Below are positions 1-64,000 of a DNA stretch of 64,000 nucleotides, one piece after another. Below the pieces are notes generated by a model that saw only the letters and a program-made list of their open reading frames with translations, was not told where the DNA came from and made no database searches. Location of the stretch: assembly GCA_963728205.1 (NCBI GenBank), contig CAVSIV010000001.1, positions 992,001-1,056,000 on the forward strand. The letters are read 5' to 3'. Made by a program: the position numbers and the translations under genes. This DNA comes from an uncultured Chloroflexia bacterium. GTDB taxonomy: Bacteria; Chloroflexota; Dehalococcoidia; UBA2979. The stretch's first letter is position 1; every line of letters starts with the position of its first letter.

Positions 1-795
1 AGGACCACAACGGCTTCAGCCACCAGGACCCGGGGTTCATCGACCACGTCATGAACAAGAAGGGCGAGATCGTCCGCGTCTACCTGCCGCCCGACGCGAA
101 CACGCTGCTGTCGGTCGCCGATCACTGCCTGCGCAGCCGGCACTACGTCAACGTGATCGTCGCCGGCAAGCAGCCGCAGATGCAGTTCCTCGACATGGAC
201 GCGGCGGTGCGCCACTGCGACGAAGGGCGTCGGCATCTGGGACTGGGCGTCCAACGACCACGGCGCGGAGCCCGACGTCGTGATGGCGTGCGCCGGCGAC
301 GTGCCGACGGTCGAGACGCTCGCGGCCGTCGACCTGCTGCGACGCAACGTGCCCGACCTCAAGATCCGCGTCGTGAACGTCGTCGACCTGATGACGCTGC
401 AGCCGCACGAGGAGCACCCGCACGGGCTCTCGGATCACGAGTTCGACAGCCTGTTCACGACCGACCGGCCGATCATCTTCGCGTTCCACGGCTACCCGTG
501 GCTGATCCACCGCCTGACGTACCGGCGCACGAACCACGACAACCTGCACGTGCGCGGCTACAAGGAGGAGGGCACGACCACGACGCCGTTCGACATGGTG
601 GTGCTCAACGACCTCGACCGGTTCCACCTCGCGCTCGACGTGATCGACCGCGTGCCGCGGCTGCAGGACACCGCCGCGCACTTTGCCGAGGAGCTGCGCG
701 ACAGGCTGATCGAGCACAAGCAGTACATCCACGCGCACGGCGAGGACATGCCCGAGGTGCGCGACTGGAAGTGGACGGGGTTCGACGCGGGGTAG
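1..795 (+). CDS. xfp: Phosphoketolase (XFP), 3' part; 1-nt frameshift near 219
   Basis: [12 protein letters not shown] at window start, [10 protein letters not shown], then after a +1 shift [11 protein letters not shown]...ACAGDVPT...[11 protein letters not shown]...[14 protein letters not shown]. Confidence 0.93.
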
Positions 796-860
796 GTAGG
801 GCGAGCGAGCGCCGCCCGCAAGATTGCAGGGGTGCGAGTCGGATCGTCATTGGATACACT

Positions 861-887
861 TCCGCATGCATTGTGAATGCATGCGGA
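861..887. promoter_or_regulatory. Perfect 12-bp inverted repeat, probable toxin-antitoxin operator
   Basis: tccgcatgcatt-gtg-aatgcatgcgga directly upstream of the antitoxin ATG, overlapping the ggagg SD. Confidence 0.7.
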
Positions 888-895
888 GGTGCGCC

Positions 896-1153
896 ATGGT
901 CACTCAGCTCACCGTGCGGGACGTGCCTGATGACGTCGTGCAGGCCCTCCGGGAGGAGGCGCAGGCGGAGCGGCGCAGCATGAACGCCGTGGCGCGCGCC
1001 GCGCTTGCGGAGCACGTGCAGCGTCGCGCGCGCCGTGCTGGCCTGACGGCGTACCTGCCCGAGATGGACCGGCTGCGGCGTCGCGTCGCTGAGCGCCTGG
1101 GGTCGGAGCTCAACGATAGCGCGGAGCTGATCCGGGAGGACCGAGACCGGTGA
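896..1153 (+). CDS. vapB: FitA/VapB-like ribbon-helix-helix antitoxin
   Basis: [34 protein letters not shown] (RHH pattern), ends [11 protein letters not shown]; GTGA overlap with PIN gene. Confidence 0.85.
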
Positions 1154-1611
1154 CATTGCCGGCCGGCCTCCCGGAGCGGCTCGTCGTGGATGCGTCCGTG
1201 GCCGTGAAGTGGGTGCTCCCCGAGCCCGGGACACTCCAGGCGCGGCGGCTGCTCGAGGCGAGCGCAGACGGCCGGCTCGACCTGATCGCGCCCGACCTCT
1301 TCATTGGCGAGGTGGGCAACGTGCTGTGGAAGCGCTGCCGTCTCCGCGGCGAGCTCGTCGAGGACGAGGCGCGCGCCGCGCTCGAGGCCGTGCTCGCGGT
1401 CGCCCCTGAGCTCGTGCCCTCCGAGGCCCTGGCCGCGCGGGCGCTCGAGCTTGCGTTGGCGTTTCGGCGTCCGATCTCCGACTGCCTCTACGTCGCGCTC
1501 GCGCTGCGCGATCACTGCTCGCTCGTCACCGCCGATTCACGGCTCGCCACCGCGCTCGGCCCGGCGACCGGCCACGTCGTGCGGCTCGAAGACTTCGTGC
1601 TGCCGGCCTGA
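1150..1611 (+). CDS. vapC: VapC-family PIN-domain toxin
   Basis: VVDASVAVKW...EVGNVLWK...DCLYVALA...LVTAD PIN motifs. Confidence 0.9.
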   Translation: MTLPAGLPERLVVDASVAVKWVLPEPGTLQARRLLEASADGRLDLIAPDLFIGEVGNVLWKRCRLRGELVEDEARAALEAVLAVAPELVPSEALAARALELALAFRRPISDCLYVALALRDHCSLVTADSRLATALGPATGHVVRLEDFVLPA

Positions 1612-1724
1612 CGCGGCCGGGCCGCCGCGGCCCCCTACCGGGCGGCCGCCGGCGCCCGGCAGCCGCCCGGGTCTCGCTCCCAATCCCCCGCGCCCGGACC
1701 GGCGGTGCCTCCGGCCCGCGGCGC

Positions 1725-1931
1725 TCAGTCGCCCGCGGCGGCGTTCGCGAACTCGTCGGCCTGCTTCTCCGCCTCTTCCTTCGCGATGCCGTAGCGCTCC
1801 TGGAGCCGCCCGACGAGCGCCTCGCGGTTGCCCTGGATCTGCTCGAGGTCGTCATCGGTCAGGTCGCCCCAGCGCTGGCGCGCGTTGCCCTTGAGCTGGT
1901 GCCAGTTGCCCTTCATCTGCTCCCAGTTCAT
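1725..1931 (-). CDS. csbD: CsbD-family stress protein
   Basis: MNWEQMKGNWHQLKGNARQRWGDLTDDDL...GRLQERYG; SD ggag upstream. Confidence 0.92.
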   Translation of the reverse strand: MNWEQMKGNWHQLKGNARQRWGDLTDDDLEQIQGNREALVGRLQERYGIAKEEAEKQADEFANAAAGD

Positions 1932-2251
1932 CTGTCCCTCTCCTTTATCTGGTTTGTCTCGCTCGTGACCGGGCCAGCGAGCCGGCGCGCCACGAGGCAT
2001 CGTCGTCGCGTTCGACGCTACCGGCTGTACCGGGACGAAGTCCTCACGGCGCGCGCGCCGGCCTTGCGGTTTCCTGCGTGATCGCACCGTTCCGCGCGCG
2101 ATGCCGGCTCCGGGCGCTCGGCGCGCCTGCTAGATGACATAACGCCAAAGCCGAGGCCTGTCCCGATGTCGCAGAGTTGCAACGAAAGCGCGGGGCGCGT
2201 GGCGAAGACGCAGCCCTCGCTCCCTAGAGTGGAAGGAGAGATTCGGAGGAC

Positions 2252-2551
2252 ATGATGGGTATCGGAATCAGCCTGTTCTTGCTCGCGCTCGGTGCGGTGC
2301 TTACCTGGGCCGTCACGGCGACCGTCCAGGGGATCGACATCACCGCCGTCGGCGTGATCCTGATGATCGTGGGGAGTATCGGACTCGTGCTCAGCATGCT
2401 GTTCTGGGCGAGCTGGGCCCCGTTCTACCGGCGCGACTCGCGTGACCGCGAGGTGCGGGAGGTCCACGAGAATCTAGTCCAACCGAGCATGCCGACAACC
2501 CCACGGCCGGGCGCTCAGCGCCCGGCCGTGTCTGTGTCCGCGAACCGCTGA
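2252..2551 (+). CDS. Small 2-TM membrane protein (DUF6458-like); true stop may be at 2475-2477 if one A is spurious
   Basis: MGIGISLFLLALGAVLTWAV...GIDITAVGVILMIVG; SD ggagg. Confidence 0.75.
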   Translation: MMGIGISLFLLALGAVLTWAVTATVQGIDITAVGVILMIVGSIGLVLSMLFWASWAPFYRRDSRDREVREVHENLVQPSMPTTPRPGAQRPAVSVSANR

Positions 2552-2610
2552 GCCGACAGCCGACAGCCGACCCGGACCGAGGCCCTTCGTCGCGTGCATA
2601 TCCTGAGCGC

Positions 2611-3243
2611 ATGGCCGACAGGCGGTCGGACGTCGAGGCTCTGCTGCCGTCGCGGCTCTCGCTCAAGGGGCTGCGCGAAGCGGCGAACGACTGCCGCGCG
2701 TGTGACCTCTGGAAGCGCGGCACGCAGACCGTGTTCGGCGAGGGGCTGAAGCGCTCCGAGGTGATGCTCGTGGGCGAGCAGCCGGGCGACGTCGAGGACC
2801 GCGAGGGCGAGCCGTTCGTCGGCCCGGCCGGGCGCTTGCTCGACGAGGCGCTGGAGGCGGCCGGCATCGACCGCAGCACCGTCTACGTCACGAACGTCGT
2901 CAAGCACTTCAAGTGGAGCGAGCGCGGGAAGCGTCGCATCCACGAGAAGCCGAACGCGCGGGAGGTCGACGCCTGCCGCCCCTGGCTCGATGCCGAGATC
3001 CGGGTCGTTAGGCCGCGCGTGATCGTCTGCCTCGGCGCGACCGCGGCGCAGGCGCTGCTCGGTCGCGACTTCCGCGTCACCCGGCAGCGCGGCGACCTCA
3101 TCGACTCGCCGCTCGCGGAATTCGTGCTTGCGACCGTCCACCCCGCCGCCGTGCTGCGGGCGCCGGACGACCGCCGCGACGAGGAGCGCGAGGCGTTCAT
3201 CGACGACCTGCGCCGGGTGCCGGCGCTCGTGTCGAAAGACTGA
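2611..3243 (+). CDS. udgX: UdgX-type family 4 uracil-DNA glycosylase
   Basis: CRACDL Fe-S motif, GEQPG, KRRIH R-loop, HPAAVLR. Confidence 0.88.
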   Translation: MADRRSDVEALLPSRLSLKGLREAANDCRACDLWKRGTQTVFGEGLKRSEVMLVGEQPGDVEDREGEPFVGPAGRLLDEALEAAGIDRSTVYVTNVVKHFKWSERGKRRIHEKPNAREVDACRPWLDAEIRVVRPRVIVCLGATAAQALLGRDFRVTRQRGDLIDSPLAEFVLATVHPAAVLRAPDDRRDEEREAFIDDLRRVPALVSKD

Positions 3244-3375
3244 CCCTCCGGCGCACCGCCGTTCTCCTGTAACCCGATCGTCACCGCTCGCCGGTTCCGC
3301 TCACGCGTTCGATCTGGCGTCGCGGCTAGCGTGGGTGCATGCCCCCCATGGGGCAGCATCGAGAGGAGCGACGCG

Positions 3376-3630
3376 ATGCCGAACGACAGGCGTCCGTCCG
3401 TCAAGGACGACAGGCAATACAACAAGCTGCGCGACAAGGGCATGAGCAAGGAGAAGGCGGCCCGCATCGCCAACACCGACCGCAGCAAGGCCGGGAAGCG
3501 TGGTGGGTCCTCGCCGCCCTACGAGGAGTGGAACAAGAGCGACCTCTATGACCGCGCGAAGGAAGTCGGGATCGACGGTCGCTCGCAGATGAACAAGGGC
3601 GAGCTGATCGACGCCCTGCGCAACCACTGA
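3376..3630 (+). CDS. Small basic stress protein with Rho-N-like C-terminal domain
   Basis: PSVKD..Y.KLR.KGMSKEKAARIAN and LYDRAKEVGIDGRSQMNKGELIDALR; SD aggag. Confidence 0.8.
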   Translation: MPNDRRPSVKDDRQYNKLRDKGMSKEKAARIANTDRSKAGKRGGSSPPYEEWNKSDLYDRAKEVGIDGRSQMNKGELIDALRNH

Positions 3631-3823
3631 GCGAAGCGCGTCGCGCCGGGCCGTCGCCGGCGTCCGCTGTCCGCCGAGCATCAGTCTCACTGGCACGCAA
3701 TGGACGGCATCTGCTACAAACTGAACGGCGCGATCTGGGTGTCCGTGACCGGGCGGGACGCCGTGTGCCAGCGGGAGCAGAGCCTCCTGCGGTACGGCCG
3801 TGTGTCGCCTGGAACGGAGCACG

Positions 3824-5560
3824 ATGTCCACCGCCCCCGATGACGCGGATCCCCCTGCAGCCGATCAGCGCGCCGCCCGTGCCGCGGTGCTCGACCTGCC
3901 CAACGACATCAAGAAGCTCCGCAATCGCGCGGCGCTGCTCTTCGTCGTCATCAACAACGCGCCGCTCGTGCTCTTCGGCACCGACGCGAGCGGCGTCATC
4001 CGCTTCTCCCGCGGCAAGGCGCTCGAGGCCCTCGGCCTCGAGCAGGACGAGCTCGTGGGCCAGTCCGTCTTCGACCTCTATGTGAACGAGCCGGCGGTGG
4101 CGGACTCCGCCCGCCGCGCGCTCGCCGGCGAGCTCGTCACGGCGCGGCTGCATCTCGACGGCGTCGTGCACGAGACCCGCTTCGGACCGATTCGCGACCG
4201 CGACGGGAACATCGCCGGGATGCTCGGCGTGGCGATCGACATCACCGAGCGCGCCCGGGCGGAAGACGACCTCGAGCGGCGGGCGCTGTTCGACGAAGTG
4301 ACCGGCCTGCCGAACCGCCAGGCGTTCCGCGACGCCGTCGACACGGAGATTGGCCGGCAGGAGGCGGTGGCGCCGTTCGCCGTGCTTGACGTCGGACTCG
4401 ACCGCTTCCGCGACGTGAACAGCACGTACGGATTCGACTACGGCGACCGCGTGCTGGAGCAGGTGGGGCACCGGCTGGGCGAGGCGCTCGGCGATCACGC
4501 GCTGGTCGCGAAGCTGGGGGGCGACGAGTACGGGATCCTCGTGCGGCACCCGTCGAGCATCGGCTCGGCGGACGCGCTGGGCGCGCACGTCATCGCCGCC
4601 TTCGAGGAGCCGGTCGTTGTCGACGACGAGCCGATCGCGATCGAGGCGAGCGTGGGCATCGCGCTGTACCCCGGGCACGGTAACTCGGGGGACTTGCTGA
4701 TGCGCCGCGCGAACACCGCGCTGCACGTCGCGAAGGGGGCGACGGCCGCGGTCGCCGGCTACCGGCGGGAGCGCGACGAGCCGCGCATCAACAACGTCCA
4801 GCTCCTGCGCGAGCTGCGCGAGGCGATCGAGGACGACCAGCTGCTCCTGCACTATCAGCCGAAGGTGCGCCTGAGCGATGGCAGCGTCGCCGGCGTCGAG
4901 GCGCTCATCCGCTGGCAGCACCCGACACGCGGCATGCTGCAGCCCGCCGCGTTCATCCCGCTCTCCGAGCGCACCGGCGTGGTGCGGCGGCTCGCGCCGT
5001 GGGTGATCGAGCGAGCGCTCAAGCGCGCGTTGACCTTGCAGGCGGGCGGCAGATCGGCGCTGCCCATCGCGGTGAACCTCTCGGCTCGCTCGTTCCAGGA
5101 CCGTGCGCTCCCCGACCGGGTGGGCGGCCTGCTCGACCTGTGGGGCGTTCCCGGCCAGCAGCTCGAGATCGAGATCACCGAAACCGCGATCATGTCGGAC
5201 CCCGAGCGCGCGCGGGAGATCTGCGCGCGGCTGCGCGACCTGGGCATCCGCATCGCCATCGACGACTTCGGAACGGGGCACTCGCCGCTCGTGTACCTGC
5301 AGCGGCTCGGCGTGCACGCGATGAAGATCGACATCTCCTTCGTGCGCGACCTCGGCCGCAGCGCCGAGAACCAGGCGATCGTGCAGGCGATCATCGACCT
5401 GGGGAAGCGCCTCGAGGTGGAGACGGTCGCCGAGGGCGTGGAGGACGCGCCGACCTACGAACGGCTGCTGGCCATGGGTTGCGACCAGGTGCAGGGCTTC
5501 CACGTCTCTTGCCCGATGAGCGGCGACGACCTGCTGCGTTGGCGCGACGCGCGCAACTGA
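3824..5560 (+). CDS. PAS-GGDEF-EAL protein (intact EAL, degenerate GGDEF)
   Basis: PAS/PAC ending DITER; GGDEY; EALIRW, EITE, DDFGTG, KID, AEGVE, QG. Confidence 0.93.
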   Translation: MSTAPDDADPPAADQRAARAAVLDLPNDIKKLRNRAALLFVVINNAPLVLFGTDASGVIRFSRGKALEALGLEQDELVGQSVFDLYVNEPAVADSARRALAGELVTARLHLDGVVHETRFGPIRDRDGNIAGMLGVAIDITERARAEDDLERRALFDEVTGLPNRQAFRDAVDTEIGRQEAVAPFAVLDVGLDRFRDVNSTYGFDYGDRVLEQVGHRLGEALGDHALVAKLGGDEYGILVRHPSSIGSADALGAHVIAAFEEPVVVDDEPIAIEASVGIALYPGHGNSGDLLMRRANTALHVAKGATAAVAGYRRERDEPRINNVQLLRELREAIEDDQLLLHYQPKVRLSDGSVAGVEALIRWQHPTRGMLQPAAFIPLSERTGVVRRLAPWVIERALKRALTLQAGGRSALPIAVNLSARSFQDRALPDRVGGLLDLWGVPGQQLEIEITETAIMSDPERAREICARLRDLGIRIAIDDFGTGHSPLVYLQRLGVHAMKIDISFVRDLGRSAENQAIVQAIIDLGKRLEVETVAEGVEDAPTYERLLAMGCDQVQGFHVSCPMSGDDLLRWRDARN

Positions 5561-5575
5561 CTAGGGCGGGAGCGG

Positions 5576-6185
5576 CTACGCCGCGACGCTGTTCAGCGCG
5601 GAACGGAACTGCTCGACGCGCTCGTGCAGGCGCGCCGCGACCGTCGGCTCGACCGGCGCAGGCCCCTCGACGTCGAAGCTGCGCTGCAGGCCATCGGAGT
5701 AGCCCGCGGCCTCGACCACGCCTCGCGCGCTGGCGAGCGCGGCATCGCCGTCGTTGACGCCGCGCTCGTGGTGCCGCGTCACCGTCGCCACGATCTGCTC
5801 CGGCAGGCGCCACGCGGCAAGCATCCTCGCCCCGGCGGCGGCGTGGTCCTCGCCGAAGAGCGCGCGCTCGGCGGCGAGCACCATGCCCTCGCTCTTCGCG
5901 CGTGCGCTGATGGCCGGGTACGCGAGCGGCGCGGCGGCGGCGAGTGCGAGCCGCCCGACGTCGTGCAGCAGCCCCGCGGAGAAGGCGGCGGCGCGGGTCC
6001 ACTTCGACTCCGCGGCGCTTTCGGCCGCGACGGCCGCGGCCAGGCGGAACGATGTAGTCGCGCCGCGCGCGAGCGACGCGCTCGAGGTCCTGCACCACGG
6101 ACTGGATCTGCTCGTGGATGTGCTCGGGGGTTTCCGCGCAGATCGCGACCGCTGGTGCGACCCGGCGAGCAACAGACGCGTTCAT
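5576..6185 (-). CDS. HDOD/HD-domain protein, short and probably frameshifted near 6047
   Basis: AFSAGLLHDVGRL...DHAAAGARMLAAWRLPEQIVATVTRHH; the plausible N-terminus MNASVARR is in another frame. Confidence 0.7.
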
Positions 6186-6249
6186 CGATGAGCTGGCTTC
6201 GCCCACGTGCGCCCTGCGCAGGGCCGGCGGGCAATGTGAGTCAGGAGAG

Positions 6250-6323
6250 TGGCTGGGGACCAGGGATTCGAACCCCGACTGACGGATCCAGAGTCCGCTG
6301 TCCTACCATTAGACGAGTCCCCA
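6250..6323 (-). tRNA. tRNA-Gln(CTG)
   Basis: Cloverleaf tggggac...gtcccca-gcca, anticodon loop ctCTGga, T-loop ttcgaat. Confidence 0.96.
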
Positions 6324-6388
6324 GCGAGGACCCCTAGCCTACCAAGCGAGGCCGTCGCGGTCACGAGGGGCGCCCGCAGAACCCGCGC

Positions 6389-7900
6389 CTACCCCCGCAG
6401 CGCCGTCGCCGCGCGCCGCAGCCGGCCCACCGCCGTCTCGCGCCCCACGATCTCGATCGTCTCGAAGAGCGGCGGCGCGATGCGCTTGCCGGTCACCGCG
6501 ATCCGGCACAGCGTGAACACGTCGCCCGCCTTCTCGCCGATGCCCTCGACCGTCTCACGCATCGCCGCCTCGATCGCGGCCGCCGACCAGTCGCCGAGCG
6601 ACTCCAGCGTCGCAGCGCACGCCTCCAGGCTGCCGGCCGCGCCGGCGGCGTCGTCGCGCCAGCGCTTCGCGGAGAGGAACTCCTCGACCGACGGCGTCGG
6701 CACCTCCGGCAGGAAGAAGAAGTCGACGAGGTCCACCGTCTCGCTGAGCAGCTTCACGCGCTCGCGGATCAGCGGCGTGAACGCGCGCACGAGGTCGCGG
6801 TCGATGGGCCGCGGCACCGACGGCGGGAGGTCCTGCTCGAGCCGCTCCGCGAACAGCTCGGCGAGCCGCTCCTCGGGCGTGTCGCGCAGGTAAACGCCGT
6901 TCATCCACTCGAGCTTCTGCGCGTCGAAGGCCGCGGCCGTCACGCTGACGTCGGCGAAGTCGAACGACGCGATCAGCTGCTCGCGCGTGAGGATCTCGGT
7001 CTTGTCGTCGTACGACCAGCCGAGCATCGCGAGGAAGTTGAACACCGCCTCGGGCAGGTAGCCCTCGGCCGCGTACTCGAGCACCGACTTCGCGCCGTGG
7101 CGCTTCGACAGCTTGCCGCCGTCCGGGCCGAGGATGACCGGCAGGTGCACGAACACCGGCCGCGCGTAGCCGAGCGCGTCGAACACGCGCGCGTGGCGCG
7201 GCGCCGACGGCAGCCACTCCTCGCCGCGCGTGACGTGCGTGACCTCCATCGCGTGGTCGTCGACCGGGTGCGCGAGGTGGTATGTCGGGAAGCCGTCCGA
7301 CTTGAGCAGGACGAAGTCGTCGAAGTTGCGGTTCTCGACGGTGATGTCGCCGCGCAGCAGGTCGTGCACGGTGGTCGCGCCGTCGTCGCGCATGCGGAAG
7401 CGGATCACGTGCGGCTCGCCGGCGGCCGCGCGGCTCGCGGCCTCGTGCGGGGCGATCACGCGGCACAGGCCGTCGTAGCCGGGCGGCTGCTTCGCGGCCT
7501 GCTGCTCCTTGCGCATCTCGGCGAGCCGCTCGGAGCTGCAGAAGCAGCGGTAGGCGTCGCCGGACGCGAGCAGGCGGTCGGCGGCGGCGCGGTAGCCGGG
7601 GAGCCGCTGCGACTGGACATAAGGCGCGAAGGGGCCGCCGATGTCGGGGCCTTCGTCCCAGTCGACGCCGAGCCAGCGCAGCGAGCCGAGGATCTTGTCG
7701 AGCGAGCCGGGGACCTCGCGGGTCTGGTCCGTGTCCTCGAGGCGGATGAAGAACTGCCCGCCGTTGCGGCGCGCGTAGAGCCAGCTCCACAGCGCCTGGC
7801 GGATGTTGCCGACGTGCGGATCGCCCGTCGGAGACGGCGCGTAGCGCACGCGCACGGGGCCGACGGCCGAGGAGAGGTGCGGCGGGGTCGGGGTCGTCAT
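6389..7900 (-). CDS. gltX: Glutamate--tRNA ligase
   Basis: RYAPSPTGDPHVGN (HIGH), RLEDTD, KLSKRHG (KMSKS). Confidence 0.97.
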   Translation of the reverse strand: MTTPTPPHLSSAVGPVRVRYAPSPTGDPHVGNIRQALWSWLYARRNGGQFFIRLEDTDQTREVPGSLDKILGSLRWLGVDWDEGPDIGGPFAPYVQSQRLPGYRAAADRLLASGDAYRCFCSSERLAEMRKEQQAAKQPPGYDGLCRVIAPHEAASRAAAGEPHVIRFRMRDDGATTVHDLLRGDITVENRNFDDFVLLKSDGFPTYHLAHPVDDHAMEVTHVTRGEEWLPSAPRHARVFDALGYARPVFVHLPVILGPDGGKLSKRHGAKSVLEYAAEGYLPEAVFNFLAMLGWSYDDKTEILTREQLIASFDFADVSVTAAAFDAQKLEWMNGVYLRDTPEERLAELFAERLEQDLPPSVPRPIDRDLVRAFTPLIRERVKLLSETVDLVDFFFLPEVPTPSVEEFLSAKRWRDDAAGAAGSLEACAATLESLGDWSAAAIEAAMRETVEGIGEKAGDVFTLCRIAVTGKRIAPPLFETIEIVGRETAVGRLRRAATALRG

Positions 7901-8880
7901 GCCCGGGAGCTACCTCCGTCGACGGCGGCCGCGCCGTCGTCGCAGGCGCCGAGGCCCTCCGACGGCGCGACGCCGTGGCGCGCGCGCAGGATCGCGACGG
8001 CGCGGCGCATGTCGTTCGGCAGCGGCGCCTCGAACTCGCGCCACGCGCCGTTCGACGCGAGCGTGAAGCCCAGCCGCGTGGCATGCAACGCCTGGCGGTC
8101 GATCAGGTCCGACGGGCGGCCGTACATCTGATCGCCGATGATCGGGTGTCCGATGGCCTCCATGTGCACGCGAATCTGATGGGTGCGCCCCGTGAAGATG
8201 CGGACTTCGAGCAGCGCGGCCTCGTCGCCGTACTGCTCCAGCACCCGGTACTGCGTACGCGCCGCCTGGCCCCGCTCCACGACGGCGCGGCGCGTCGGCT
8301 CGGTCGGGTCCGGGCCGAGCGGCGCGTCGATGATGCCCTCGGGCGGCTCCATGCGGCCCTCGACGATGCCGAGGTAGATCTTCAGCGTCGCGCGGACGCG
8401 CCACTGTTCCTTCATCGCGTACTGCGCCGCGTCGGACTTCGCCAGCGCGATCACGCCGGAGGTGTCGCGGTCGAGCCGGTGCACGATGCCGCCGCGCTCG
8501 CTGTCGTCGATCTCGCGGACCTCGGGGTAGTGCGCGCGCACGGCGTTGATCAGCGTCACGGCGTTCATGCCGGGCCGCGGGTGCACGACCAGCCCGGGCT
8601 GCTTGTTCAGGACGAGCGTCTCTTCGTCCTCGTAGATGATGTCGAGCGGGACCTCGGAGGCCTGCAGGTCGAGGTCCGGCACGACGGGTTCGACGACCTC
8701 GATCTGCGCCGTCGGCGCGACGTGCGCGGCCGGCCGCTCGACGATGCGGCCGTCGACGGTGACCTGCCCGTCCTCGATCAGCCGGCGCACCTGCGAGCGC
8801 GACAGCTCGGGCATCGCCGAGACGATCGCGACGTCGAGGCGGGCGTCGTCGCCGGCGGCGAAGTGGCGCTTCGGGATCAC
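7897..8880 (-). CDS. rluD: RluA/RluD-family pseudouridine synthase with S4 domain
   Basis: RLD...SRSQVRRLI, NKQPGLVVHP, HRLDRDTSG, GRTHQIRVH; GTG start with gagg SD. Confidence 0.93.
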   Translation of the reverse strand: MIPKRHFAAGDDARLDVAIVSAMPELSRSQVRRLIEDGQVTVDGRIVERPAAHVAPTAQIEVVEPVVPDLDLQASEVPLDIIYEDEETLVLNKQPGLVVHPRPGMNAVTLINAVRAHYPEVREIDDSERGGIVHRLDRDTSGVIALAKSDAAQYAMKEQWRVRATLKIYLGIVEGRMEPPEGIIDAPLGPDPTEPTRRAVVERGQAARTQYRVLEQYGDEAALLEVRIFTGRTHQIRVHMEAIGHPIIGDQMYGRPSDLIDRQALHATRLGFTLASNGAWREFEAPLPNDMRRAVAILRARHGVAPSEGLGACDDGAAAVDGGSSRA

Positions 8881-9441
8881 GCGTGCGCCTCTGTGCGGTC
8901 GCCGGCGCGCTCGGCCGCGGCCGCTTCGCCGGTCCTCGAGGAAGCTCAGCACGATCAGCACGGTCACGCCGATCACGATCGACGAGTCGGCGACGTTGAA
9001 CGCCGGGTAATGCGTCGGCTTGATGAAGTCGGTGACCGTGACGCGCGTGGCGCGATCGATGAAGTTGCCGAGCGCGCCGCCGAGGACGAGCGTGAACGCG
9101 AGCGTGTAGAGCCGGGACTGCGCCGGCGCCCAGAAGATGAACACGATCACCGCGGCGATCGCGATCACGCTCGAGAGCAGCAGGAAGATCCACGCGCCCT
9201 GCAGGATGCCGAAGGCGGCGCCGGCGTTCTCGACATGCGTGAGGTGGATCAGGTCCCACCCTGCCGGCCACTCGGCGCCGAGCGCGAGGCGGTCGCGCAC
9301 CAGCGCCTTGGTGGCCTGGTCGAGCGCGATGATCACCAGCGCGCCGCCGAAGAACACGACGAGGCGAAGCGGGCTGGCGCGGCGCGTGGCCGGCGGCGTG
9401 GAGCGAGGGGTCGCGGACGGCCCCGGATCGGCGGAGTGCAT
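8877..9441 (-). CDS. lspA: Lipoprotein signal peptidase II (appears fused to rluD through a probable 1-nt indel near 8930)
   Basis: LDQATK, NAGAAFG, GGALGNFIDR, VTDF, PAFNVADSSI. Confidence 0.92.
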
Positions 9442-9636
9442 GCCTCCATCCTACGGGAGCCGGTCCCTGCGATCTGCCGGGGTCTGCGTGGCCGGGGCCA
9501 CGCACGGCCACGGCGAGCAGCGCGCGAGCGCGGCTCGCCTGTTCGGCGTCACGCTCGTAAGGTCGCCGCGCCGGGTGTCGATGGTACGATCGCGGACGTC
9601 TCGCCCCGTTGTGACTCGCCCAGGATGAGGACGGCA

Positions 9637-10242
9637 ATGGCGCTGTTCAGTCGAGATCCGCGCACGATCGAGACCCGCGACGACGGCCGTCCGCGCCTCC
9701 CGCCGGGGCAGCGGCTGACGGACGGCTGGCCGGTGTTGCACTACGGCTCCGTGCCGCGCATCGACCTCGCCACGTGGGAGTTCCGCATCTTCGGCCTCGT
9801 CGAGGAGGAGCGGACGTTCTCGTGGGACGCGTTCATGGCGCTGCCGCAGGTCCGCACGCACAACGACATCCACTGTGTGACCACCTGGAGCAAGTTCGAC
9901 AACGACTGGGAGGGCGTGCGCTTCCGCGACCTCGCCGCGCTCGCGCGGCCGAAGGCCGAGGCGAAGCACGTCATCTTCCACTCGTACGGCGGCTACACGA
10001 CGAACGTCCCGATCGCCGAACTGATGGGCGACGACGTGCTGCTGGCGCACCGCCACAACGGCGAGCCGTTGTCGATCGAGCACGGCTGGCCACTGCGCGG
10101 CGTCGTCCCGCAGCTGTACTTCTGGAAGAGCGCGAAGTGGGTGCGCGGCATGGAGTTCGTCGCCGAGGACCGCCCGGGGTTCTGGGAGATGTACGGCTAC
10201 CACATGCACGGCGATCCGTGGACCGAGGAGCGCTACGGCTAG
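9637..10242 (+). CDS. Sulfite-oxidase-like molybdopterin oxidoreductase (MsrP-like, no signal peptide)
   Basis: RLPPGQ..WPVLHYG, DIHCVTTWSK, HGWPLR, YFWKSAKW, GFWE. Confidence 0.9.
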   Translation: MALFSRDPRTIETRDDGRPRLPPGQRLTDGWPVLHYGSVPRIDLATWEFRIFGLVEEERTFSWDAFMALPQVRTHNDIHCVTTWSKFDNDWEGVRFRDLAALARPKAEAKHVIFHSYGGYTTNVPIAELMGDDVLLAHRHNGEPLSIEHGWPLRGVVPQLYFWKSAKWVRGMEFVAEDRPGFWEMYGYHMHGDPWTEERYG

Positions 10243-10391
10243 CGCACCCTCCGGCGCGTGGACACGCAGCCAACCCGGCGCGCGGCACGCGCCGGCGTCC
10301 CGGCGAGTGTCGCGGGGCGGAGCGCCGGCCGCAGCTCGATCAACGCGTCGGGACGTCCGCGCGTGCCGCGCGCCGAGAGTGTGAGTGGCTC

Positions 10392-10913
10392 GTGACGGTT
10401 CCGGACGGCGTCGACGTGCGGCCGTCGCCGATCGCCGGCCTGGGGATGTTTGCGACGCGTCCGTTCCCGGCGGGCGCTCGGATCCTCCGGCGCAACCACG
10501 TCCGCGAGATCAGCGACGCCGCGCCGCTGCGGCCCGACAGGGGCGAGTTGCCCGAGCACACGGACGACGTCGAGGGCGGGCGGATCGTCCTGCTGGGCTT
10601 CCCGGACCGGCACCTCAACCACTGCTGCGACCCGAGCGCCTACGTCCGCGTGATCGACGGCGTGCACTACATCTACGCGCGCCGCGAGATCGCCGCCGGC
10701 GAGGAGATCACGAACGACTACGGCATCAACGGTCCCGGCGGCGACGGGGTGACGTGCCGTTGCCGCGCCGCACGCTGTCGCGGGGAGGCGCACTCGGACT
10801 TCTTCCGGCTCCCGCCGGCGATCCAGGCAGAGTACCTGCCGCTGCTCGCCGACTGGTTCGTCGCGGAGCATCGCGAGCGGATCGACGCCGTGCGGGCCTC
10901 GTTCGGGACGTAG
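10392..10913 (+). CDS. SET-domain methyltransferase with post-SET Zn motif
   Basis: SPIAGLGMFATR, NHCCDP, GEEITNDY, CRCRAARC. Confidence 0.88.
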   Translation: MTVPDGVDVRPSPIAGLGMFATRPFPAGARILRRNHVREISDAAPLRPDRGELPEHTDDVEGGRIVLLGFPDRHLNHCCDPSAYVRVIDGVHYIYARREIAAGEEITNDYGINGPGGDGVTCRCRAARCRGEAHSDFFRLPPAIQAEYLPLLADWFVAEHRERIDAVRASFGT

Positions 10914-10983
10914 GTCCGGCCGGCCCTCGGCCGGCCGCCAGATCGGCGGCGTGTCTGCCGCCACTTGCGCCACCGCTTGCCAA

Positions 10984-11850
10984 CTACGTGGCAGCGGGGG
11001 ACGGCGCCATCGCGGCTGCGCGCTCCTGCTCTTCGCGCGCGAAGCGATCGGGGTCCGCGACCCGGCGGTCGAAGAACATCGTGACGTCGGCGATGGCTGC
11101 CGCGAAGACGGACGGTAGCCGGGCGAAGCCGTGGGGCTGCTCGCCGTAGACGTGCAGGTCGACGGGGACCTTGCTCGCGGTGAGCGCCTCGAACATGCGC
11201 ATGCTCGCGGAGACCGGGACGACGGTGTCGGCGGTGCCGTGGAGCAGGCACGTCGGCGGGTACGCGGCGGTGACGTGCTCGATCGGCGCCGCGGCGCGCA
11301 GCACGGGATCGTCGGCGTCGTCGCCCATCAGCGCGCTCGCCGGCGACGCGCCGGACGCGCGGCCGTCGGACTGCCGGTAGAAGCGCACCGGTGGGTAGAA
11401 CGCGGCGACCGCCGCCAGGGCCGTGCCTGCGCCGGCGTTGCCGCCGTCTCCTTCGAACGCTGGGTCGTCGGGTGTGCCGGCGGCGAGCAGCGCGAGGTGC
11501 GCGCCGGCGCTCGAGCCCACCGCGACGACCTTCGCCGGGTCGACGCCGAGCGCCCCGGCCTGCGCGCGGATCCAGCGGATCGCGGCCTTGGCGTCGTGGA
11601 TGTGCGCCGGCCAGCGCGCCTCGCCGTTGAGGCGGTACTCGGACGACACGCAGAGGTAGCCCGCAGCGGCGAGGGCGCGCCCGTGCGGCTCCATCGCGAC
11701 GCGATCGCCGGCGCGCCAGCCGCCGCCGTGCAGCAGCAGGACGGCCGTGCTGTTGGCGCGCGCGGGGTCCGGGCGGTAGACGTCGCAGCGCAGGTCGCGC
11801 CCGCCGTGCCCGGCCGTGCCAAAGACGACGTCGCGTTCGATCTCGGTCAT
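10984..11850 (-). CDS. Alpha/beta hydrolase (HSL-type esterase)
   Basis: HGGGW, GSSAG, HGTAD, HGF. Confidence 0.92.
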   Translation of the reverse strand: MTEIERDVVFGTAGHGGRDLRCDVYRPDPARANSTAVLLLHGGGWRAGDRVAMEPHGRALAAAGYLCVSSEYRLNGEARWPAHIHDAKAAIRWIRAQAGALGVDPAKVVAVGSSAGAHLALLAAGTPDDPAFEGDGGNAGAGTALAAVAAFYPPVRFYRQSDGRASGASPASALMGDDADDPVLRAAAPIEHVTAAYPPTCLLHGTADTVVPVSASMRMFEALTASKVPVDLHVYGEQPHGFARLPSVFAAAIADVTMFFDRRVADPDRFAREEQERAAAMAPSPAAT

Positions 11851-11979
11851 GTCGGTATCCCCCGCTCGGCCTCGCGCGGTGCGAACGGTAGCAGAACGGC
11901 GGCCCGTCGGACCGCCGCTCATAGGGTGCCGGAGGTGACACACGACAGGCAGGCTTGAAGCCTGCCGCGCGTCGAGGAT

Positions 11980-13449
<1,470 letters not shown>

Positions 13450-13763
13450 GGCCGTGCCTCCCAGCCGCATCCGGAATGCGCGAATCATACCGTTCTGTCG
13501 TCTACGGGGCAGGGTTGCCCTTCCGCGAACCCGGCGCGGACGGCGCGCGGCGCAGCCGGGCCGCCCGATTCGTGCGCGGCGCGGGCCCATGACGCCGGTC
13601 GCGTCTGCTAGAATCGCGCCCCCTGACGGGGACCCGCTCCTTATCCACAGCCTTCCTCGTCCGCTGGGCCGGGCGCTCGAGGGCCAGCCGGCCTCCCCGG
13701 TGTTCCGACGTCCGTCCCGGCGGCGCCGCGAGCGCCCGATGCCGGCAGCGAGAGGGTCATCGG

Positions 13764-14252
13764 ATGTCCAGCTCCTCCATGTCTCGCCGCATGCGCGGAT
13801 CGCGCGGGCGGATCTTCTGGCGCCGCCGCGCGGGCGGCCTGCTGCTTGTCGTCGCGATCGTGCTGGCGTGCGCCGGCGTCGTTGCCTGGCTGGCGTGGCG
13901 CGAGCCGCGCGACGAGGAGTATGCGCGGCTGCAGCGCGACCCCGACGAGCCGCGCGTCGCGCCCGGCGCACCGGATGCGCCGCGCGACGAGCCGTCCGCG
14001 CGCCCGCCGTCGCCGGCCCCCGTCGGCGCGACCGTCGTGGTCGGCGGCGGCTGGCAGCGCCCCGCCGTGGCGCCGGCGACCCCGGCAGCGGAGCCCGCGC
14101 GCGCCGCACAGTCGCCCGTGAGCGCGCCGCTGCGTGCGCACGTCACCGCCTACCCGCCGCTGCCGTCGGCGACGGCAACGCCGCCGTCCTTCGTGCGCGC
14201 CGGCACACACCCGCCGGCGCCGGCGGCCGCGCGCCCGTCGCTGCCGTTCTAG
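13764..14252 (+). CDS. Hypothetical single-TM Pro/Ala-rich protein
   Basis: Basic N-terminus, hydrophobic helix, low-complexity tail; fills the intergenic gap. Confidence 0.45.
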   Translation: MSSSSMSRRMRGSRGRIFWRRRAGGLLLVVAIVLACAGVVAWLAWREPRDEEYARLQRDPDEPRVAPGAPDAPRDEPSARPPSPAPVGATVVVGGGWQRPAVAPATPAAEPARAAQSPVSAPLRAHVTAYPPLPSATATPPSFVRAGTHPPAPAAARPSLPF

Positions 14253-14330
14253 CGCGCGCCGGCCGCCGTTCGCGCGGACGGCCGGCAATGATCCCCCGGG
14301 GCCCCGCTGCTATGCTCGCAGCAGCGGACG

Positions 14331-14406
14331 GCCCCCATCGTCTAGCGGCCCAGGACGCCACCCTTTCAAGGTGAAAACAGGGGTTCGACTCCCCTTGGGG
14401 GCACCA
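14331..14406 (+). tRNA. tRNA-Glu(TTC)
   Basis: gccccca...tgggggc-acca, anticodon loop ctTTCaa. Confidence 0.96.
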
Positions 14407-14561
14407 CTCCGCCGTCGTCAGATCTCCCCGGCCGCGCCCGGTCGTCTCGCCCCGTGTCCCGTGCCTCCTGTCCCGCAGGTGACATGAGCGGGACTGCTGT
14501 CGCTATTCTGGTTCGCGGCGCCAGCGGGCTCACGGGCCGGCGCGGAGACGGGACGGGCGGC

Positions 14562-16391
14562 TTGAGCGCGGAACAGCTCTTCCATCTCCTCACGGAAATC
14601 CCCTTCCCGGCTATCTTCGTCTATGTCGCCCTGGAGGCGATGCGGCGCCGCTCGCGCGTCAACCTCGACATCGCCGTGTTCTTCGGCGCCGTCGCGCTCA
14701 TCGAGCTCGTGAGCTGGCTCGGCCAGGTCAGGCCGGGAACGCCTCCGCACGTGGTCTCGAGCCTGACCGGCTCGCTGCTCATATCGCTCGCCTACCTGCA
14801 GCTGCGGCTCGTGGACGACTTCGCCGGGGTGCCGCGCCGGTTCATGCGAGCCACGGAGGTGGGGCTCGGCGCCTCGGTGGTCGTGATCTTCGCAGTGAGT
14901 GCCGTCCCCGCGCCGCTGGCGCTGGTGCTGGTCGCGTACTTCCTCGTGCTGCAGGGGTACGTGGTCTTCACCTTCTGGCGCCAGTCGGGGTTCGGGAGCG
15001 GCGTGACGCGTCGACGCCTGCAGGCGGCCGGGATCGGCGGCTCGCTGCTCGGAGCGGTGCTCTTCTTCGCCGGGCTGTCGGCCGCGGCGCCGCGGATCGA
15101 GGGACTCGTGAGCCTGCTGTCGCAGGCGTGCGGGCTGGGGGCGGGCCTGGCCTATGTCGCGGCATTCGCGACACCGCCGCTGCTGCGGCGCGCGTGGCAG
15201 GAGCCGCAGGTGCGCGCGTTCCTCGCGCGCGCCGCGACGCTGTCGGCGCTGCCCAATGTCGCCGGGATCGTCCAGGCGATCGAGCGCAGCGCCTCGGAGT
15301 CGCTGGGCGCGGGCGCCGCCGTCGCGCTCTGGTACCCCGAGGAGGAGGCGCTCCGCGCACCGAGCTGGAACGATGATCCGCAGCAGCCGGTGCTGCTGCC
15401 GGGCCAGTTCGTGACCGGCCACTCCTTCGCCGAGCAGCGCGTCGTCTTCGTGCCGGACGCGGCGGCGGCGTTCCCGGACAATGCCGCGGTGTATCGGCGG
15501 TACAACGTGCGCGCGCTGATCGCGGCCCCGATCACCGCCGGCGACCAGCGACTCGGCGTGCTGATCGTGTTCGCGCCCCGCGCGCCGATCTTCGCGCGCG
15601 AGGACATCGAGCTCGTGCAGCTGCTCGCCGATCAGGCCGCCGTGATCCTGCAGAACCGCGCGCTGATCGACGAGGCGACGCGGCTGCGCGACGAGTTCCT
15701 CGCCGCCGCGGCGCACGACCTGCGCACACCGCTGACCGCGGTGATCGGCCAGGCGCAGCTGCTCGAGCGGCGGGCGCGCCAGCGGCCGGACGCGCCGCCG
15801 GACTTCTCAGGAATCGAGCGGCTGCTCGAAGCGGCCGACCGCCTGCGCGTCCTCGTGGGCGACCTGCTCGACGTCTCGCGCGGCGATATCGGCCGGCTGG
15901 TCGGCGACGGCGAGCCGACCGACCTCGCGGCGCTGGCGCGCGAGGTCTGCGCCCGCGTGGGCGGCGAGGACGCTCGATGCACCGTCGCGGCGGACGGCAC
16001 GGTGACCGCGCACGTCGACGCCGCCCGCGTGACGCAACTGCTGGAGAACCTCGTGAGCAACGCCATGAAGTACAGCCCCGGCGGCGAGCCGGTGGAGGTG
16101 CGCGTGAGCGCGTCCGGCGGCGAGGCGCAGATCGCGGTGCGCGACCGCGGCATCGGCATCGCGCCGGCGGACGTGCCGCACGTGTTCGACCGCTTCCACC
16201 GCGGTGAAAACGCCGACCAGCAGCACTTCCCGGGGCTCGGGCTCGGCCTCTACATCGCGCGCCTGATCGCGGAGCAGCACGGCGGCCGGATCTGGGTCGA
16301 CAGCACGCTCGGAGCCGGCAGCACGTTCTTCGTCGCGCTGCCGGTCGCGCGCGCTGAAGCGCCCGTCTCGGAGCTCGCCCCGGCGGACTAG
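14562..16391 (+). CDS. Orphan membrane sensor histidine kinase (multi-TM, GAF, HisKA, HATPase); start uncertain (14484 or 14562)
   Basis: HDLRTPL, NLVSNAMKY, DRGIGI, GLGLGL. Confidence 0.92.
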   Translation: MSAEQLFHLLTEIPFPAIFVYVALEAMRRRSRVNLDIAVFFGAVALIELVSWLGQVRPGTPPHVVSSLTGSLLISLAYLQLRLVDDFAGVPRRFMRATEVGLGASVVVIFAVSAVPAPLALVLVAYFLVLQGYVVFTFWRQSGFGSGVTRRRLQAAGIGGSLLGAVLFFAGLSAAAPRIEGLVSLLSQACGLGAGLAYVAAFATPPLLRRAWQEPQVRAFLARAATLSALPNVAGIVQAIERSASESLGAGAAVALWYPEEEALRAPSWNDDPQQPVLLPGQFVTGHSFAEQRVVFVPDAAAAFPDNAAVYRRYNVRALIAAPITAGDQRLGVLIVFAPRAPIFAREDIELVQLLADQAAVILQNRALIDEATRLRDEFLAAAAHDLRTPLTAVIGQAQLLERRARQRPDAPPDFSGIERLLEAADRLRVLVGDLLDVSRGDIGRLVGDGEPTDLAALAREVCARVGGEDARCTVAADGTVTAHVDAARVTQLLENLVSNAMKYSPGGEPVEVRVSASGGEAQIAVRDRGIGIAPADVPHVFDRFHRGENADQQHFPGLGLGLYIARLIAEQHGGRIWVDSTLGAGSTFFVALPVARAEAPVSELAPAD

Positions 16392-16406
16392 CGCGCGTTC
16401 GCTCGC

Positions 16407-16423
16407 TCTCACGGTTCTCTCAC
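16407..16423 (+). promoter_or_regulatory. Hexamer direct repeat TCTCAC-N5-TCTCAC, OmpR/PhoB-type site candidate
   Basis: Lies between the kinase gene and the DUF1800 start; 11-bp period. Confidence 0.45.
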
Positions 16424-16488
16424 GAATCCCGGCTTCACTTCCGATCGCCGCGGCCGCGGGGGCCGCCGGCGGAGCAGAGGACGGCAGC

Positions 16489-18102
16489 GTGGGCGAGCGC
16501 ACACCGGAACCGGACCAGCCGCGCCGCCGTCGCGGCGTCAGCCGCCGGCGGTTCCTGGGCGCCGGTGCCGCCGCGACGGCCGGCGGCGTCGCGCTCGCCG
16601 GCGCGGCCGCGGCGATCGGCCTGCGCGGCGGGGGCGCCGCGCCCGATGTCGGCGCGTCGCCCCCGCCCGCCGCGTCGCCCGCGCCCGCGACGGCTGCCGC
16701 CGGCGGCCCGGCCGCGATCGGCGGCGCCGCCGTGCAGGTCGCCCCCGGCGCCGGCGTCGCGCCGGCCGATCGCCGCACGCGCGTCCAGCACCTGCTGCGC
16801 CGCGCCGGCTTCGCGCCCAACCACGACGAGGTCGACCGCGCACTGCAGCTCGGCGACGCCGAGCTCGTCGACGCGCTCATCAACGCCGACACCGCGCCGG
16901 AGAACCTCAGCACGCAGCTCACGACCTTCGCGCCGGCGGACGGGGCGCAGCGGAAGCCGGTCGAGCTCGTCGCGTGGTGGCTCGGCTGCATGACTGCCAC
17001 CGCGCGCCCGGCGCTGGAGAAGACGACGTTCTTCTGGCACGGCTTCCACACGAGCGGTTTCGACAAGCTCGGCGCGCGCGGCACGCCCCAGCTCTACGCG
17101 CAGAACGTCTTCCAGCGCGAGCACGCCTTCGGCCGCTTCGCCGACATCCTCAAGGGCATCTCGCGGCAGCCTGCGATGATGATCTACCTCGACACGATCC
17201 AGAACCTGAAGGCGCACGCGAACGAGAACTTCGGGCGCGAGCTCATGGAGCTGTTCTCGCTCGGCGTCGGCAACTACACGGAGGTCGACGTGCGCGAGGT
17301 GTCGCGCGCGTTCACCGGCTACAGCCTCGACCGCGCGCGCGAGTTCGTGTTGCGGCCGCGCCAGCACGACGACGGCACGAAGACCGTGCTCGGCCACACC
17401 GGCGACTTCAGCGGCGACGACGTGATCGACATTATCGTCGCGCAGCCGGCGGCGGCGACCTTCGTCGCAGGCAAGGTGTGGAGCGCGTTCGCGTACCCCA
17501 ACCCGGACGCGGCGACCATCGAGCCGGTGGCGCGCACGTTCGCGGACACCGGCGGCGACATGCGCGAAGTGTTTCGCGCGGTGTTCTCGCACCCGGAGTT
17601 CGGCGGCGCGCGCGCGTACCGCGCGCTGGTGAAGGGCCCGGTGGAGTTCGCGGTGGGCGCGGTGCGGCAGCTGGGCGCGACCGTCGACCCGCGGCTGATC
17701 GCCGCGCAGCTGAACGCGATGGGGCAGGTTCCGTTCAACCCGCCGAACGTCGCGGGCTGGCCCGGCGGCGAGTCGTGGATGGGCAGCGGCGCGTTCCTCG
17801 CCGGCATCAACGGCGTCGACGGCGTGCTCTTCGGCACGCGTGGCGCAGCGGGCGGCTTCGACGCCGCGCGGTACCTCGACGACCGCCGGATCGCGACGGC
17901 GGGGCAGCTGGTCGACGACCTGCTGCTGCTGCTCGTGGACGGCGCGGTGTCGCCGGCGCAGCGCGCGACGCTGATCGACTACGCGTCGGCCGGCGGCGAC
18001 GAGGACACGTCGCTGTCGAGCCTGCGCGCCGCGGACCGCGACTCGCGCGTGCGCGGCACCGCGTACCTGTTGATGGCGGGGCCCGAGTACCACCTCGCGT
18101 GA
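16489..18102 (+). CDS. DUF1800-family protein with Tat signal
   Basis: SRRRFL, HLLRRAGF, FWHGFH, NENFGRELMELFSLG, PPNVAGW, PEYHLA. Confidence 0.9.
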   Translation: MGERTPEPDQPRRRRGVSRRRFLGAGAAATAGGVALAGAAAAIGLRGGGAAPDVGASPPPAASPAPATAAAGGPAAIGGAAVQVAPGAGVAPADRRTRVQHLLRRAGFAPNHDEVDRALQLGDAELVDALINADTAPENLSTQLTTFAPADGAQRKPVELVAWWLGCMTATARPALEKTTFFWHGFHTSGFDKLGARGTPQLYAQNVFQREHAFGRFADILKGISRQPAMMIYLDTIQNLKAHANENFGRELMELFSLGVGNYTEVDVREVSRAFTGYSLDRAREFVLRPRQHDDGTKTVLGHTGDFSGDDVIDIIVAQPAAATFVAGKVWSAFAYPNPDAATIEPVARTFADTGGDMREVFRAVFSHPEFGGARAYRALVKGPVEFAVGAVRQLGATVDPRLIAAQLNAMGQVPFNPPNVAGWPGGESWMGSGAFLAGINGVDGVLFGTRGAAGGFDAARYLDDRRIATAGQLVDDLLLLLVDGAVSPAQRATLIDYASAGGDEDTSLSSLRAADRDSRVRGTAYLLMAGPEYHLA

Positions 18103-18143
18103 GCGGAGGTGGCGGCGGGCGCGGCGGAGAGCGGAGGACGGCG

Positions 18144-19406
18144 ATGGCGACGGACGGGACGGCGCCGGCGATGTACACGCGGCGGCAGTTCGTGGCGAAG
18201 GGGACGGCGCTCGTGGCGATGGGCGCCGCCGTGCCCGGCGTCTTCGGGCGCGCGATCGCGGAGGGCGTGCTCGACGGCGTGAGCTCGGCCGAGGCGCCGG
18301 GCCGCACGTTGATCCTCGTGCAGCTCGCCGGCGGGAACGACGGCCTCAACACGCTGATCCCCTACGCGGACCCGGGGTACCAGGCGGCGCGCCCGGAGAT
18401 CCGCGTCGCGGAGGAAGACGTCGTGAAGCTCGACGCCGGCCTCGGGCTGCACCCGAGGCTCGCGCCGCTCGCGCCGTTCTGGCAGTCCGGCGAGCTGGCC
18501 GTCGTGCAGGGCGTCGGCTACCCAAACCCGAACCTCTCGCACTTCACGTCGATGCACGTGTGGCAGACCGCGAGCCCCGACGGCAAGGAGCTCGGCGGGT
18601 GGCTGGGGCGGTACCTCGACGGCCTCGAGGCGCAGCAGCACGACCCGTTCCTCGGCTTCAACGTGGGGACGCGCGTGTCCCCCGAGCTGACGACGGGCGC
18701 CACGCCGGTGCTGTCGGTGGCGAACGCCGACGCCTATCGGCCGCGCTTCAGCGGCGGCGGGGCCGACGCGCCGCAGCGCGAGCAGGCCCTGCTCAAGCTC
18801 TACGAGTCGTATCCGCGGTCGGCGCCGTACGCGGCGCTGCTCGAGACGAGCGCGGACGACGCGATGCAGACGTCGCAGACGCTGCAGTCGCTCGCGCGCT
18901 CGTACACGCCGGCGGTGACCTACCCGAAGAGCTCGTTCGCATCGGGGCTGCAGCTGCTGGCCGCCGTGATCGCGTCGGGCCAGCCGCTGCGGGTCGGGCA
19001 CGTCACGCTGGGCGGGTTCGACACGCACGCGAAGGAGGACCCCACGCACGACGCGCTGCTGCAGACGCTTGCCGAGGGGCTGGCCGCCTTCTACCGCGAC
19101 CTGGACGCGCACCACGTCGCGGACGGCGTGCTGGTGATGACGTGGAGCGAGTTCGGGCGACGCGTCGCGGAGAACGCCTCGGGCGGGACCGACCACGGCA
19201 CGGCCGCGCCGCTGTTCGTGCTCGGCAAGCCGGTGCGCGGCGGGCTCTACGGCGACACCGTGTCGCTGTCGCAGCTGGACGACAACCGCAACCTCCGCTT
19301 CACCACCGACTTCCGCAGCGTCTACGCGACGGTGATGAGCGACTGGCTGCAGACCGACCCGGCGCAGGTGCTCGGTGGCACCTTCCCCACGCTGGGCTTC
19401 GTGTGA
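18144..19406 (+). CDS. DUF1501-family protein with Tat signal
   Basis: TRRQFV, QLAGGNDGLN, SHF, GGFDTH, SEFGRR, GTDHG. Confidence 0.9.
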   Translation: MATDGTAPAMYTRRQFVAKGTALVAMGAAVPGVFGRAIAEGVLDGVSSAEAPGRTLILVQLAGGNDGLNTLIPYADPGYQAARPEIRVAEEDVVKLDAGLGLHPRLAPLAPFWQSGELAVVQGVGYPNPNLSHFTSMHVWQTASPDGKELGGWLGRYLDGLEAQQHDPFLGFNVGTRVSPELTTGATPVLSVANADAYRPRFSGGGADAPQREQALLKLYESYPRSAPYAALLETSADDAMQTSQTLQSLARSYTPAVTYPKSSFASGLQLLAAVIASGQPLRVGHVTLGGFDTHAKEDPTHDALLQTLAEGLAAFYRDLDAHHVADGVLVMTWSEFGRRVAENASGGTDHGTAAPLFVLGKPVRGGLYGDTVSLSQLDDNRNLRFTTDFRSVYATVMSDWLQTDPAQVLGGTFPTLGFV

Positions 19407-19415
19407 GCAGGTCCG

Positions 19416-19448
19416 AGTCAGGCGGCGGCAGCATGCCGCCGCCTGACT
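19416..19448. terminator. 15-bp hairpin between convergent genes, related to the REP family
   Basis: agtcaggcggcggca-gca-tgccgccgcctgact. Confidence 0.6.
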
Positions 19449-19476
19449 GGGGCTCGGCTGGGCGAGCGGGCGCCGG

Positions 19477-20109
19477 CTACTCCTCGCGGCCGACGAGCAC
19501 GCGCGCCGGGGCGCCGTCGGCGCCGGGGATGAGCAGCGGGAGGCAGAGAAGCGTGCACGGCCCGGACGGCACGCCGCGCAGGTCGAGCCCCTCGAGGATC
19601 ACGATGCCGGCGCGCAGCAGGCTCTCGTGCACCGGCGCGGGGTTGTGCGCCGGCGACACCGACAGGTAGTCGATGCCGACCAGCCGGATGCCGCGCTCGA
19701 TCAGGCACTCCGCGCAGTCGTCCGTGATCGAAACGAAGTTCGGGTCGAACGCCGGCGCGTCCCACAGCCGCGAGTTGTTCGTCTTGAGGATCAGGCGCTC
19801 GCATCCGTCCGGGATGTCGAGCGCCTCGACTGCGGCGGCGTCGAGGTGAAGCGACGTGCCCTGCGCGTCGGCGATGTACGCGTCGCCGACCAGCACGTCG
19901 AGGGCCAGGCTCTCGACGCCGGGCCCGTCCGGGACGACGTGTGCGGGCGCGTCGACATGCGTCCCGCTGTGGGCGCTCATGTTGAGGTGACTGAGGTTGA
20001 AGGAGCCGTCGGGGCCGCGCTCGCCGGAGCGGTGCACGTGGACGGGCGGGTCGCCCGGGAACACCACCATGCCCTCGCGGATCGGAACCGTCGCGTCGTA
20101 CCAGCGCAT
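19477..20109 (-). CDS. Cyclase family (kynurenine formamidase-like) metallohydrolase
   Basis: FPGDP, HSGTHVDAPAH, GIDYLS, GADGAPAR. Confidence 0.92.
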   Translation of the reverse strand: MRWYDATVPIREGMVVFPGDPPVHVHRSGERGPDGSFNLSHLNMSAHSGTHVDAPAHVVPDGPGVESLALDVLVGDAYIADAQGTSLHLDAAAVEALDIPDGCERLILKTNNSRLWDAPAFDPNFVSITDDCAECLIERGIRLVGIDYLSVSPAHNPAPVHESLLRAGIVILEGLDLRGVPSGPCTLLCLPLLIPGADGAPARVLVGREE

Positions 20110-20206
20110 CGCGCCACCCTCGCTGCGCGCACGCGTCCCGGGCCGCCACGGACGCGTACGGTGCCGAACACAGACTAGCGCGCTCGGGCCGCACGGTCGC
20201 CCGCCG

Positions 20207-21688
20207 CTAGTCGCCGCCGTTCGAGCCCACGGGCGCGGCGCCGGCGGCACCGACGGGCGGGGGTGCCGCCGGCGTGCCGCGTTCGATGACGTCGCCGCGG
20301 TCCGGGATCATGAAGACGATCGGGATCACGGCCAGCGTCAGCACCGCGAGCACGATGAAGATGTGCTGCATGCCGACCGCCTTGTCGGGCGAGTAGCTGA
20401 GCGCGACGACGATCCCCGCCGTTCCGAGCACGCCGCCGGTCGAGCGGAACATCCCGCGCAGCCCCGCGACGGCGGCGACCTTCTCCGGCACGAGGTCGAG
20501 CGCGGCGTTGTTCGCCGCCGGGCCTCCGATGCCCATCCCGATGCCGGCGATCATCATGAAGCCGGCGATCAGCACGATGTTCGGCACGGCCACGCCGAGC
20601 AGCGTGACGTCGTGGAAGCCGCGGCTGAGCAGGAAGAGGCTCACCGTGATCAGCACGGCGCCCAGCACCATCGGGCGGCGGTAGCCGAAGCGCACGAGCA
20701 GGAAGCTCGACACCGTCGACATCACCGCCATCGACATCGAGCGCGGCGTCAGGATCGCGCCGTCCTGGCCGGCGGACATCCCGTAGCCCACCGTCGCGTA
20801 GTAGGGGATGAACGAGAACATGCCGAAGACCGCCGCGCCGTACAGGAAGTTGTAGAGGTTCGCCGCGAAGAACGGGCGCCACTTCAGCAGCTCGATCTCC
20901 ACCATCGGTGCCGGCGTGCGCGACTCGTGCCGCAGGAACCACCCGATGAGCGTGGCGCCGACGGCGAGCGACAGCCACAGCGAGGGCGACCGCAGCGCGT
21001 CCGGGTTCTGGGCCCATGCCGTGAGCGCGTAGAGGAAGCCGAGCATGCCGCCGGCGAACAGACCGGCGCCGACCAGGTCGACGCGACGGCGGCCGACCGC
21101 GGCGCCGGCGGTGCTCTCGCTCGCGCCCGGGAGGATCGCCATCCCGAGCACCACGAGCGCGATCCCGATCGGCACGTTCACGTAGAAGATCCACCGCCAC
21201 GAGAAGCTGTCGATGATGAACCCGCCGATGTTCGGGCCGAGGATGCCGCCGAGCGGGAAGACGCTCGTGAACAGCCCGATCGCCGTCGCGCGCCGGTTGC
21301 CGAAGGCGTCGCTGACGATGCCCGTCGCCGACGGCAGGAACGCGCCGCCCCCGACCGCCTGCAGGACGCGGAAGACGATCAGGAAGTAGATGTTGGGCGA
21401 CAGGCCGGCGGCCATCGAGCTGAGGGTGAAGAGCACGACCGCGCCGAGAAACAACCGCTTGCGGCCCCAGTCGTCACTGAGCTTGCCGGCGAGCGGCATG
21501 ATGATCGTCGACGTGAGCTGATAGCCGGTGAGCGTCCAGCCGATCAGCGCGAGGTTCGTCTTCAGGTCGACGAGCAGCGTCGGCACGGCGACCGCGACGA
21601 TGGTCGTGTCCAGCGACGACATCAGCAGCGCGAGCGCGGTGACCGCGAAGATCGCGTAGGCGCGGGACGACGGGCCCTCCGTCGGCAT
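20207..21688 (-). CDS. MFS DHA2-family efflux transporter
   Basis: LDTTIVAVA, GKLSDDWGRKR, WRWIFYVNVPIG. Confidence 0.93.
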   Translation of the reverse strand: MPTEGPSSRAYAIFAVTALALLMSSLDTTIVAVAVPTLLVDLKTNLALIGWTLTGYQLTSTIIMPLAGKLSDDWGRKRLFLGAVVLFTLSSMAAGLSPNIYFLIVFRVLQAVGGGAFLPSATGIVSDAFGNRRATAIGLFTSVFPLGGILGPNIGGFIIDSFSWRWIFYVNVPIGIALVVLGMAILPGASESTAGAAVGRRRVDLVGAGLFAGGMLGFLYALTAWAQNPDALRSPSLWLSLAVGATLIGWFLRHESRTPAPMVEIELLKWRPFFAANLYNFLYGAAVFGMFSFIPYYATVGYGMSAGQDGAILTPRSMSMAVMSTVSSFLLVRFGYRRPMVLGAVLITVSLFLLSRGFHDVTLLGVAVPNIVLIAGFMMIAGIGMGIGGPAANNAALDLVPEKVAAVAGLRGMFRSTGGVLGTAGIVVALSYSPDKAVGMQHIFIVLAVLTLAVIPIVFMIPDRGDVIERGTPAAPPPVGAAGAAPVGSNGGD

Positions 21689-22052
21689 CGCGCGCCTCAG
21701 AATCCGGCCGGTGCCGCGACGTGCGCGGCCGCGGCGGCGCGCGGCCGCCGCGCGCGGGGATGCGTGGAGACGAACGACCGTGCGGCCGCGGCGGCTGTGC
21801 AACGCTGGGTTCCCGGCGCCGGGGCGGCGCTCTGCGCGCGCCTGGCTGCTGCGACCACCTGGGTGACTCGCGGCGTTTCCGGTGCCCGACGTCAGGGCTG
21901 CTGAGCGTCGTGGTGCGGAACGCTTACGTGCACGTGATTGTCTCGCACGGCGGCCCTGATGGTAAGAGCCATGACGATTATTTCATGTTTCCCGCGCACG
22001 TCCGCGCGGCGCGTTTAGGCACGCCGCGTACAGCGGCCGCCTCTCGCCGGCC

Positions 22053-22140
22053 AAAGCGGCGGCAGACATGCCGCCGACAGGACGCGGACGCAGTCCGCGG
22101 CTGGCGCTGCGCTGCTGTCGGCGGCATCTCTGCCGCCGCT
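22053..22140. repeat. REP/REPIN-like palindromic element, copy A
   Basis: aaagcggcggcagacatgccgccgacag...ctgtcggcggcatctctgccgccgct. Confidence 0.88.
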
Positions 22141-22178
22141 GTGGCCGGCCGGCGAGTCGTCAGGCCGTCCGCGCCCCC

Positions 22179-23549
22179 TCAGCGACCGACCGGCGTCGCG
22201 GTGGCGGTCGCGGAGGCCGCGGCAGTCCCGGTCGGCGTCGGCGTGCTCGTCGGGGGTGCCGGGACGACGCCGGGCTGCAGGACATCGAGGGCCGCCCGCA
22301 GCTGGGCGTCGGTCGACGCGGCGATGGCGTCCGCCGACATGTCGTGCTCCTCGAGCGGCGTGAGCGGGCGGCCGTTTGCGGGCAGGTCCACGATCACATC
22401 GGGCTCGATGCCGACCTTCCAGAACGTGTTTCCATTCGGCGTGAGCCATTCCTCGGTCCCGAGCAGGACCTCGGAGCCGTCGCTCAGCGTGTAACTCGAG
22501 AGCACCGTGCCGGTCCCGAACGTCTTCGTCCCTACGATCTGCGCACGGTCGTGATCGCGCAGCGCGCCCGCCGTGACCTCGGATGCGCTGGCGGTGCCCT
22601 CGTTGACGAGCACCACGACCGGGATCTGCAGCGCGACGCCGCCCTTCTTCAGCGCGACCGGCTTGCGCTTGCCGCTGGCATCCTGCTCGAGCAGGGCGTT
22701 TCCCTCGGAGACGAACTGGCTGGCCACGCCGACCGCCTCGCTGAGCAGGCCGCCCGGATCGTTGCGCAGGTCGAGCACCACGCCGGTCGCTCCCTGCCCC
22801 TCGGCGGCGCGGAGCGCGGTCACGAGCTGGTCGGTCGCGTGATCGCCGAACGAGCTGATGAGCACGTGCGCGATCGTCGTCCCCGGCACCAGCGTCCAGG
22901 TCACGAGCGGGAACGACACCTCCTCCCGCACAATCGTCACCGGCCTCAGGCTCGAGTCGCCCGGGTGCACGACCGTGAGCGTGACGCTCGTGCCCGGCGT
23001 GCCGCGCACGAGGTTCACCACCTGGTCGATCGTGAGGCCCGCCGTCAGCTGCCCGTCGACCGCGTGGATGACGTCGCCGGGGCGGATGCCGGCGCGCTCG
23101 GCCGGCGAGTCGGGGAGCGGCGCCACGATCACCGGCACGCCGCCGCGCATCTGCACTTCCGCGCCGATCCCCTGGATGCTGCCGGAGAGCGCCTGCTGCT
23201 CGGCGCGGGCCTCGTCGGGTGTGAGGAAGCGCGTGTGACCGACGTCGCCGAGCGACTGCAGCATGCCGCCGATCGCACCGTAGGTGAGGGACTGCGGGTC
23301 AATCGCGAACTGGTCGACGTAATGCTCCTGGACCAGCCTCCACGCCTCCCAGAACGGGGAGAAGGTCGCCGAGATGCTGGCGGGTTCGGAGGCGGTCTGA
23401 TGACCGGGGATAAGGCCGGCGCGGTCGGCGAGCGCGCCCGAGGCGAAGCTGCCGCCGACGAGCACGAGCAGCACCACGGCGAGGATCAGCGTGGTCAGCC
23501 AGGGACGCACGCGCCCGGGCGTGCGCGGCGGCGCGGGGGATTCGCTCAC
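22179..23549 (-). CDS. ctpA: S41 C-terminal processing peptidase (PDZ)
   Basis: GIGA (PDZ), DLRNDPGG, TASASE, KTFGTG. Confidence 0.93.
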   Translation of the reverse strand: MSESPAPPRTPGRVRPWLTTLILAVVLLVLVGGSFASGALADRAGLIPGHQTASEPASISATFSPFWEAWRLVQEHYVDQFAIDPQSLTYGAIGGMLQSLGDVGHTRFLTPDEARAEQQALSGSIQGIGAEVQMRGGVPVIVAPLPDSPAERAGIRPGDVIHAVDGQLTAGLTIDQVVNLVRGTPGTSVTLTVVHPGDSSLRPVTIVREEVSFPLVTWTLVPGTTIAHVLISSFGDHATDQLVTALRAAEGQGATGVVLDLRNDPGGLLSEAVGVASQFVSEGNALLEQDASGKRKPVALKKGGVALQIPVVVLVNEGTASASEVTAGALRDHDRAQIVGTKTFGTGTVLSSYTLSDGSEVLLGTEEWLTPNGNTFWKVGIEPDVIVDLPANGRPLTPLEEHDMSADAIAASTDAQLRAALDVLQPGVVPAPPTSTPTPTGTAAASATATATPVGR

Positions 23550-23634
23550 GGGACATCTCTTCCCAGCTGCGTCTGCGACATCGGGTGGGAGCGGGTGAGC
23601 GGAGGTGCGGTCCGGGACGTCGCCGTGCGAGCGG

Positions 23635-24873
23635 TCACGCGGTCGCCACGTTGGGGCCGCCGTCGTGGGCCGCCTCGGCGGGGTGCGTGAGCGCGGTCGC
23701 GTCGCCGGCGTCGGGCGTCTCGAGGGCGACCGAGGCGGCGGCCGCGGCGCGAATGGTCCGCGCGGCGAGCTGCTGTTGGCGCAGGTAGTCGATGATCGTT
23801 GCCGCGACGGCGGTGACCGGAACGGCGAGCGCCGCGCCGACGACGCCGGCGATGGCGCCGCCGGTCGCGAGCGCGATCAGCACGCCGGCGGGCTCGAGCC
23901 GCACGGCGCGCGCCAGCACGAGCGGGCCGACCAGGTACGCTTCGAGGTTATGCACGAGGATTGTCAGCAGCACCACGAGCAGCGCCGTGATCGGCCCGTC
24001 GGCGGCGAGCGCCACCATCGCCGCCATCGCGCCGGCGACGAACGCGCCCACGATCGGGAAGAACCCGCCGATCGCGGTGACCATCGCGATCGGCAGCACG
24101 GCCGGCACGCCGAGCAGGAGCAGCCCGACGCCCATCACCACGGCGTTGACGCCGCCGTTGATCGCCGTCCCCCGCACATAGCCGCTCAGCGTTGCCCAGA
24201 TGCGGTGCCGCAGCGCCCGGGCGTGCGGCCGCGACGACTCGTCGAGCAGCCCGATCGCGTCCTCGACCAGCTGCTCGCCGTCCTTCACGAAGAAGAACGC
24301 AAGCACGATGGTCAGCACCACCGAGATCGTGACCTCGATGGCGATCGTCGCGCTGTTCAGCGCTCCGTGGATGATGCCGCCGCTGTTCGAGGTGAACTCC
24401 GAGCGCAGCGTCGTCACGTACTGGTCGACGTCCGACGGCGACAGGTGCAGCGGCCCGTCGACGAGCCACTGCTGGATCTGGGTCACGCTGCTGTCCAGCG
24501 CGTGACCCAGCTGCGTGGCCTGGCTGGCGACCGCCGGCACGAGGTAGGCGATGGCGAGCGCGACGAGCCCGACGGCGACGACGAAGGTGAGGACCGTGGC
24601 GGGGAACGGACGCAGGCCGTGGCGGCCGAGCCACTGCTTCGGGGGCGCGAGGATCGCGGCGATCAGCAGCGCCGCCGCGATCGGGACGAGGACGACGCGC
24701 AGCCGCCCGAACACCACGAGCACGACGAACGTCGCGCCGGCGAGCATGAGGAAGCGCCACGCGAGCGCCGCCGCGAACGCGAGCCAGCCGGGGACGCCGG
24801 CGGGGCCGCGTTCGTCGACCGCCGCCGGACGCCTGGGGTCTCGGTCGGCGGAGGGGGCGTCGGAAGAGGTCAT
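23635..24873 (-). CDS. AI-2E family transporter
   Basis: FFFVKDG, GYVRG, FFPIVG, LEAYLVGP, ALAVP. Confidence 0.9.
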   Translation of the reverse strand: MTSSDAPSADRDPRRPAAVDERGPAGVPGWLAFAAALAWRFLMLAGATFVVLVVFGRLRVVLVPIAAALLIAAILAPPKQWLGRHGLRPFPATVLTFVVAVGLVALAIAYLVPAVASQATQLGHALDSSVTQIQQWLVDGPLHLSPSDVDQYVTTLRSEFTSNSGGIIHGALNSATIAIEVTISVVLTIVLAFFFVKDGEQLVEDAIGLLDESSRPHARALRHRIWATLSGYVRGTAINGGVNAVVMGVGLLLLGVPAVLPIAMVTAIGGFFPIVGAFVAGAMAAMVALAADGPITALLVVLLTILVHNLEAYLVGPLVLARAVRLEPAGVLIALATGGAIAGVVGAALAVPVTAVAATIIDYLRQQQLAARTIRAAAAASVALETPDAGDATALTHPAEAAHDGGPNVATA

Positions 24874-25060
24874 CGTTGTCACCCGCGACGAGCACCGCGC
24901 GCATCGTGGTGGACCCGGCGCGCCGACCGCATTCTCGAACACCACCATCGTACGTGCTGGCCACGATGGTCGAGACCCGCGCGCGGGTCACGTACGATCT
25001 CGGCCGCGGCGAGGTGCAGGACGCACCCCGGGGACACGAGCCGGCGAAGCGGGCCAGCGT

Positions 25061-25810
25061 ATGAGCTCAACGACACGCACCTACTTCACATCCGTCGACG
25101 GCGCGCGCGTGCCGGCGGTATCCGTCGCCGAGATGCGCGAGGTCGACCGCATCGCCATCGCGGAGACGGGGCCGAGCCTGCTGCAGATGCTCGAGCACGC
25201 GGGCATGGCGCTCGCGCTGAGCGCGATCGAGATGCTCGGCGCGAGCTGGCGCGAGCGGCGCGTGACCGTGCTCGTCGGGACCGGCGGCAACGGCGCGGGC
25301 GGCGTGTGCGCGGCGCGTCACCTCGCGAACCGCGGCGTGCAGGTGCTGGTCGTGACGGTGCGCCCGCCCGCCGAGGCCGACGGCGCGCTCGGCCAGCAGT
25401 TCCTCGCGCTGGGGGAGTCGCCCGCGCGCGTCATCCGCGCGTGGGAGGCGTTCGACGTCTCGCAGGCCGACCTCGTGATCGACGCGGTGCTCGGCTACGG
25501 CCTCGACGGCGCGCCGCGCATCGGCCAGATGGCGCTGATCCGCGCGGCCAACGCTTCGACCGTCCCGGTGCTCTCGCTCGACGTGCCGTCGGGCATCGAC
25601 GGCGACGCCGGCGACGCGCCCGGCGTCGCGGTGCGCGCGGCGCGCACGCTCACGCTTGGCCTGCCGAAGCGCGGCCTGAACGAGACGAGCGCCGGCGAGC
25701 TGTGGCTCGCGGACCTGGGCATCCCCCCGGGCGTCTTCGCGCGCGCCGGGATCGCGTTCGCGCCGGTGTTCGGCGACTCGGACCGCGTGCGGTTGCGGTA
25801 CCCGCGGTAG
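25061..25810 (+). CDS. nnrE: Stand-alone NAD(P)H-hydrate epimerase (YjeF_N)
   Basis: MREVDR, LEHAG, GTGGNG, DAVLGYG, SLDVPSG, ADLGIP. Confidence 0.85.
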   Translation: MSSTTRTYFTSVDGARVPAVSVAEMREVDRIAIAETGPSLLQMLEHAGMALALSAIEMLGASWRERRVTVLVGTGGNGAGGVCAARHLANRGVQVLVVTVRPPAEADGALGQQFLALGESPARVIRAWEAFDVSQADLVIDAVLGYGLDGAPRIGQMALIRAANASTVPVLSLDVPSGIDGDAGDAPGVAVRAARTLTLGLPKRGLNETSAGELWLADLGIPPGVFARAGIAFAPVFGDSDRVRLRYPR

Positions 25811-25901
25811 GGGCGAGGGGAAACCTCGGCGGCGGTGCGCCCGCCGTCCGCATCGGCGGCGTGTCTGCCGCCGCTTGCGACGAACTGCCGGGCCGGTCGG
25901 G

Positions 25902-26861
25902 CTACCGCTGCACCTGGGGCAGCACCTCGGCCGCGATCAGCTCGAGCGTCGCGAAGTCGTCGTTCGCGTGGTGCTGCAGCATGATGCGCGACAGCCCCGC
26001 CTCCTCGCGCCGCCCGATCTCCTCGACGATCTCCGCCGGCGTCCCCACGAGCCAGCCGCGCTCGCGCATGCCGGCCAGGGCGGCGTCCGGCTCCTGCCGC
26101 TGCAGCATCGGGATCTTCTCGGCGATGCGGGCCAGGTGCGCGCGCTGCTCGGCCGCGTCGCGTCCGATCACGAACGCCGCCATCTGCGAGTGTCGGATCG
26201 TCGCGGGGTCACGGCCCACCTCCGCACAGTGCTGCTCGAGCACCGCGCGCTTGCGACGGTACGCGTCGACGTCGAGCCCGACGCCGTTCCACTCGTCGGC
26301 GTACCGCGCGACAATCCGCAGCGTGCGTCGCTCCCCGCTCCCGCCGACCAGCACGGGCAGCGGCCGCTGCGCCGGCTTTGGGAAGCACGTCGCGTCCTGG
26401 AGCTGGTAATAGCGCCCGTCGAAGTTCGCCGGCCCGTCCGACCACAGTGCCTTCACGACCTGGATCGACTCCTCGAGCCGGTCCATCCGCTCGCGGATCG
26501 GCGGGAAGGGCAGCCCGAACGCCTCGTGTTCCGGCACGTTCCAGCCCGCGCCCATCCCGAGGACGAACCGCCCACCGGAGAGCAGGTCGATCTGCGCGGC
26601 CATGCGCGCGAGCAGCGACGGGTGCCGGAACGTCATCGACGACACGAGCGGGCCGAAGCGGATGCGGCTGCTCTGCTCGGCGACGAGGACGAACGAGATG
26701 AACGTCTCGAGGGCGTCGCGCGTGCGCGGCCCGGAGAGCGAGAAGAAGTGGTCCGAGCGCCAGAGCGACTCGAAGCCCAGGTCCTCGGCGGCGCGGATGA
26801 TGCGGCGCCACAGGTCCCAGTTGAGGTCTTCCTGTCCCTCGATCATCACGCCGAGCTGCAT
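25902..26861 (-). CDS. LLM-class, probably F420-dependent, oxidoreductase
   Basis: IEGQE, WRSDHF, LSGGRFVLGMGAGW, GGSGERRTL, ADEWN. Confidence 0.9.
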   Translation of the reverse strand: MQLGVMIEGQEDLNWDLWRRIIRAAEDLGFESLWRSDHFFSLSGPRTRDALETFISFVLVAEQSSRIRFGPLVSSMTFRHPSLLARMAAQIDLLSGGRFVLGMGAGWNVPEHEAFGLPFPPIRERMDRLEESIQVVKALWSDGPANFDGRYYQLQDATCFPKPAQRPLPVLVGGSGERRTLRIVARYADEWNGVGLDVDAYRRKRAVLEQHCAEVGRDPATIRHSQMAAFVIGRDAAEQRAHLARIAEKIPMLQRQEPDAALAGMRERGWLVGTPAEIVEEIGRREEAGLSRIMLQHHANDDFATLELIAAEVLPQVQR

Positions 26862-26980
26862 CCGTGCCTCCTCCGTGCCGCGTGCGCGCGGCATGCTACC
26901 GCATTGCCCACCGTGGCCCCCCCGGGCGGCGTCCGCTTGAGCGCGACCGCCGCCCGCCGATACCATGGATGGCCTCCGGT

Positions 26981-27057
26981 GGCGCATTCGTCTAGTGGCC
27001 CAGGACATCGCCCTCTCAAGGCGGAGATCGCGGGTTCGAATCCCGCATGCGCCACCA
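26981..27057 (+). tRNA. tRNA-Glu(CTC)
   Basis: ggcgcat...atgcgcc-acca, anticodon loop ctCTCaa. Confidence 0.96.
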
Positions 27058-27071
27058 CCCGAGCGATCGAC

Positions 27072-27100
27072 AACGGCCCCCGCGACGGCGGGGGCCGTTT
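27072..27100 (+). terminator. Intrinsic terminator after the tRNA
   Basis: aacggcccccgc-gacg-gcgggggccgtt followed by t. Confidence 0.8.
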
Positions 27101-27158
27101 CGTGCCTCCCGCGCCGCGGGCGCCCGCCGCCCGCGCGCGAATTCGCCATCCCCGGCGC

Positions 27159-27173
27159 GGGTCCTTCGGCCCT
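27159..27173. promoter_or_regulatory. DosR/OsdR-like box upstream of the usp-groEL operon
   Basis: gggtc-cttc-ggccct; related sites at 33230, 33344, 41380, 41403, 41800, 41823. Confidence 0.55.
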
Positions 27174-27247
27174 GTGCGTGCACCCGGCGCGGCGTGATCG
27201 TGATGTCACGACCCGCCGTGGCCGTCGCGCTGGGGAAGGGGAGACCG

Positions 27248-27688
27248 ATGTTCAGCCACATCGTCGTTCCGCTCGACGAGTCGGAGTACTCCGAGCGCGC
27301 GCTCACGTATGCCGAGCAGCTCGCCGCGCTCACCGACGCCGACATCAGCATCGTCACCGCGCTCACGCACCTCGGCACCGTCGAGGCGCCCGGGCTCGAG
27401 CGGCTCGACGCCATCGCTCGCGAGCGCGCCGAGCTGTACCTGCACAGGCGCGGCGACCGCGTCCGCGAGGCCGGCAGCAGGGTCGCCCGCGCCGAGGCGC
27501 GGTTCGGCGAGCCCGCGACCGTGATCACCGCCTTCGCCCGCGAGGTCGGCGCGGACCTCGTCGTGATGAGCACGCACGGCCTCGGTGCCGCGCGCCGCTA
27601 CGCCCTCGGCAGCGTCGCGATGAAGGTGCTCACCACGGCGCCGTGCCCGGTCTTGATGGTGCGGATCACCGAGCAGGGCTGCGCGTAG
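27248..27688 (+). CDS. Universal stress protein
   Basis: MFSHIVVPLDES, DLVVMSTHG, LGSVA, PCPVLMV. Confidence 0.93.
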   Translation: MFSHIVVPLDESEYSERALTYAEQLAALTDADISIVTALTHLGTVEAPGLERLDAIARERAELYLHRRGDRVREAGSRVARAEARFGEPATVITAFAREVGADLVVMSTHGLGAARRYALGSVAMKVLTTAPCPVLMVRITEQGCA

Positions 27689-27743
27689 CGCCACGGCCGC
27701 GGCGGCACGCTGAGGCGCGGGCGATGGCGATGGAGGAGACACC

Positions 27744-28268
27744 GTGTTTCGTTCAGCGCTCCTGACCGTGGACGGCTCGGAGGTCGCCGCGGCGGCCATC
27801 GGGCAGCTTGCCAACGTCCTGCCGGGCGACGGGACGGCAATCGTCGTCGAGGTCGTCGACAGCCCCGGGCACATCCTGGCGCAGACGTCCCCGGCCGGCT
27901 TCGAGTACGGCGCGGCCGGGCTCAACCAGTCGGCCATCGATGCGCTGATCCACGAGCAGCGTGCCCTGGCAGCCGAGCACGTGGAGGCGGCGCGCACCCA
28001 GCTGCGCCACGCCGGCATCCGCGAGGTACGCACGCTGATCGTGGAGGGCGTGCCCGGCCCGGCGATCGTCGAGATCGCCGAGCGCGAGGGCGTCGACGTC
28101 GTCGTGATGGCGACGCACGGCCGCTCGGGGCTGCGACGGACGATGCTCGGCTCGGTGGCGGACTACGTCGTGCGGCACCTGCGCGGGGTGCCGGTGCTGC
28201 TCGTGCACCCCGAGGTCGAGGCGCGGCGCACGGTCGTGGCGCAGCCGCCAATCGTGGCCGCGCACTAG
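27744..28268 (+). CDS. Universal stress protein
   Basis: VDGSE, VVMATHGRSG, LGSVADYVVR. Confidence 0.93.
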   Translation: MFRSALLTVDGSEVAAAAIGQLANVLPGDGTAIVVEVVDSPGHILAQTSPAGFEYGAAGLNQSAIDALIHEQRALAAEHVEAARTQLRHAGIREVRTLIVEGVPGPAIVEIAEREGVDVVVMATHGRSGLRRTMLGSVADYVVRHLRGVPVLLVHPEVEARRTVVAQPPIVAAH

Positions 28269-28304
28269 CCGCCGGGCTGCCCCCGGCGGCGATGGAGGCT
28301 CGCG

Positions 28305-29924
<1,620 letters not shown>

Positions 29925-29948
29925 GCACGCTGGTGGAGGAGGGTGCCG

Positions 29949-30467
29949 ATGTACCGCAAGGCCCTGGTTCCCACGGACGGATCGGAGCTGGCCGCCGCGG
30001 CGCTCTCCGAGGCGGCGCAGCTCGTCGGCCCCGGGGGCGAGGCGCTGGTGATCGAGGTCACCGACACGACCGACCACATCCTGGTGCAGACCACCCCGGC
30101 GGGATTCGACCTCGCGCCGGGCTACCTCAGCGTCGAGATTCTCGAGGACATCCTGCGCACGCAGCGCGAGGAGGCCGAGGAGCACGTGGCGGCTGCGCGG
30201 CGGACGCTCGAGGCGGCCGGCGTCGCGAAGGTGGAGACGCGCGTGATCCAGGGGCTGCCCGGCCCGCTGCTCGTCGACCTCGCGCGCAGCGAGGGCTGCG
30301 ACGTGGTCGTGATGGCGACGCACGGGCGGTCGGGGCTGCGCCGCGCGGTGCTGGGGTCCGTGGCCGATCACGTGATCCGCAATCTGCACGGCATCCCGGT
30401 CGTGCTCATCCACCCCGACGGCGAGGAGGCCGACGAGCCGGCGGCGGCGACGGCGGCCGCCCGGTAG
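29949..30467 (+). CDS. Universal stress protein (paralog of 27744)
   Basis: MYRKALVPTDGSE, MATHGRSG, LGSVADHV. Confidence 0.93.
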   Translation: MYRKALVPTDGSELAAAALSEAAQLVGPGGEALVIEVTDTTDHILVQTTPAGFDLAPGYLSVEILEDILRTQREEAEEHVAAARRTLEAAGVAKVETRVIQGLPGPLLVDLARSEGCDVVVMATHGRSGLRRAVLGSVADHVIRNLHGIPVVLIHPDGEEADEPAAATAAAR

Positions 30468-30591
30468 GGCGCGTCCGACGCAGGCGGCGGCATGCTGCCG
30501 CCGATGCCGCGGCGGGGTTGACGCCGCGGGGTATGGGCGGCATGTCTGCGACCGCTTGACGCACGCATCGCGGCGGCAGCGTGCGCTCCCG

Positions 30592-31992
30592 TCACGGCTC
30601 CGCTTCGTCGCGCCCGAGCGACCCCAGCAGCTCCAGCGCCAGCCCGCCCGACTCGAACACGGTCGTGCCCCACCGCAGCGCGTCGAGCAACGCGGAGACG
30701 CGACCCTCGCGGTCCGCGCCCGGCGGCGCGGTGTGCTCGATCACCCTCCGCGCGGCGTGGTGGAACGGAAGCGACGCCGGCCGCCCGATCAGCGCGTGCA
30801 GCACCGGCCGGAACGCCGCGTGGCCGGCGGCGATGAGGCCGTCGGCGGCGGTCCAGCGCACCGCGAAGTCGTCGTCCTCGAGGCGGCGTGCGAGCACCGG
30901 GATCGCCCGCGCGCCGTCGATGCGCCGGAGCGCCTCCACCGCGAACCAGCGCGTGTCGCGGTCCGCCGCGTCGGCGAGCGGCGTGAGCGCCGCGAGCGCC
31001 GTCGGGCCGAGCGCCACGGCGGCGTCGAGCGCCGCGTCGCGGCGGGCTGGGTCGTCCCGCGCGAGCAGGTCCGCGATCGCGCCCGGCGCCTCGACCGGGC
31101 CCAGCAGCGCGAGGTAGTCGCGCGTCAGGGCGCCGCGGCGCGCCGGGTCTGCCTCGGCGTCGACGGCCTCGCGCAAATGGTCGAGCGCGTCGAACGGCAG
31201 CGTGACGGCGGCGCGGGCGAGCACGTGCGCGGCGGCGGCGACCTCGCCGGTGGACCCGTGCCTGAGCTGCGCACGCAGCGCCGGGAGCATCGCCTCGCCC
31301 TCCGCGCGCGCGACTCGCGCCGGGGCCGGACGCGCGGGCGCCGCGATGAAGCCCTCGGGGCCGGCCAGCGGCACGAAGCGGCACGCCCCGAGCGACCGCT
31401 CCTCGGTGCCGAGTCGCGTGCGCGTGACGACGAGCAGCCGCTGCGCCCAGAGGCTTCCCACGGGCAGCACGAGCCGACCGCCGACCTTCAACTGCTCGAC
31501 GAGCGACGGCGGCACGCGCGGCGCCGCGGCCGTCACGACAATCGCGTCGTACGGCGCGCCGTCCGGCCACCCGGGCGTCCCGCCCGCGGCGACCACGTGC
31601 ACGTTGTCGGCGCCCAGCGCCCGCAGCCGTGACGCCGCCCGCTCGCGCAGCGTGTCGACGATCTCGACCGTCACCACGTCGTGCGCGAGCTCGGAGAGCA
31701 CGGCGGCCTGGTAACCCGAGCCGGTCCCGATCTCGAGCACGTGCTCGCGCCCGGTCGACAGCGCGAGCGCCTCGGTCATCAGCCCGACGACCGTCGGCTG
31801 CGAGATCGTCTGCCCCTCGCCGATCGGGAGCGCGACGTCGTCGTAGGCCTCGTGCTGCAGGTCCGCCGGGACGAAGCGGCGCCGCGGGACGCGGCCCATC
31901 GCGCGCAGCACGCGACGGTCGCGCACCGTCCATGCGACCGCCTCGACGAGCGCGTGGCGCTCGCGCTGCTCCCGGGCGATCGCGGCGTTCAC
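30592..31992 (-). CDS. pcm: Protein-L-isoaspartate O-methyltransferase fused to a HEAT-repeat domain
   Basis: GQTISQP, LEIGTGSGYQAA, APYDAIVVTAA, CRFVPL; then RWFAVEAL / VRWTAADGL repeats. Confidence 0.88.
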   Translation of the reverse strand: MNAAIAREQRERHALVEAVAWTVRDRRVLRAMGRVPRRRFVPADLQHEAYDDVALPIGEGQTISQPTVVGLMTEALALSTGREHVLEIGTGSGYQAAVLSELAHDVVTVEIVDTLRERAASRLRALGADNVHVVAAGGTPGWPDGAPYDAIVVTAAAPRVPPSLVEQLKVGGRLVLPVGSLWAQRLLVVTRTRLGTEERSLGACRFVPLAGPEGFIAAPARPAPARVARAEGEAMLPALRAQLRHGSTGEVAAAAHVLARAAVTLPFDALDHLREAVDAEADPARRGALTRDYLALLGPVEAPGAIADLLARDDPARRDAALDAAVALGPTALAALTPLADAADRDTRWFAVEALRRIDGARAIPVLARRLEDDDFAVRWTAADGLIAAGHAAFRPVLHALIGRPASLPFHHAARRVIEHTAPPGADREGRVSALLDALRWGTTVFESGGLALELLGSLGRDEAEP

Positions 31993-32014
31993 GCGACGGT
32001 CACCGGCACGCTCG

Positions 32015-32473
32015 TCAGCCGATCTGCTCGAGCATGCCGAGCCGCGACATGCCCTCCCACTCCTCGACGATGCGCCCGTTGCGCAGCCGGTACATCGCGA
32101 CGCCGGCCATGCGCACGCGGCGCCCGCTGGGCGCGACGCCGCGCACCTCGCCGGCGTGGGTGCCCTCGGCGGTGAAGCGCGCGGCGACGAGGTCGCCCTC
32201 CGCGATCAGCTCGTGCACGGTCGCGGTGATGTCGGGAAAGGCCTGCCGATAGCGGGCGACGAGCTCGCGGATCGTCGCCCAGCCGTACAGCTCCTCGCCG
32301 TCGGAGGCGTGAAACACCACGTCCGGCGCGTAGAGCTGCGCCGCGAGGTCCAACTCGCCGCCGTTCAGCAGGCGGGCGAAGGTGCGCCGCACCACCAGGC
32401 GGTTGCTCTCGACGCTGCTGGGGGCGGGAAGCGCGGCCCGCGTGGCCGCGCCGGTCAACAGGGTCCGGGTCAT
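32015..32473 (-). CDS. SnoaL-like ester cyclase
   Basis: AFPD, IAEGDLVAARF, GTH, GRIVEEW. Confidence 0.88.
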   Translation of the reverse strand: MTRTLLTGAATRAALPAPSSVESNRLVVRRTFARLLNGGELDLAAQLYAPDVVFHASDGEELYGWATIRELVARYRQAFPDITATVHELIAEGDLVAARFTAEGTHAGEVRGVAPSGRRVRMAGVAMYRLRNGRIVEEWEGMSRLGMLEQIG

Positions 32474-33156
32474 CGTTCGCCCCCTTCGCGCCTGGCCGGG
32501 GCCGCGGCCGGCGCCGCCGGGCGCGGCGCGGCCAGGATGTCGCTCACCTCGTCGTCCGAGGTGGCCTCGAATTGCTCGTAGTGGGAGCCGACGGCGAGGA
32601 ACGGCTCCGGCCGCTGCAGGCAGACGACGACGTCGGCCTCCGTCGCCAGGTCGTCGCACGACTCGGGCGCGCCGACGGGCACCGCGGCGACCAGGGTCGC
32701 CGGTCCGGCCGCGCGCACGGAGCGCAGCGCGGCGCGCATCGTCGCGCCGGTCGCGAGGCCGTCGTCGACGACGATCACCACGCGGCCGGCAATCACGGGC
32801 GGGGGGCGCCCGTCGCGGAAGAGCGCCTCCCGCCGCCGGGCCTCCTCGCGCTGGCGCGCGGTCACCGCCTCAATCGCCGCCTCGCTGACCCCGAGCTCCG
32901 CGATCAGCTCCGCGTTCAGGTAGCGCCCGCCGTTCGCCGTCACCGCGCCAATCGCGAGCTCCTCGTGGCCGGGCGCGCCGAGCTTGCGCGCGACGACGAC
33001 GTCGAGCTCCGCGCCGAGGCGGCGCGCCACCTCGGCGGCGGTCACGACGCCGCCGCGCGGGATGCCGAGGACGAGCGAGTTTCGGTCGCGATAAGGCTCG
33101 AGGGCATCGGCGAGTCGTGCGCCGCCCTCGGCGCGGTCGAGCAAGCGGGTACGCAT
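32470..33156 (-). CDS. Type I phosphoribosyltransferase
   Basis: GIPRGGV, RKLGAPGHEELAIGA, VVDDGLATGAT. Confidence 0.92.
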   Translation of the reverse strand: MRTRLLDRAEGGARLADALEPYRDRNSLVLGIPRGGVVTAAEVARRLGAELDVVVARKLGAPGHEELAIGAVTANGGRYLNAELIAELGVSEAAIEAVTARQREEARRREALFRDGRPPPVIAGRVVIVVDDGLATGATMRAALRSVRAAGPATLVAAVPVGAPESCDDLATEADVVVCLQRPEPFLAVGSHYEQFEATSDDEVSDILAAPRPAAPAAAPARREGGER

Positions 33157-33440
33157 CGCGCACCTCCTCGCCGGGCGTGCATCGCCCGCGATCAATCACA
33201 CCATCAGCCGCCACCGGCACGCACGGGGAGAGGCGATCGTCCCGCGCCGTCGGTGACGCGAGGGGGCGCCGGTTGGGCGCGCGGCAGGCGTGAGGCCTGC
33301 CGTGTGGCGCGACGAGGCCGCCGTCCGGCCCCCGCCCGGCGGGGCGACGAACGTCACCGCCGCGGCAGGACGACACGCCGTTCCCGCGCGCCGCGGCCCG
33401 GCGCACGCTGCGTCTGCACCCCGCGCAGGGAGGCCCCGCC

Positions 33441-33797
33441 ATGACCACCGCCACGCCGCCCCGGCCCGCTCACATCGAACTCCCGGACCGCCGCGGCCAC
33501 CGGCTGCACTGCCCGCGCTGCGAGGCGCGCCTGCTGTTCGACGGAGACGAGTACCTCTGCGTCGCCTGCGGTTACGAACTCCCCGCCGACCAGCTCCCGC
33601 GCGACGTGCGTCGCGAATTGGACCGAGCCGGCCACTCCCGGCACGTGATGATGGGTCTCGGCGCGGGCATGCTCGCCGCGGGCGCGATCGCGCGCGGGCT
33701 GGGCGCGCTCGCGTGGATCGCGCTCGTAGCCGGGTCGGGCGTGGCCGGAGCGGTGCTGGCCGCGATCCTCTCGGTGCGTCGCACGCGGACGCCGTGA
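33441..33797 (+). CDS. Small Zn-ribbon plus 2-TM hypothetical protein
   Basis: CPRC...CVACG, hydrophobic C-terminus; SD ggagg. Confidence 0.7.
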   Translation: MTTATPPRPAHIELPDRRGHRLHCPRCEARLLFDGDEYLCVACGYELPADQLPRDVRRELDRAGHSRHVMMGLGAGMLAAGAIARGLGALAWIALVAGSGVAGAVLAAILSVRRTRTP

Positions 33798-33822
33798 CGC
33801 GGCCGTGTTGCGGGGGAACGCC

Positions 33823-34509
33823 ATGCCGGAAGAGGCCGAGCGTCACGCGCTCGAGATCGCGATCGACGACGCGGGCGCACACCTGCAGGGCGACCTCGTG
33901 CGGCCGGCGGATGCGCGGGGCATCGTCGTGTTCGCACACGGCAGCGGCAGCAGCCGGTTCAGCCCGCGCAACCGGTTCGTCGCGCAGGTGATCGCCGAGT
34001 CCGGCCTCGCCACGCTGCTCTTCGACCTGCTCACGCCGGAGGAGGAGCAGATCGACGAGCGCACGCTCGAGTACCGCTTCGACATCGGTCGCCTCAACCG
34101 CCGGCTGGTCGCGGTCGTGGACTGGGTCGCGGCCGACGCGCGGACGGCGGGCCTCGCGGTGGGCTGCTTCGGGGCGAGCACCGGCGCCGCGGCGGCGCTG
34201 ATCGCGGCCGCCGAGCGGCCGGACGTGGTGCGCGCGGTGGTGTCGCGCGGCGGCCGCCCGGACCTCGCGAGCGGCGCGCTGACGCGCGTCCGGGCGCCCA
34301 CGCTGCTGATCGTCGGCGGTCGCGACCTGCAGGTGCTCGAGCTCAACCGCGAGGCCGCGCGCGCGATGACGCTTCCGCCGCGCATCGAGATCGTCCCCGG
34401 CGCAACGCACCTCTTCGAGGAGCCGGGTGCGCTCGAACGCGTCGCGGCGCTCGCGCGGGACTGGTTCCTGCTCCACCTCGCGGCGGGCGACGGCGCGCGA
34501 GGCAATTGA
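33823..34509 (+). CDS. Dienelactone-hydrolase-like alpha/beta hydrolase
   Basis: FAHGSGSSRFSPRN, GASTG, SRGGRPDLA, HLFEE. Confidence 0.9.
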   Translation: MPEEAERHALEIAIDDAGAHLQGDLVRPADARGIVVFAHGSGSSRFSPRNRFVAQVIAESGLATLLFDLLTPEEEQIDERTLEYRFDIGRLNRRLVAVVDWVAADARTAGLAVGCFGASTGAAAALIAAAERPDVVRAVVSRGGRPDLASGALTRVRAPTLLIVGGRDLQVLELNREAARAMTLPPRIEIVPGATHLFEEPGALERVAALARDWFLLHLAAGDGARGN

Positions 34510-34589
34510 TCGGGCGCGTGCGGCGCGCTCAGCCCGTCACGCGTGGCCGTTCGCCATGAGCGCTCGCCGTCGGCGCGGCCGCTGGGGCG

Positions 34590-35987
34590 CTAGCGCGACC
34601 AGAAGTGGATGGCGCCGCCCTCGAGCATGAGGGCGGCCTCGCGGACCGCCTCGGCGAGCGTCGGGTGGGCGTGCACCGTCGCGGCGATCTCCACCGGCGT
34701 CGTCTCCAGGACGCGTCCCAGCGCGACCTCGGCGATCAGCTCCGACGCCCCCGGCCCGACAATCTGCGCGCCGATCAGCGCCCGCGTCTCGCGGTCGGCC
34801 ACGAGCTTCACGAAGCCCGCGGTGTCGTCGAGCGTCATCGCGCGGGCGTTCGCGCGCAGCGGGAACCGCGCGACCTGCGGGTCGCGCCCGGCCGCGCGCG
34901 CCTGCCCGGCGTCGAGGCCAACCCACGCCACCTCCGGGTGGCAGTAGACGACGCGCGGCACCGCGTCGAGGTCGACGGGCCGCGCGCAGCGGCCGGCAAT
35001 CGCCTCGACGGCCGCGATGCCCTGCGCCGACGCGGCATGCGCAAGCGGCAGCCGTCCCGTCACGTCGCCGATCGCCCACACGCCGGGCAGCGACGTGCGC
35101 CCGAGCGCGTCGACCGTGACGAACCCGCGCGCGTCCAGCGCGACGCCGGCCTCCGCGAGCCCGAGGTCGCGCGTGTTCGGCTCGATGCCCAGCGCGACCA
35201 GCGCGCACTCCGCCTCCAGCGTCGAGGCGCCGGCGCCGTCCTCGAGCTCGATCGCGACGTAGCCCGCCGTCGGCCGCATGGCGCCGGCGCGCGTGCGCGC
35301 CCGCACGGCGATGCCGCGCGCCACGTACGCCTGCTCGACGACGCGCGCGGCGTCCGGGTCGGCGTCCGGCAGCAGCTGCGGGCCGTGCTCGACGACCGTG
35401 ACGCGCGAGCCGGCCGCGGCGAAGACGTCGGCGAGCTCGGCGCCGACGCAGCCGCCGCCGAGGATCGCGATCGAGGCGGGGACCGCGCGGCGCGCGAGCG
35501 CCTCGCGGCTCGTGAGGACGCGCTCGCCGTCGACGGGCCACGGCGAGCGCGGTCGCGCGCCGGTGGCCACAATCAGCGCGCCGGCCGTCAGGCGGCGCGC
35601 CACCGGCGACAGCGTGAGCGTGTGCGCGTCGGCCAGGCGCGCGGTCGCCCGCACCAGCTCGACGCCGTTGCGCGCGAGCAGCTCCTCGACTCCGCCCGTC
35701 ATGTGGCGGACCACCTCGCGGCTGTGGTCGACCGCCTCGCCGAGGTCGAAGCGCACCCCCTCCGCGTGCACGCCGAACGGGGCCGCCGCGCGGGCGAGCT
35801 CCGCGAGCTCGGCCGAACGCAGCAGCACCTTGGCGGGGATGCACCCCCAGTTCAGGCAGACGCCGCCCACCGCGTCGCGCTCGACGACCGCCGTGCGCAG
35901 CCCGAGCTGCGCCGCCCGGATCGCGGCGACGTAGCCGCCCGGGCCCGCGCCGACGATCGCGACGTCGAAGTCGTATGCGGTCGCCAT
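34590..35987 (-). CDS. lpdA: Dihydrolipoyl dehydrogenase E3
   Basis: GAGPGG, GGVCLNWGCIP, HAHPTLAE. Confidence 0.95.
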   Translation of the reverse strand: MATAYDFDVAIVGAGPGGYVAAIRAAQLGLRTAVVERDAVGGVCLNWGCIPAKVLLRSAELAELARAAAPFGVHAEGVRFDLGEAVDHSREVVRHMTGGVEELLARNGVELVRATARLADAHTLTLSPVARRLTAGALIVATGARPRSPWPVDGERVLTSREALARRAVPASIAILGGGCVGAELADVFAAAGSRVTVVEHGPQLLPDADPDAARVVEQAYVARGIAVRARTRAGAMRPTAGYVAIELEDGAGASTLEAECALVALGIEPNTRDLGLAEAGVALDARGFVTVDALGRTSLPGVWAIGDVTGRLPLAHAASAQGIAAVEAIAGRCARPVDLDAVPRVVYCHPEVAWVGLDAGQARAAGRDPQVARFPLRANARAMTLDDTAGFVKLVADRETRALIGAQIVGPGASELIAEVALGRVLETTPVEIAATVHAHPTLAEAVREAALMLEGGAIHFWSR

Positions 35988-35988
35988 C

Positions 35989-36243
35989 TCACGCCCGCGC
36001 CCGGTGCGCGTCGACGTACGCGACGCAGTCGTCGAGCGACATCAGCTGCGCGTAGTCGTCCTCCGGGATGTCGACGCCGGTCGTCTCGTCGATGGCGAGC
36101 ACGAAGTTCAGGAAGTCCATGGAGTCGAGGTCGAGCTCCTCGCGGAGGTGGGCGTCGCCCGCGAGCGGGCGGCCCGACGCCTCCGGGCGGAGGGCGAAGA
36201 GCAGGCGGAGGATGGTCGCGCGGGTGTCGGTGTCGGCGGTCAT
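35989..36243 (-). CDS. Acyl carrier protein
   Basis: LDLDSMDF phosphopantetheine motif, GVDIPEDDY. Confidence 0.9.
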   Translation of the reverse strand: MTADTDTRATILRLLFALRPEASGRPLAGDAHLREELDLDSMDFLNFVLAIDETTGVDIPEDDYAQLMSLDDCVAYVDAHRARA

Positions 36244-37518
36244 AGTCGCTCCGGGTCCTGCAGCAACGCGTCGATTGCGGCGAGGTAGAGCGCGCCGCGG
36301 TGGCCGTCGCTCGCGCGGTGGTCCGCGGTGAGCGACGCCGTCACCTGGCGGCGGGCGGCCAGCATGCCGTGCTCTGCCCAGGGCCGCTCGACGATGCGGC
36401 CGAAGCCGACGAGCGCGACCTGCGGCGGGTAGATCACGCCGAACACCGTCTCCACGCCGCGGTCGCCGAGGTTCGTCACGGTCAGGGTGGCGTCGGTCAG
36501 CTCCGAGCCGCGCAGCGTGCCGCCGCGCGTGCGTGCCACGAGGTCGCGCAGCGCCGCCATCAGCGCGTCGAGCGGCAGGCCTTCGGCGTCGTGGATCGCC
36601 GGTGCGATCAGGCCACCGCCCGGGAGCGAGATGCCGACGCCGAGATGCACCGCGGTCGATGGCGCGAAGGCGTCGTCGCGCCAGAAGCCGTTCATCTCGG
36701 GGACGTCGCGCGCGGCGAGCGCGGCGGCCTTGAGCAGCAGCGCCGCCGGGAGCAGCCGCTCCGCGACGCCGCGCTCGCGGTTGCGCGCGGCGAGCCAGTC
36801 GAGCGCGCGGCTCATGTCGATGTCGTGCGCGAGGTAATACGCGGGGATCTCGCGGTGGGAGCGCGCCATCGCGGCGGCGATGGCGCGGCGCATGGCCGCG
36901 GCCTTCTCGTCGGCGCGTGCCGGCGGGGCGGCGGGGGCGGCCGGCGGAACCGGGGACGGCGGCGTCGCGGGTGCCGGCAGCGGAGCGGGCGTCGCCGTGC
37001 GGGCGCCCGCGGGAGCGGCGGCGCGCTCGACGTCGGCCTGCGTGATCGCGCCGGCCAGGCCGGTGCCGTGGACGGTCGCGAGGTCGACGCCCAGCCGCTC
37101 GGCCGTGACGCGGGCGAGCGGCGAGACGCGCGGACGGCGCGGGGTGCCGGGCGCGGCGGGTGCGGGCGCGGTGGGAGCAGCGACCGTGGGCGCGGGTGCG
37201 GGCGCGGCTGCGACCGTGGGCGCGGGTGCGGCGGCCGCCGGACCGACTGCGACCGGGGTCGGCGCTGCGCCGGGCGGAGCACTCGCCGCGCCCGCCACTT
37301 CGATGCGCGCGAGCGGCGTCCCGACCGGCACGCTCGTCCCCTCGGCGACGAGCAGCTCGCCCACGGTGCCGCTCTCGAACACCTCCACGTCGACGTCGGC
37401 CTTGTCGGTCTCGATGTGCGCGATCACGTCGCCGCGGCGCACCGCGTCGCCGGGGTGCACGAGCCAGCGGAGCAGCGTCCCCTTCTCCATGTCGGCGCCG
37501 AGCGACGGCATGCAGAAG

Positions 37519-37526
<8 letters not shown>
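36240..37526 (-). CDS. pdhC: Dihydrolipoamide acyltransferase E2
   Basis: ETDKA lipoyl site, SPLAR, DHRASDG. Confidence 0.93.
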
Positions 37527-38525
<999 letters not shown>

Positions 38526-38529
<4 letters not shown>

Positions 38530-39542
38530 GGGAGCGCCTCGCCGTCCATCGTCACGAAGCGCGTGAGCTCCGCGACCGGCTCGTCCGTGCCGGCCTCCGC
38601 GAACGCGACGGCCGCCTCGATCTCCTCCGCGACCTCCCCCTCGAGCGCCGCGCGCGTGGCGTCGTCGAGCAGTCCGGACGCGCGCAGGCGCCCGTCGAGC
38701 GCGTCGATCGGGTCGCGCGCCTTCCACCCCTCGACCTCGGCCTTCGGGCGGTAGAGCTCGGGGTCGTACATCGAGTGCGGGCGGTAGCGGTACGTGCGCA
38801 GCTCGAGGAACGCGGGCGAGCCGCCGTCGCGCACCATCGCGGCGGCCCGCGCGGCGGCGTCCGCGACCGCGGCGACGTCCATGCCGTCGACCGGCCACGC
38901 GGGCATCTCGTACGCGCTCGCCTTGAGCGCGAGGTCGGTCTCGGACTGCGTGCGGCGCAGCGCCGAGCCCATCGCGTAGAGGTTGTTCTCGCAGCAGAAG
39001 AGCACCGGCAGGTCCCATAGCGCGGCGAGGTTCATCGCCTCGTGGAACGCGCCCTCGGCCATCGCGCCCTCGCCGAAGAAGCACGCGGTGACCCGGCGGC
39101 GCCCGGCGAGCCGGTCGGCGAGCGCCAGGCCGACCGCGACCGGCAGCCCGCCCCCCACGATGGCGTTGCCGCCGTAGAAGCGCGTGGCCGCGTCGAAGAT
39201 GTGCATCGACCCGCCGCGCCCGCGGCTCACGCCCTCCTGCTTGCCGTACATCTCGGCCATCAGCGCGGTCGCGGGGATGCCGCGCGCCAGGGCGTGGCCG
39301 TGCTCGCGGTAGGTGGCCACCACCGCGTCCTCGGGCCGCAGCGCCCCCATCACGCCGACGGCGACGGCCTCCTCGCCGATGTAGAGGTGGAGGAAGCCGC
39401 GGATCTTCGTCGCGCTGTAGAGCTCGGCGCAGCGCTCCTCGAAGCGGCGGATGCGCAGCATCGCGCGCAGCCATGCGAGACCGCGCTCGCGGTCGACGCC
39501 CTCGAGCGGCGCGGCGCCGGTCGCGTGCGCGGTCTCCGTCAT
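38526..39542 (-). CDS. pdhA: 2-oxoacid (pyruvate) dehydrogenase E1 alpha
   Basis: [20 protein letters not shown]...ENN TPP motif, HSMYD. Confidence 0.94.
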
Positions 39543-41344
39543 GGTGCCGCCCGCCCGGAGGCCGGCGGCGCGGCCGGCGGTGCGGGCGGCTCGAGCGTCG
39601 AGAGGTCGCCCTCCGGCAGCCCGAGCTCGCGCGCCTTCAGCAGGCGCCGCATGATCTTGCCGCTGCGCGTGCGCGGCAGGCTCTCGGCGAACGCGAGCTC
39701 GCGCGGCGCCATCTGCGCGCCGAGCCGCTGCCGCGCGAACGCCAGCACGTCGCGCGCCAGCGCGTCGCCCGGCTCGATCCCCGCACGCAGGCTGACGAAC
39801 GCCTTCACGGCCTCGCCGAGCACCGGGTCGGGCATGCCGATCACCGCGGCCTCCGCGACCGCGGGGTGCTCCATCAGCGCGCTCTCGACCTCGAATGGGC
39901 CGATCAGGTGGCCCGCCGACTTGATCACGTCGTCCGCGCGCCCGACGAACCAGAAGTACCCGTCGGCGTCGCGCCGCGCGAGGTCGCCGCTGAGGTACCA
40001 GCCGTCGACGAAGCAGCGCGCCGTCCGCTCGGGCTCGTGCTCGTAGCCGCGGAACATCGACGGCCAGCCGGCGCGCAGCGCCAGCTCGCCGGTCGCCGCC
40101 GGGTCGGTGACGACGTCGACCCCGCCCTCGGGGCGCCGCTCGACGATCGCGGCCTCGACGCCGGGGAGGGGACGCCCCATCGACCCCGGTCGCACGGGCA
40201 TCGCGACATAATTCGCGATCATGATCCCGCCGGTCTCGGTCTGCCACCAGTTGTCGAGCACCGGCTTCCCGAAGACGCGCCGTCCCCAGGTCACGGCCTC
40301 GGGGTTGAGCGGCTCGCCCACGCTCGCGATCAGGCGCAGGCGCTCGAACTGGAAGCGCCCGGCGAGGTCGTCGCCGGCCCGCATCAGGAGGCGGATCGCC
40401 GTGGGCGCCGTGTACCAGACGGTGACGCCCTCGTCGTGCAGCAGGCGATACCAGCGCGCGGCGTCGAAATCGCCCTCGTCGATGATGCTCGTGAGGCCGT
40501 GCGTGAGCGGCGCGATGATGCCGTACGACGTGCCGGTCACCCAGCCCGGGTCGGCCGTGCACCAGAAGACGTCGTCGGGGTGGAAGTCGAGCGCGTAGGT
40601 CGCGGTCGTGTGGTGCGCGACGACGGCCTCGTGCACGTGCAGTGCGCCCTTCGGCGTGCCGGTGGTTCCGCTCGTGAAGTGCAGCAGCGCGGGGTCCTCG
40701 GGCCGGGTCGGCTCGATGGCGAAGTCTCCCGTCGCGGCGTCGACGGCGCCGTGCCAGTCGATGACGCCGGCCGCCGCCGCGAGCTCCGGGTGATCGGCGG
40801 CGTCGACGATGAGCACGTGCCGGAGGCCGGGCAGCTCATCGCGGATGTCCATGACCTTGCGGGCGTACAGCGACGCGGTCGTCACGAGCACCCGGCCGTC
40901 GCCGCGGGCGAGGCGCTGGCGGATCGGCTCGGGACCGAACGCGGAGAAGAGCGGCGAGAAGACGCTCCCGTTCTTCAGCGCACCGAGGGCGCTCACGTAC
41001 AGCTCGGGGATGCGCCCGGTCAGCGAGAAGACGCGGTCGCCCTTGCCGACGCCGAGGCCGCGCAGCACCTCGGCGAAGCGGTTCGAGGCGTCGGCGAGCT
41101 CGGCATACGTGATGTCGCGGCGGTCCCCGCGGCGGCCGATCCAGCGCAGCGCGACGTGCTGCGCGCGCGGTCCGGCGGCGTGGCGGTCGACGGCCTCGTG
41201 GGCGATGTTGAGGGCGCCGCCGGGCAGCCCGTCGAGCGCGCCCCGCGCGGCCTCCCAGCTGAACGCGCGGACGGTCGCCTCGTAGTCGATGAGGTTGGGT
41301 TGCACGGCCGGCGCCGGCGGGACCAACGGTCCGATCACAGCCAT
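39539..41344 (-). CDS. acsA: Acetate--CoA ligase
   Basis: [30 protein letters not shown]. Confidence 0.93.
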
Positions 41345-41436
41345 GTCGCCACGATGCGCGCCGCCGCCCCGCGGGTCAGCGGCCGAACGTCACGCGGGGC
41401 GAATGACGAAGTGCATGAAGCGGACGCGCGCCGGCG

Positions 41437-41763
41437 TCAGCGCCGCGCCCGCCGGATCAGGCGGGCCAGACCGCCGCGCCGGCGGCGCGCGCCGCGACCG
41501 AAGAGCGAGACGTCGACGACCGCCACCGGTCGGAACACCACGCCGACGAACACGTTGACCTCGGGACGCCGCGGCTGCATCGCGCGTCGCGCCGCGAGCG
41601 CGATCGCCACCAGCGTCAGCGGCAGCACCGCTCGCCGCCGGCGGGCGAAGCGTCGGCCGCGCGCCCAGGGCGGGCGGCCGGCCCCGCCGGGACCGGGCGG
41701 CATGTGCGCTTGCCCCTCGTCCGGACGCGATGTGGATGGCTGGTCTCCCTGGTACTCGTTCAT
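41437..41763 (-). CDS. Hypothetical small basic protein
   Basis: ORF with a short hydrophobic stretch, preceded by DosR-like boxes; no recognised motif. Confidence 0.35.
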   Translation of the reverse strand: MNEYQGDQPSTSRPDEGQAHMPPGPGGAGRPPWARGRRFARRRRAVLPLTLVAIALAARRAMQPRRPEVNVFVGVVFRPVAVVDVSLFGRGARRRRGGLARLIRRARR

Positions 41764-41966
41764 GGCGACAGCGTCGCCGGGCCTCGACGAACGGGACAAG
41801 TGCGGATCGTCCCGCGGCCCGCGCGGCGAACGTCATGGACCCCGCCCGCACGGGGGCTCCGGAGGGGCGCTTCCGGGTTGCGCAAAACCGGGATAGCCTC
41901 GGCGCTCAGCTCCCCCCGCTGAGACGCATCGGCGCCCGCCCCGCGCGCGCCGAAGGGCAGGCGCGA

Positions 41967-42809
41967 GTGCACCCAGGGCTGTACTTCCTGCTTCTCTACG
42001 CGGCCGCAATCGCCGCCGGTGCCTTCGGCGCGCTCCTCGGCCTCGGCGGCGGCATCATCATCGTCCCGGTCCTCACGCTGCTCTTCCGCGTCGACATCCA
42101 CTACGCCATCGGCGCGAGCATCGTCTCCGTGATCGCGACGTCGAGCGGGGCGGCTGCCACCTACGTGAAGGACCGCATCGCGGACATGCGCCTGGGCATG
42201 TTCCTGGAGTCGGCGACGACGACGGGGGCGATCGCCGGCGCCTTCGTCGCCGGACTGGTCGCGGGGCAGGTGCTGTTCTTCGTCTTCGCGATCGTCCTCA
42301 TCTACTCGGCCGGCATGATGTTCCGGAAGTACTTCTTGCCGGAGCCGCCGCCCGCCAGGCCCGACCGCTACGCACGCGCGCTGCGCCTGGGCGGCCACTA
42401 CTTCGACCCGGCGCTCGGGCGCGAGATTCAGTACGAGGTGACGGGCGTGCCCGGCGGCTTCGGTCTCGCGATGGTCGCCGGCGGCGTCTCCGGCCTGCTC
42501 GGCATCGGAGGCGGCTCGCTCAAGGTCCCCGCGATGGACCTGCTGATGCACGTCCCGCTCAAGGTTTCCTCTGCGACGAGCAACTTCATGATCGGCGTGA
42601 CGGCGGCGACCAGCGCCGGCGTGTACTTCACGCGCGGCGACGTGAACCCGTTCATCGCCGCGCCCGTCGCGATGGGCGTCCTCAGCGGAACGGTCGTGGG
42701 GACGCGGCTGCTCAAGCGACTGCCGAGCGAGCAGCTGCGCGTGATCTTCGCGGTCGTGCTGCTGATCACCGCGGCGCAGATGCTCGTGAAGGGGCTCGGC
42801 GTTGGATGA
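41967..42809 (+). CDS. TauE/SafE (TSUP) family exporter
   Basis: GALLGLGGG, SGLLGIGGG, ATSNFMIG. Confidence 0.92.
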   Translation: MHPGLYFLLLYAAAIAAGAFGALLGLGGGIIIVPVLTLLFRVDIHYAIGASIVSVIATSSGAAATYVKDRIADMRLGMFLESATTTGAIAGAFVAGLVAGQVLFFVFAIVLIYSAGMMFRKYFLPEPPPARPDRYARALRLGGHYFDPALGREIQYEVTGVPGGFGLAMVAGGVSGLLGIGGGSLKVPAMDLLMHVPLKVSSATSNFMIGVTAATSAGVYFTRGDVNPFIAAPVAMGVLSGTVVGTRLLKRLPSEQLRVIFAVVLLITAAQMLVKGLGVG

Positions 42810-42813
42810 GCGC

Positions 42814-43275
42814 ATGAGCCGCGAGGCGGACCCCGGGGCGGCCGAGGGCGAGACCGAGGATCGCGCCGTCGCCGAGATGGAGACGACCGTCGCGATCGCC
42901 CTGCGCTGGGGTGTGCTTCTGAGCTTCGCGGTGATCCTGCTCGGCAGCGCCTGGCTCTTCGCCTCCGGCGACACCGGTTACGCCGGCGTGTCCGTCTCCG
43001 GCGCCCACGCGGCCGACGCGCTCACCACCTACCACGCGGGCGGCGCGGGACAGTGGTTCCCGACGACCCCGACCGAGGTGATCGCGGGCGTGCGCGCCGG
43101 CCGGCCGTACGCCGTGATCACGCTCGGCGTGCTGGTGCTGATCGCGACGCCGGTGTTTCGGGTCGCCGTGTCGGTGATCACGTTCCTCTGGGAGCGCGAT
43201 CGCATGTACGCGCTGATCACGCTGTACGTGCTGCTGGTGCTGCTCGTGAGCTTCGTGATCGGCAAGGGCGGCTAG
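42814..43275 (+). CDS. DUF1634-family membrane protein
   Basis: LRWGV, GVLVLIATPVFRV; usual partner of TSUP genes. Confidence 0.85.
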   Translation: MSREADPGAAEGETEDRAVAEMETTVAIALRWGVLLSFAVILLGSAWLFASGDTGYAGVSVSGAHAADALTTYHAGGAGQWFPTTPTEVIAGVRAGRPYAVITLGVLVLIATPVFRVAVSVITFLWERDRMYALITLYVLLVLLVSFVIGKGG

Positions 43276-44582
43276 CCCGCGCCGCGCCCCCCACCCCCCG
43301 CGCCTCCGCGCTCCTCCGTCCGCGGTGCGAAGCGCACACGCCGCACCACGGCGCCGCGCGCGTCGAGCACCGTGACCCGCCAGCCATCGACGTCCACGAA
43401 ATCGCCCACCGCCGCTATCCGCCCGAGCTCGGTCATCACCAGCCCGGCCACCGTCGAATACGCCCCGTGCGGCGACGGCAGCTCGACGCCGAGGTCCGGC
43501 AGGTCGTGCACCGGGTAGCGCCCGAGCAGCTCGATGCTCCCGTCGTCGCGTCGCTGTGCCGACACGACGTCGCGGTCGTACTCGTCGAAGATCTCCCCGA
43601 CGAGCTCCTCGACCAGGTCCTCGACCGTCACCATGCCGTCGATGCCGCCGAACTCGTCGGCGACCACCGCCATCTGCTGGTGGGCCGCCTGCATGCGGCG
43701 CAGCGCCTCCAGCACGCGCACGGTCTCGGGGAAGATCGGCGCCTCGCGGACGTGCTCGTGCAGCGGCGAGGCCGGGTCCGCGGCCAGCAGGTCGATCACC
43801 TCCACGATGCCGGCGAGGTGATCGAGATCGCCGTCGGCGACGGGGGCGCGGTGGTGCGCGGCCGCCGCCAGGCGGTCGAGCGCGTCGCGGGTCGTGAGGT
43901 TGCGGTCGAGGAAGAAGACGGCGCGCCGCGGCACGAGCACGTCGCGCAGCGGACGCTCGCCGGCCTCCACGGCGCCGACGATGATCCGCCGCTGCAGGTC
44001 GGTCATCGACGCCTGGCCGGCCGCGAGATGGCGGAACTCCTCGGGCGACATCTCCGTGCGCGGCTGATCCGTGCTGCCGCCGGCGGCGCGCACCACGAGG
44101 TTCGTCGCGACCCCGAGCACCCATACCGCGGGTCGCGTCGCGCGGCCCACGAGCACCAGCGGCCGCACGGCGACCAGCGACCAGCGCTCCGCCCACTGCA
44201 TCGCGAGCCGTTTCGGTGCGAGCTCGCCGACGACGAGCGTGACGAACGTGAGCGCCAGCGTGACGAGCACGACCGCGACCGCGCCGGCCGCGCCGCCGAA
44301 CGCCGGCTCGAGTGTCGACTCCAGCTGTCCCGCCAGCCCGACGGCTGCCGTCGCCGAGGCGAGGAAGCCCGTCAGCGTGATGCCGATCTGCACGGTCGCG
44401 AGGTACTCGTTCGGGTCGCGCGCCAGCCGCGCGACGAGCCGCCCGCGGGCGCCGCGGGCGCGCTCCAGGCGCCGCAGCTGGCCCTCGTTCAGCGAGAGCA
44501 GCGCGATCTCCGAGCCCGAGAACGCGGCGTTGACCAGGATCAGGACCGCGACCACCGCCAGCCGCGCCCAGGCATCGCTCAT
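43272..44582 (-). CDS. Hemolysin/CNNM-CBS-CorC family protein
   Basis: NAAFSGSEIA, GELAPK, DEFGG..G.VT.ED.VEELVGEI. Confidence 0.93.
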   Translation of the reverse strand: MSDAWARLAVVAVLILVNAAFSGSEIALLSLNEGQLRRLERARGARGRLVARLARDPNEYLATVQIGITLTGFLASATAAVGLAGQLESTLEPAFGGAAGAVAVVLVTLALTFVTLVVGELAPKRLAMQWAERWSLVAVRPLVLVGRATRPAVWVLGVATNLVVRAAGGSTDQPRTEMSPEEFRHLAAGQASMTDLQRRIIVGAVEAGERPLRDVLVPRRAVFFLDRNLTTRDALDRLAAAAHHRAPVADGDLDHLAGIVEVIDLLAADPASPLHEHVREAPIFPETVRVLEALRRMQAAHQQMAVVADEFGGIDGMVTVEDLVEELVGEIFDEYDRDVVSAQRRDDGSIELLGRYPVHDLPDLGVELPSPHGAYSTVAGLVMTELGRIAAVGDFVDVDGWRVTVLDARGAVVRRVRFAPRTEERGGAGGGGRGAG

Positions 44583-44680
44583 GCGCGCAGGATACGGGTC
44601 GCGCTAGGATTCGGCGGATCCGCCGTCCGGCGGACGCGGCCCGCAGCCGCCCGCGGGCGGCGCGAGCGAGAGGACCCACG

Positions 44681-45538
44681 ATGGCCGTCGACAGCTTCAA
44701 GTACCTCCCGCGCAGCTTCCGCGATGGCTACGACATCCCGTACCAGGCGGACACGCCTGCGTGGGCGCCGCTCGGCGTGCCCGTCGAGCAGGCGACCGTC
44801 GCCCTGATGACGTCGGCCGGCCTCTACCTCAAGGACGAGCAGCCGCCGTTCGACCTCGAGCGTGAGCAGGCGAACCCGCTGTGGGGCGACCCCTCGTACC
44901 GGGTCATCCCGCGCGACGTGCGCCAGGAGCAGATCGGCGCCGCGCACCTGCACCTCAACACGCGCGACTTCTTCGAGGACTTCAACGTCGCCCTCGCCAT
45001 CCGCGCCTTCGACGAGCTGGCCGCCGAGGGACGCATCGGGGCGGTGGCCGACGAGCACTACTCCTTCATGGGCTACCAGGAGCGGTCGCTCGAAGGCTGG
45101 CGCACGCGCTACGCCCCCGAGGTCGCGAAGCGGCTGCGCGACGCCGGCGTCAACGCGCTGGTGCTGGCGCCCGCCTGACCGGACTGCTGCCGGAACGTGC
45201 CCGTGCTGGCACGTCTCATCGAAGAGGCCGGCGTCGCGACCGTGATCGTCACGATGATGCCCGACGTCGCCGAGAAGTTCCGTCTCTCGCGGGTGGTCGG
45301 CGTGCAGTTCCCGTTCGGCCACGCGTTCGGCATGCCGCACGACCGCGCGATGCAGCGCGCGGTCGCCGAGGCGGCGGTGCGGTTGCTCGGTGAGGCGATG
45401 GCCCCGGAGACGCGGCTTGACCTCGACATCGCGTGGCCGGTCGACGACCGGACGGCGTATCGCGACTGGCAGCCGTCGGAGCCGAGTCCAATCGTCGCCT
45501 ACAATGCCGCGCGCCGCGCGAACCCGGACGCGCGGTAG
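44681..45538 (+). CDS. GrdB/PrdB-family selenoprotein; in-frame TGA at 45176-45178 read as Sec
   Basis: TSAGLY, GDPSYRVIP, HYSFMG, then APA-U-PDCCRNV..ARLIEEAGVATV..FPFG in the same frame; hairpin downstream. Confidence 0.88.
45195..45214 (+). promoter_or_regulatory. Candidate bacterial SECIS element
   Basis: acgtgcc-cGTgct-ggcacgt; apical loop starts 23 nt after the UGA. Confidence 0.7.
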
Positions 45539-45593
45539 CCGCAGCGAGCAGGCGTCACCCCCCGGCGGGCGGCAGGCGTCAGTCCTCAGCGGA

Positions 45594-45693
45594 GCGTCAA
45601 AGCGGCGGCAGACATGCCGCCGACAGAAGCGCGGCGCCAGCCGCGGACTGCGTCCGCGTCCTGTCGGCGGCATGTCTGCCGCCGCTTTGACGC
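45594..45693. repeat. REP/REPIN-like palindromic element, copy B
   Basis: Perfect 33-bp inverted arms gcgtcaaagcggcggcagacatgccgccgacag. Confidence 0.92.
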
Positions 45694-45715
45694 GAGCAGG
45701 CCCTACACTGCCCTC

Positions 45716-45919
45716 GTGCCCACCGACGCCGAGCGCCAGGCCTACCGCGACGCCTTCGACGACTGGCAGCGCAAGCTGCAGGACGTGCACGCCTTCCTCC
45801 TCGACGGGGACCGCCAGGGCAGGCGGCCCGACGAGATCAAGGGCATGCTCAACCGCGAGGCGCGTGCGAAGGCGGCCTACGACGCCGCGCGGCTCCGCCT
45901 GCTCGGCATCGACGAGTAA
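45716..45919 (+). CDS. Small helical hypothetical protein (67 aa), probably leaderless
   Basis: TACACT-6nt-GTG; good GC3; KGMLNREARAKAAYDAARLRLLG. Confidence 0.75.
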   Translation: MPTDAERQAYRDAFDDWQRKLQDVHAFLLDGDRQGRRPDEIKGMLNREARAKAAYDAARLRLLGIDE

Positions 45920-45964
45920 GGAACGTTCTTGCGTGCGTCGGCCCCGGGGCCGACGCTGGCTGCG

Positions 45965-46798
45965 ATGACCATCAACCCCGCCACTCCGTCGTCGGCTCCC
46001 GCCGCGCCGCCGCCCCACCCCGACGGCGGCTGGCGGGGCTTCGCGCGACGCGGCTACCCGCGCTCGATCCTGATCGGCGCCGCGTTCGCGGCCGCCTGGT
46101 CGCCGTGCATCGGCCCGATCCTGGGCGTCGTGCTGACGCTCGCGGCTGCCTCCGGCACCGCGGCCCAGGGCGCGCTGCTGCTCGTCTGCTACGGGCTCGG
46201 GCTCGGCGTGTGGTTCCTCGCCATGGGGCTCTTCTTCGGCTGGCTCTCGCCGCGCCTGCGACGTCTCCAGCGCTACATGCAGCCGCTGATGATCGCGAGC
46301 GGCGTCTTCTTCATCGCCATCGGCGGGCTGATGTTCCTCGGCGAGTTCCAGCGCCTGAACAACTACTTCGCGGGCTTCGGCTTCTTCTTCGGCCAGACCG
46401 CATCGACCGAGCAGAGCCTCAGCAGCGGGGTCACGGGGTGGCTCGGTCCGGCGGTGGCGTTCTTCGGCGGCGTGATCTCGTTCCTCTCGCCCTGCGTGCT
46501 GCCGCTCGTCCCGGCGTATCTCGTCAGCATCGCGGGCGAGACGGTGCTCGGCGGCGAGCAGACGACGAGCGCGGAACGGCGTCGCATCGTCCGGCACGCG
46601 GTCGCCTTCGTGATCGGGTTCACCGTCGTGTTCGCCGTGCTCGGCGCGTCGGCGGGATTCGTCGGCGGGCTGATCACGAACCAGCTCGACCTCCTGACGC
46701 GCGTGGGCGGGGTCGTGCTGGTCATCCTCGGCATGCAAATGAGCGGCCTCATCCATTTGCCATACCTGGATCGCACATATTCATTCCAGGTTGATTGA
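45965..46798 (+). CDS. ccdA: CcdA/DsbD-beta thiol-disulfide transporter with swapped halves
   Basis: AFAAAWSPCIGPIL precedes GVISFLSPCVLPLVPAYL. Confidence 0.9.
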   Translation: MTINPATPSSAPAAPPPHPDGGWRGFARRGYPRSILIGAAFAAAWSPCIGPILGVVLTLAAASGTAAQGALLLVCYGLGLGVWFLAMGLFFGWLSPRLRRLQRYMQPLMIASGVFFIAIGGLMFLGEFQRLNNYFAGFGFFFGQTASTEQSLSSGVTGWLGPAVAFFGGVISFLSPCVLPLVPAYLVSIAGETVLGGEQTTSAERRRIVRHAVAFVIGFTVVFAVLGASAGFVGGLITNQLDLLTRVGGVVLVILGMQMSGLIHLPYLDRTYSFQVD

Positions 46799-46853
46799 GA
46801 TCGCGCCCCAGTGGGCGTGCGGCCACACGTGGCGCGTGGTTAGACTGTGGCCC

Positions 46854-47300
46854 ATGGACGCCGACTTTGGGATCGACCTCGAGGCCATCATCCGCGTCGT
46901 GGAGGAGGCGGACGTCTTCATCGTCCGCTTCGGGCTGATCGACCAGCGGCTGCTGGTGGACACCCGACCGAACGACAGCGGCACGCCGTTCATCCGCGTC
47001 GTGCCGCCGGCCTCGTCGGCCGAAGAGCGCTACCGCTACCTCCAGCGCGAGCGACCGGGCATGCCGCTTCCGGACCAGATCACGGTCTTCCAGTGGCCGC
47101 GCGCCGTGCAGACGATGAAGGACCTGGGGCTCTGGGACCGCATCGAGCAGCGGCTCGTCCGCGTCGGCGGCGAGCCCGCCGGCACGCTCGCCGAGCACGC
47201 CTTCGCCGACGCCCGTCGACTCGAGCGCGCCGACCTCTTCGCCGCGATCCGCGGCGGCGAGGGCTACGAGACGCTCTGGTCCCGCGAGGGCAACGAGTAG
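46854..47300 (+). CDS. Hypothetical protein, probably leaderless
   Basis: TAGACT-7nt-ATG; strong GC3 bias; ends GEGYETLWSR. Confidence 0.75.
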   Translation: MDADFGIDLEAIIRVVEEADVFIVRFGLIDQRLLVDTRPNDSGTPFIRVVPPASSAEERYRYLQRERPGMPLPDQITVFQWPRAVQTMKDLGLWDRIEQRLVRVGGEPAGTLAEHAFADARRLERADLFAAIRGGEGYETLWSREGNE

Positions 47301-47316
47301 CCGCCCGAGCATCGCC

Positions 47317-47474
47317 GGCAAGCGGCGGCAGATACGCCGCCGATGTGCCACCGACATCAGTCGTGCCCGCCGTGAAGTTCGTGCCGCCGTGAAATGGCGT
47401 CTGGACGCCGCGGGGCTCGGGGACGCGGCCAGAGGGCCGCGTCGATATCGGCGGCGTGTCTGCCGCCGCTTGCC
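47317..47474. repeat. REP doublet with long spacer, copy E
   Basis: ggcaagcggcggcagatacgccgccgat...atcggcggcgtgtctgccgccgcttgcc. Confidence 0.85.
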
Positions 47475-47489
47475 TCGGGGCGCGGTCGG

Positions 47490-47855
47490 CTACGCCTGTA
47501 CGATCCCGACCGCCTGTCCGTCCGGTGCTCGCACCAGCGCGATGTGTGCGCCGCCGGGCCCCTGCTGCCGGATCGGGACGAGCACCTTCGCCCCGGCCGC
47601 CTCCGCCCGCGGCACCGTCGCCCGGAGGTCGGCGACGCGAAACCACAGCGTGACCGCCGGCGCTGCGCCGGCGGGGAGCGCGCGCAGCGTCCCGTGCACG
47701 TCGAAGTCGCCCGGCCCGCCGGGGTCGATGCCCACGTTCGCGCCGCCATTGGTCGACGCGTCGTCGAACGTCCAGTCGAAGACCTCGGCGTAGAAGCGAC
47801 GCGCGCCCTCGGGGTCGGGCGTGGCGATGTGGAAGAAGACGAGCGGGCTGGGCAA
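47490..47855 (-). CDS. VOC/glyoxalase family protein
   Basis: FFHIATPDPEGARRFY, WFRVADL, APDG; TTG start after aggagg. Confidence 0.87.
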   Translation of the reverse strand: MPSPLVFFHIATPDPEGARRFYAEVFDWTFDDASTNGGANVGIDPGGPGDFDVHGTLRALPAGAAPAVTLWFRVADLRATVPRAEAAGAKVLVPIRQQGPGGAHIALVRAPDGQAVGIVQA

Positions 47856-48019
47856 GCGGACCTCCTCGCGCTCGCGCGCCGGCGAGGGGCCGCCGGGCCG
47901 GTCGCGATCATACGGGCGCGGCGCCCGCTCGCGGCCGCGCAAGATGCCAAGCCGCACCTCTGGTACGCTCGGCCGCATCACCGCTTTCGGCCGTCACCGC
48001 CCCGGCGAGGGATCGCGTC

Positions 48020-49090
48020 GTGCCCAACCCCAGCGCCAGTCCGAGCGTCATCGACCTCCGCTCCGACACCGTCACGCGGCCGTCGGATGCCATGCGCCGC
48101 GCGATGGCGGAGGCCGAGGTCGGCGACGACGTCCTCGGCGACGACCCCACCGTCCAGCGCCTCGAAGCGGCCGCCGCCGAGCGCATCGGCAAGGAGGCGG
48201 CGCTCTACGTGCCCAGCGGGACGATGGCGAACCTCGTCGCGCTGCTCACGCACTGCGGGCGCGGCGACGAGGCGATCGTGGGCTCCGAGGCGCACATCCT
48301 GCACCACGAAGCCGTCGGCGCGTCGGCGCTGGGCGGCATCTCGCTGCGCACGGCGCGCAACGACGCGCACGGTCGCATTGACCCGGCCGAGGTGGCGGCG
48401 CTGGTGCGCACGAACGTGCCGCCGCGCACCGGGCTCGTGTGCCTCGAGAACACGCAGAACCGCTGCGGCGGCGCGGCGATCCCCGCGCACGAGATCCGCG
48501 CGGTCGCCGACGCCGCGCACGCGGCCGGCGCTGCCGTGCACATCGACGGCGCGCGCATCTTCAACGCCGCCGCCGCGCTGGAGACCGACGCCGCGAGCCT
48601 CGTCGCGCCCGCGGACAGCGTCTCGTTCTGCTTCTCGAAGGGCCTCGGCGCGCCCGTCGGCTCCGTGCTGACCGGCTCCCGCGAGTTCATCGACCGCGCG
48701 CGCCCGATCCGTCGCCAGGTCGGCGGCGGCATGCGGCAGGCCGGCGTGATCGCGGCCGCCGCCCTCTACGCGCTCGAGCACCACGTGGACCGGCTCTCCG
48801 AGGACCACGCGAACGCGCGGAGCCTCGCGCAGGGGCTGGCCGGGCTGCCGTCGCTGCACCTCGAGGACCCGGTGCCGGCGTCGAACATGGTGTTCTTCGA
48901 GCTCCGCGGCGTCGACGGCGCCGACTTCCGCCGGCGCCTGCGCGACGTCGGCGTGCTCTGTAGCGCGATGGCGCCGCAGCGCATGCGCATGGTGACGCAC
49001 CTCGACGTTTCCGCCGAGCAGATCGACGAGGCCGTGGCGCGCATCCGCCGCGTGCTGGAGGCGGCGCCGACGGCGCCCACCACGCCGTAG
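48020..49090 (+). CDS. ltaE: Low-specificity L-threonine aldolase
   Basis: [43 protein letters not shown]. Confidence 0.95.
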
Positions 49091-50092
49091 TGACCACGCG
49101 CCGCGCCGTCCGCCCGCCACGCCCCGGCGCTGGCGCCGCCTCCCCGCGCTCCGGGCGCGCCGACCGCTCGGTCGGGGGCGCGCCGAGGCGCGCCCCGTCG
49201 GCCGATCCCGCGCGGCACGCATCGCCGGAACACCCAAGCGGCGGCAGAGATGCCGCCGACAGACGCGCGGCGCCAGCCGCGGACTGCGTCCGCGTCCTGT
49301 CGGCGGCATCTCTGCCGCCGCTTGGGGCGACGCTCCGGCCCGGCCTGCTGGCCGTGCTCGCGGCCGTCGCGTTGCTCGCCGCCGCCTGCTCCGCCTCGAG
49401 CTCGAGCGGCCCCACGTCCGACGTCGTCGCCGGGACGCCCGGCTTCGCCGACGGCGAGCAGTTCACCTACGCGGTCGTCGACGACAACAAGGCGGTCGTC
49501 GGCCTCGACGTATTCTCGACGCACCTGCAGGGCGACACCTACGTGCTCGAGCAGTCGTACACCGAGTCCGCGTCGTCCGTGCCCGCCGGCCAGCAGCCGA
49601 CGACCGACGTCGTCCGCGTGACCGTGCACCGCGACACGCTCAAGCCGATCTCCGGCACGCGCGAGAATCGACCGGCGGACCGACCAGGGCCGGTCGCAGG
49701 AGTCGTACGCGTGGCAGTACGGGGCGGACGACCGCGGCCGCGCGACGATGACGGTCACGCACACGGCCGCCGGCAGTACCGAGGAGCACACGCTGCGCCT
49801 GCGCGACCACTACTACGACAACGAGAGCTCGCTGTGGCTCTGGCGCACGCTGGCGTTCACGACGGGCTACGACGAGCAGTACGTCTCCGTGAACGCGATC
49901 GAGGGCAGCCAGCAGACGGTCGACGTGCGCGTCCCACAGCGCCAGCCGCAGGCCGTCCCCGCCGGAACGTTCGACACGTGGCGACTCCTCGTCCGCAACG
50001 GCCGTGCAATCCGCACGGCGTGGGTGAACACGGCCGCCCCCGGCGATGTCGTGCAGTGGGACAACGGCACGGTGCTCTTCCAGCTCCAGTAG
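49090..50092 (+). CDS. Beta-rich lipoprotein (DUF3108-like); +1 frameshift near 49666; start uncertain
   Basis: Lipobox LLAAAC; after removing one A: IDRRTDQ...YYDNESSLWLWR...VPAGTFDTW. Confidence 0.7.
49233..49326. repeat. REP/REPIN-like element, copy C (within the ORF starting at 49090)
   Basis: Perfect 30-bp arms cccaagcggcggcagagatgccgccgacag. Confidence 0.9.
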
Positions 50093-50104
50093 ACGAACGG
50101 GGGG

Positions 50105-50809
50105 TCAGCCGCCGGCGCGGCCCGCCGCCCACACGCACCCGCGGCCGGCGGCGCGCGCCGCATCCTCCAGCTGACCGAGCCCGTCGTGCAGCGCGCCGCC
50201 GGCGCCGGACGGTCGAACGAGCCCTTCGCTCACCAGCGTCGCATCGATGGAGTGCCCGTCCGACGTGTAGACGTAGCGCAGCTCGTGGCCGGAGGCATCC
50301 TCCTGCGGACCGTCGGCGCGCAGGAGCACTTCGCCCGCCGCCAGCTCCTTCAGCCGCTGCGCGGCCAGCGTCGCGCACGCCGACCCGGCGGCCGGCGGCT
50401 CGACGCCAATCAGCCGCACGGTCAGCGCCGTCCCCAGCGCAGACACGTCCAGCGTCGCCCCGTCGACGACGCGCACGACGGTGACCGGCGTCAGCGCCGC
50501 CGGGTCGGCGGCGCGCAGCGCGTCGACCGGCGGCGCGGGCGTCTCGGGGGCCTGCACGTGCCGCGCGAGCAGCGCCGCGACAATCACCGACGCCGCGACG
50601 AGGATCCCCAGCACGAGCGTCCAGCGCCCGAGCGTGCGCCGCCGCCTCTCCTCCGCCGCCCCGGGCGGCGCAGGCAGCGGCCGCCGGCGCCGCTCCGGTC
50701 GCGTGCGGCTCGCGTTCAGGCGATGCAGCGTGGGCGGCGCCGACTCCTCCTCCGGGCGCTCGGAGCGCTCCGGCCGCCGCAGCGGCCGCGGCCGGTGGTC
50801 GTCGCTCAC
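50105..50809 (-). CDS. Membrane-anchored thermonuclease (SNase)-fold protein with degenerate active site
   Basis: VVRVVDGAT, VRLIGVEPP, LRYVY, LVSEG, ARAAGRGCVW. Confidence 0.8.
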   Translation of the reverse strand: MSDDHRPRPLRRPERSERPEEESAPPTLHRLNASRTRPERRRRPLPAPPGAAEERRRRTLGRWTLVLGILVAASVIVAALLARHVQAPETPAPPVDALRAADPAALTPVTVVRVVDGATLDVSALGTALTVRLIGVEPPAAGSACATLAAQRLKELAAGEVLLRADGPQEDASGHELRYVYTSDGHSIDATLVSEGLVRPSGAGGALHDGLGQLEDAARAAGRGCVWAAGRAGG

Positions 50810-51393
50810 GACGCCTCCGCCGGTCCTACCACGGGGGCCGACGCCTCCTCGACCGACTCGGCCAGAACGCCCCAGCTCGCGCGCACCGTGCGCAACGTCG
50901 CGTCGAACGGCCCGACCTCGTTGAACGCCAGCGCCACGAGACCGCCCGCACGGTATCGCTCGCGTTCCTCCACGGTCGGCCCGGTGGCGGCCGCTCCCGG
51001 CAACGCGTCGACGCTCTCGAGGAGGTCGCGCACCTGCCACTCGAACACCTCGGCCGCGCCCACCGCGAACACCCACAGCGCCGCCGGCTTCGCCCCGGGC
51101 GCCGGCGGCGACGACTCCGTGTCGACGGCCGCGCTCCACATCCCGCTGATCACGGGCGCCAGCCCGCGCATGACGAATCGCATGTGCGCGGGCGACGCCG
51201 CGAAGGGCTCGAGCGCTGTCAGCCCCGTGAGCCACGCGGCCACGATGACGCGGTCGGCCGACGCCGCGACGGTGACCGCCTCCACGCCATCCGCGTCGCG
51301 CAGGGCATGCGCGAGCTCGAGCGCGCGCTCCACGCCCGCCGCGTCGGCGTCCGGCTTCAGCCGCGCCGCGACCAGGTGCAGGAGGTGCGACAC
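50806..51393 (-). CDS. Dabb-like (stress-responsive alpha/beta barrel) protein
   Basis: HLVAARLKPD...FAASPAHMRFV pattern, apparently duplicated. Confidence 0.6.
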   Translation of the reverse strand: MSHLLHLVAARLKPDADAAGVERALELAHALRDADGVEAVTVAASADRVIVAAWLTGLTALEPFAASPAHMRFVMRGLAPVISGMWSAAVDTESSPPAPGAKPAALWVFAVGAAEVFEWQVRDLLESVDALPGAAATGPTVEERERYRAGGLVALAFNEVGPFDATLRTVRASWGVLAESVEEASAPVVGPAEAS

Positions 51394-51398
51394 GGGGG

Positions 51399-52262
51399 CT
51401 ATCGCCGCGGTGGGGGACCGGCGGGCGGGCGCCGCATCCGCGACGCGCCGGGTGATGTTGCTGCGGCGTCGCCCGGCGGCGGCTCGCCGTGCGCGATCGC
51501 CGCGCGGCGGCGCGACTGCGACACGATCAGGCCTTCGCCCTCCGGCAGCAGTCGCCCGTCGGACATCTCGAGCACGCGGTCCACGTGCTCGATCACGAAC
51601 GGGTCGTGGGTCGCGGTCAGCACGGTCACGCCGCTCGCCGCGACCTCGCGCAGCAGCTCGAAGATCTGGGCGCCCGTCGTGGAGTCGAGCTCGCCCGTCG
51701 GCTCGTCGGCGATCAGGATCGCGGGCGCGTTCGCCAGCGCGCGCGCTACGGCCACACGCTGCTGCTCGCCGCCCGAGAGCTCGTACGGGCGGTGGTCGGA
51801 GCGCGACGTCAGCCCGACGCGCTCGAGCAGCATCCGCGTGCGCTCCCCGCGCTCGCGTACCCCCGCGCCGGCGATGCGCAGCGCGAGCTCCACGTTCTCC
51901 GCCGCCGAGAGCAGCGGCAGCAGGCCGAACGACTGGAACACGAACCCGATCGTGTGCCGCCGCAGCTCGGTCAGCTCGCGGTCGCCGAAGCGGGCGATAT
52001 CGCGCCCGAGCAGCAGCACCTCGCCGCTGTCCGGCCGGTCGAGCCCCGCGATCATGTTCAACAGGGTGGTCTTGCCCGACCCGGATCGCCCGACGATCGC
52101 GAGGAACTGGCCGCGCGGCACCGTCAGTGACACGCCCTGCACGGCGTGCACGTCGGTGCCGGCGATGTGGAACGTGCGGTTGACGTCGCGCACCTCGATC
52201 GGCGCGTCGTCGCCGGCGTGGCCCGCGGGCGGCGCGGTGTGTGCCGCGCGCTCGACGGTCAT
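51399..52262 (-). CDS. ABC ATPase (LolD/MacB type)
   Basis: GRSGSGKT, LSGGEQQR, ADEPT. Confidence 0.95.
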   Translation of the reverse strand: MTVERAAHTAPPAGHAGDDAPIEVRDVNRTFHIAGTDVHAVQGVSLTVPRGQFLAIVGRSGSGKTTLLNMIAGLDRPDSGEVLLLGRDIARFGDRELTELRRHTIGFVFQSFGLLPLLSAAENVELALRIAGAGVRERGERTRMLLERVGLTSRSDHRPYELSGGEQQRVAVARALANAPAILIADEPTGELDSTTGAQIFELLREVAASGVTVLTATHDPFVIEHVDRVLEMSDGRLLPEGEGLIVSQSRRRAAIAHGEPPPGDAAATSPGASRMRRPPAGPPPRR

Positions 52263-53188
52263 CGCCGCCTCCACTCGGGCTCCTCGGCCTGCGCCGGCCG
52301 CTCGGGGCGCACCTCGACGTGGTCGTCGCTCAGGTCGAGCCGGGCGCGCTCGCCGATGCGCAGCCAATCGATCATCTCGCGCGGGATCTGGAGGCGCCCG
52401 CTGCGGTCGACCACCGCGAACTCCTCGAGCCGCTCGCCCTCGCCCCGCGAGAACGCGACGTGCCGCACGATCTCCGTGCTCGTCCGCCCGTCGCGCATCG
52501 CGACTACCCGGTCGACGCGCTGCGTGATCGCGCGGTCGTGCGTGACGATCACGATCGTGACGCCGGTGACCTCGTTGAGGCGGCGGAACACCGCGAACAC
52601 CTCGTCCGCCGTCGCGCTGTCGAGCTCGCCCGTCGGCTCGTCGGCCAGCAGCAGCGGCGGATCGTTCGCCAGCGCGACCGCGATCGCGACGCGCTGCTGT
52701 TCGCCGCCGGACAGCTGCTCCGGCTTGTTGTGCCGCTTCGCGAGCAGCCCGACCTGGTCGAGCAGCGTGACGGCGCGCTCCTTGGCGCGGCGGCGCGTCG
52801 CACCCTCGAGGATCATCGGGACTTCGACGTTCTGCTCGGCCGTGAGGTAGGGGATGAGGTTGCGGCCCGTTTGCTGCCACACGAAGCCGACGTCGGCGCG
52901 GCGGTAGCGGACGAGGTCGTCGTCGGTCGCGGTCAGCAGGTCGCGCTCGCCGACCATGATCTTGCCGGCGGAGGGGGTATCGAGGCCGGCGAGGATGTTC
53001 AGCAGCGTCGACTTGCCCGAGCCCGACGCCCCGACGATTGCCATCATCTCCCCGCGCGGCACGCGCAGGTCGAGCCCGCGCAGCGCGACGACCTCGAGCT
53101 CCTCGGTCTTGTAGATCTTGAAGAGGTCCTGGCAGTGGATGTGCGCCTGGTCGGCACGCACCGCCGGCTCGTGCGTCGGAATCACCAT
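52259..53188 (-). CDS. ABC ATPase with C-terminal AbrB-like extension
   Basis: GASGSGKS, LSGGEQQR; C-terminal VVDRSGRLQIPRE. Confidence 0.93.
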   Translation of the reverse strand: MVIPTHEPAVRADQAHIHCQDLFKIYKTEELEVVALRGLDLRVPRGEMMAIVGASGSGKSTLLNILAGLDTPSAGKIMVGERDLLTATDDDLVRYRRADVGFVWQQTGRNLIPYLTAEQNVEVPMILEGATRRRAKERAVTLLDQVGLLAKRHNKPEQLSGGEQQRVAIAVALANDPPLLLADEPTGELDSATADEVFAVFRRLNEVTGVTIVIVTHDRAITQRVDRVVAMRDGRTSTEIVRHVAFSRGEGERLEEFAVVDRSGRLQIPREMIDWLRIGERARLDLSDDHVEVRPERPAQAEEPEWRRR

Positions 53189-53192
53189 GGAG

Positions 53193-56100
53193 TCAGACGT
53201 CACCAATCCGCAGCGCCCGGTGCACGGCGAGGCGGAAGTACAGTAACACCACCGCTCCGACCGTCACCATGAACACCCCGCCGAGGATCGCCCACACGAG
53301 AAACACCTGCGGCCACGACACCGAGAGCAGGAACGGCGGCAGCACCTGCAGGCCGCGCTCGTCCGTCGCCAGGAACCGCATCATGTAGCGGCCGATCTGC
53401 ACGCCGACCAGGCTCCCGAGCCCCATCCCCGCCGCGATCACCAGCAGGTGCTCGAACGCGACCTGCACGAAGATCTGCGGCCGCGAGAATCCGAGCGTGC
53501 GCAGGATCGCGAACTCCAGGCTGCGCTCCTGGGCCGTGAGGTACGAGTAGACGACGAAGCCGATCGCCGATAGCAGCAGCACCGCTCCGAAGGCGATGGC
53601 GAGAATGCCCGACCAGCCGGCGGCGACCAGTGGGTCGCTCTGCTGCGCGGCCTGCGCCGAGACGATGTCGTCGACCGTCTGCGCGCCGAGCTGGTCGACC
53701 GCCGCCCGGCGCGTCGCGCCCGGGTCGTGCGTCGCGAACCACGCCTCGCTATACAGCACGGGACGGTCGGGCGTGGACGCGTTCGCGGCCGCGATCAGTC
53801 GGCTCGCGTCGACGACCGCGAAGGCGTCGCGGCTCTGGGCCACGTCGTAGGTGGGGAAGTAGTCGAACACGCCGGCGAGCTTCGCCGCGAGGAAGTGGCC
53901 GGAGACCGTGAGCGTCGTCGTGTCGCCGGGGCGCAGCCCGAGTTGCGCGGCGTCGGGGCGCGAGAGGTAGAAGACGACGGGCTGGCCGTCCGTGTGCTGG
54001 CGCAGGCCACGCGTCGCCGGCGAGCGGCCGGCGTCGAGCCACGAGTAGCTGATCGACGCCGCGGCGCCCGGGGCCGGGTTCGACGGCTCCGGACGCGCCT
54101 GGTCGCCGAGCGTGCGCGGGACGAGGTCCTGCATGACCTCGAACGTGGGCGCGCTGAAGTCGGTCACCTGCACGGCGCCCGGGAAGGGCGACGCCAGGTC
54201 GCGGGTCTGGCCGTCCTCGGTGGGCGGGGCGGCGGGCGTGGCCAGCGCCGGGCCGATCAGCATCGCCCCGCGCTGCGCGCCGATCCGGCTGTTGGTGGAG
54301 ACGTAGAACGAGCGGATCGTGATCGGCGGCGTCAGGGGCGCGGCGCGCAGCGCGCCGCCGAAGCGGCCGAGGCCGTGCTGCAGGTCGGCGGTGAAGAAGC
54401 GCCAGCCCTGCGTCGCGTCGTCGCCGGGCCGCACGTCGCCGAGGGCGATGTTGATCGTCCGCCCCGTCGCATCCTGCAGGCCCAGGCCGAGCGAGAGCGG
54501 CCCCCGGATGTCGGTCACCTGCACCCAGACGCCGACCTGCCGCGCGTCGACCGGCAGCGGCACACCCTGCAGGTGCGCCTCGTTCTGCGCGAGCGTGTCG
54601 AGCATCGACGAGAGCGACTGCGGCGCGAAGTCGCCGCGGAAGTAGGCGACCTTCCCGAACGTGGCGGGGTCGACGCCGAGGACGTCGGTCGTGACGGTGG
54701 CCGCGGTCGTCGTGATGAAACCGCTCGTGCGGATCACCGGCGAGCGCACGTCCGCGGGGATCGCGTCGACGGCCTGCACGAACGCGACGTCGCCCGCCGG
54801 CGCCCCGCGGAACTGGTCGGCGCGCACGTCGGCGCCGACCCCGTATGCGGCGCGGTCGGAGTACGAGCGGCCCAGCGTCGCGGAGAAGGTGGCGGCGAAC
54901 AGCCCGATGCCGGTCGCGAACATCAGCAGCAGGATGAGACGCGTGTAGTGCGTCGGGTTGCGCGTCAGCGACCGCATGCCGACGAGCACCGCGACGCTGC
55001 GCGTCCGCCCGACGAGCCACGCCACGCCGCGCAGCGCGAGCGGGAAGAGCCGCAGGAAGACGATGCCGACGGTGAGCATGAAGACGGCCGGCGTGGTCAG
55101 CAGGAAGGGGTCGGCGCGCGTGTCGCCGAACAGCCCTTGCGAGAACAGGTGCGGCTGCCGCGAGAGCCGCCAGAACACGATGGCGACGATCAGCACCAGC
55201 GCGACGTCGAGGTAGTAGCGCAGGAACAGCGGCGTGGGGCGCGGCCGCGCGGTCGCGCGCTTGAACTCGACCATCGTCGTCCGGGTCGCCCGCCACGCCG
55301 GGACCATCAGCGCGGCGAACGCGATCAGTGCGCCGATGCCGGCCAGCACGTAGGCCGCCGACGACACGTGCACCGGCAGCGGCCCGCCGCCGGAGAGCGC
55401 CGAGAACGCGGGCGTCGGTCCCAGCGCCGAGATCACCGCTGCGGCGATCGGCGGGCCGGCGAGGCCGGCGAGGCCGGCGAGGATCAGCCCCTCCACCGCG
55501 TACTGCGCGAGCAGCTGCGGCGTCGTCGCGCCGCGGCTGCGCAGCGTCGCGATCTCCGCCGCCTGCCGTTCGATCAGCATCGTCGACACCATCACGAGGT
55601 AGTACGCGACGATCCCGCCGATCTGGAGCAGCAGGATCAGCAGCGGGATGCGCGTGAAGAACAGCTTCTGGTCGTACGTCCGCAGCACCTGCACCAGGTC
55701 CGTGTCGACCTGTGCGCGCGTCTCGGTCGCGGAAAGCGTCTGCTCGAGCCGGCTCAACGCATCGGCGACCGGCCTTGCGTTCCGCGAGTTCAGATGGTCG
55801 AAGCGCACCTGGTAGGTGCTCGCGTAGTCGGCGGTCACCGTCGGCAGATGCGCGGTCATGCCGCCGAAGAACGTCGCCTCGGGCACGAGCAGGTCGAGCG
55901 TCTCCCACGACCGCTGCTTCGCGTCGACGAGGTCGGTGACGCCGCCCCAGTAGCGGTCGGTGAGGTCGGTCGCGCGGACGAGCCCCACGACCTGGACCTG
56001 GACCGGCGGCGCGTGCTCGTCCCAGTACGGGAACAGGTCGAAGCGGTCGCCGACCTTGATGCCGAGCCGCTGCGCCGTCTCCGCGCCGAGGTCCGCCGGG

Positions 56101-56579
56101 ATCGGCGCGTCGCTCGCGTCCGGCATCACCGGCGGGAGCGTGCCGGCGACGACGTCGATGTGCGACTCGATGTCGGAGCGGAAGTACAGGTTCGCGCGCG
56201 GACGGTCCGGGTCCCCCAGGTTCGCGCGCTGGCCGGCCGGCGCGGGGTAGAACGTGGCGCTCAGCCCCTGCCGCACCTGCCCGGAGCGCGCGCCACCCAG
56301 CGCCGCCGCGACCGCGCGGTCGATGCGGCCCTGCGACGCCTGGTACGTATTCGCCCCGACGTTCACGTTGCTCTGGCTCACGCGTACGTCCAGCGACGAC
56401 GCCGGCTCCTGCTGCAGCGCGTGCTGGAGGCCGAGGTCACGAATGGCGTCGGCGTAGATGGCGGTGGTCGAGAGGATGGCCGACGCGATCAGCGTGCCCA
56501 CGACGACGCTGGACAGCAGGCGCCAGTTGCCCGCCATACGGCGGATCGCGAGAACGGGGAGGGACCGAAAGCGGCGCAT
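53193..56579 (-). CDS. Large FtsX/MacB-type ABC permease
   Basis: EIATLRSRG and EFAILRTLG permease motifs; large extracytoplasmic loops. Confidence 0.9.
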   Translation of the reverse strand: MRRFRSLPVLAIRRMAGNWRLLSSVVVGTLIASAILSTTAIYADAIRDLGLQHALQQEPASSLDVRVSQSNVNVGANTYQASQGRIDRAVAAALGGARSGQVRQGLSATFYPAPAGQRANLGDPDRPRANLYFRSDIESHIDVVAGTLPPVMPDASDAPIPADLGAETAQRLGIKVGDRFDLFPYWDEHAPPVQVQVVGLVRATDLTDRYWGGVTDLVDAKQRSWETLDLLVPEATFFGGMTAHLPTVTADYASTYQVRFDHLNSRNARPVADALSRLEQTLSATETRAQVDTDLVQVLRTYDQKLFFTRIPLLILLLQIGGIVAYYLVMVSTMLIERQAAEIATLRSRGATTPQLLAQYAVEGLILAGLAGLAGPPIAAAVISALGPTPAFSALSGGGPLPVHVSSAAYVLAGIGALIAFAALMVPAWRATRTTMVEFKRATARPRPTPLFLRYYLDVALVLIVAIVFWRLSRQPHLFSQGLFGDTRADPFLLTTPAVFMLTVGIVFLRLFPLALRGVAWLVGRTRSVAVLVGMRSLTRNPTHYTRLILLLMFATGIGLFAATFSATLGRSYSDRAAYGVGADVRADQFRGAPAGDVAFVQAVDAIPADVRSPVIRTSGFITTTAATVTTDVLGVDPATFGKVAYFRGDFAPQSLSSMLDTLAQNEAHLQGVPLPVDARQVGVWVQVTDIRGPLSLGLGLQDATGRTINIALGDVRPGDDATQGWRFFTADLQHGLGRFGGALRAAPLTPPITIRSFYVSTNSRIGAQRGAMLIGPALATPAAPPTEDGQTRDLASPFPGAVQVTDFSAPTFEVMQDLVPRTLGDQARPEPSNPAPGAAASISYSWLDAGRSPATRGLRQHTDGQPVVFYLSRPDAAQLGLRPGDTTTLTVSGHFLAAKLAGVFDYFPTYDVAQSRDAFAVVDASRLIAAANASTPDRPVLYSEAWFATHDPGATRRAAVDQLGAQTVDDIVSAQAAQQSDPLVAAGWSGILAIAFGAVLLLSAIGFVVYSYLTAQERSLEFAILRTLGFSRPQIFVQVAFEHLLVIAAGMGLGSLVGVQIGRYMMRFLATDERGLQVLPPFLLSVSWPQVFLVWAILGGVFMVTVGAVVLLYFRLAVHRALRIGDV

Positions 56580-56665
56580 CGCGCGGCATTGTAGGGAGGG
56601 CGATGCCGCCGCGGGTGTTCCCCTGTGATTGGGCGAGCCGCAGGCGTGAGTCCTCGTCGGAACGT

Positions 56666-56757
56666 CAAAGCGGCGCCAGACATGCCGCCGACGCGGCGCG
56701 GACGCAGTCCGCGGCTGGCGTCGCGCTTCTGTCGGCGGCGTATCTGCCGCCGCTTTG
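56666..56757. repeat. REP/REPIN-like element, copy D
   Basis: caaagcggcgccagacatgccgccgac...gtcggcggcgtatctgccgccgctttg. Confidence 0.85.
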
Positions 56758-56859
56758 GGTGACGTTCATGCGCGCACGGCGCCCCCCGGTGCATGCCATG
56801 CGTCCGGAACCGCGGCTGCGGCGCGCCGGGTCACGGGCACCCGGCGCTATACTCCCGCC

Positions 56860-59700
56860 GTGACCCCCCCGACGACCGCACCCGACGCCGCAGAGACGGC
56901 CGAGCGCGCCCCGCTGCTCGTCGTCTTCGACTCGCACGGCATCATCTTTCGCTCCTACTTCGCCCTGCGCGACATCCTCACGGTGCGCCGCACCGGCGAG
57001 CCCGTCGCCGCGGTCTTCGGCTACGCGAACACCCTGCTCGCCGTCCTCAACGAGCTCCGCCCCACGCACGTGATCGCCGCCTGGGACGCGGCCGCGCCCA
57101 CACTGCGCAAGCAGCGCGACGAGCGCTACAAGGCGACCCGCCAGCCCATGCCCGACGACCTCCGTCCGCAGATCCCGCGCGTCCACGACCTGCTCGACGC
57201 CTTCCACATCCCCGTCATGGAGGTGCCCGGCTACGAGGCCGATGACGTCGTCGGCACCATCGTCCAGCAGGCCGCGGAGCGCGGCATCGAGACCGTGATC
57301 GTCACGCTCGACAACGACCTGGTGCAGCTCGTGCGTCCCGGCGTGCGCGTCTACATGTTCCGGCCGTACCAGCGCGACTATGTGATGTACGACGAGGAGG
57401 CGGTGCGCGAGCGCTGGGGCTTCGACCCGCCGCGCATGGTCGACTTCAAGGCGCTCACCGGCGACACCTCGGACAACATTCCGGGCGTGCGCGGCATCGG
57501 CGACAAGGGCGCGGCGAACCTCATCCAGGAGTGGGGCACGCTCGAGGCGATGCTCGATCACCTCGACGAGATCACGCCGCCGCGCACGCAGAAGGCGCTC
57601 GCCGCCGGCGTCGACGAGGCGCGCCTCTCCAAGGAGCTCGCGACGATCGTCTGCGACGTCCCCGGCGTCGCGCTCGACCTCGACGCGTCGCTGCTCGCCG
57701 ACTACGACCGCCACAGGGTGCTCGACCTCTTCCAGGAGCTCGAGTTCCGCAGCCTGATCGACCGCCTGCCGCAGTCGAACCGCGTCGCCGCGCCGGGCGC
57801 GTCCGCCGCGGAAGGCGTCGCGCTCGACGGCGCCACCGAGATCGTGACGACGGCGGCGGCGCTCAAGCGCGTCGTCGCGGCCGTCCGCAAGTCGAAGCAC
57901 TTCGCCTTCGAGGTCGTCGCCGACGACGAGCACCCGGTGCGCGCGGCGGACAGCCTCGTCGGCATCGCGCTCGCGGCGGAGCCCGGCACCGGCTGGTACA
58001 TCCCGTTCGGCCACCGCGACGCCGCCGCTGCCGAGGGCCAGGGCAAGCTCGGCATCGCGGCGGAGGGCGACCCGCCGGCACTCGAGCAGCTCCCGCGTGA
58101 CGACGTCTTCGCGGCCCTCACGCCGCTCTTCACCGAGCCCTCGCTCGACCGCATCGCGCACAACGCGAAGCACGGCATCGTCGCGCTCGCCGGCGCCGCC
58201 GAGGCGGTGCTGACGGCGTCCGTCGACTTCGACACGCAGGTCGCCGCGTACCTCCTCGGCGACTCCAACGCGCCGCTCGAGCGGCTCGCCTTCGACCAGC
58301 TCGGCGTCGAGCTGCCGGCGGCGAAGGAGATCCTCGGGACCGGCCGCAAAGCCGTGCCGTTCTCGCAGGCCGACCCGGAGGCGGTCGGCGCGTACGCTGC
58401 CGCCCGCGTCGACGTGGTGCTGCGCCTCGCCGAGCGCCTCGAGCAGCAGCTGCACGAGGGCAAGCTCGAGTCGGTCTACCGCGACATCGACCTGCCGCAC
58501 ATCCCGGTGCTCGCGCGCATGGAGGCGTGGGGCGTCGCGCTCGACGCTTCCGTGCTGACGGACCTCGACCGCAACCTCTCGCAGCGCATCGCGGCGTCCG
58601 AGCAGGAGGCGTACGACGCGCTCGGCCACGAGTTCAAGCTCGGCTCGCCGCAGGAACTTTCGCAGGTGCTCTTCGAAGAGCTCGCGCTGCCGCGGACGCG
58701 CAAGACGAAGACCGGCTACACGACCGACGCCAACGCGCTCGAGCCGCTGCGCACCGTCCACCCGGTCGTCGAGGCGATCCTCCAGTGGCGCGAGCTGACC
58801 AAGATCAAGTCGACGTACGTCGACACGCTGCCGCTGCAGGTGAACCCGCGCACCGGCCGCGTGCACACGGTGTTCTCTCAGGTCGTCGCCGCGACCGGCC
58901 GGCTCTCGTCCAACGACCCCAACCTGCAGAACATCCCGGTGCGCACCGAGATCGGCCAGGCGGTGCGCCGTGCCTTCGTCGCGCGCGACTGCGGCGAGGA
59001 CCCGATCCTGCTGTCGGTCGACTACTCGCAGATCGAGCTGCGCGTGCTCGCCCACATCTGCGGCGACGACGAGCTGCGCCGCGCGTTCGCCGAGCACCAG
59101 GACATCCACCGCATCACGGCCTCGCGCGTCTTCCACACCGAGCCGGCCGAGGTCACGCCCGACATGCGCCGGCGCGCGAAGGTCTTCAACTTCGGCGTGC
59201 TCTACGGGCTCACCGCGTTCGGTCTGTCGCAGCGCGAGGGCATCCCGCGTGACGAGGCCGACGCCTTCATCGACGCCTACTTCACGGCCTACCCGAGGGT
59301 GCAGGAGTGGCGCGAGCGCACGGTCGAGGAGGCGCGCGCGCTCGGCTATGCCGAGACGCTGACCGGCCGCCGCCGCTACATCCCGGAGCTCCGCGCCGGC
59401 AACCGCAACGTCCGGCAGGCCGCCGAGCGCATCGCCATCAACATGCCGATCCAGGGCACGGCCGCCGACATCATCAAGATCGCCATGAACCGCATCGACG
59501 CCGAGTTGCTGGACTGGCAGGCGGAGGGCCGCCTCGCGCGCATGGTGCTGCAGGTCCACGACGAGCTGATCTTCGAGCTCCCGCGCGCCGAGCTCGACGA
59601 CGTCCGCGACCTCGCTCACCGCCTCATGCCGTCGCTCGAGCTCGCCGTCCCGCTCGAACTCGAGGACAAGTGGGGCCGCTCCTGGGGCGACTGGGAGTAG
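56860..59700 (+). CDS. polA: DNA polymerase I
   Basis: YEADD, GDTSDNIPGV, TGRLSS, DYSQIELR, QVHDEL; TATACT-6nt-GTG. Confidence 0.97.
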   Translation: MTPPTTAPDAAETAERAPLLVVFDSHGIIFRSYFALRDILTVRRTGEPVAAVFGYANTLLAVLNELRPTHVIAAWDAAAPTLRKQRDERYKATRQPMPDDLRPQIPRVHDLLDAFHIPVMEVPGYEADDVVGTIVQQAAERGIETVIVTLDNDLVQLVRPGVRVYMFRPYQRDYVMYDEEAVRERWGFDPPRMVDFKALTGDTSDNIPGVRGIGDKGAANLIQEWGTLEAMLDHLDEITPPRTQKALAAGVDEARLSKELATIVCDVPGVALDLDASLLADYDRHRVLDLFQELEFRSLIDRLPQSNRVAAPGASAAEGVALDGATEIVTTAAALKRVVAAVRKSKHFAFEVVADDEHPVRAADSLVGIALAAEPGTGWYIPFGHRDAAAAEGQGKLGIAAEGDPPALEQLPRDDVFAALTPLFTEPSLDRIAHNAKHGIVALAGAAEAVLTASVDFDTQVAAYLLGDSNAPLERLAFDQLGVELPAAKEILGTGRKAVPFSQADPEAVGAYAAARVDVVLRLAERLEQQLHEGKLESVYRDIDLPHIPVLARMEAWGVALDASVLTDLDRNLSQRIAASEQEAYDALGHEFKLGSPQELSQVLFEELALPRTRKTKTGYTTDANALEPLRTVHPVVEAILQWRELTKIKSTYVDTLPLQVNPRTGRVHTVFSQVVAATGRLSSNDPNLQNIPVRTEIGQAVRRAFVARDCGEDPILLSVDYSQIELRVLAHICGDDELRRAFAEHQDIHRITASRVFHTEPAEVTPDMRRRAKVFNFGVLYGLTAFGLSQREGIPRDEADAFIDAYFTAYPRVQEWRERTVEEARALGYAETLTGRRRYIPELRAGNRNVRQAAERIAINMPIQGTAADIIKIAMNRIDAELLDWQAEGRLARMVLQVHDELIFELPRAELDDVRDLAHRLMPSLELAVPLELEDKWGRSWGDWE

Positions 59701-59706
59701 TCCGCC

Positions 59707-59809
59707 GGCGAGCGGAACGCCTCCGGCGTTCCCGACTCTGCACGCACGGCCGCCTGGCGTGGTGCGTCGCACAGAACGCAGTCGGAACGCTGGAGGCGTT
59801 CCGCTCGCC
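59707..59809. repeat. Second REP-type inverted doublet between convergent genes
   Basis: ggcgagcggaacgcctccggcgttcc...ggaacgctggaggcgttccgctcgcc; each arm is itself a hairpin. Confidence 0.75.
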
Positions 59810-59818
59810 CCACCGCGA

Positions 59819-60325
59819 TCAGCGCATCCAGAATTTCCACCATGGCCGGCCGGCCGAGCCGGCGCCCGCCGTCGCGGGCGCCACGCGCGGCGCACGCCGG
59901 CTCGGCGAGACGACGCTCACCCCGGCGCGCGGCACCTGCTGCACGATCGAGGGGATGATCAGGAACAGCCGATCGACCTCGTCCGCGCTGAGCTCGTTGC
60001 GCGCGACGCGCTGCACGACCGACGCCCGTCGCAGCGCCATCACCGCGGGCAGCGCGTTGAACACCGCGTCGTAGCTGCGGCCGAGCACGTCGGCCGTGGC
60101 CGCGTCGAGCGCGAGCCATGCCCGCAGACGGTCGGCGGTGAACGCGGCCAGCGCGGCGTCATCGAGCGCGTATTCGGCTCGCACCATCGCGGAGACGCGC
60201 GCGAGGCGCTCATGCTCCGGGAGCACCGCCGCGTCGCGGCACCGCGCGGTCATCGCCTCGAGGCGCGTGGCGGGCGGCAGCGAAGCGAGCTCGGTCCACG
60301 ATGTGTCGAGAGGGACGTCGAACAC
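59819..60325 (-). CDS. Hypothetical helical protein with PWWKFW tail
   Basis: SD aggagg plus GTG; good GC3. Confidence 0.7.
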   Translation of the reverse strand: MFDVPLDTSWTELASLPPATRLEAMTARCRDAAVLPEHERLARVSAMVRAEYALDDAALAAFTADRLRAWLALDAATADVLGRSYDAVFNALPAVMALRRASVVQRVARNELSADEVDRLFLIIPSIVQQVPRAGVSVVSPSRRAPRVAPATAGAGSAGRPWWKFWMR

Positions 60326-60385
60326 CTGCGGCCTCCTGCATCGGGAGCGGGCGCGTCGCCCGCTCGCGTCCTGATTACAGAGTGG

Positions 60386-60432
60386 ATATTATGCGAAATA
60401 ATGATCGTAGTGTCATGACAATTCTGTCATGA
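60386..60432. promoter_or_regulatory. AT-rich divergent promoter region with palindromes
   Basis: attat-gcgaa-ataat and tcatgaca-attc-tgtcatga. Confidence 0.6.
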
Positions 60433-60470
60433 GAGCGCCGCCGGCAGCCGTGGCCGCTACCATCGCTCGC

Positions 60471-61316
60471 ATGCCCGAGCTCCCGGAAGTCGAGACGATC
60501 CGCCGCGACCTCGCGCCGCGGCTCATCGGCCGGACCCTGGTCCGCGTGCGCATCCATCCGGGCGGCGAGCGGCTCGCGGTCACTCACGCTCCGCGCGAAC
60601 TCGAACGCGCGCTCCGCGGCCGTCGCATCGTCTGCCTCGGCCGGCACGGGAAGTACCTGCTCGCCCACCTCGACGACGGCCGCACCTGGGTGCTTCACCT
60701 CCGCATGACCGGGTCGCTCGTCCTGGCCGCCGCGGACGCGCCGCCGGGCCGCTTTGAGCGCGCGCGCCTCGACCTCGACGACGGCACCACGCTCCGCATG
60801 AACGACATGCGGAAGTTCGGGACGTGGCACCTCGTCGACGACCCGGCGGAGGCGATGCCGCACAGCGGCCCCGACGCGCTCTCCGACGCCTTCTCACCCG
60901 CGTGGCTGCGCGATGCCCTGCGACGCCGCACGACGTCGGTGAAGGCGGTGCTGCTCGACCAGGCCGTCGCCGCGGGCGTGGGGAATATCTACGCCGACGA
61001 GGCGTGCTGGATTGCCGGAATCGATCCCCGCGCGCCCGCCGACGCGATCGGTCCGCGCGTGGCCCGCCGCCTGCACGCGGCCGTGCGGTTGGTGCTCGAG
61101 GAGGCCATCGGGGACCGCGGGTCGTCGTTCTCGGACTATCGCGACGGGCTCGGTGCCGAGGGCCTGCACCACGTCTACGTGCACGTCTTCCGGCGGGAGG
61201 GACGGCCGTGTCATCGCTGCGGCGGCGAGGTGATCAAGGTGCGCACCGCGGGGCGTGGCACGCATCTCTGCCCGGGGTGCCAGCGCCGGCCCCGGCGGCG
61301 ACGGGCGACCGTGTGA
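60471..61316 (+). CDS. mutM: Formamidopyrimidine-DNA glycosylase
   Basis: MPELPEVE, GKYL, HLRMTG, GVGNIYADE, C4 Zn finger. Confidence 0.96.
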   Translation: MPELPEVETIRRDLAPRLIGRTLVRVRIHPGGERLAVTHAPRELERALRGRRIVCLGRHGKYLLAHLDDGRTWVLHLRMTGSLVLAAADAPPGRFERARLDLDDGTTLRMNDMRKFGTWHLVDDPAEAMPHSGPDALSDAFSPAWLRDALRRRTTSVKAVLLDQAVAAGVGNIYADEACWIAGIDPRAPADAIGPRVARRLHAAVRLVLEEAIGDRGSSFSDYRDGLGAEGLHHVYVHVFRREGRPCHRCGGEVIKVRTAGRGTHLCPGCQRRPRRRRATV

Positions 61317-61634
61317 GCGGCGGATCCGCCTGAGAGGATCTTCTGAGGAAATCTGAGGAGAGGTGGCTGGGCGCGAAGGCGATTCCAGGTGGCGGTCACG
61401 CTCATCAAGGTCGAGTGATTCTGGGCGCTGTGAGACCAATCACTACAAATATATGCGTGGATATCTCTCAGATGCTCGATATTGCGCCAATATGCTCGTT
61501 GAACATGTCGCGGGAGTGTATAAATCATCGCATATTGGGGATAACCCTATTGTTCGGCCGCGAAGGCCGCTGATAGTGTGCGGCGGCACAATCGCCCGCC
61601 TCGCCATCCACGCTCCGACGGAAAGGAGCCCGCG

Positions 61635-62536
61635 ATGATCCTGACCGCTGCGCTCCTCTGATCGTGCTGGCGGCGGCCGCGCACCTGGTCGGCGGGTTCG
61701 TGATCGCCGAGACGTTCACCCGCTCGAAGCGCCGCCGCGTGCACGGCACGCCGGCCGACCTCGGCCTCCGATACGAGGAGATCCAGTTCCTCACGGCCGA
61801 CCGCCTCGTGCTCCGCGGGTGGTTCCTCGACTCGCCCGGCGCCCGCGCGACCGCGGTGCTGGTCCACGACGTCGAGGGCACGCGGGCCGACGAGGTGCAG
61901 GGCCTCCTCCGCCTGCAGCGCGACTACGTCCGGCGCGGCTTCAACGTCTTCAGCTTCGACCTCCGCGGCCACGGCGAGTCGTCCGGCCGCCGCGACGGCC
62001 TCGGCTCGCACGAGCGCCTCGACGTGCAGGCCGCCGTCGCCTACGTGCGCCGGCGCACGGGCGGGCTGCCGATCTTCCTGCACGGCTTCGGGTTCGGCGC
62101 CTCGCTCGCGATCTCCGTCGCCGCGCGCGGCATCGACGTCGTCGGCGTGATCGCCGACTCGCCGTTCACGTCGATGGTCGCCTTCCTGCGGCACCGCCAC
62201 GCCCACGTCCCGAGGCACCTGTTCACGCTCGCGCTCGTGTTCGCCCGTCGGTTCTTCGGCGCAGATGCCCGCGAGCTCGCGCCGATCTCGGTAGTCGACG
62301 CCATCGAGATCCCGGTCATGTTCATCCACGCCGAGGGCGACCCGGTCGTCCCGGTCTCGCACACGCTGAACCTCGCGGCCGCGTCGCTCGACCCGCGCGA
62401 CCGCGTCTGGACGATCCCCGACGTGCTCGACCACTGCGGCTACTTCCTGCAGGCGCCCGAGACCTACCTCGGCCGCTGCGTCGGCTTCGTCGACCAGGTC
62501 GTGCCGGCCCGCCTGCTGCAGGCCCAGGCCGTCTAG
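61635..62536 (+). CDS. Membrane-anchored alpha/beta-hydrolase-fold protein lacking the nucleophile; -1 frameshift near 61658
   Basis: SD aaaggag; MILTAALL(L)IVLAAAA; FDLRGHGES; GFGFG in place of GxSxG. Confidence 0.8.
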
Positions 62537-62566
62537 CGCTCCCGGCCCGCCGGGAAGCCCTCGCTC

Positions 62567-63613
62567 ATGCCCGAGCCGCGGGACGCCATCACCGATGTCC
62601 GCGGCGTCCGCGTGGGGCACTGGACCGACCGACGCGCCGCCACCGGCTGTACCGCGATCCTCTGTCCGGCCGGCACCGTCGGCGGCGTCGATGTGCGCGG
62701 CGCCGCCCCCGGGACGCGCGAGACCGAGCTGTTGCGCCCGGGGAACCTCGTCGAGGAGGTGCACGCGATCGTGCTGGCCGGCGGCTCGGCCTACGGGCTC
62801 GAGGCCGCGTCTGGCGTCATGCGCTACCTCGCCGAACGCGCGGTCGGCTTCCGCATGGGCGAGCAGGTCGTCCCGATCGTCCCGGCTGCGATCCTCTTCG
62901 ACCTCGGCACGGGGCGGGCGCGCTATCCGGACGCGAGCGCCGGCTATCGCGCCGCAGCCCGCGCCCGCGCCGGCCGCGTGCTCGAGGGCAGCGTCGGCGC
63001 CGGCACCGGAGCGACCGTGGCGAAGAGCGCCGGCCGCGATCGCGCACTCAAGGGCGGCCTGGGCACGGCGAGCGAACGGCTGGACACCGGCGTCACGGTC
63101 GGAGCGATCGCGGCGGTGAACGCCGTCGGCGGCATCCGCGACCCGCGTACCGCCGAGGTCGTCGCCGCGCCGCGGGGCGACGGCGCTCGCTCGCTCCTCG
63201 ACGTGGAGGCGATCTATCGCACGGGGCGACGGTGGGAAGAGCCCGCAGCCGCGCGGCGCGCCCCCGCGCCCGCCCCGGAACCCGACGGCCCGCGCCACAC
63301 CACGCTCGCCGTCGTCGCGACCGACGCGCGCCTCACGAAGACCGAGGCGAACCGGCTTGCCACCGTCGCCCACGACGCGCTCGCGCGCACGATCTGGCCC
63401 GTCCACACGCGCTCCGACGGCGACGTTGTCTTCGCGCTCGCGACCGGCGAGCGCGACCTGGTCGAGGGCGGCTATGCCGCGCTCGAGGCGATGACGACGC
63501 TGGCACTCGAGCGCGCCATCCTGCGCGGCGTCCGCCTCGCGACCGGCCTCGGCGGCGTGCCGTCCGCGGCCGAGTGGCTCCACCCGCAACGCCGGCGCCC
63601 CTCCGCGCGCTAG
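62567..63613 (+). CDS. Peptidase S58 (P1/DmpA family)
   Basis: ITDV.GVRVGH, GAAPGTRET, GGSAYGL, GAGTGA, NAVG, DGD. Confidence 0.92.
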   Translation: MPEPRDAITDVRGVRVGHWTDRRAATGCTAILCPAGTVGGVDVRGAAPGTRETELLRPGNLVEEVHAIVLAGGSAYGLEAASGVMRYLAERAVGFRMGEQVVPIVPAAILFDLGTGRARYPDASAGYRAAARARAGRVLEGSVGAGTGATVAKSAGRDRALKGGLGTASERLDTGVTVGAIAAVNAVGGIRDPRTAEVVAAPRGDGARSLLDVEAIYRTGRRWEEPAAARRAPAPAPEPDGPRHTTLAVVATDARLTKTEANRLATVAHDALARTIWPVHTRSDGDVVFALATGERDLVEGGYAALEAMTTLALERAILRGVRLATGLGGVPSAAEWLHPQRRRPSAR

Positions 63614-63709
63614 GCGCTGCGACGGCGATCCCAAGCGGGTCTCGCTGTCCCGCCGATGCTCGCCGCTGCGCCGTCGTTCTCCGCGCGCCCTACCCGGCCG
63701 CCCCCCTCG

Positions 63710-63737
63710 TTGACACGCCTAGGCCCGAATCTATACT
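63710..63737 (+). promoter_or_regulatory. Near-consensus sigma70 promoter of panB
   Basis: TTGACA-16nt-TATACT. Confidence 0.8.
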
Positions 63738-63758
63738 TGCGCCATCGGACCCCGCCCC

Positions 63759-63846
63759 GGCCGGTCGACCGCGAGAGGCGGCCAGGTCGCACGGACGGAC
63801 TCGATGCTGCTCCCCTGTTCCGCTTGGATCGCGAGACCGAGACGGA
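63759..63846 (+). ncRNA. pan-motif-like tandem hairpin leader
   Basis: Two stems, each with two bulged A (63759-63788 and 63819-63846), upstream of panB. Confidence 0.7.
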
Positions 63847-63853
63847 GGCCCTC

Positions 63854-64000
63854 ATGAACCGCATCACGGTGACCGACCTGCAGCAGATGCGCGACCGCGG
63901 CGAGCGCATCACGATGGTGACCGCCTACGACTACCCGAGCGCCCGGCTCGCGGATCAGGCGGGCATCCCGGTCATCCTCGTCGGCGACACGCTGGGGATG
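63854..64000 (+). CDS. panB: Ketopantoate hydroxymethyltransferase, 5' part
   Basis: [19 protein letters not shown]...LVGDTLGM. Confidence 0.95.

Follow-up and report, generated by a model that had tools for sequence, protein, structure and literature searches.

A conserved CcdA homologue with a permuted order of its two repeats in Dehalococcoidia

In the window (the whole stretch of 64,000 nucleotides that was analysed, from an uncultured Dehalococcoidia bacterium), we found a gene that encodes a real, conserved and apparently undescribed connectivity variant of a well-known protein, CcdA, a membrane carrier that brings reducing power to the outside of the cell, with a function that would be unchanged. 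CcdA is made of two homologous three-helix repeats, and the topology of the canonical protein is N-out/C-out. In the variant, sequence alignments confirm, far above chance, a CcdA homologue whose repeat order is permuted, with TM4-6 encoded first and TM1-3 second. We consider it likely that this is a functional permuted CcdA which acts as the sole replacement of the canonical gene, passes electrons to a CcmG-like redoxin and originated by tandem duplication. Natural circular permutation of multi-helix membrane proteins is, to our knowledge, very rare.

Results

The permuted ccdA lies on the + strand and can be read from two in-frame start codons. From the ATG at 45965 to the TGA at 46796-46798 (45965..46798) it encodes 277 aa, which is the form described in the initial annotation and the one that we use for residue numbering, and from the TTG at 45929 (45929..46798) it encodes 289 aa. 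An AAGGA Shine-Dalgarno motif at 45918-45922 precedes the TTG by six bases and there is none before the ATG; since, in addition, the database copy of the protein (P0002) is 289 aa long, TTG 45929 appears to be the likelier start. The strings quoted in that annotation were all present in the single ORF and at the residues given there: Cys48 (codon 46106-46108) within AFAAAWSPCIGPIL, Cys177 (codon 46493-46495) within GVISFLSPCVLPLVPAYL, the polar stretch GQTASTEQSLSSG at residues 143-155 and the C-terminal end GLIHLPYLDRTYSFQVD, with the motif WRGFARRG near the N-terminus. The first half of the protein (residues 28-145, 46046..46399, + strand) bears W45-S-P-C48-I-G-P and corresponds, by its matches to 5vkv, Pfam DsbD_TM and DsbD_2, to canonical TM4-TM5-TM6. 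The second half (residues 156-275, 46430..46789, + strand) bears S175-P-C177-V-L-P and corresponds, by its 5vkv and DsbD_TM matches, to canonical TM1-TM2-TM3. Between them, a linker that is predicted to lie outside (residues 140-155, 46382..46429, + strand) leads from old TM6 to old TM1.

The swapped order was evident in three independent comparisons. When PDB sequences were searched with phmmer, the CcdA of Thermus thermophilus (5vkv_A) was matched with an overall E of 1.3e-27 as two pieces, residues 34-136 aligning with 113-211 of 5vkv_A (E 8.4e-14) and residues 163-262 with 6-93 (E 1.6e-12). These two swapped alignments were the only ones that phmmer returned for 5vkv_A, with no cross-wise or collinear piece even at E <= 10. 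Likewise, the Pfam model DsbD_TM (PF02683; 219 positions) matched the protein in two stretches with 57.2 bits (cut-off 27.1, E 1.9e-15): residues 164-265 fell on its positions 6-103 and, as located in a six-frame scan of the whole assembly, the N-terminal half (residues ~35-120) on positions 129-211. The DsbD_2 profile matched residues 29-114 at its positions 116-198 of 199, and the NCBIfam models DsbD and TsoB matched residues 154-265, far under their cut-offs. The initial annotation had predicted two local matches in reverse order to CcdA or PF02683, and had named a collinear alignment to canonical CcdA as the result that would speak against it; the first was obtained with both 5vkv_A and PF02683 and the second was not seen. 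The collinear order of the DsbD_TM family, TM1-3 followed by TM4-6, is thus absent from the protein, which on these alignments belongs to the CcdA family as a permuted variant and not as a plain collinear member.

Halves of a protein built from homologous repeats might also be matched to the wrong repeat, in which case the order would really be canonical. Cross-matches of this kind do occur, as a profile of the TM4-6 segment scored ~12 bits on the TM1-3 region, but the same profile scored 99-111 bits on the TM4-6 region (P0127, P0134). The right-way scores are 8- to 9-fold higher and the repeat assignment in the permuted CcdA is unambiguous. A mismatched assignment is further contradicted by the exclusively swapped phmmer alignments, by the motifs W-x-P-C-x-G-P and S-P-C-x-L-P standing in swapped places, and by alignments to the canonical homologue P0131 that leave no more than 4 and 8 residues uncovered at its two ends, so that we regard it as extremely improbable.

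The comparison with P0131, a close canonical homologue of 288 aa, located the cut and the join. Residues 31-139 of the permuted protein aligned with 176-284 of P0131 and residues 156-275 with 9-135, the permuted and canonical forms being 40-48% identical over each half. The gap between the two alignments is the 16-residue linker (140-155), which occupies the place of the last 4 plus the first 8 residues of P0131, and the 40-residue TM3-TM4 loop of P0131 (136-175) is replaced by a new C-tail of 2 residues and a new N-tail. The alignments with 5vkv_A, Pfam and P0131 hence bear out the arrangement first proposed from the sequence, in which TM4-6 precede TM1-3, the former termini are fused and the present ones have been made in what was the central loop. 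Within the linker, Glu149 was invariant in alignment A1 and at least 90% conserved in A2 (44 sequences of this order, hereafter type I), and the wider segment 128-160 is acidic (mean D+E 3.6, mean K+R 1.2).

The order is not peculiar to one genome. Of 8000 candidates scored in a sequence database search, 6014 proteins had E <= 0.001, and the best 120 of the 6014 were 249-299 aa long and 61-100% identical to the query over 88-100% of its length. W-x-P-C-x-G-P preceded the S/T-P-C motif in all 121 sequences (the query plus those best 120). Among 40 related genomes, 24 were of the same family and 22 of these had one collinear full-length match to the permuted CcdA, including the single-contig genomes G005, G007 and G008; the two same-family genomes where no match was found are 80% and 77% complete. 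A genome of a second family (G025) likewise carries the permuted form, and most other families of the class gave two separate matches in canonical order (G034, G030, G037 and G027, for example). In an even sample of the class (151 genomes, 99 with a match at E <= 1e-8), type I was found in families f1 (6/6, the window's own genome, G000, not counted), f2 (3/3) and f20 (1/1, segment order confirmed). The annotated homologues come from Chloroflexi or Dehalococcoidia metagenome genomes and from marine surveys, and are labelled at source as "cytochrome c biogenesis protein CcdA", "sulfite exporter TauE/SafE family protein" or "hypothetical". Homologues of the same order, which the initial annotation had proposed to look for, are therefore at hand in all of the best 120 of 6014 proteins and in the great majority of the family, and type I is a conserved family shared across a bacterial family rather than a one-off.

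The same counts bear on the possibility that the gene is an assembly or binning artefact, i.e. a chimeric join in a canonical ccdA or two joined fragments. The contamination estimate of the assembly is 5.6%, and none of the sequencing-run pieces listed spans the whole stretch. The runs listed (no RNA run among them) include four soil-metagenome DNA runs of one study, each holding a small share of the stretch (0.07-0.14), and short contigs from these runs, each with one mismatch, span 46285-46435 and 46312-46462, a region from TM6 across the linker; they may derive from the source sample and add little to what the conservation shows. Against an artefact stand these contigs, the identical order in 121/121 sequences from many sources and its recurrence in 22/24 family genomes, some of them single-contig. 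Misassembly in the linker, which had been put forward as a way to refute the permutation, is for practical purposes ruled out by these sequences and genomes, and the chance of an artefact is close to nil.

Since permutation via duplication passes through redundant copies, one could also suppose that the gene is what remains of a duplicated ccdA, either in decay or already without function. The reading frame is open, a good Shine-Dalgarno motif is in place, and the permuted gene is single-copy in most family genomes. In the alignment of 44 type I sequences, 36-80% identical to the query, the invariant positions include W45, P47, C48, G50, P51, S175, P176, C177, P180 and P183, so that the catalytic motifs are unchanged down to 36% identity. 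The two cysteines stand in Pro-Cys motifs, one in the first helix of each repeat (C48 and C177), as in the rest of the family. These data make a remnant very unlikely and suggest that the catalytic core is under purifying selection.

Hydropathy analysis of P0001 (the 277-aa form) gave eight overlapping stretches that we grouped into six hydrophobic segments (34-61, 69-92, 109-127, 161-189, 212-236 and 248-262), none with K or R within it, and the permuted CcdA is accordingly predicted to have the six transmembrane helices of its family. With the N-tail, the TM5-6 loop, the TM1-2 loop and the C-tail assigned inside, and the TM4-5 loop, the linker and the TM2-3 loop assigned outside, the mean K+R over 57 homologues was 12.4 inside versus 2.2 outside, and 11.8 versus 2.4 in a diverse set. 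The predicted topology is N-in/C-in, unlike that of canonical CcdA, and the cytoplasmic termini that had been suggested from the Arg-rich start agree with this positive-inside count, itself a prediction. Of two AF2 models, that built on 57 close homologues (model 1) had a pLDDT of 69.1 and a pTM of 0.58, with merged helices, and that built on 44 diverse type I sequences (model 2) a pLDDT of 72.8 and a pTM of 0.70. Foldseek searches of the PDB with either model gave no match at E <= 0.001; 5vkv was at rank 23 with model 1 (E 4) and had an E of 0.75 with model 2. With VIA-align, 5vkv ranked 3rd among 48,161 chains for model 2 (Z 7.6, rmsd 4.8, 203/224 residues), below NqrE (Z 8.8) and RnfA (Z 8.5), all three Z scores being in the common range for helical bundles. 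NqrE and RnfA are other six-helix inverted-repeat proteins. The aligners used are sequential, and swapped repeats can be superposed on canonical CcdA by such methods only by pairing unlike repeats; read in this way, the AF2 model is compatible with a CcdA-like fold.

As to the genome context, the permuted ccdA was the one gene of the 4.13-Mb assembly that PF02683 and PF13386 matched. Since the assembly is 89% complete, the remainder might harbour a canonical ccdA. On the same contig, ~430 kb from the permuted ccdA, lies a System I operon for cytochrome c maturation. It encodes a CcmG-type AhpC-TSA/Redoxin/Thioredoxin protein of 183 aa, CcmF including the C-terminal domain, CcmH, an ABC ATPase (taken to be CcmA), CcmB and a CcmC-type match, and is followed by CtaA and a UbiA-family prenyltransferase (CtaB). 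No ResB was found. In System I, CcmG draws its reducing power from a membrane carrier of the DsbD/CcdA family, and the permuted CcdA was the only candidate found in the genome that might reduce it. In relatives the association is closer: in G025 base 5717 belongs both to the permuted gene (L114:4965-5717) and to a 218-aa AhpC-TSA/Redoxin gene that begins there, and in G005 one copy of the permuted gene (L108:4986-5780, minus strand) adjoins a gene for a 359-aa thioredoxin-domain protein (5780-6856) in the same manner, with a second permuted copy about 1.3 kb off (7078-7944) and a Crp-family regulator close by. Because it is the sole DsbD-family gene found, because a ccm operon is present and because relatives have redoxin neighbours, we read the permuted gene as the probable working CcdA of the lineage.

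The protein might instead be a permuted CcdA homologue with another job, serving a different outer acceptor (a peroxiredoxin, a methionine sulfoxide reductase or a selenoprotein pathway) or carrying something other than electrons. No thioredoxin-like or ccm gene was found in the 11 neighbouring ORFs scanned, from 41730 to 51393, and in this respect the initial annotation, which reported none adjacent, holds for the flanking ORFs; it does not hold genome-wide, given the CcmG-like redoxin and the ccm operon. Since none is adjacent in the window, the identity of the partner is a guess from genes ~430 kb away, and with 13 Redoxin-family matches in the genome, 11 of them over the cut-off, possible acceptors are many. 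A small ORF (45716..45919, + strand, with GTG 45716 as our reading of its start) lies directly 5' of the permuted ccdA, and its TAA stop at 45917-45919 overlaps the Shine-Dalgarno motif of ccdA, for which reason the two are probably co-transcribed. It has no match in Pfam or NCBIfam and belongs to a family without assignment, and by tblastn it occupies the same position in 15 of 17 related loci, a tight linkage that would fit a different role. The linkage may also be plain synteny, since other neighbours are conserved to a similar degree over those 17 loci (threonine aldolase in 13, a DUF3108-like gene in 14 and a Dabb-like gene in 12). Another job could further be argued from Glu149 of the linker, which is conserved and has no counterpart in canonical CcdA, and from a PrdB-like selenoprotein gene ~0.4 kb upstream. 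However, none of the 17 related loci has the PrdB-like gene, the two catalytic Cys motifs are retained unchanged, the gene is the only DsbD-family member found in a genome with CcmG, CcmF and CcmH, and relatives pair it with TlpA/ResA-like redoxins, as canonical ccdA is paired. On balance we think another job rather unlikely, and the reduction of a CcmG-like redoxin remains our preferred reading. A SECIS element was also sought downstream of the upstream TGA, where a hairpin exists, but its fold was no better than those of shuffled sequences (z 0.48) and the candidate was rejected.

A second permutation was found in a wider survey. HMMER over 1.84 billion cluster representatives gave 8570 matches at E <= 0.001, the best 150 of which were sorted with three segment profiles into 130 canonical proteins, 7 of type I (one a fragment), 10 of a second kind, type II, and 3 fragments with only TM4-6, or TM4-6 plus TM1. 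The order in type II, confirmed by BLASTP, is TM2-3, TM4-6, TM1, so that the cut falls in the loop between TM1 and TM2. In the window's class this pattern occurs in families f21 (6/6), f23 (6/6) and f33 (1), with five genomes confirmed by segment order. A family-alignment search of the species-genome collection gave, for 80 loci among the matches listed, 74 canonical, 6 type II and no type I; these 80 loci omit close relatives and say nothing on the taxonomic spread of type I. The six type II loci comprise four from Chloroflexota, one from Woesearchaeota and one from a Trueperaceae record, and one type II cluster is named Eremiobacteraeota.

We computed a maximum-likelihood tree on re-ordered segment blocks (68 rows, 222 columns) to which approximately unbiased (AU) tests were applied. 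The window's protein falls inside a type I clade of 11 rows (SH-aLRT 89), the type I protein P0152 joins canonical P0140 and P0172 (98), and the type I protein P0127 joins canonical P0131 (94). In this tree type I falls into three separate groups and type II into two or more. A single clade of type I and type II together was rejected (AU p 0.003), a single type I clade was not (p 0.07; 0.27 without P0152), and neither was a single type II clade (p 0.086). Because one clade for both types is rejected, the tree supports at least two independent permutation events in CcdA, and there may have been more within each type.

Among 178 longer homologues, the 120 listed were all canonical CcdA-redoxin fusions in canonical order, and none of them was a tandem-fused 12-helix protein or a partly duplicated intermediate. 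Three apparent "TM4-6 plus TM1" extensions among the longer homologues proved to be alignment run-on into non-helical linkers.

Discussion

We propose that the permuted CcdA would be a six-helix membrane thiol-disulfide electron carrier encoded as TM4-5-6, linker, TM1-2-3. The Cys48/Cys177 pair would receive electrons from cytoplasmic thioredoxin and deliver them, on the outer side of the membrane, to thioredoxin-like proteins; the CcmG-like redoxin of the System I operon is the leading candidate acceptor, and other redoxins may be served as well. Both ends of the chain would be cytoplasmic, where canonical CcdA has them outside, and the short acidic linker would tie the old outer termini together. 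Since this linker sits where the canonical C- and N-ends meet, the most plausible origin would be a tandem duplication of canonical ccdA followed by in-frame fusion and loss of the outer halves, and the permuted gene would then have replaced canonical ccdA in the window's family.

The two types together invite a broader hypothesis, which we advance tentatively and hold to be somewhat short of an even chance: that CcdA has been permuted repeatedly, at two cut points, with cytoplasmic termini each time and with full replacement of the canonical gene in some lineages, helix and insertion order being free and selection for cytoplasmic termini being suggested. If this were true, CcdA would be a natural test case for free helix and insertion order in an inverted-repeat membrane carrier, and the selection suggested could act, for example, by sparing translocation of the N-tail over the membrane. 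The conserved linker on the outer side, with Glu149, may in addition have acquired a part in acceptor docking.

The canonical and permuted forms are matched natural pairs within one bacterial class. Such pairs can be used to ask whether the way in which the two inverted repeats are connected is of consequence for electron transfer by CcdA, for which an alternating-access or elevator-type mechanism has been proposed, what influence insertion order and the location of the termini have on folding, and how inverted-repeat carriers evolve through duplication and loss. There is also a practical side, as annotation and structure-based inference will be misled because collinear profile models span only half of the permuted proteins.

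No description of a permuted CcdA or DsbD was found in the full-text literature, a body of text that has most subscription journals outside its scope, and within that scope the earlier statement that no natural permutant had been described is consistent with what we found. In the one paper where circular permutation, CcdA and DsbD appeared jointly, they were confined to the reference list. The main text of a paper on the ScsB/DsbD superfamily does not contain "permut", and its supplementary tables could list such sequences.

Compared with known systems, the protein is closest to canonical CcdA (Thermus thermophilus, PDB 5VKV; PF02683), to which both halves are homologous (E 1.6e-12 and 8.4e-14) and with which it shares six hydrophobic helices, one Pro-Cys motif in the first helix of each repeat and, in relatives, a location beside TlpA/ResA-like redoxin genes. 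It differs in the reversed repeat order, with no collinear alignment, in the joining of the old termini by a conserved acidic linker and in the placing of new termini in the old TM3-TM4 loop. The superfamily core and the presumed chemistry are also those of the transmembrane (beta) domain of DsbD and of the CcdA-redoxin fusions, but the permuted CcdA lacks the periplasmic alpha and gamma domains of DsbD. The fusions (120 listed of 178) keep the canonical order, most of them carry fused redoxin-type Pfam domains, and the five inspected have ~90 extra residues between TM3 and TM4. Type II shares with type I a circular permutation that fuses old TM6 to old TM1, both termini predicted inside and the same class, but in type II the cut is in the TM1-TM2 loop, only one helix has moved, and the spread is wider (Chloroflexota, Woesearchaeota, Trueperaceae and Eremiobacterota). 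The closest printed analogue that we found concerns VKOR and DsbB, two membrane thiol oxidoreductase families for which a relation by circular permutation has been proposed (PMC4555120). They too are membrane thiol-disulfide enzymes in which the threading of helices would be related via gene duplication and deletion; they are distant four-helix families with no clear sequence similarity, linked by a fold-based hypothesis. In contrast to VKOR and DsbB, canonical and permuted CcdA coexist in one class and retain 40-48% identity in each half.

Immediate surroundings of the permuted ccdA

Directly 5' of the permuted ccdA lies a small ORF encoding about 67 aa (window 45716-45919, + strand), and its stop codon and the ccdA ribosome-binding site overlap. 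The product lacks cysteine and matched no family. The ORF occupies the same place in 15 of the 17 related loci. It is a possible operon partner of the permuted ccdA.

Further upstream, a PrdB/GrdB-like gene (44681-45538, + strand) carries an in-frame TGA at codon 166 (45176-45178, context LAPA-U-PDCC). The 285-aa product obtained by read-through matched TIGR04483 PrdB (E 4.3e-37, below cut-off) and also the C-terminal part of Pfam GRDB, and is probably a selenoprotein. A hairpin is present 3' of the TGA, its fold being no better than those of shuffled sequences. None of the 17 related ccdA loci contained this gene.

The window also carries an intergenic repeat of about 164 nt, with two full copies (45524-45687 and 49160-49323) that are 78% identical and a partial one at 47436-47472. 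Each copy contains a perfect inverted repeat of 30-33 nt with arms 34 nt apart, and the element looks REP- or MITE-like. Spurious ORF starts, such as that at 45614, arise from it.

Redoxin and maturation genes

At a distance of about 430 kb from the permuted ccdA, the window's own genome (G000) has an operon for System I cytochrome c maturation (locus L017, G000:C1:604000-619000). It comprises a CcmG-like redoxin, CcmF, CcmH, an ABC ATPase, CcmB and CcmC; next come CtaA and a gene of the UbiA family (CtaB-like). Three Redoxin-family matches elsewhere in this genome (C6:984335-984706, C6:730282-730680 and C1:367823-368170) each contain one in-frame TGA, and may be further selenoproteins or broken genes.

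Another genome, G005, has three permuted ccdA copies, two of which are paralogues about 1.3 kb apart (L108, G005:C1:558822-571636) with a 359-aa thioredoxin-domain gene between them. Genes for a Crp-family regulator and for Lgt lie close to this group.

Other arrangements of CcdA

A second circular permutation, with the order TM2-3, TM4-6, TM1, was found in three other families of Dehalococcoidia. This form was present at loci L115, L116, L118, L119 and L120 (genomes G158, G105, G046, G044 and G056) and at L018, L022, L025, L031, L067 and L096; the names of the records bearing it include Chloroflexota, Anaerolineae, Woesearchaeota and Trueperaceae. The 120 longer CcdA homologues listed of 178 matches include many database proteins from Chloroflexi and Anaerolineae, 515-709 aa long (within P0316-P0433), in which a canonical CcdA is fused to redoxin domains at its C-terminal end; the five such fusions examined have about 90 extra residues between TM3 and TM4.
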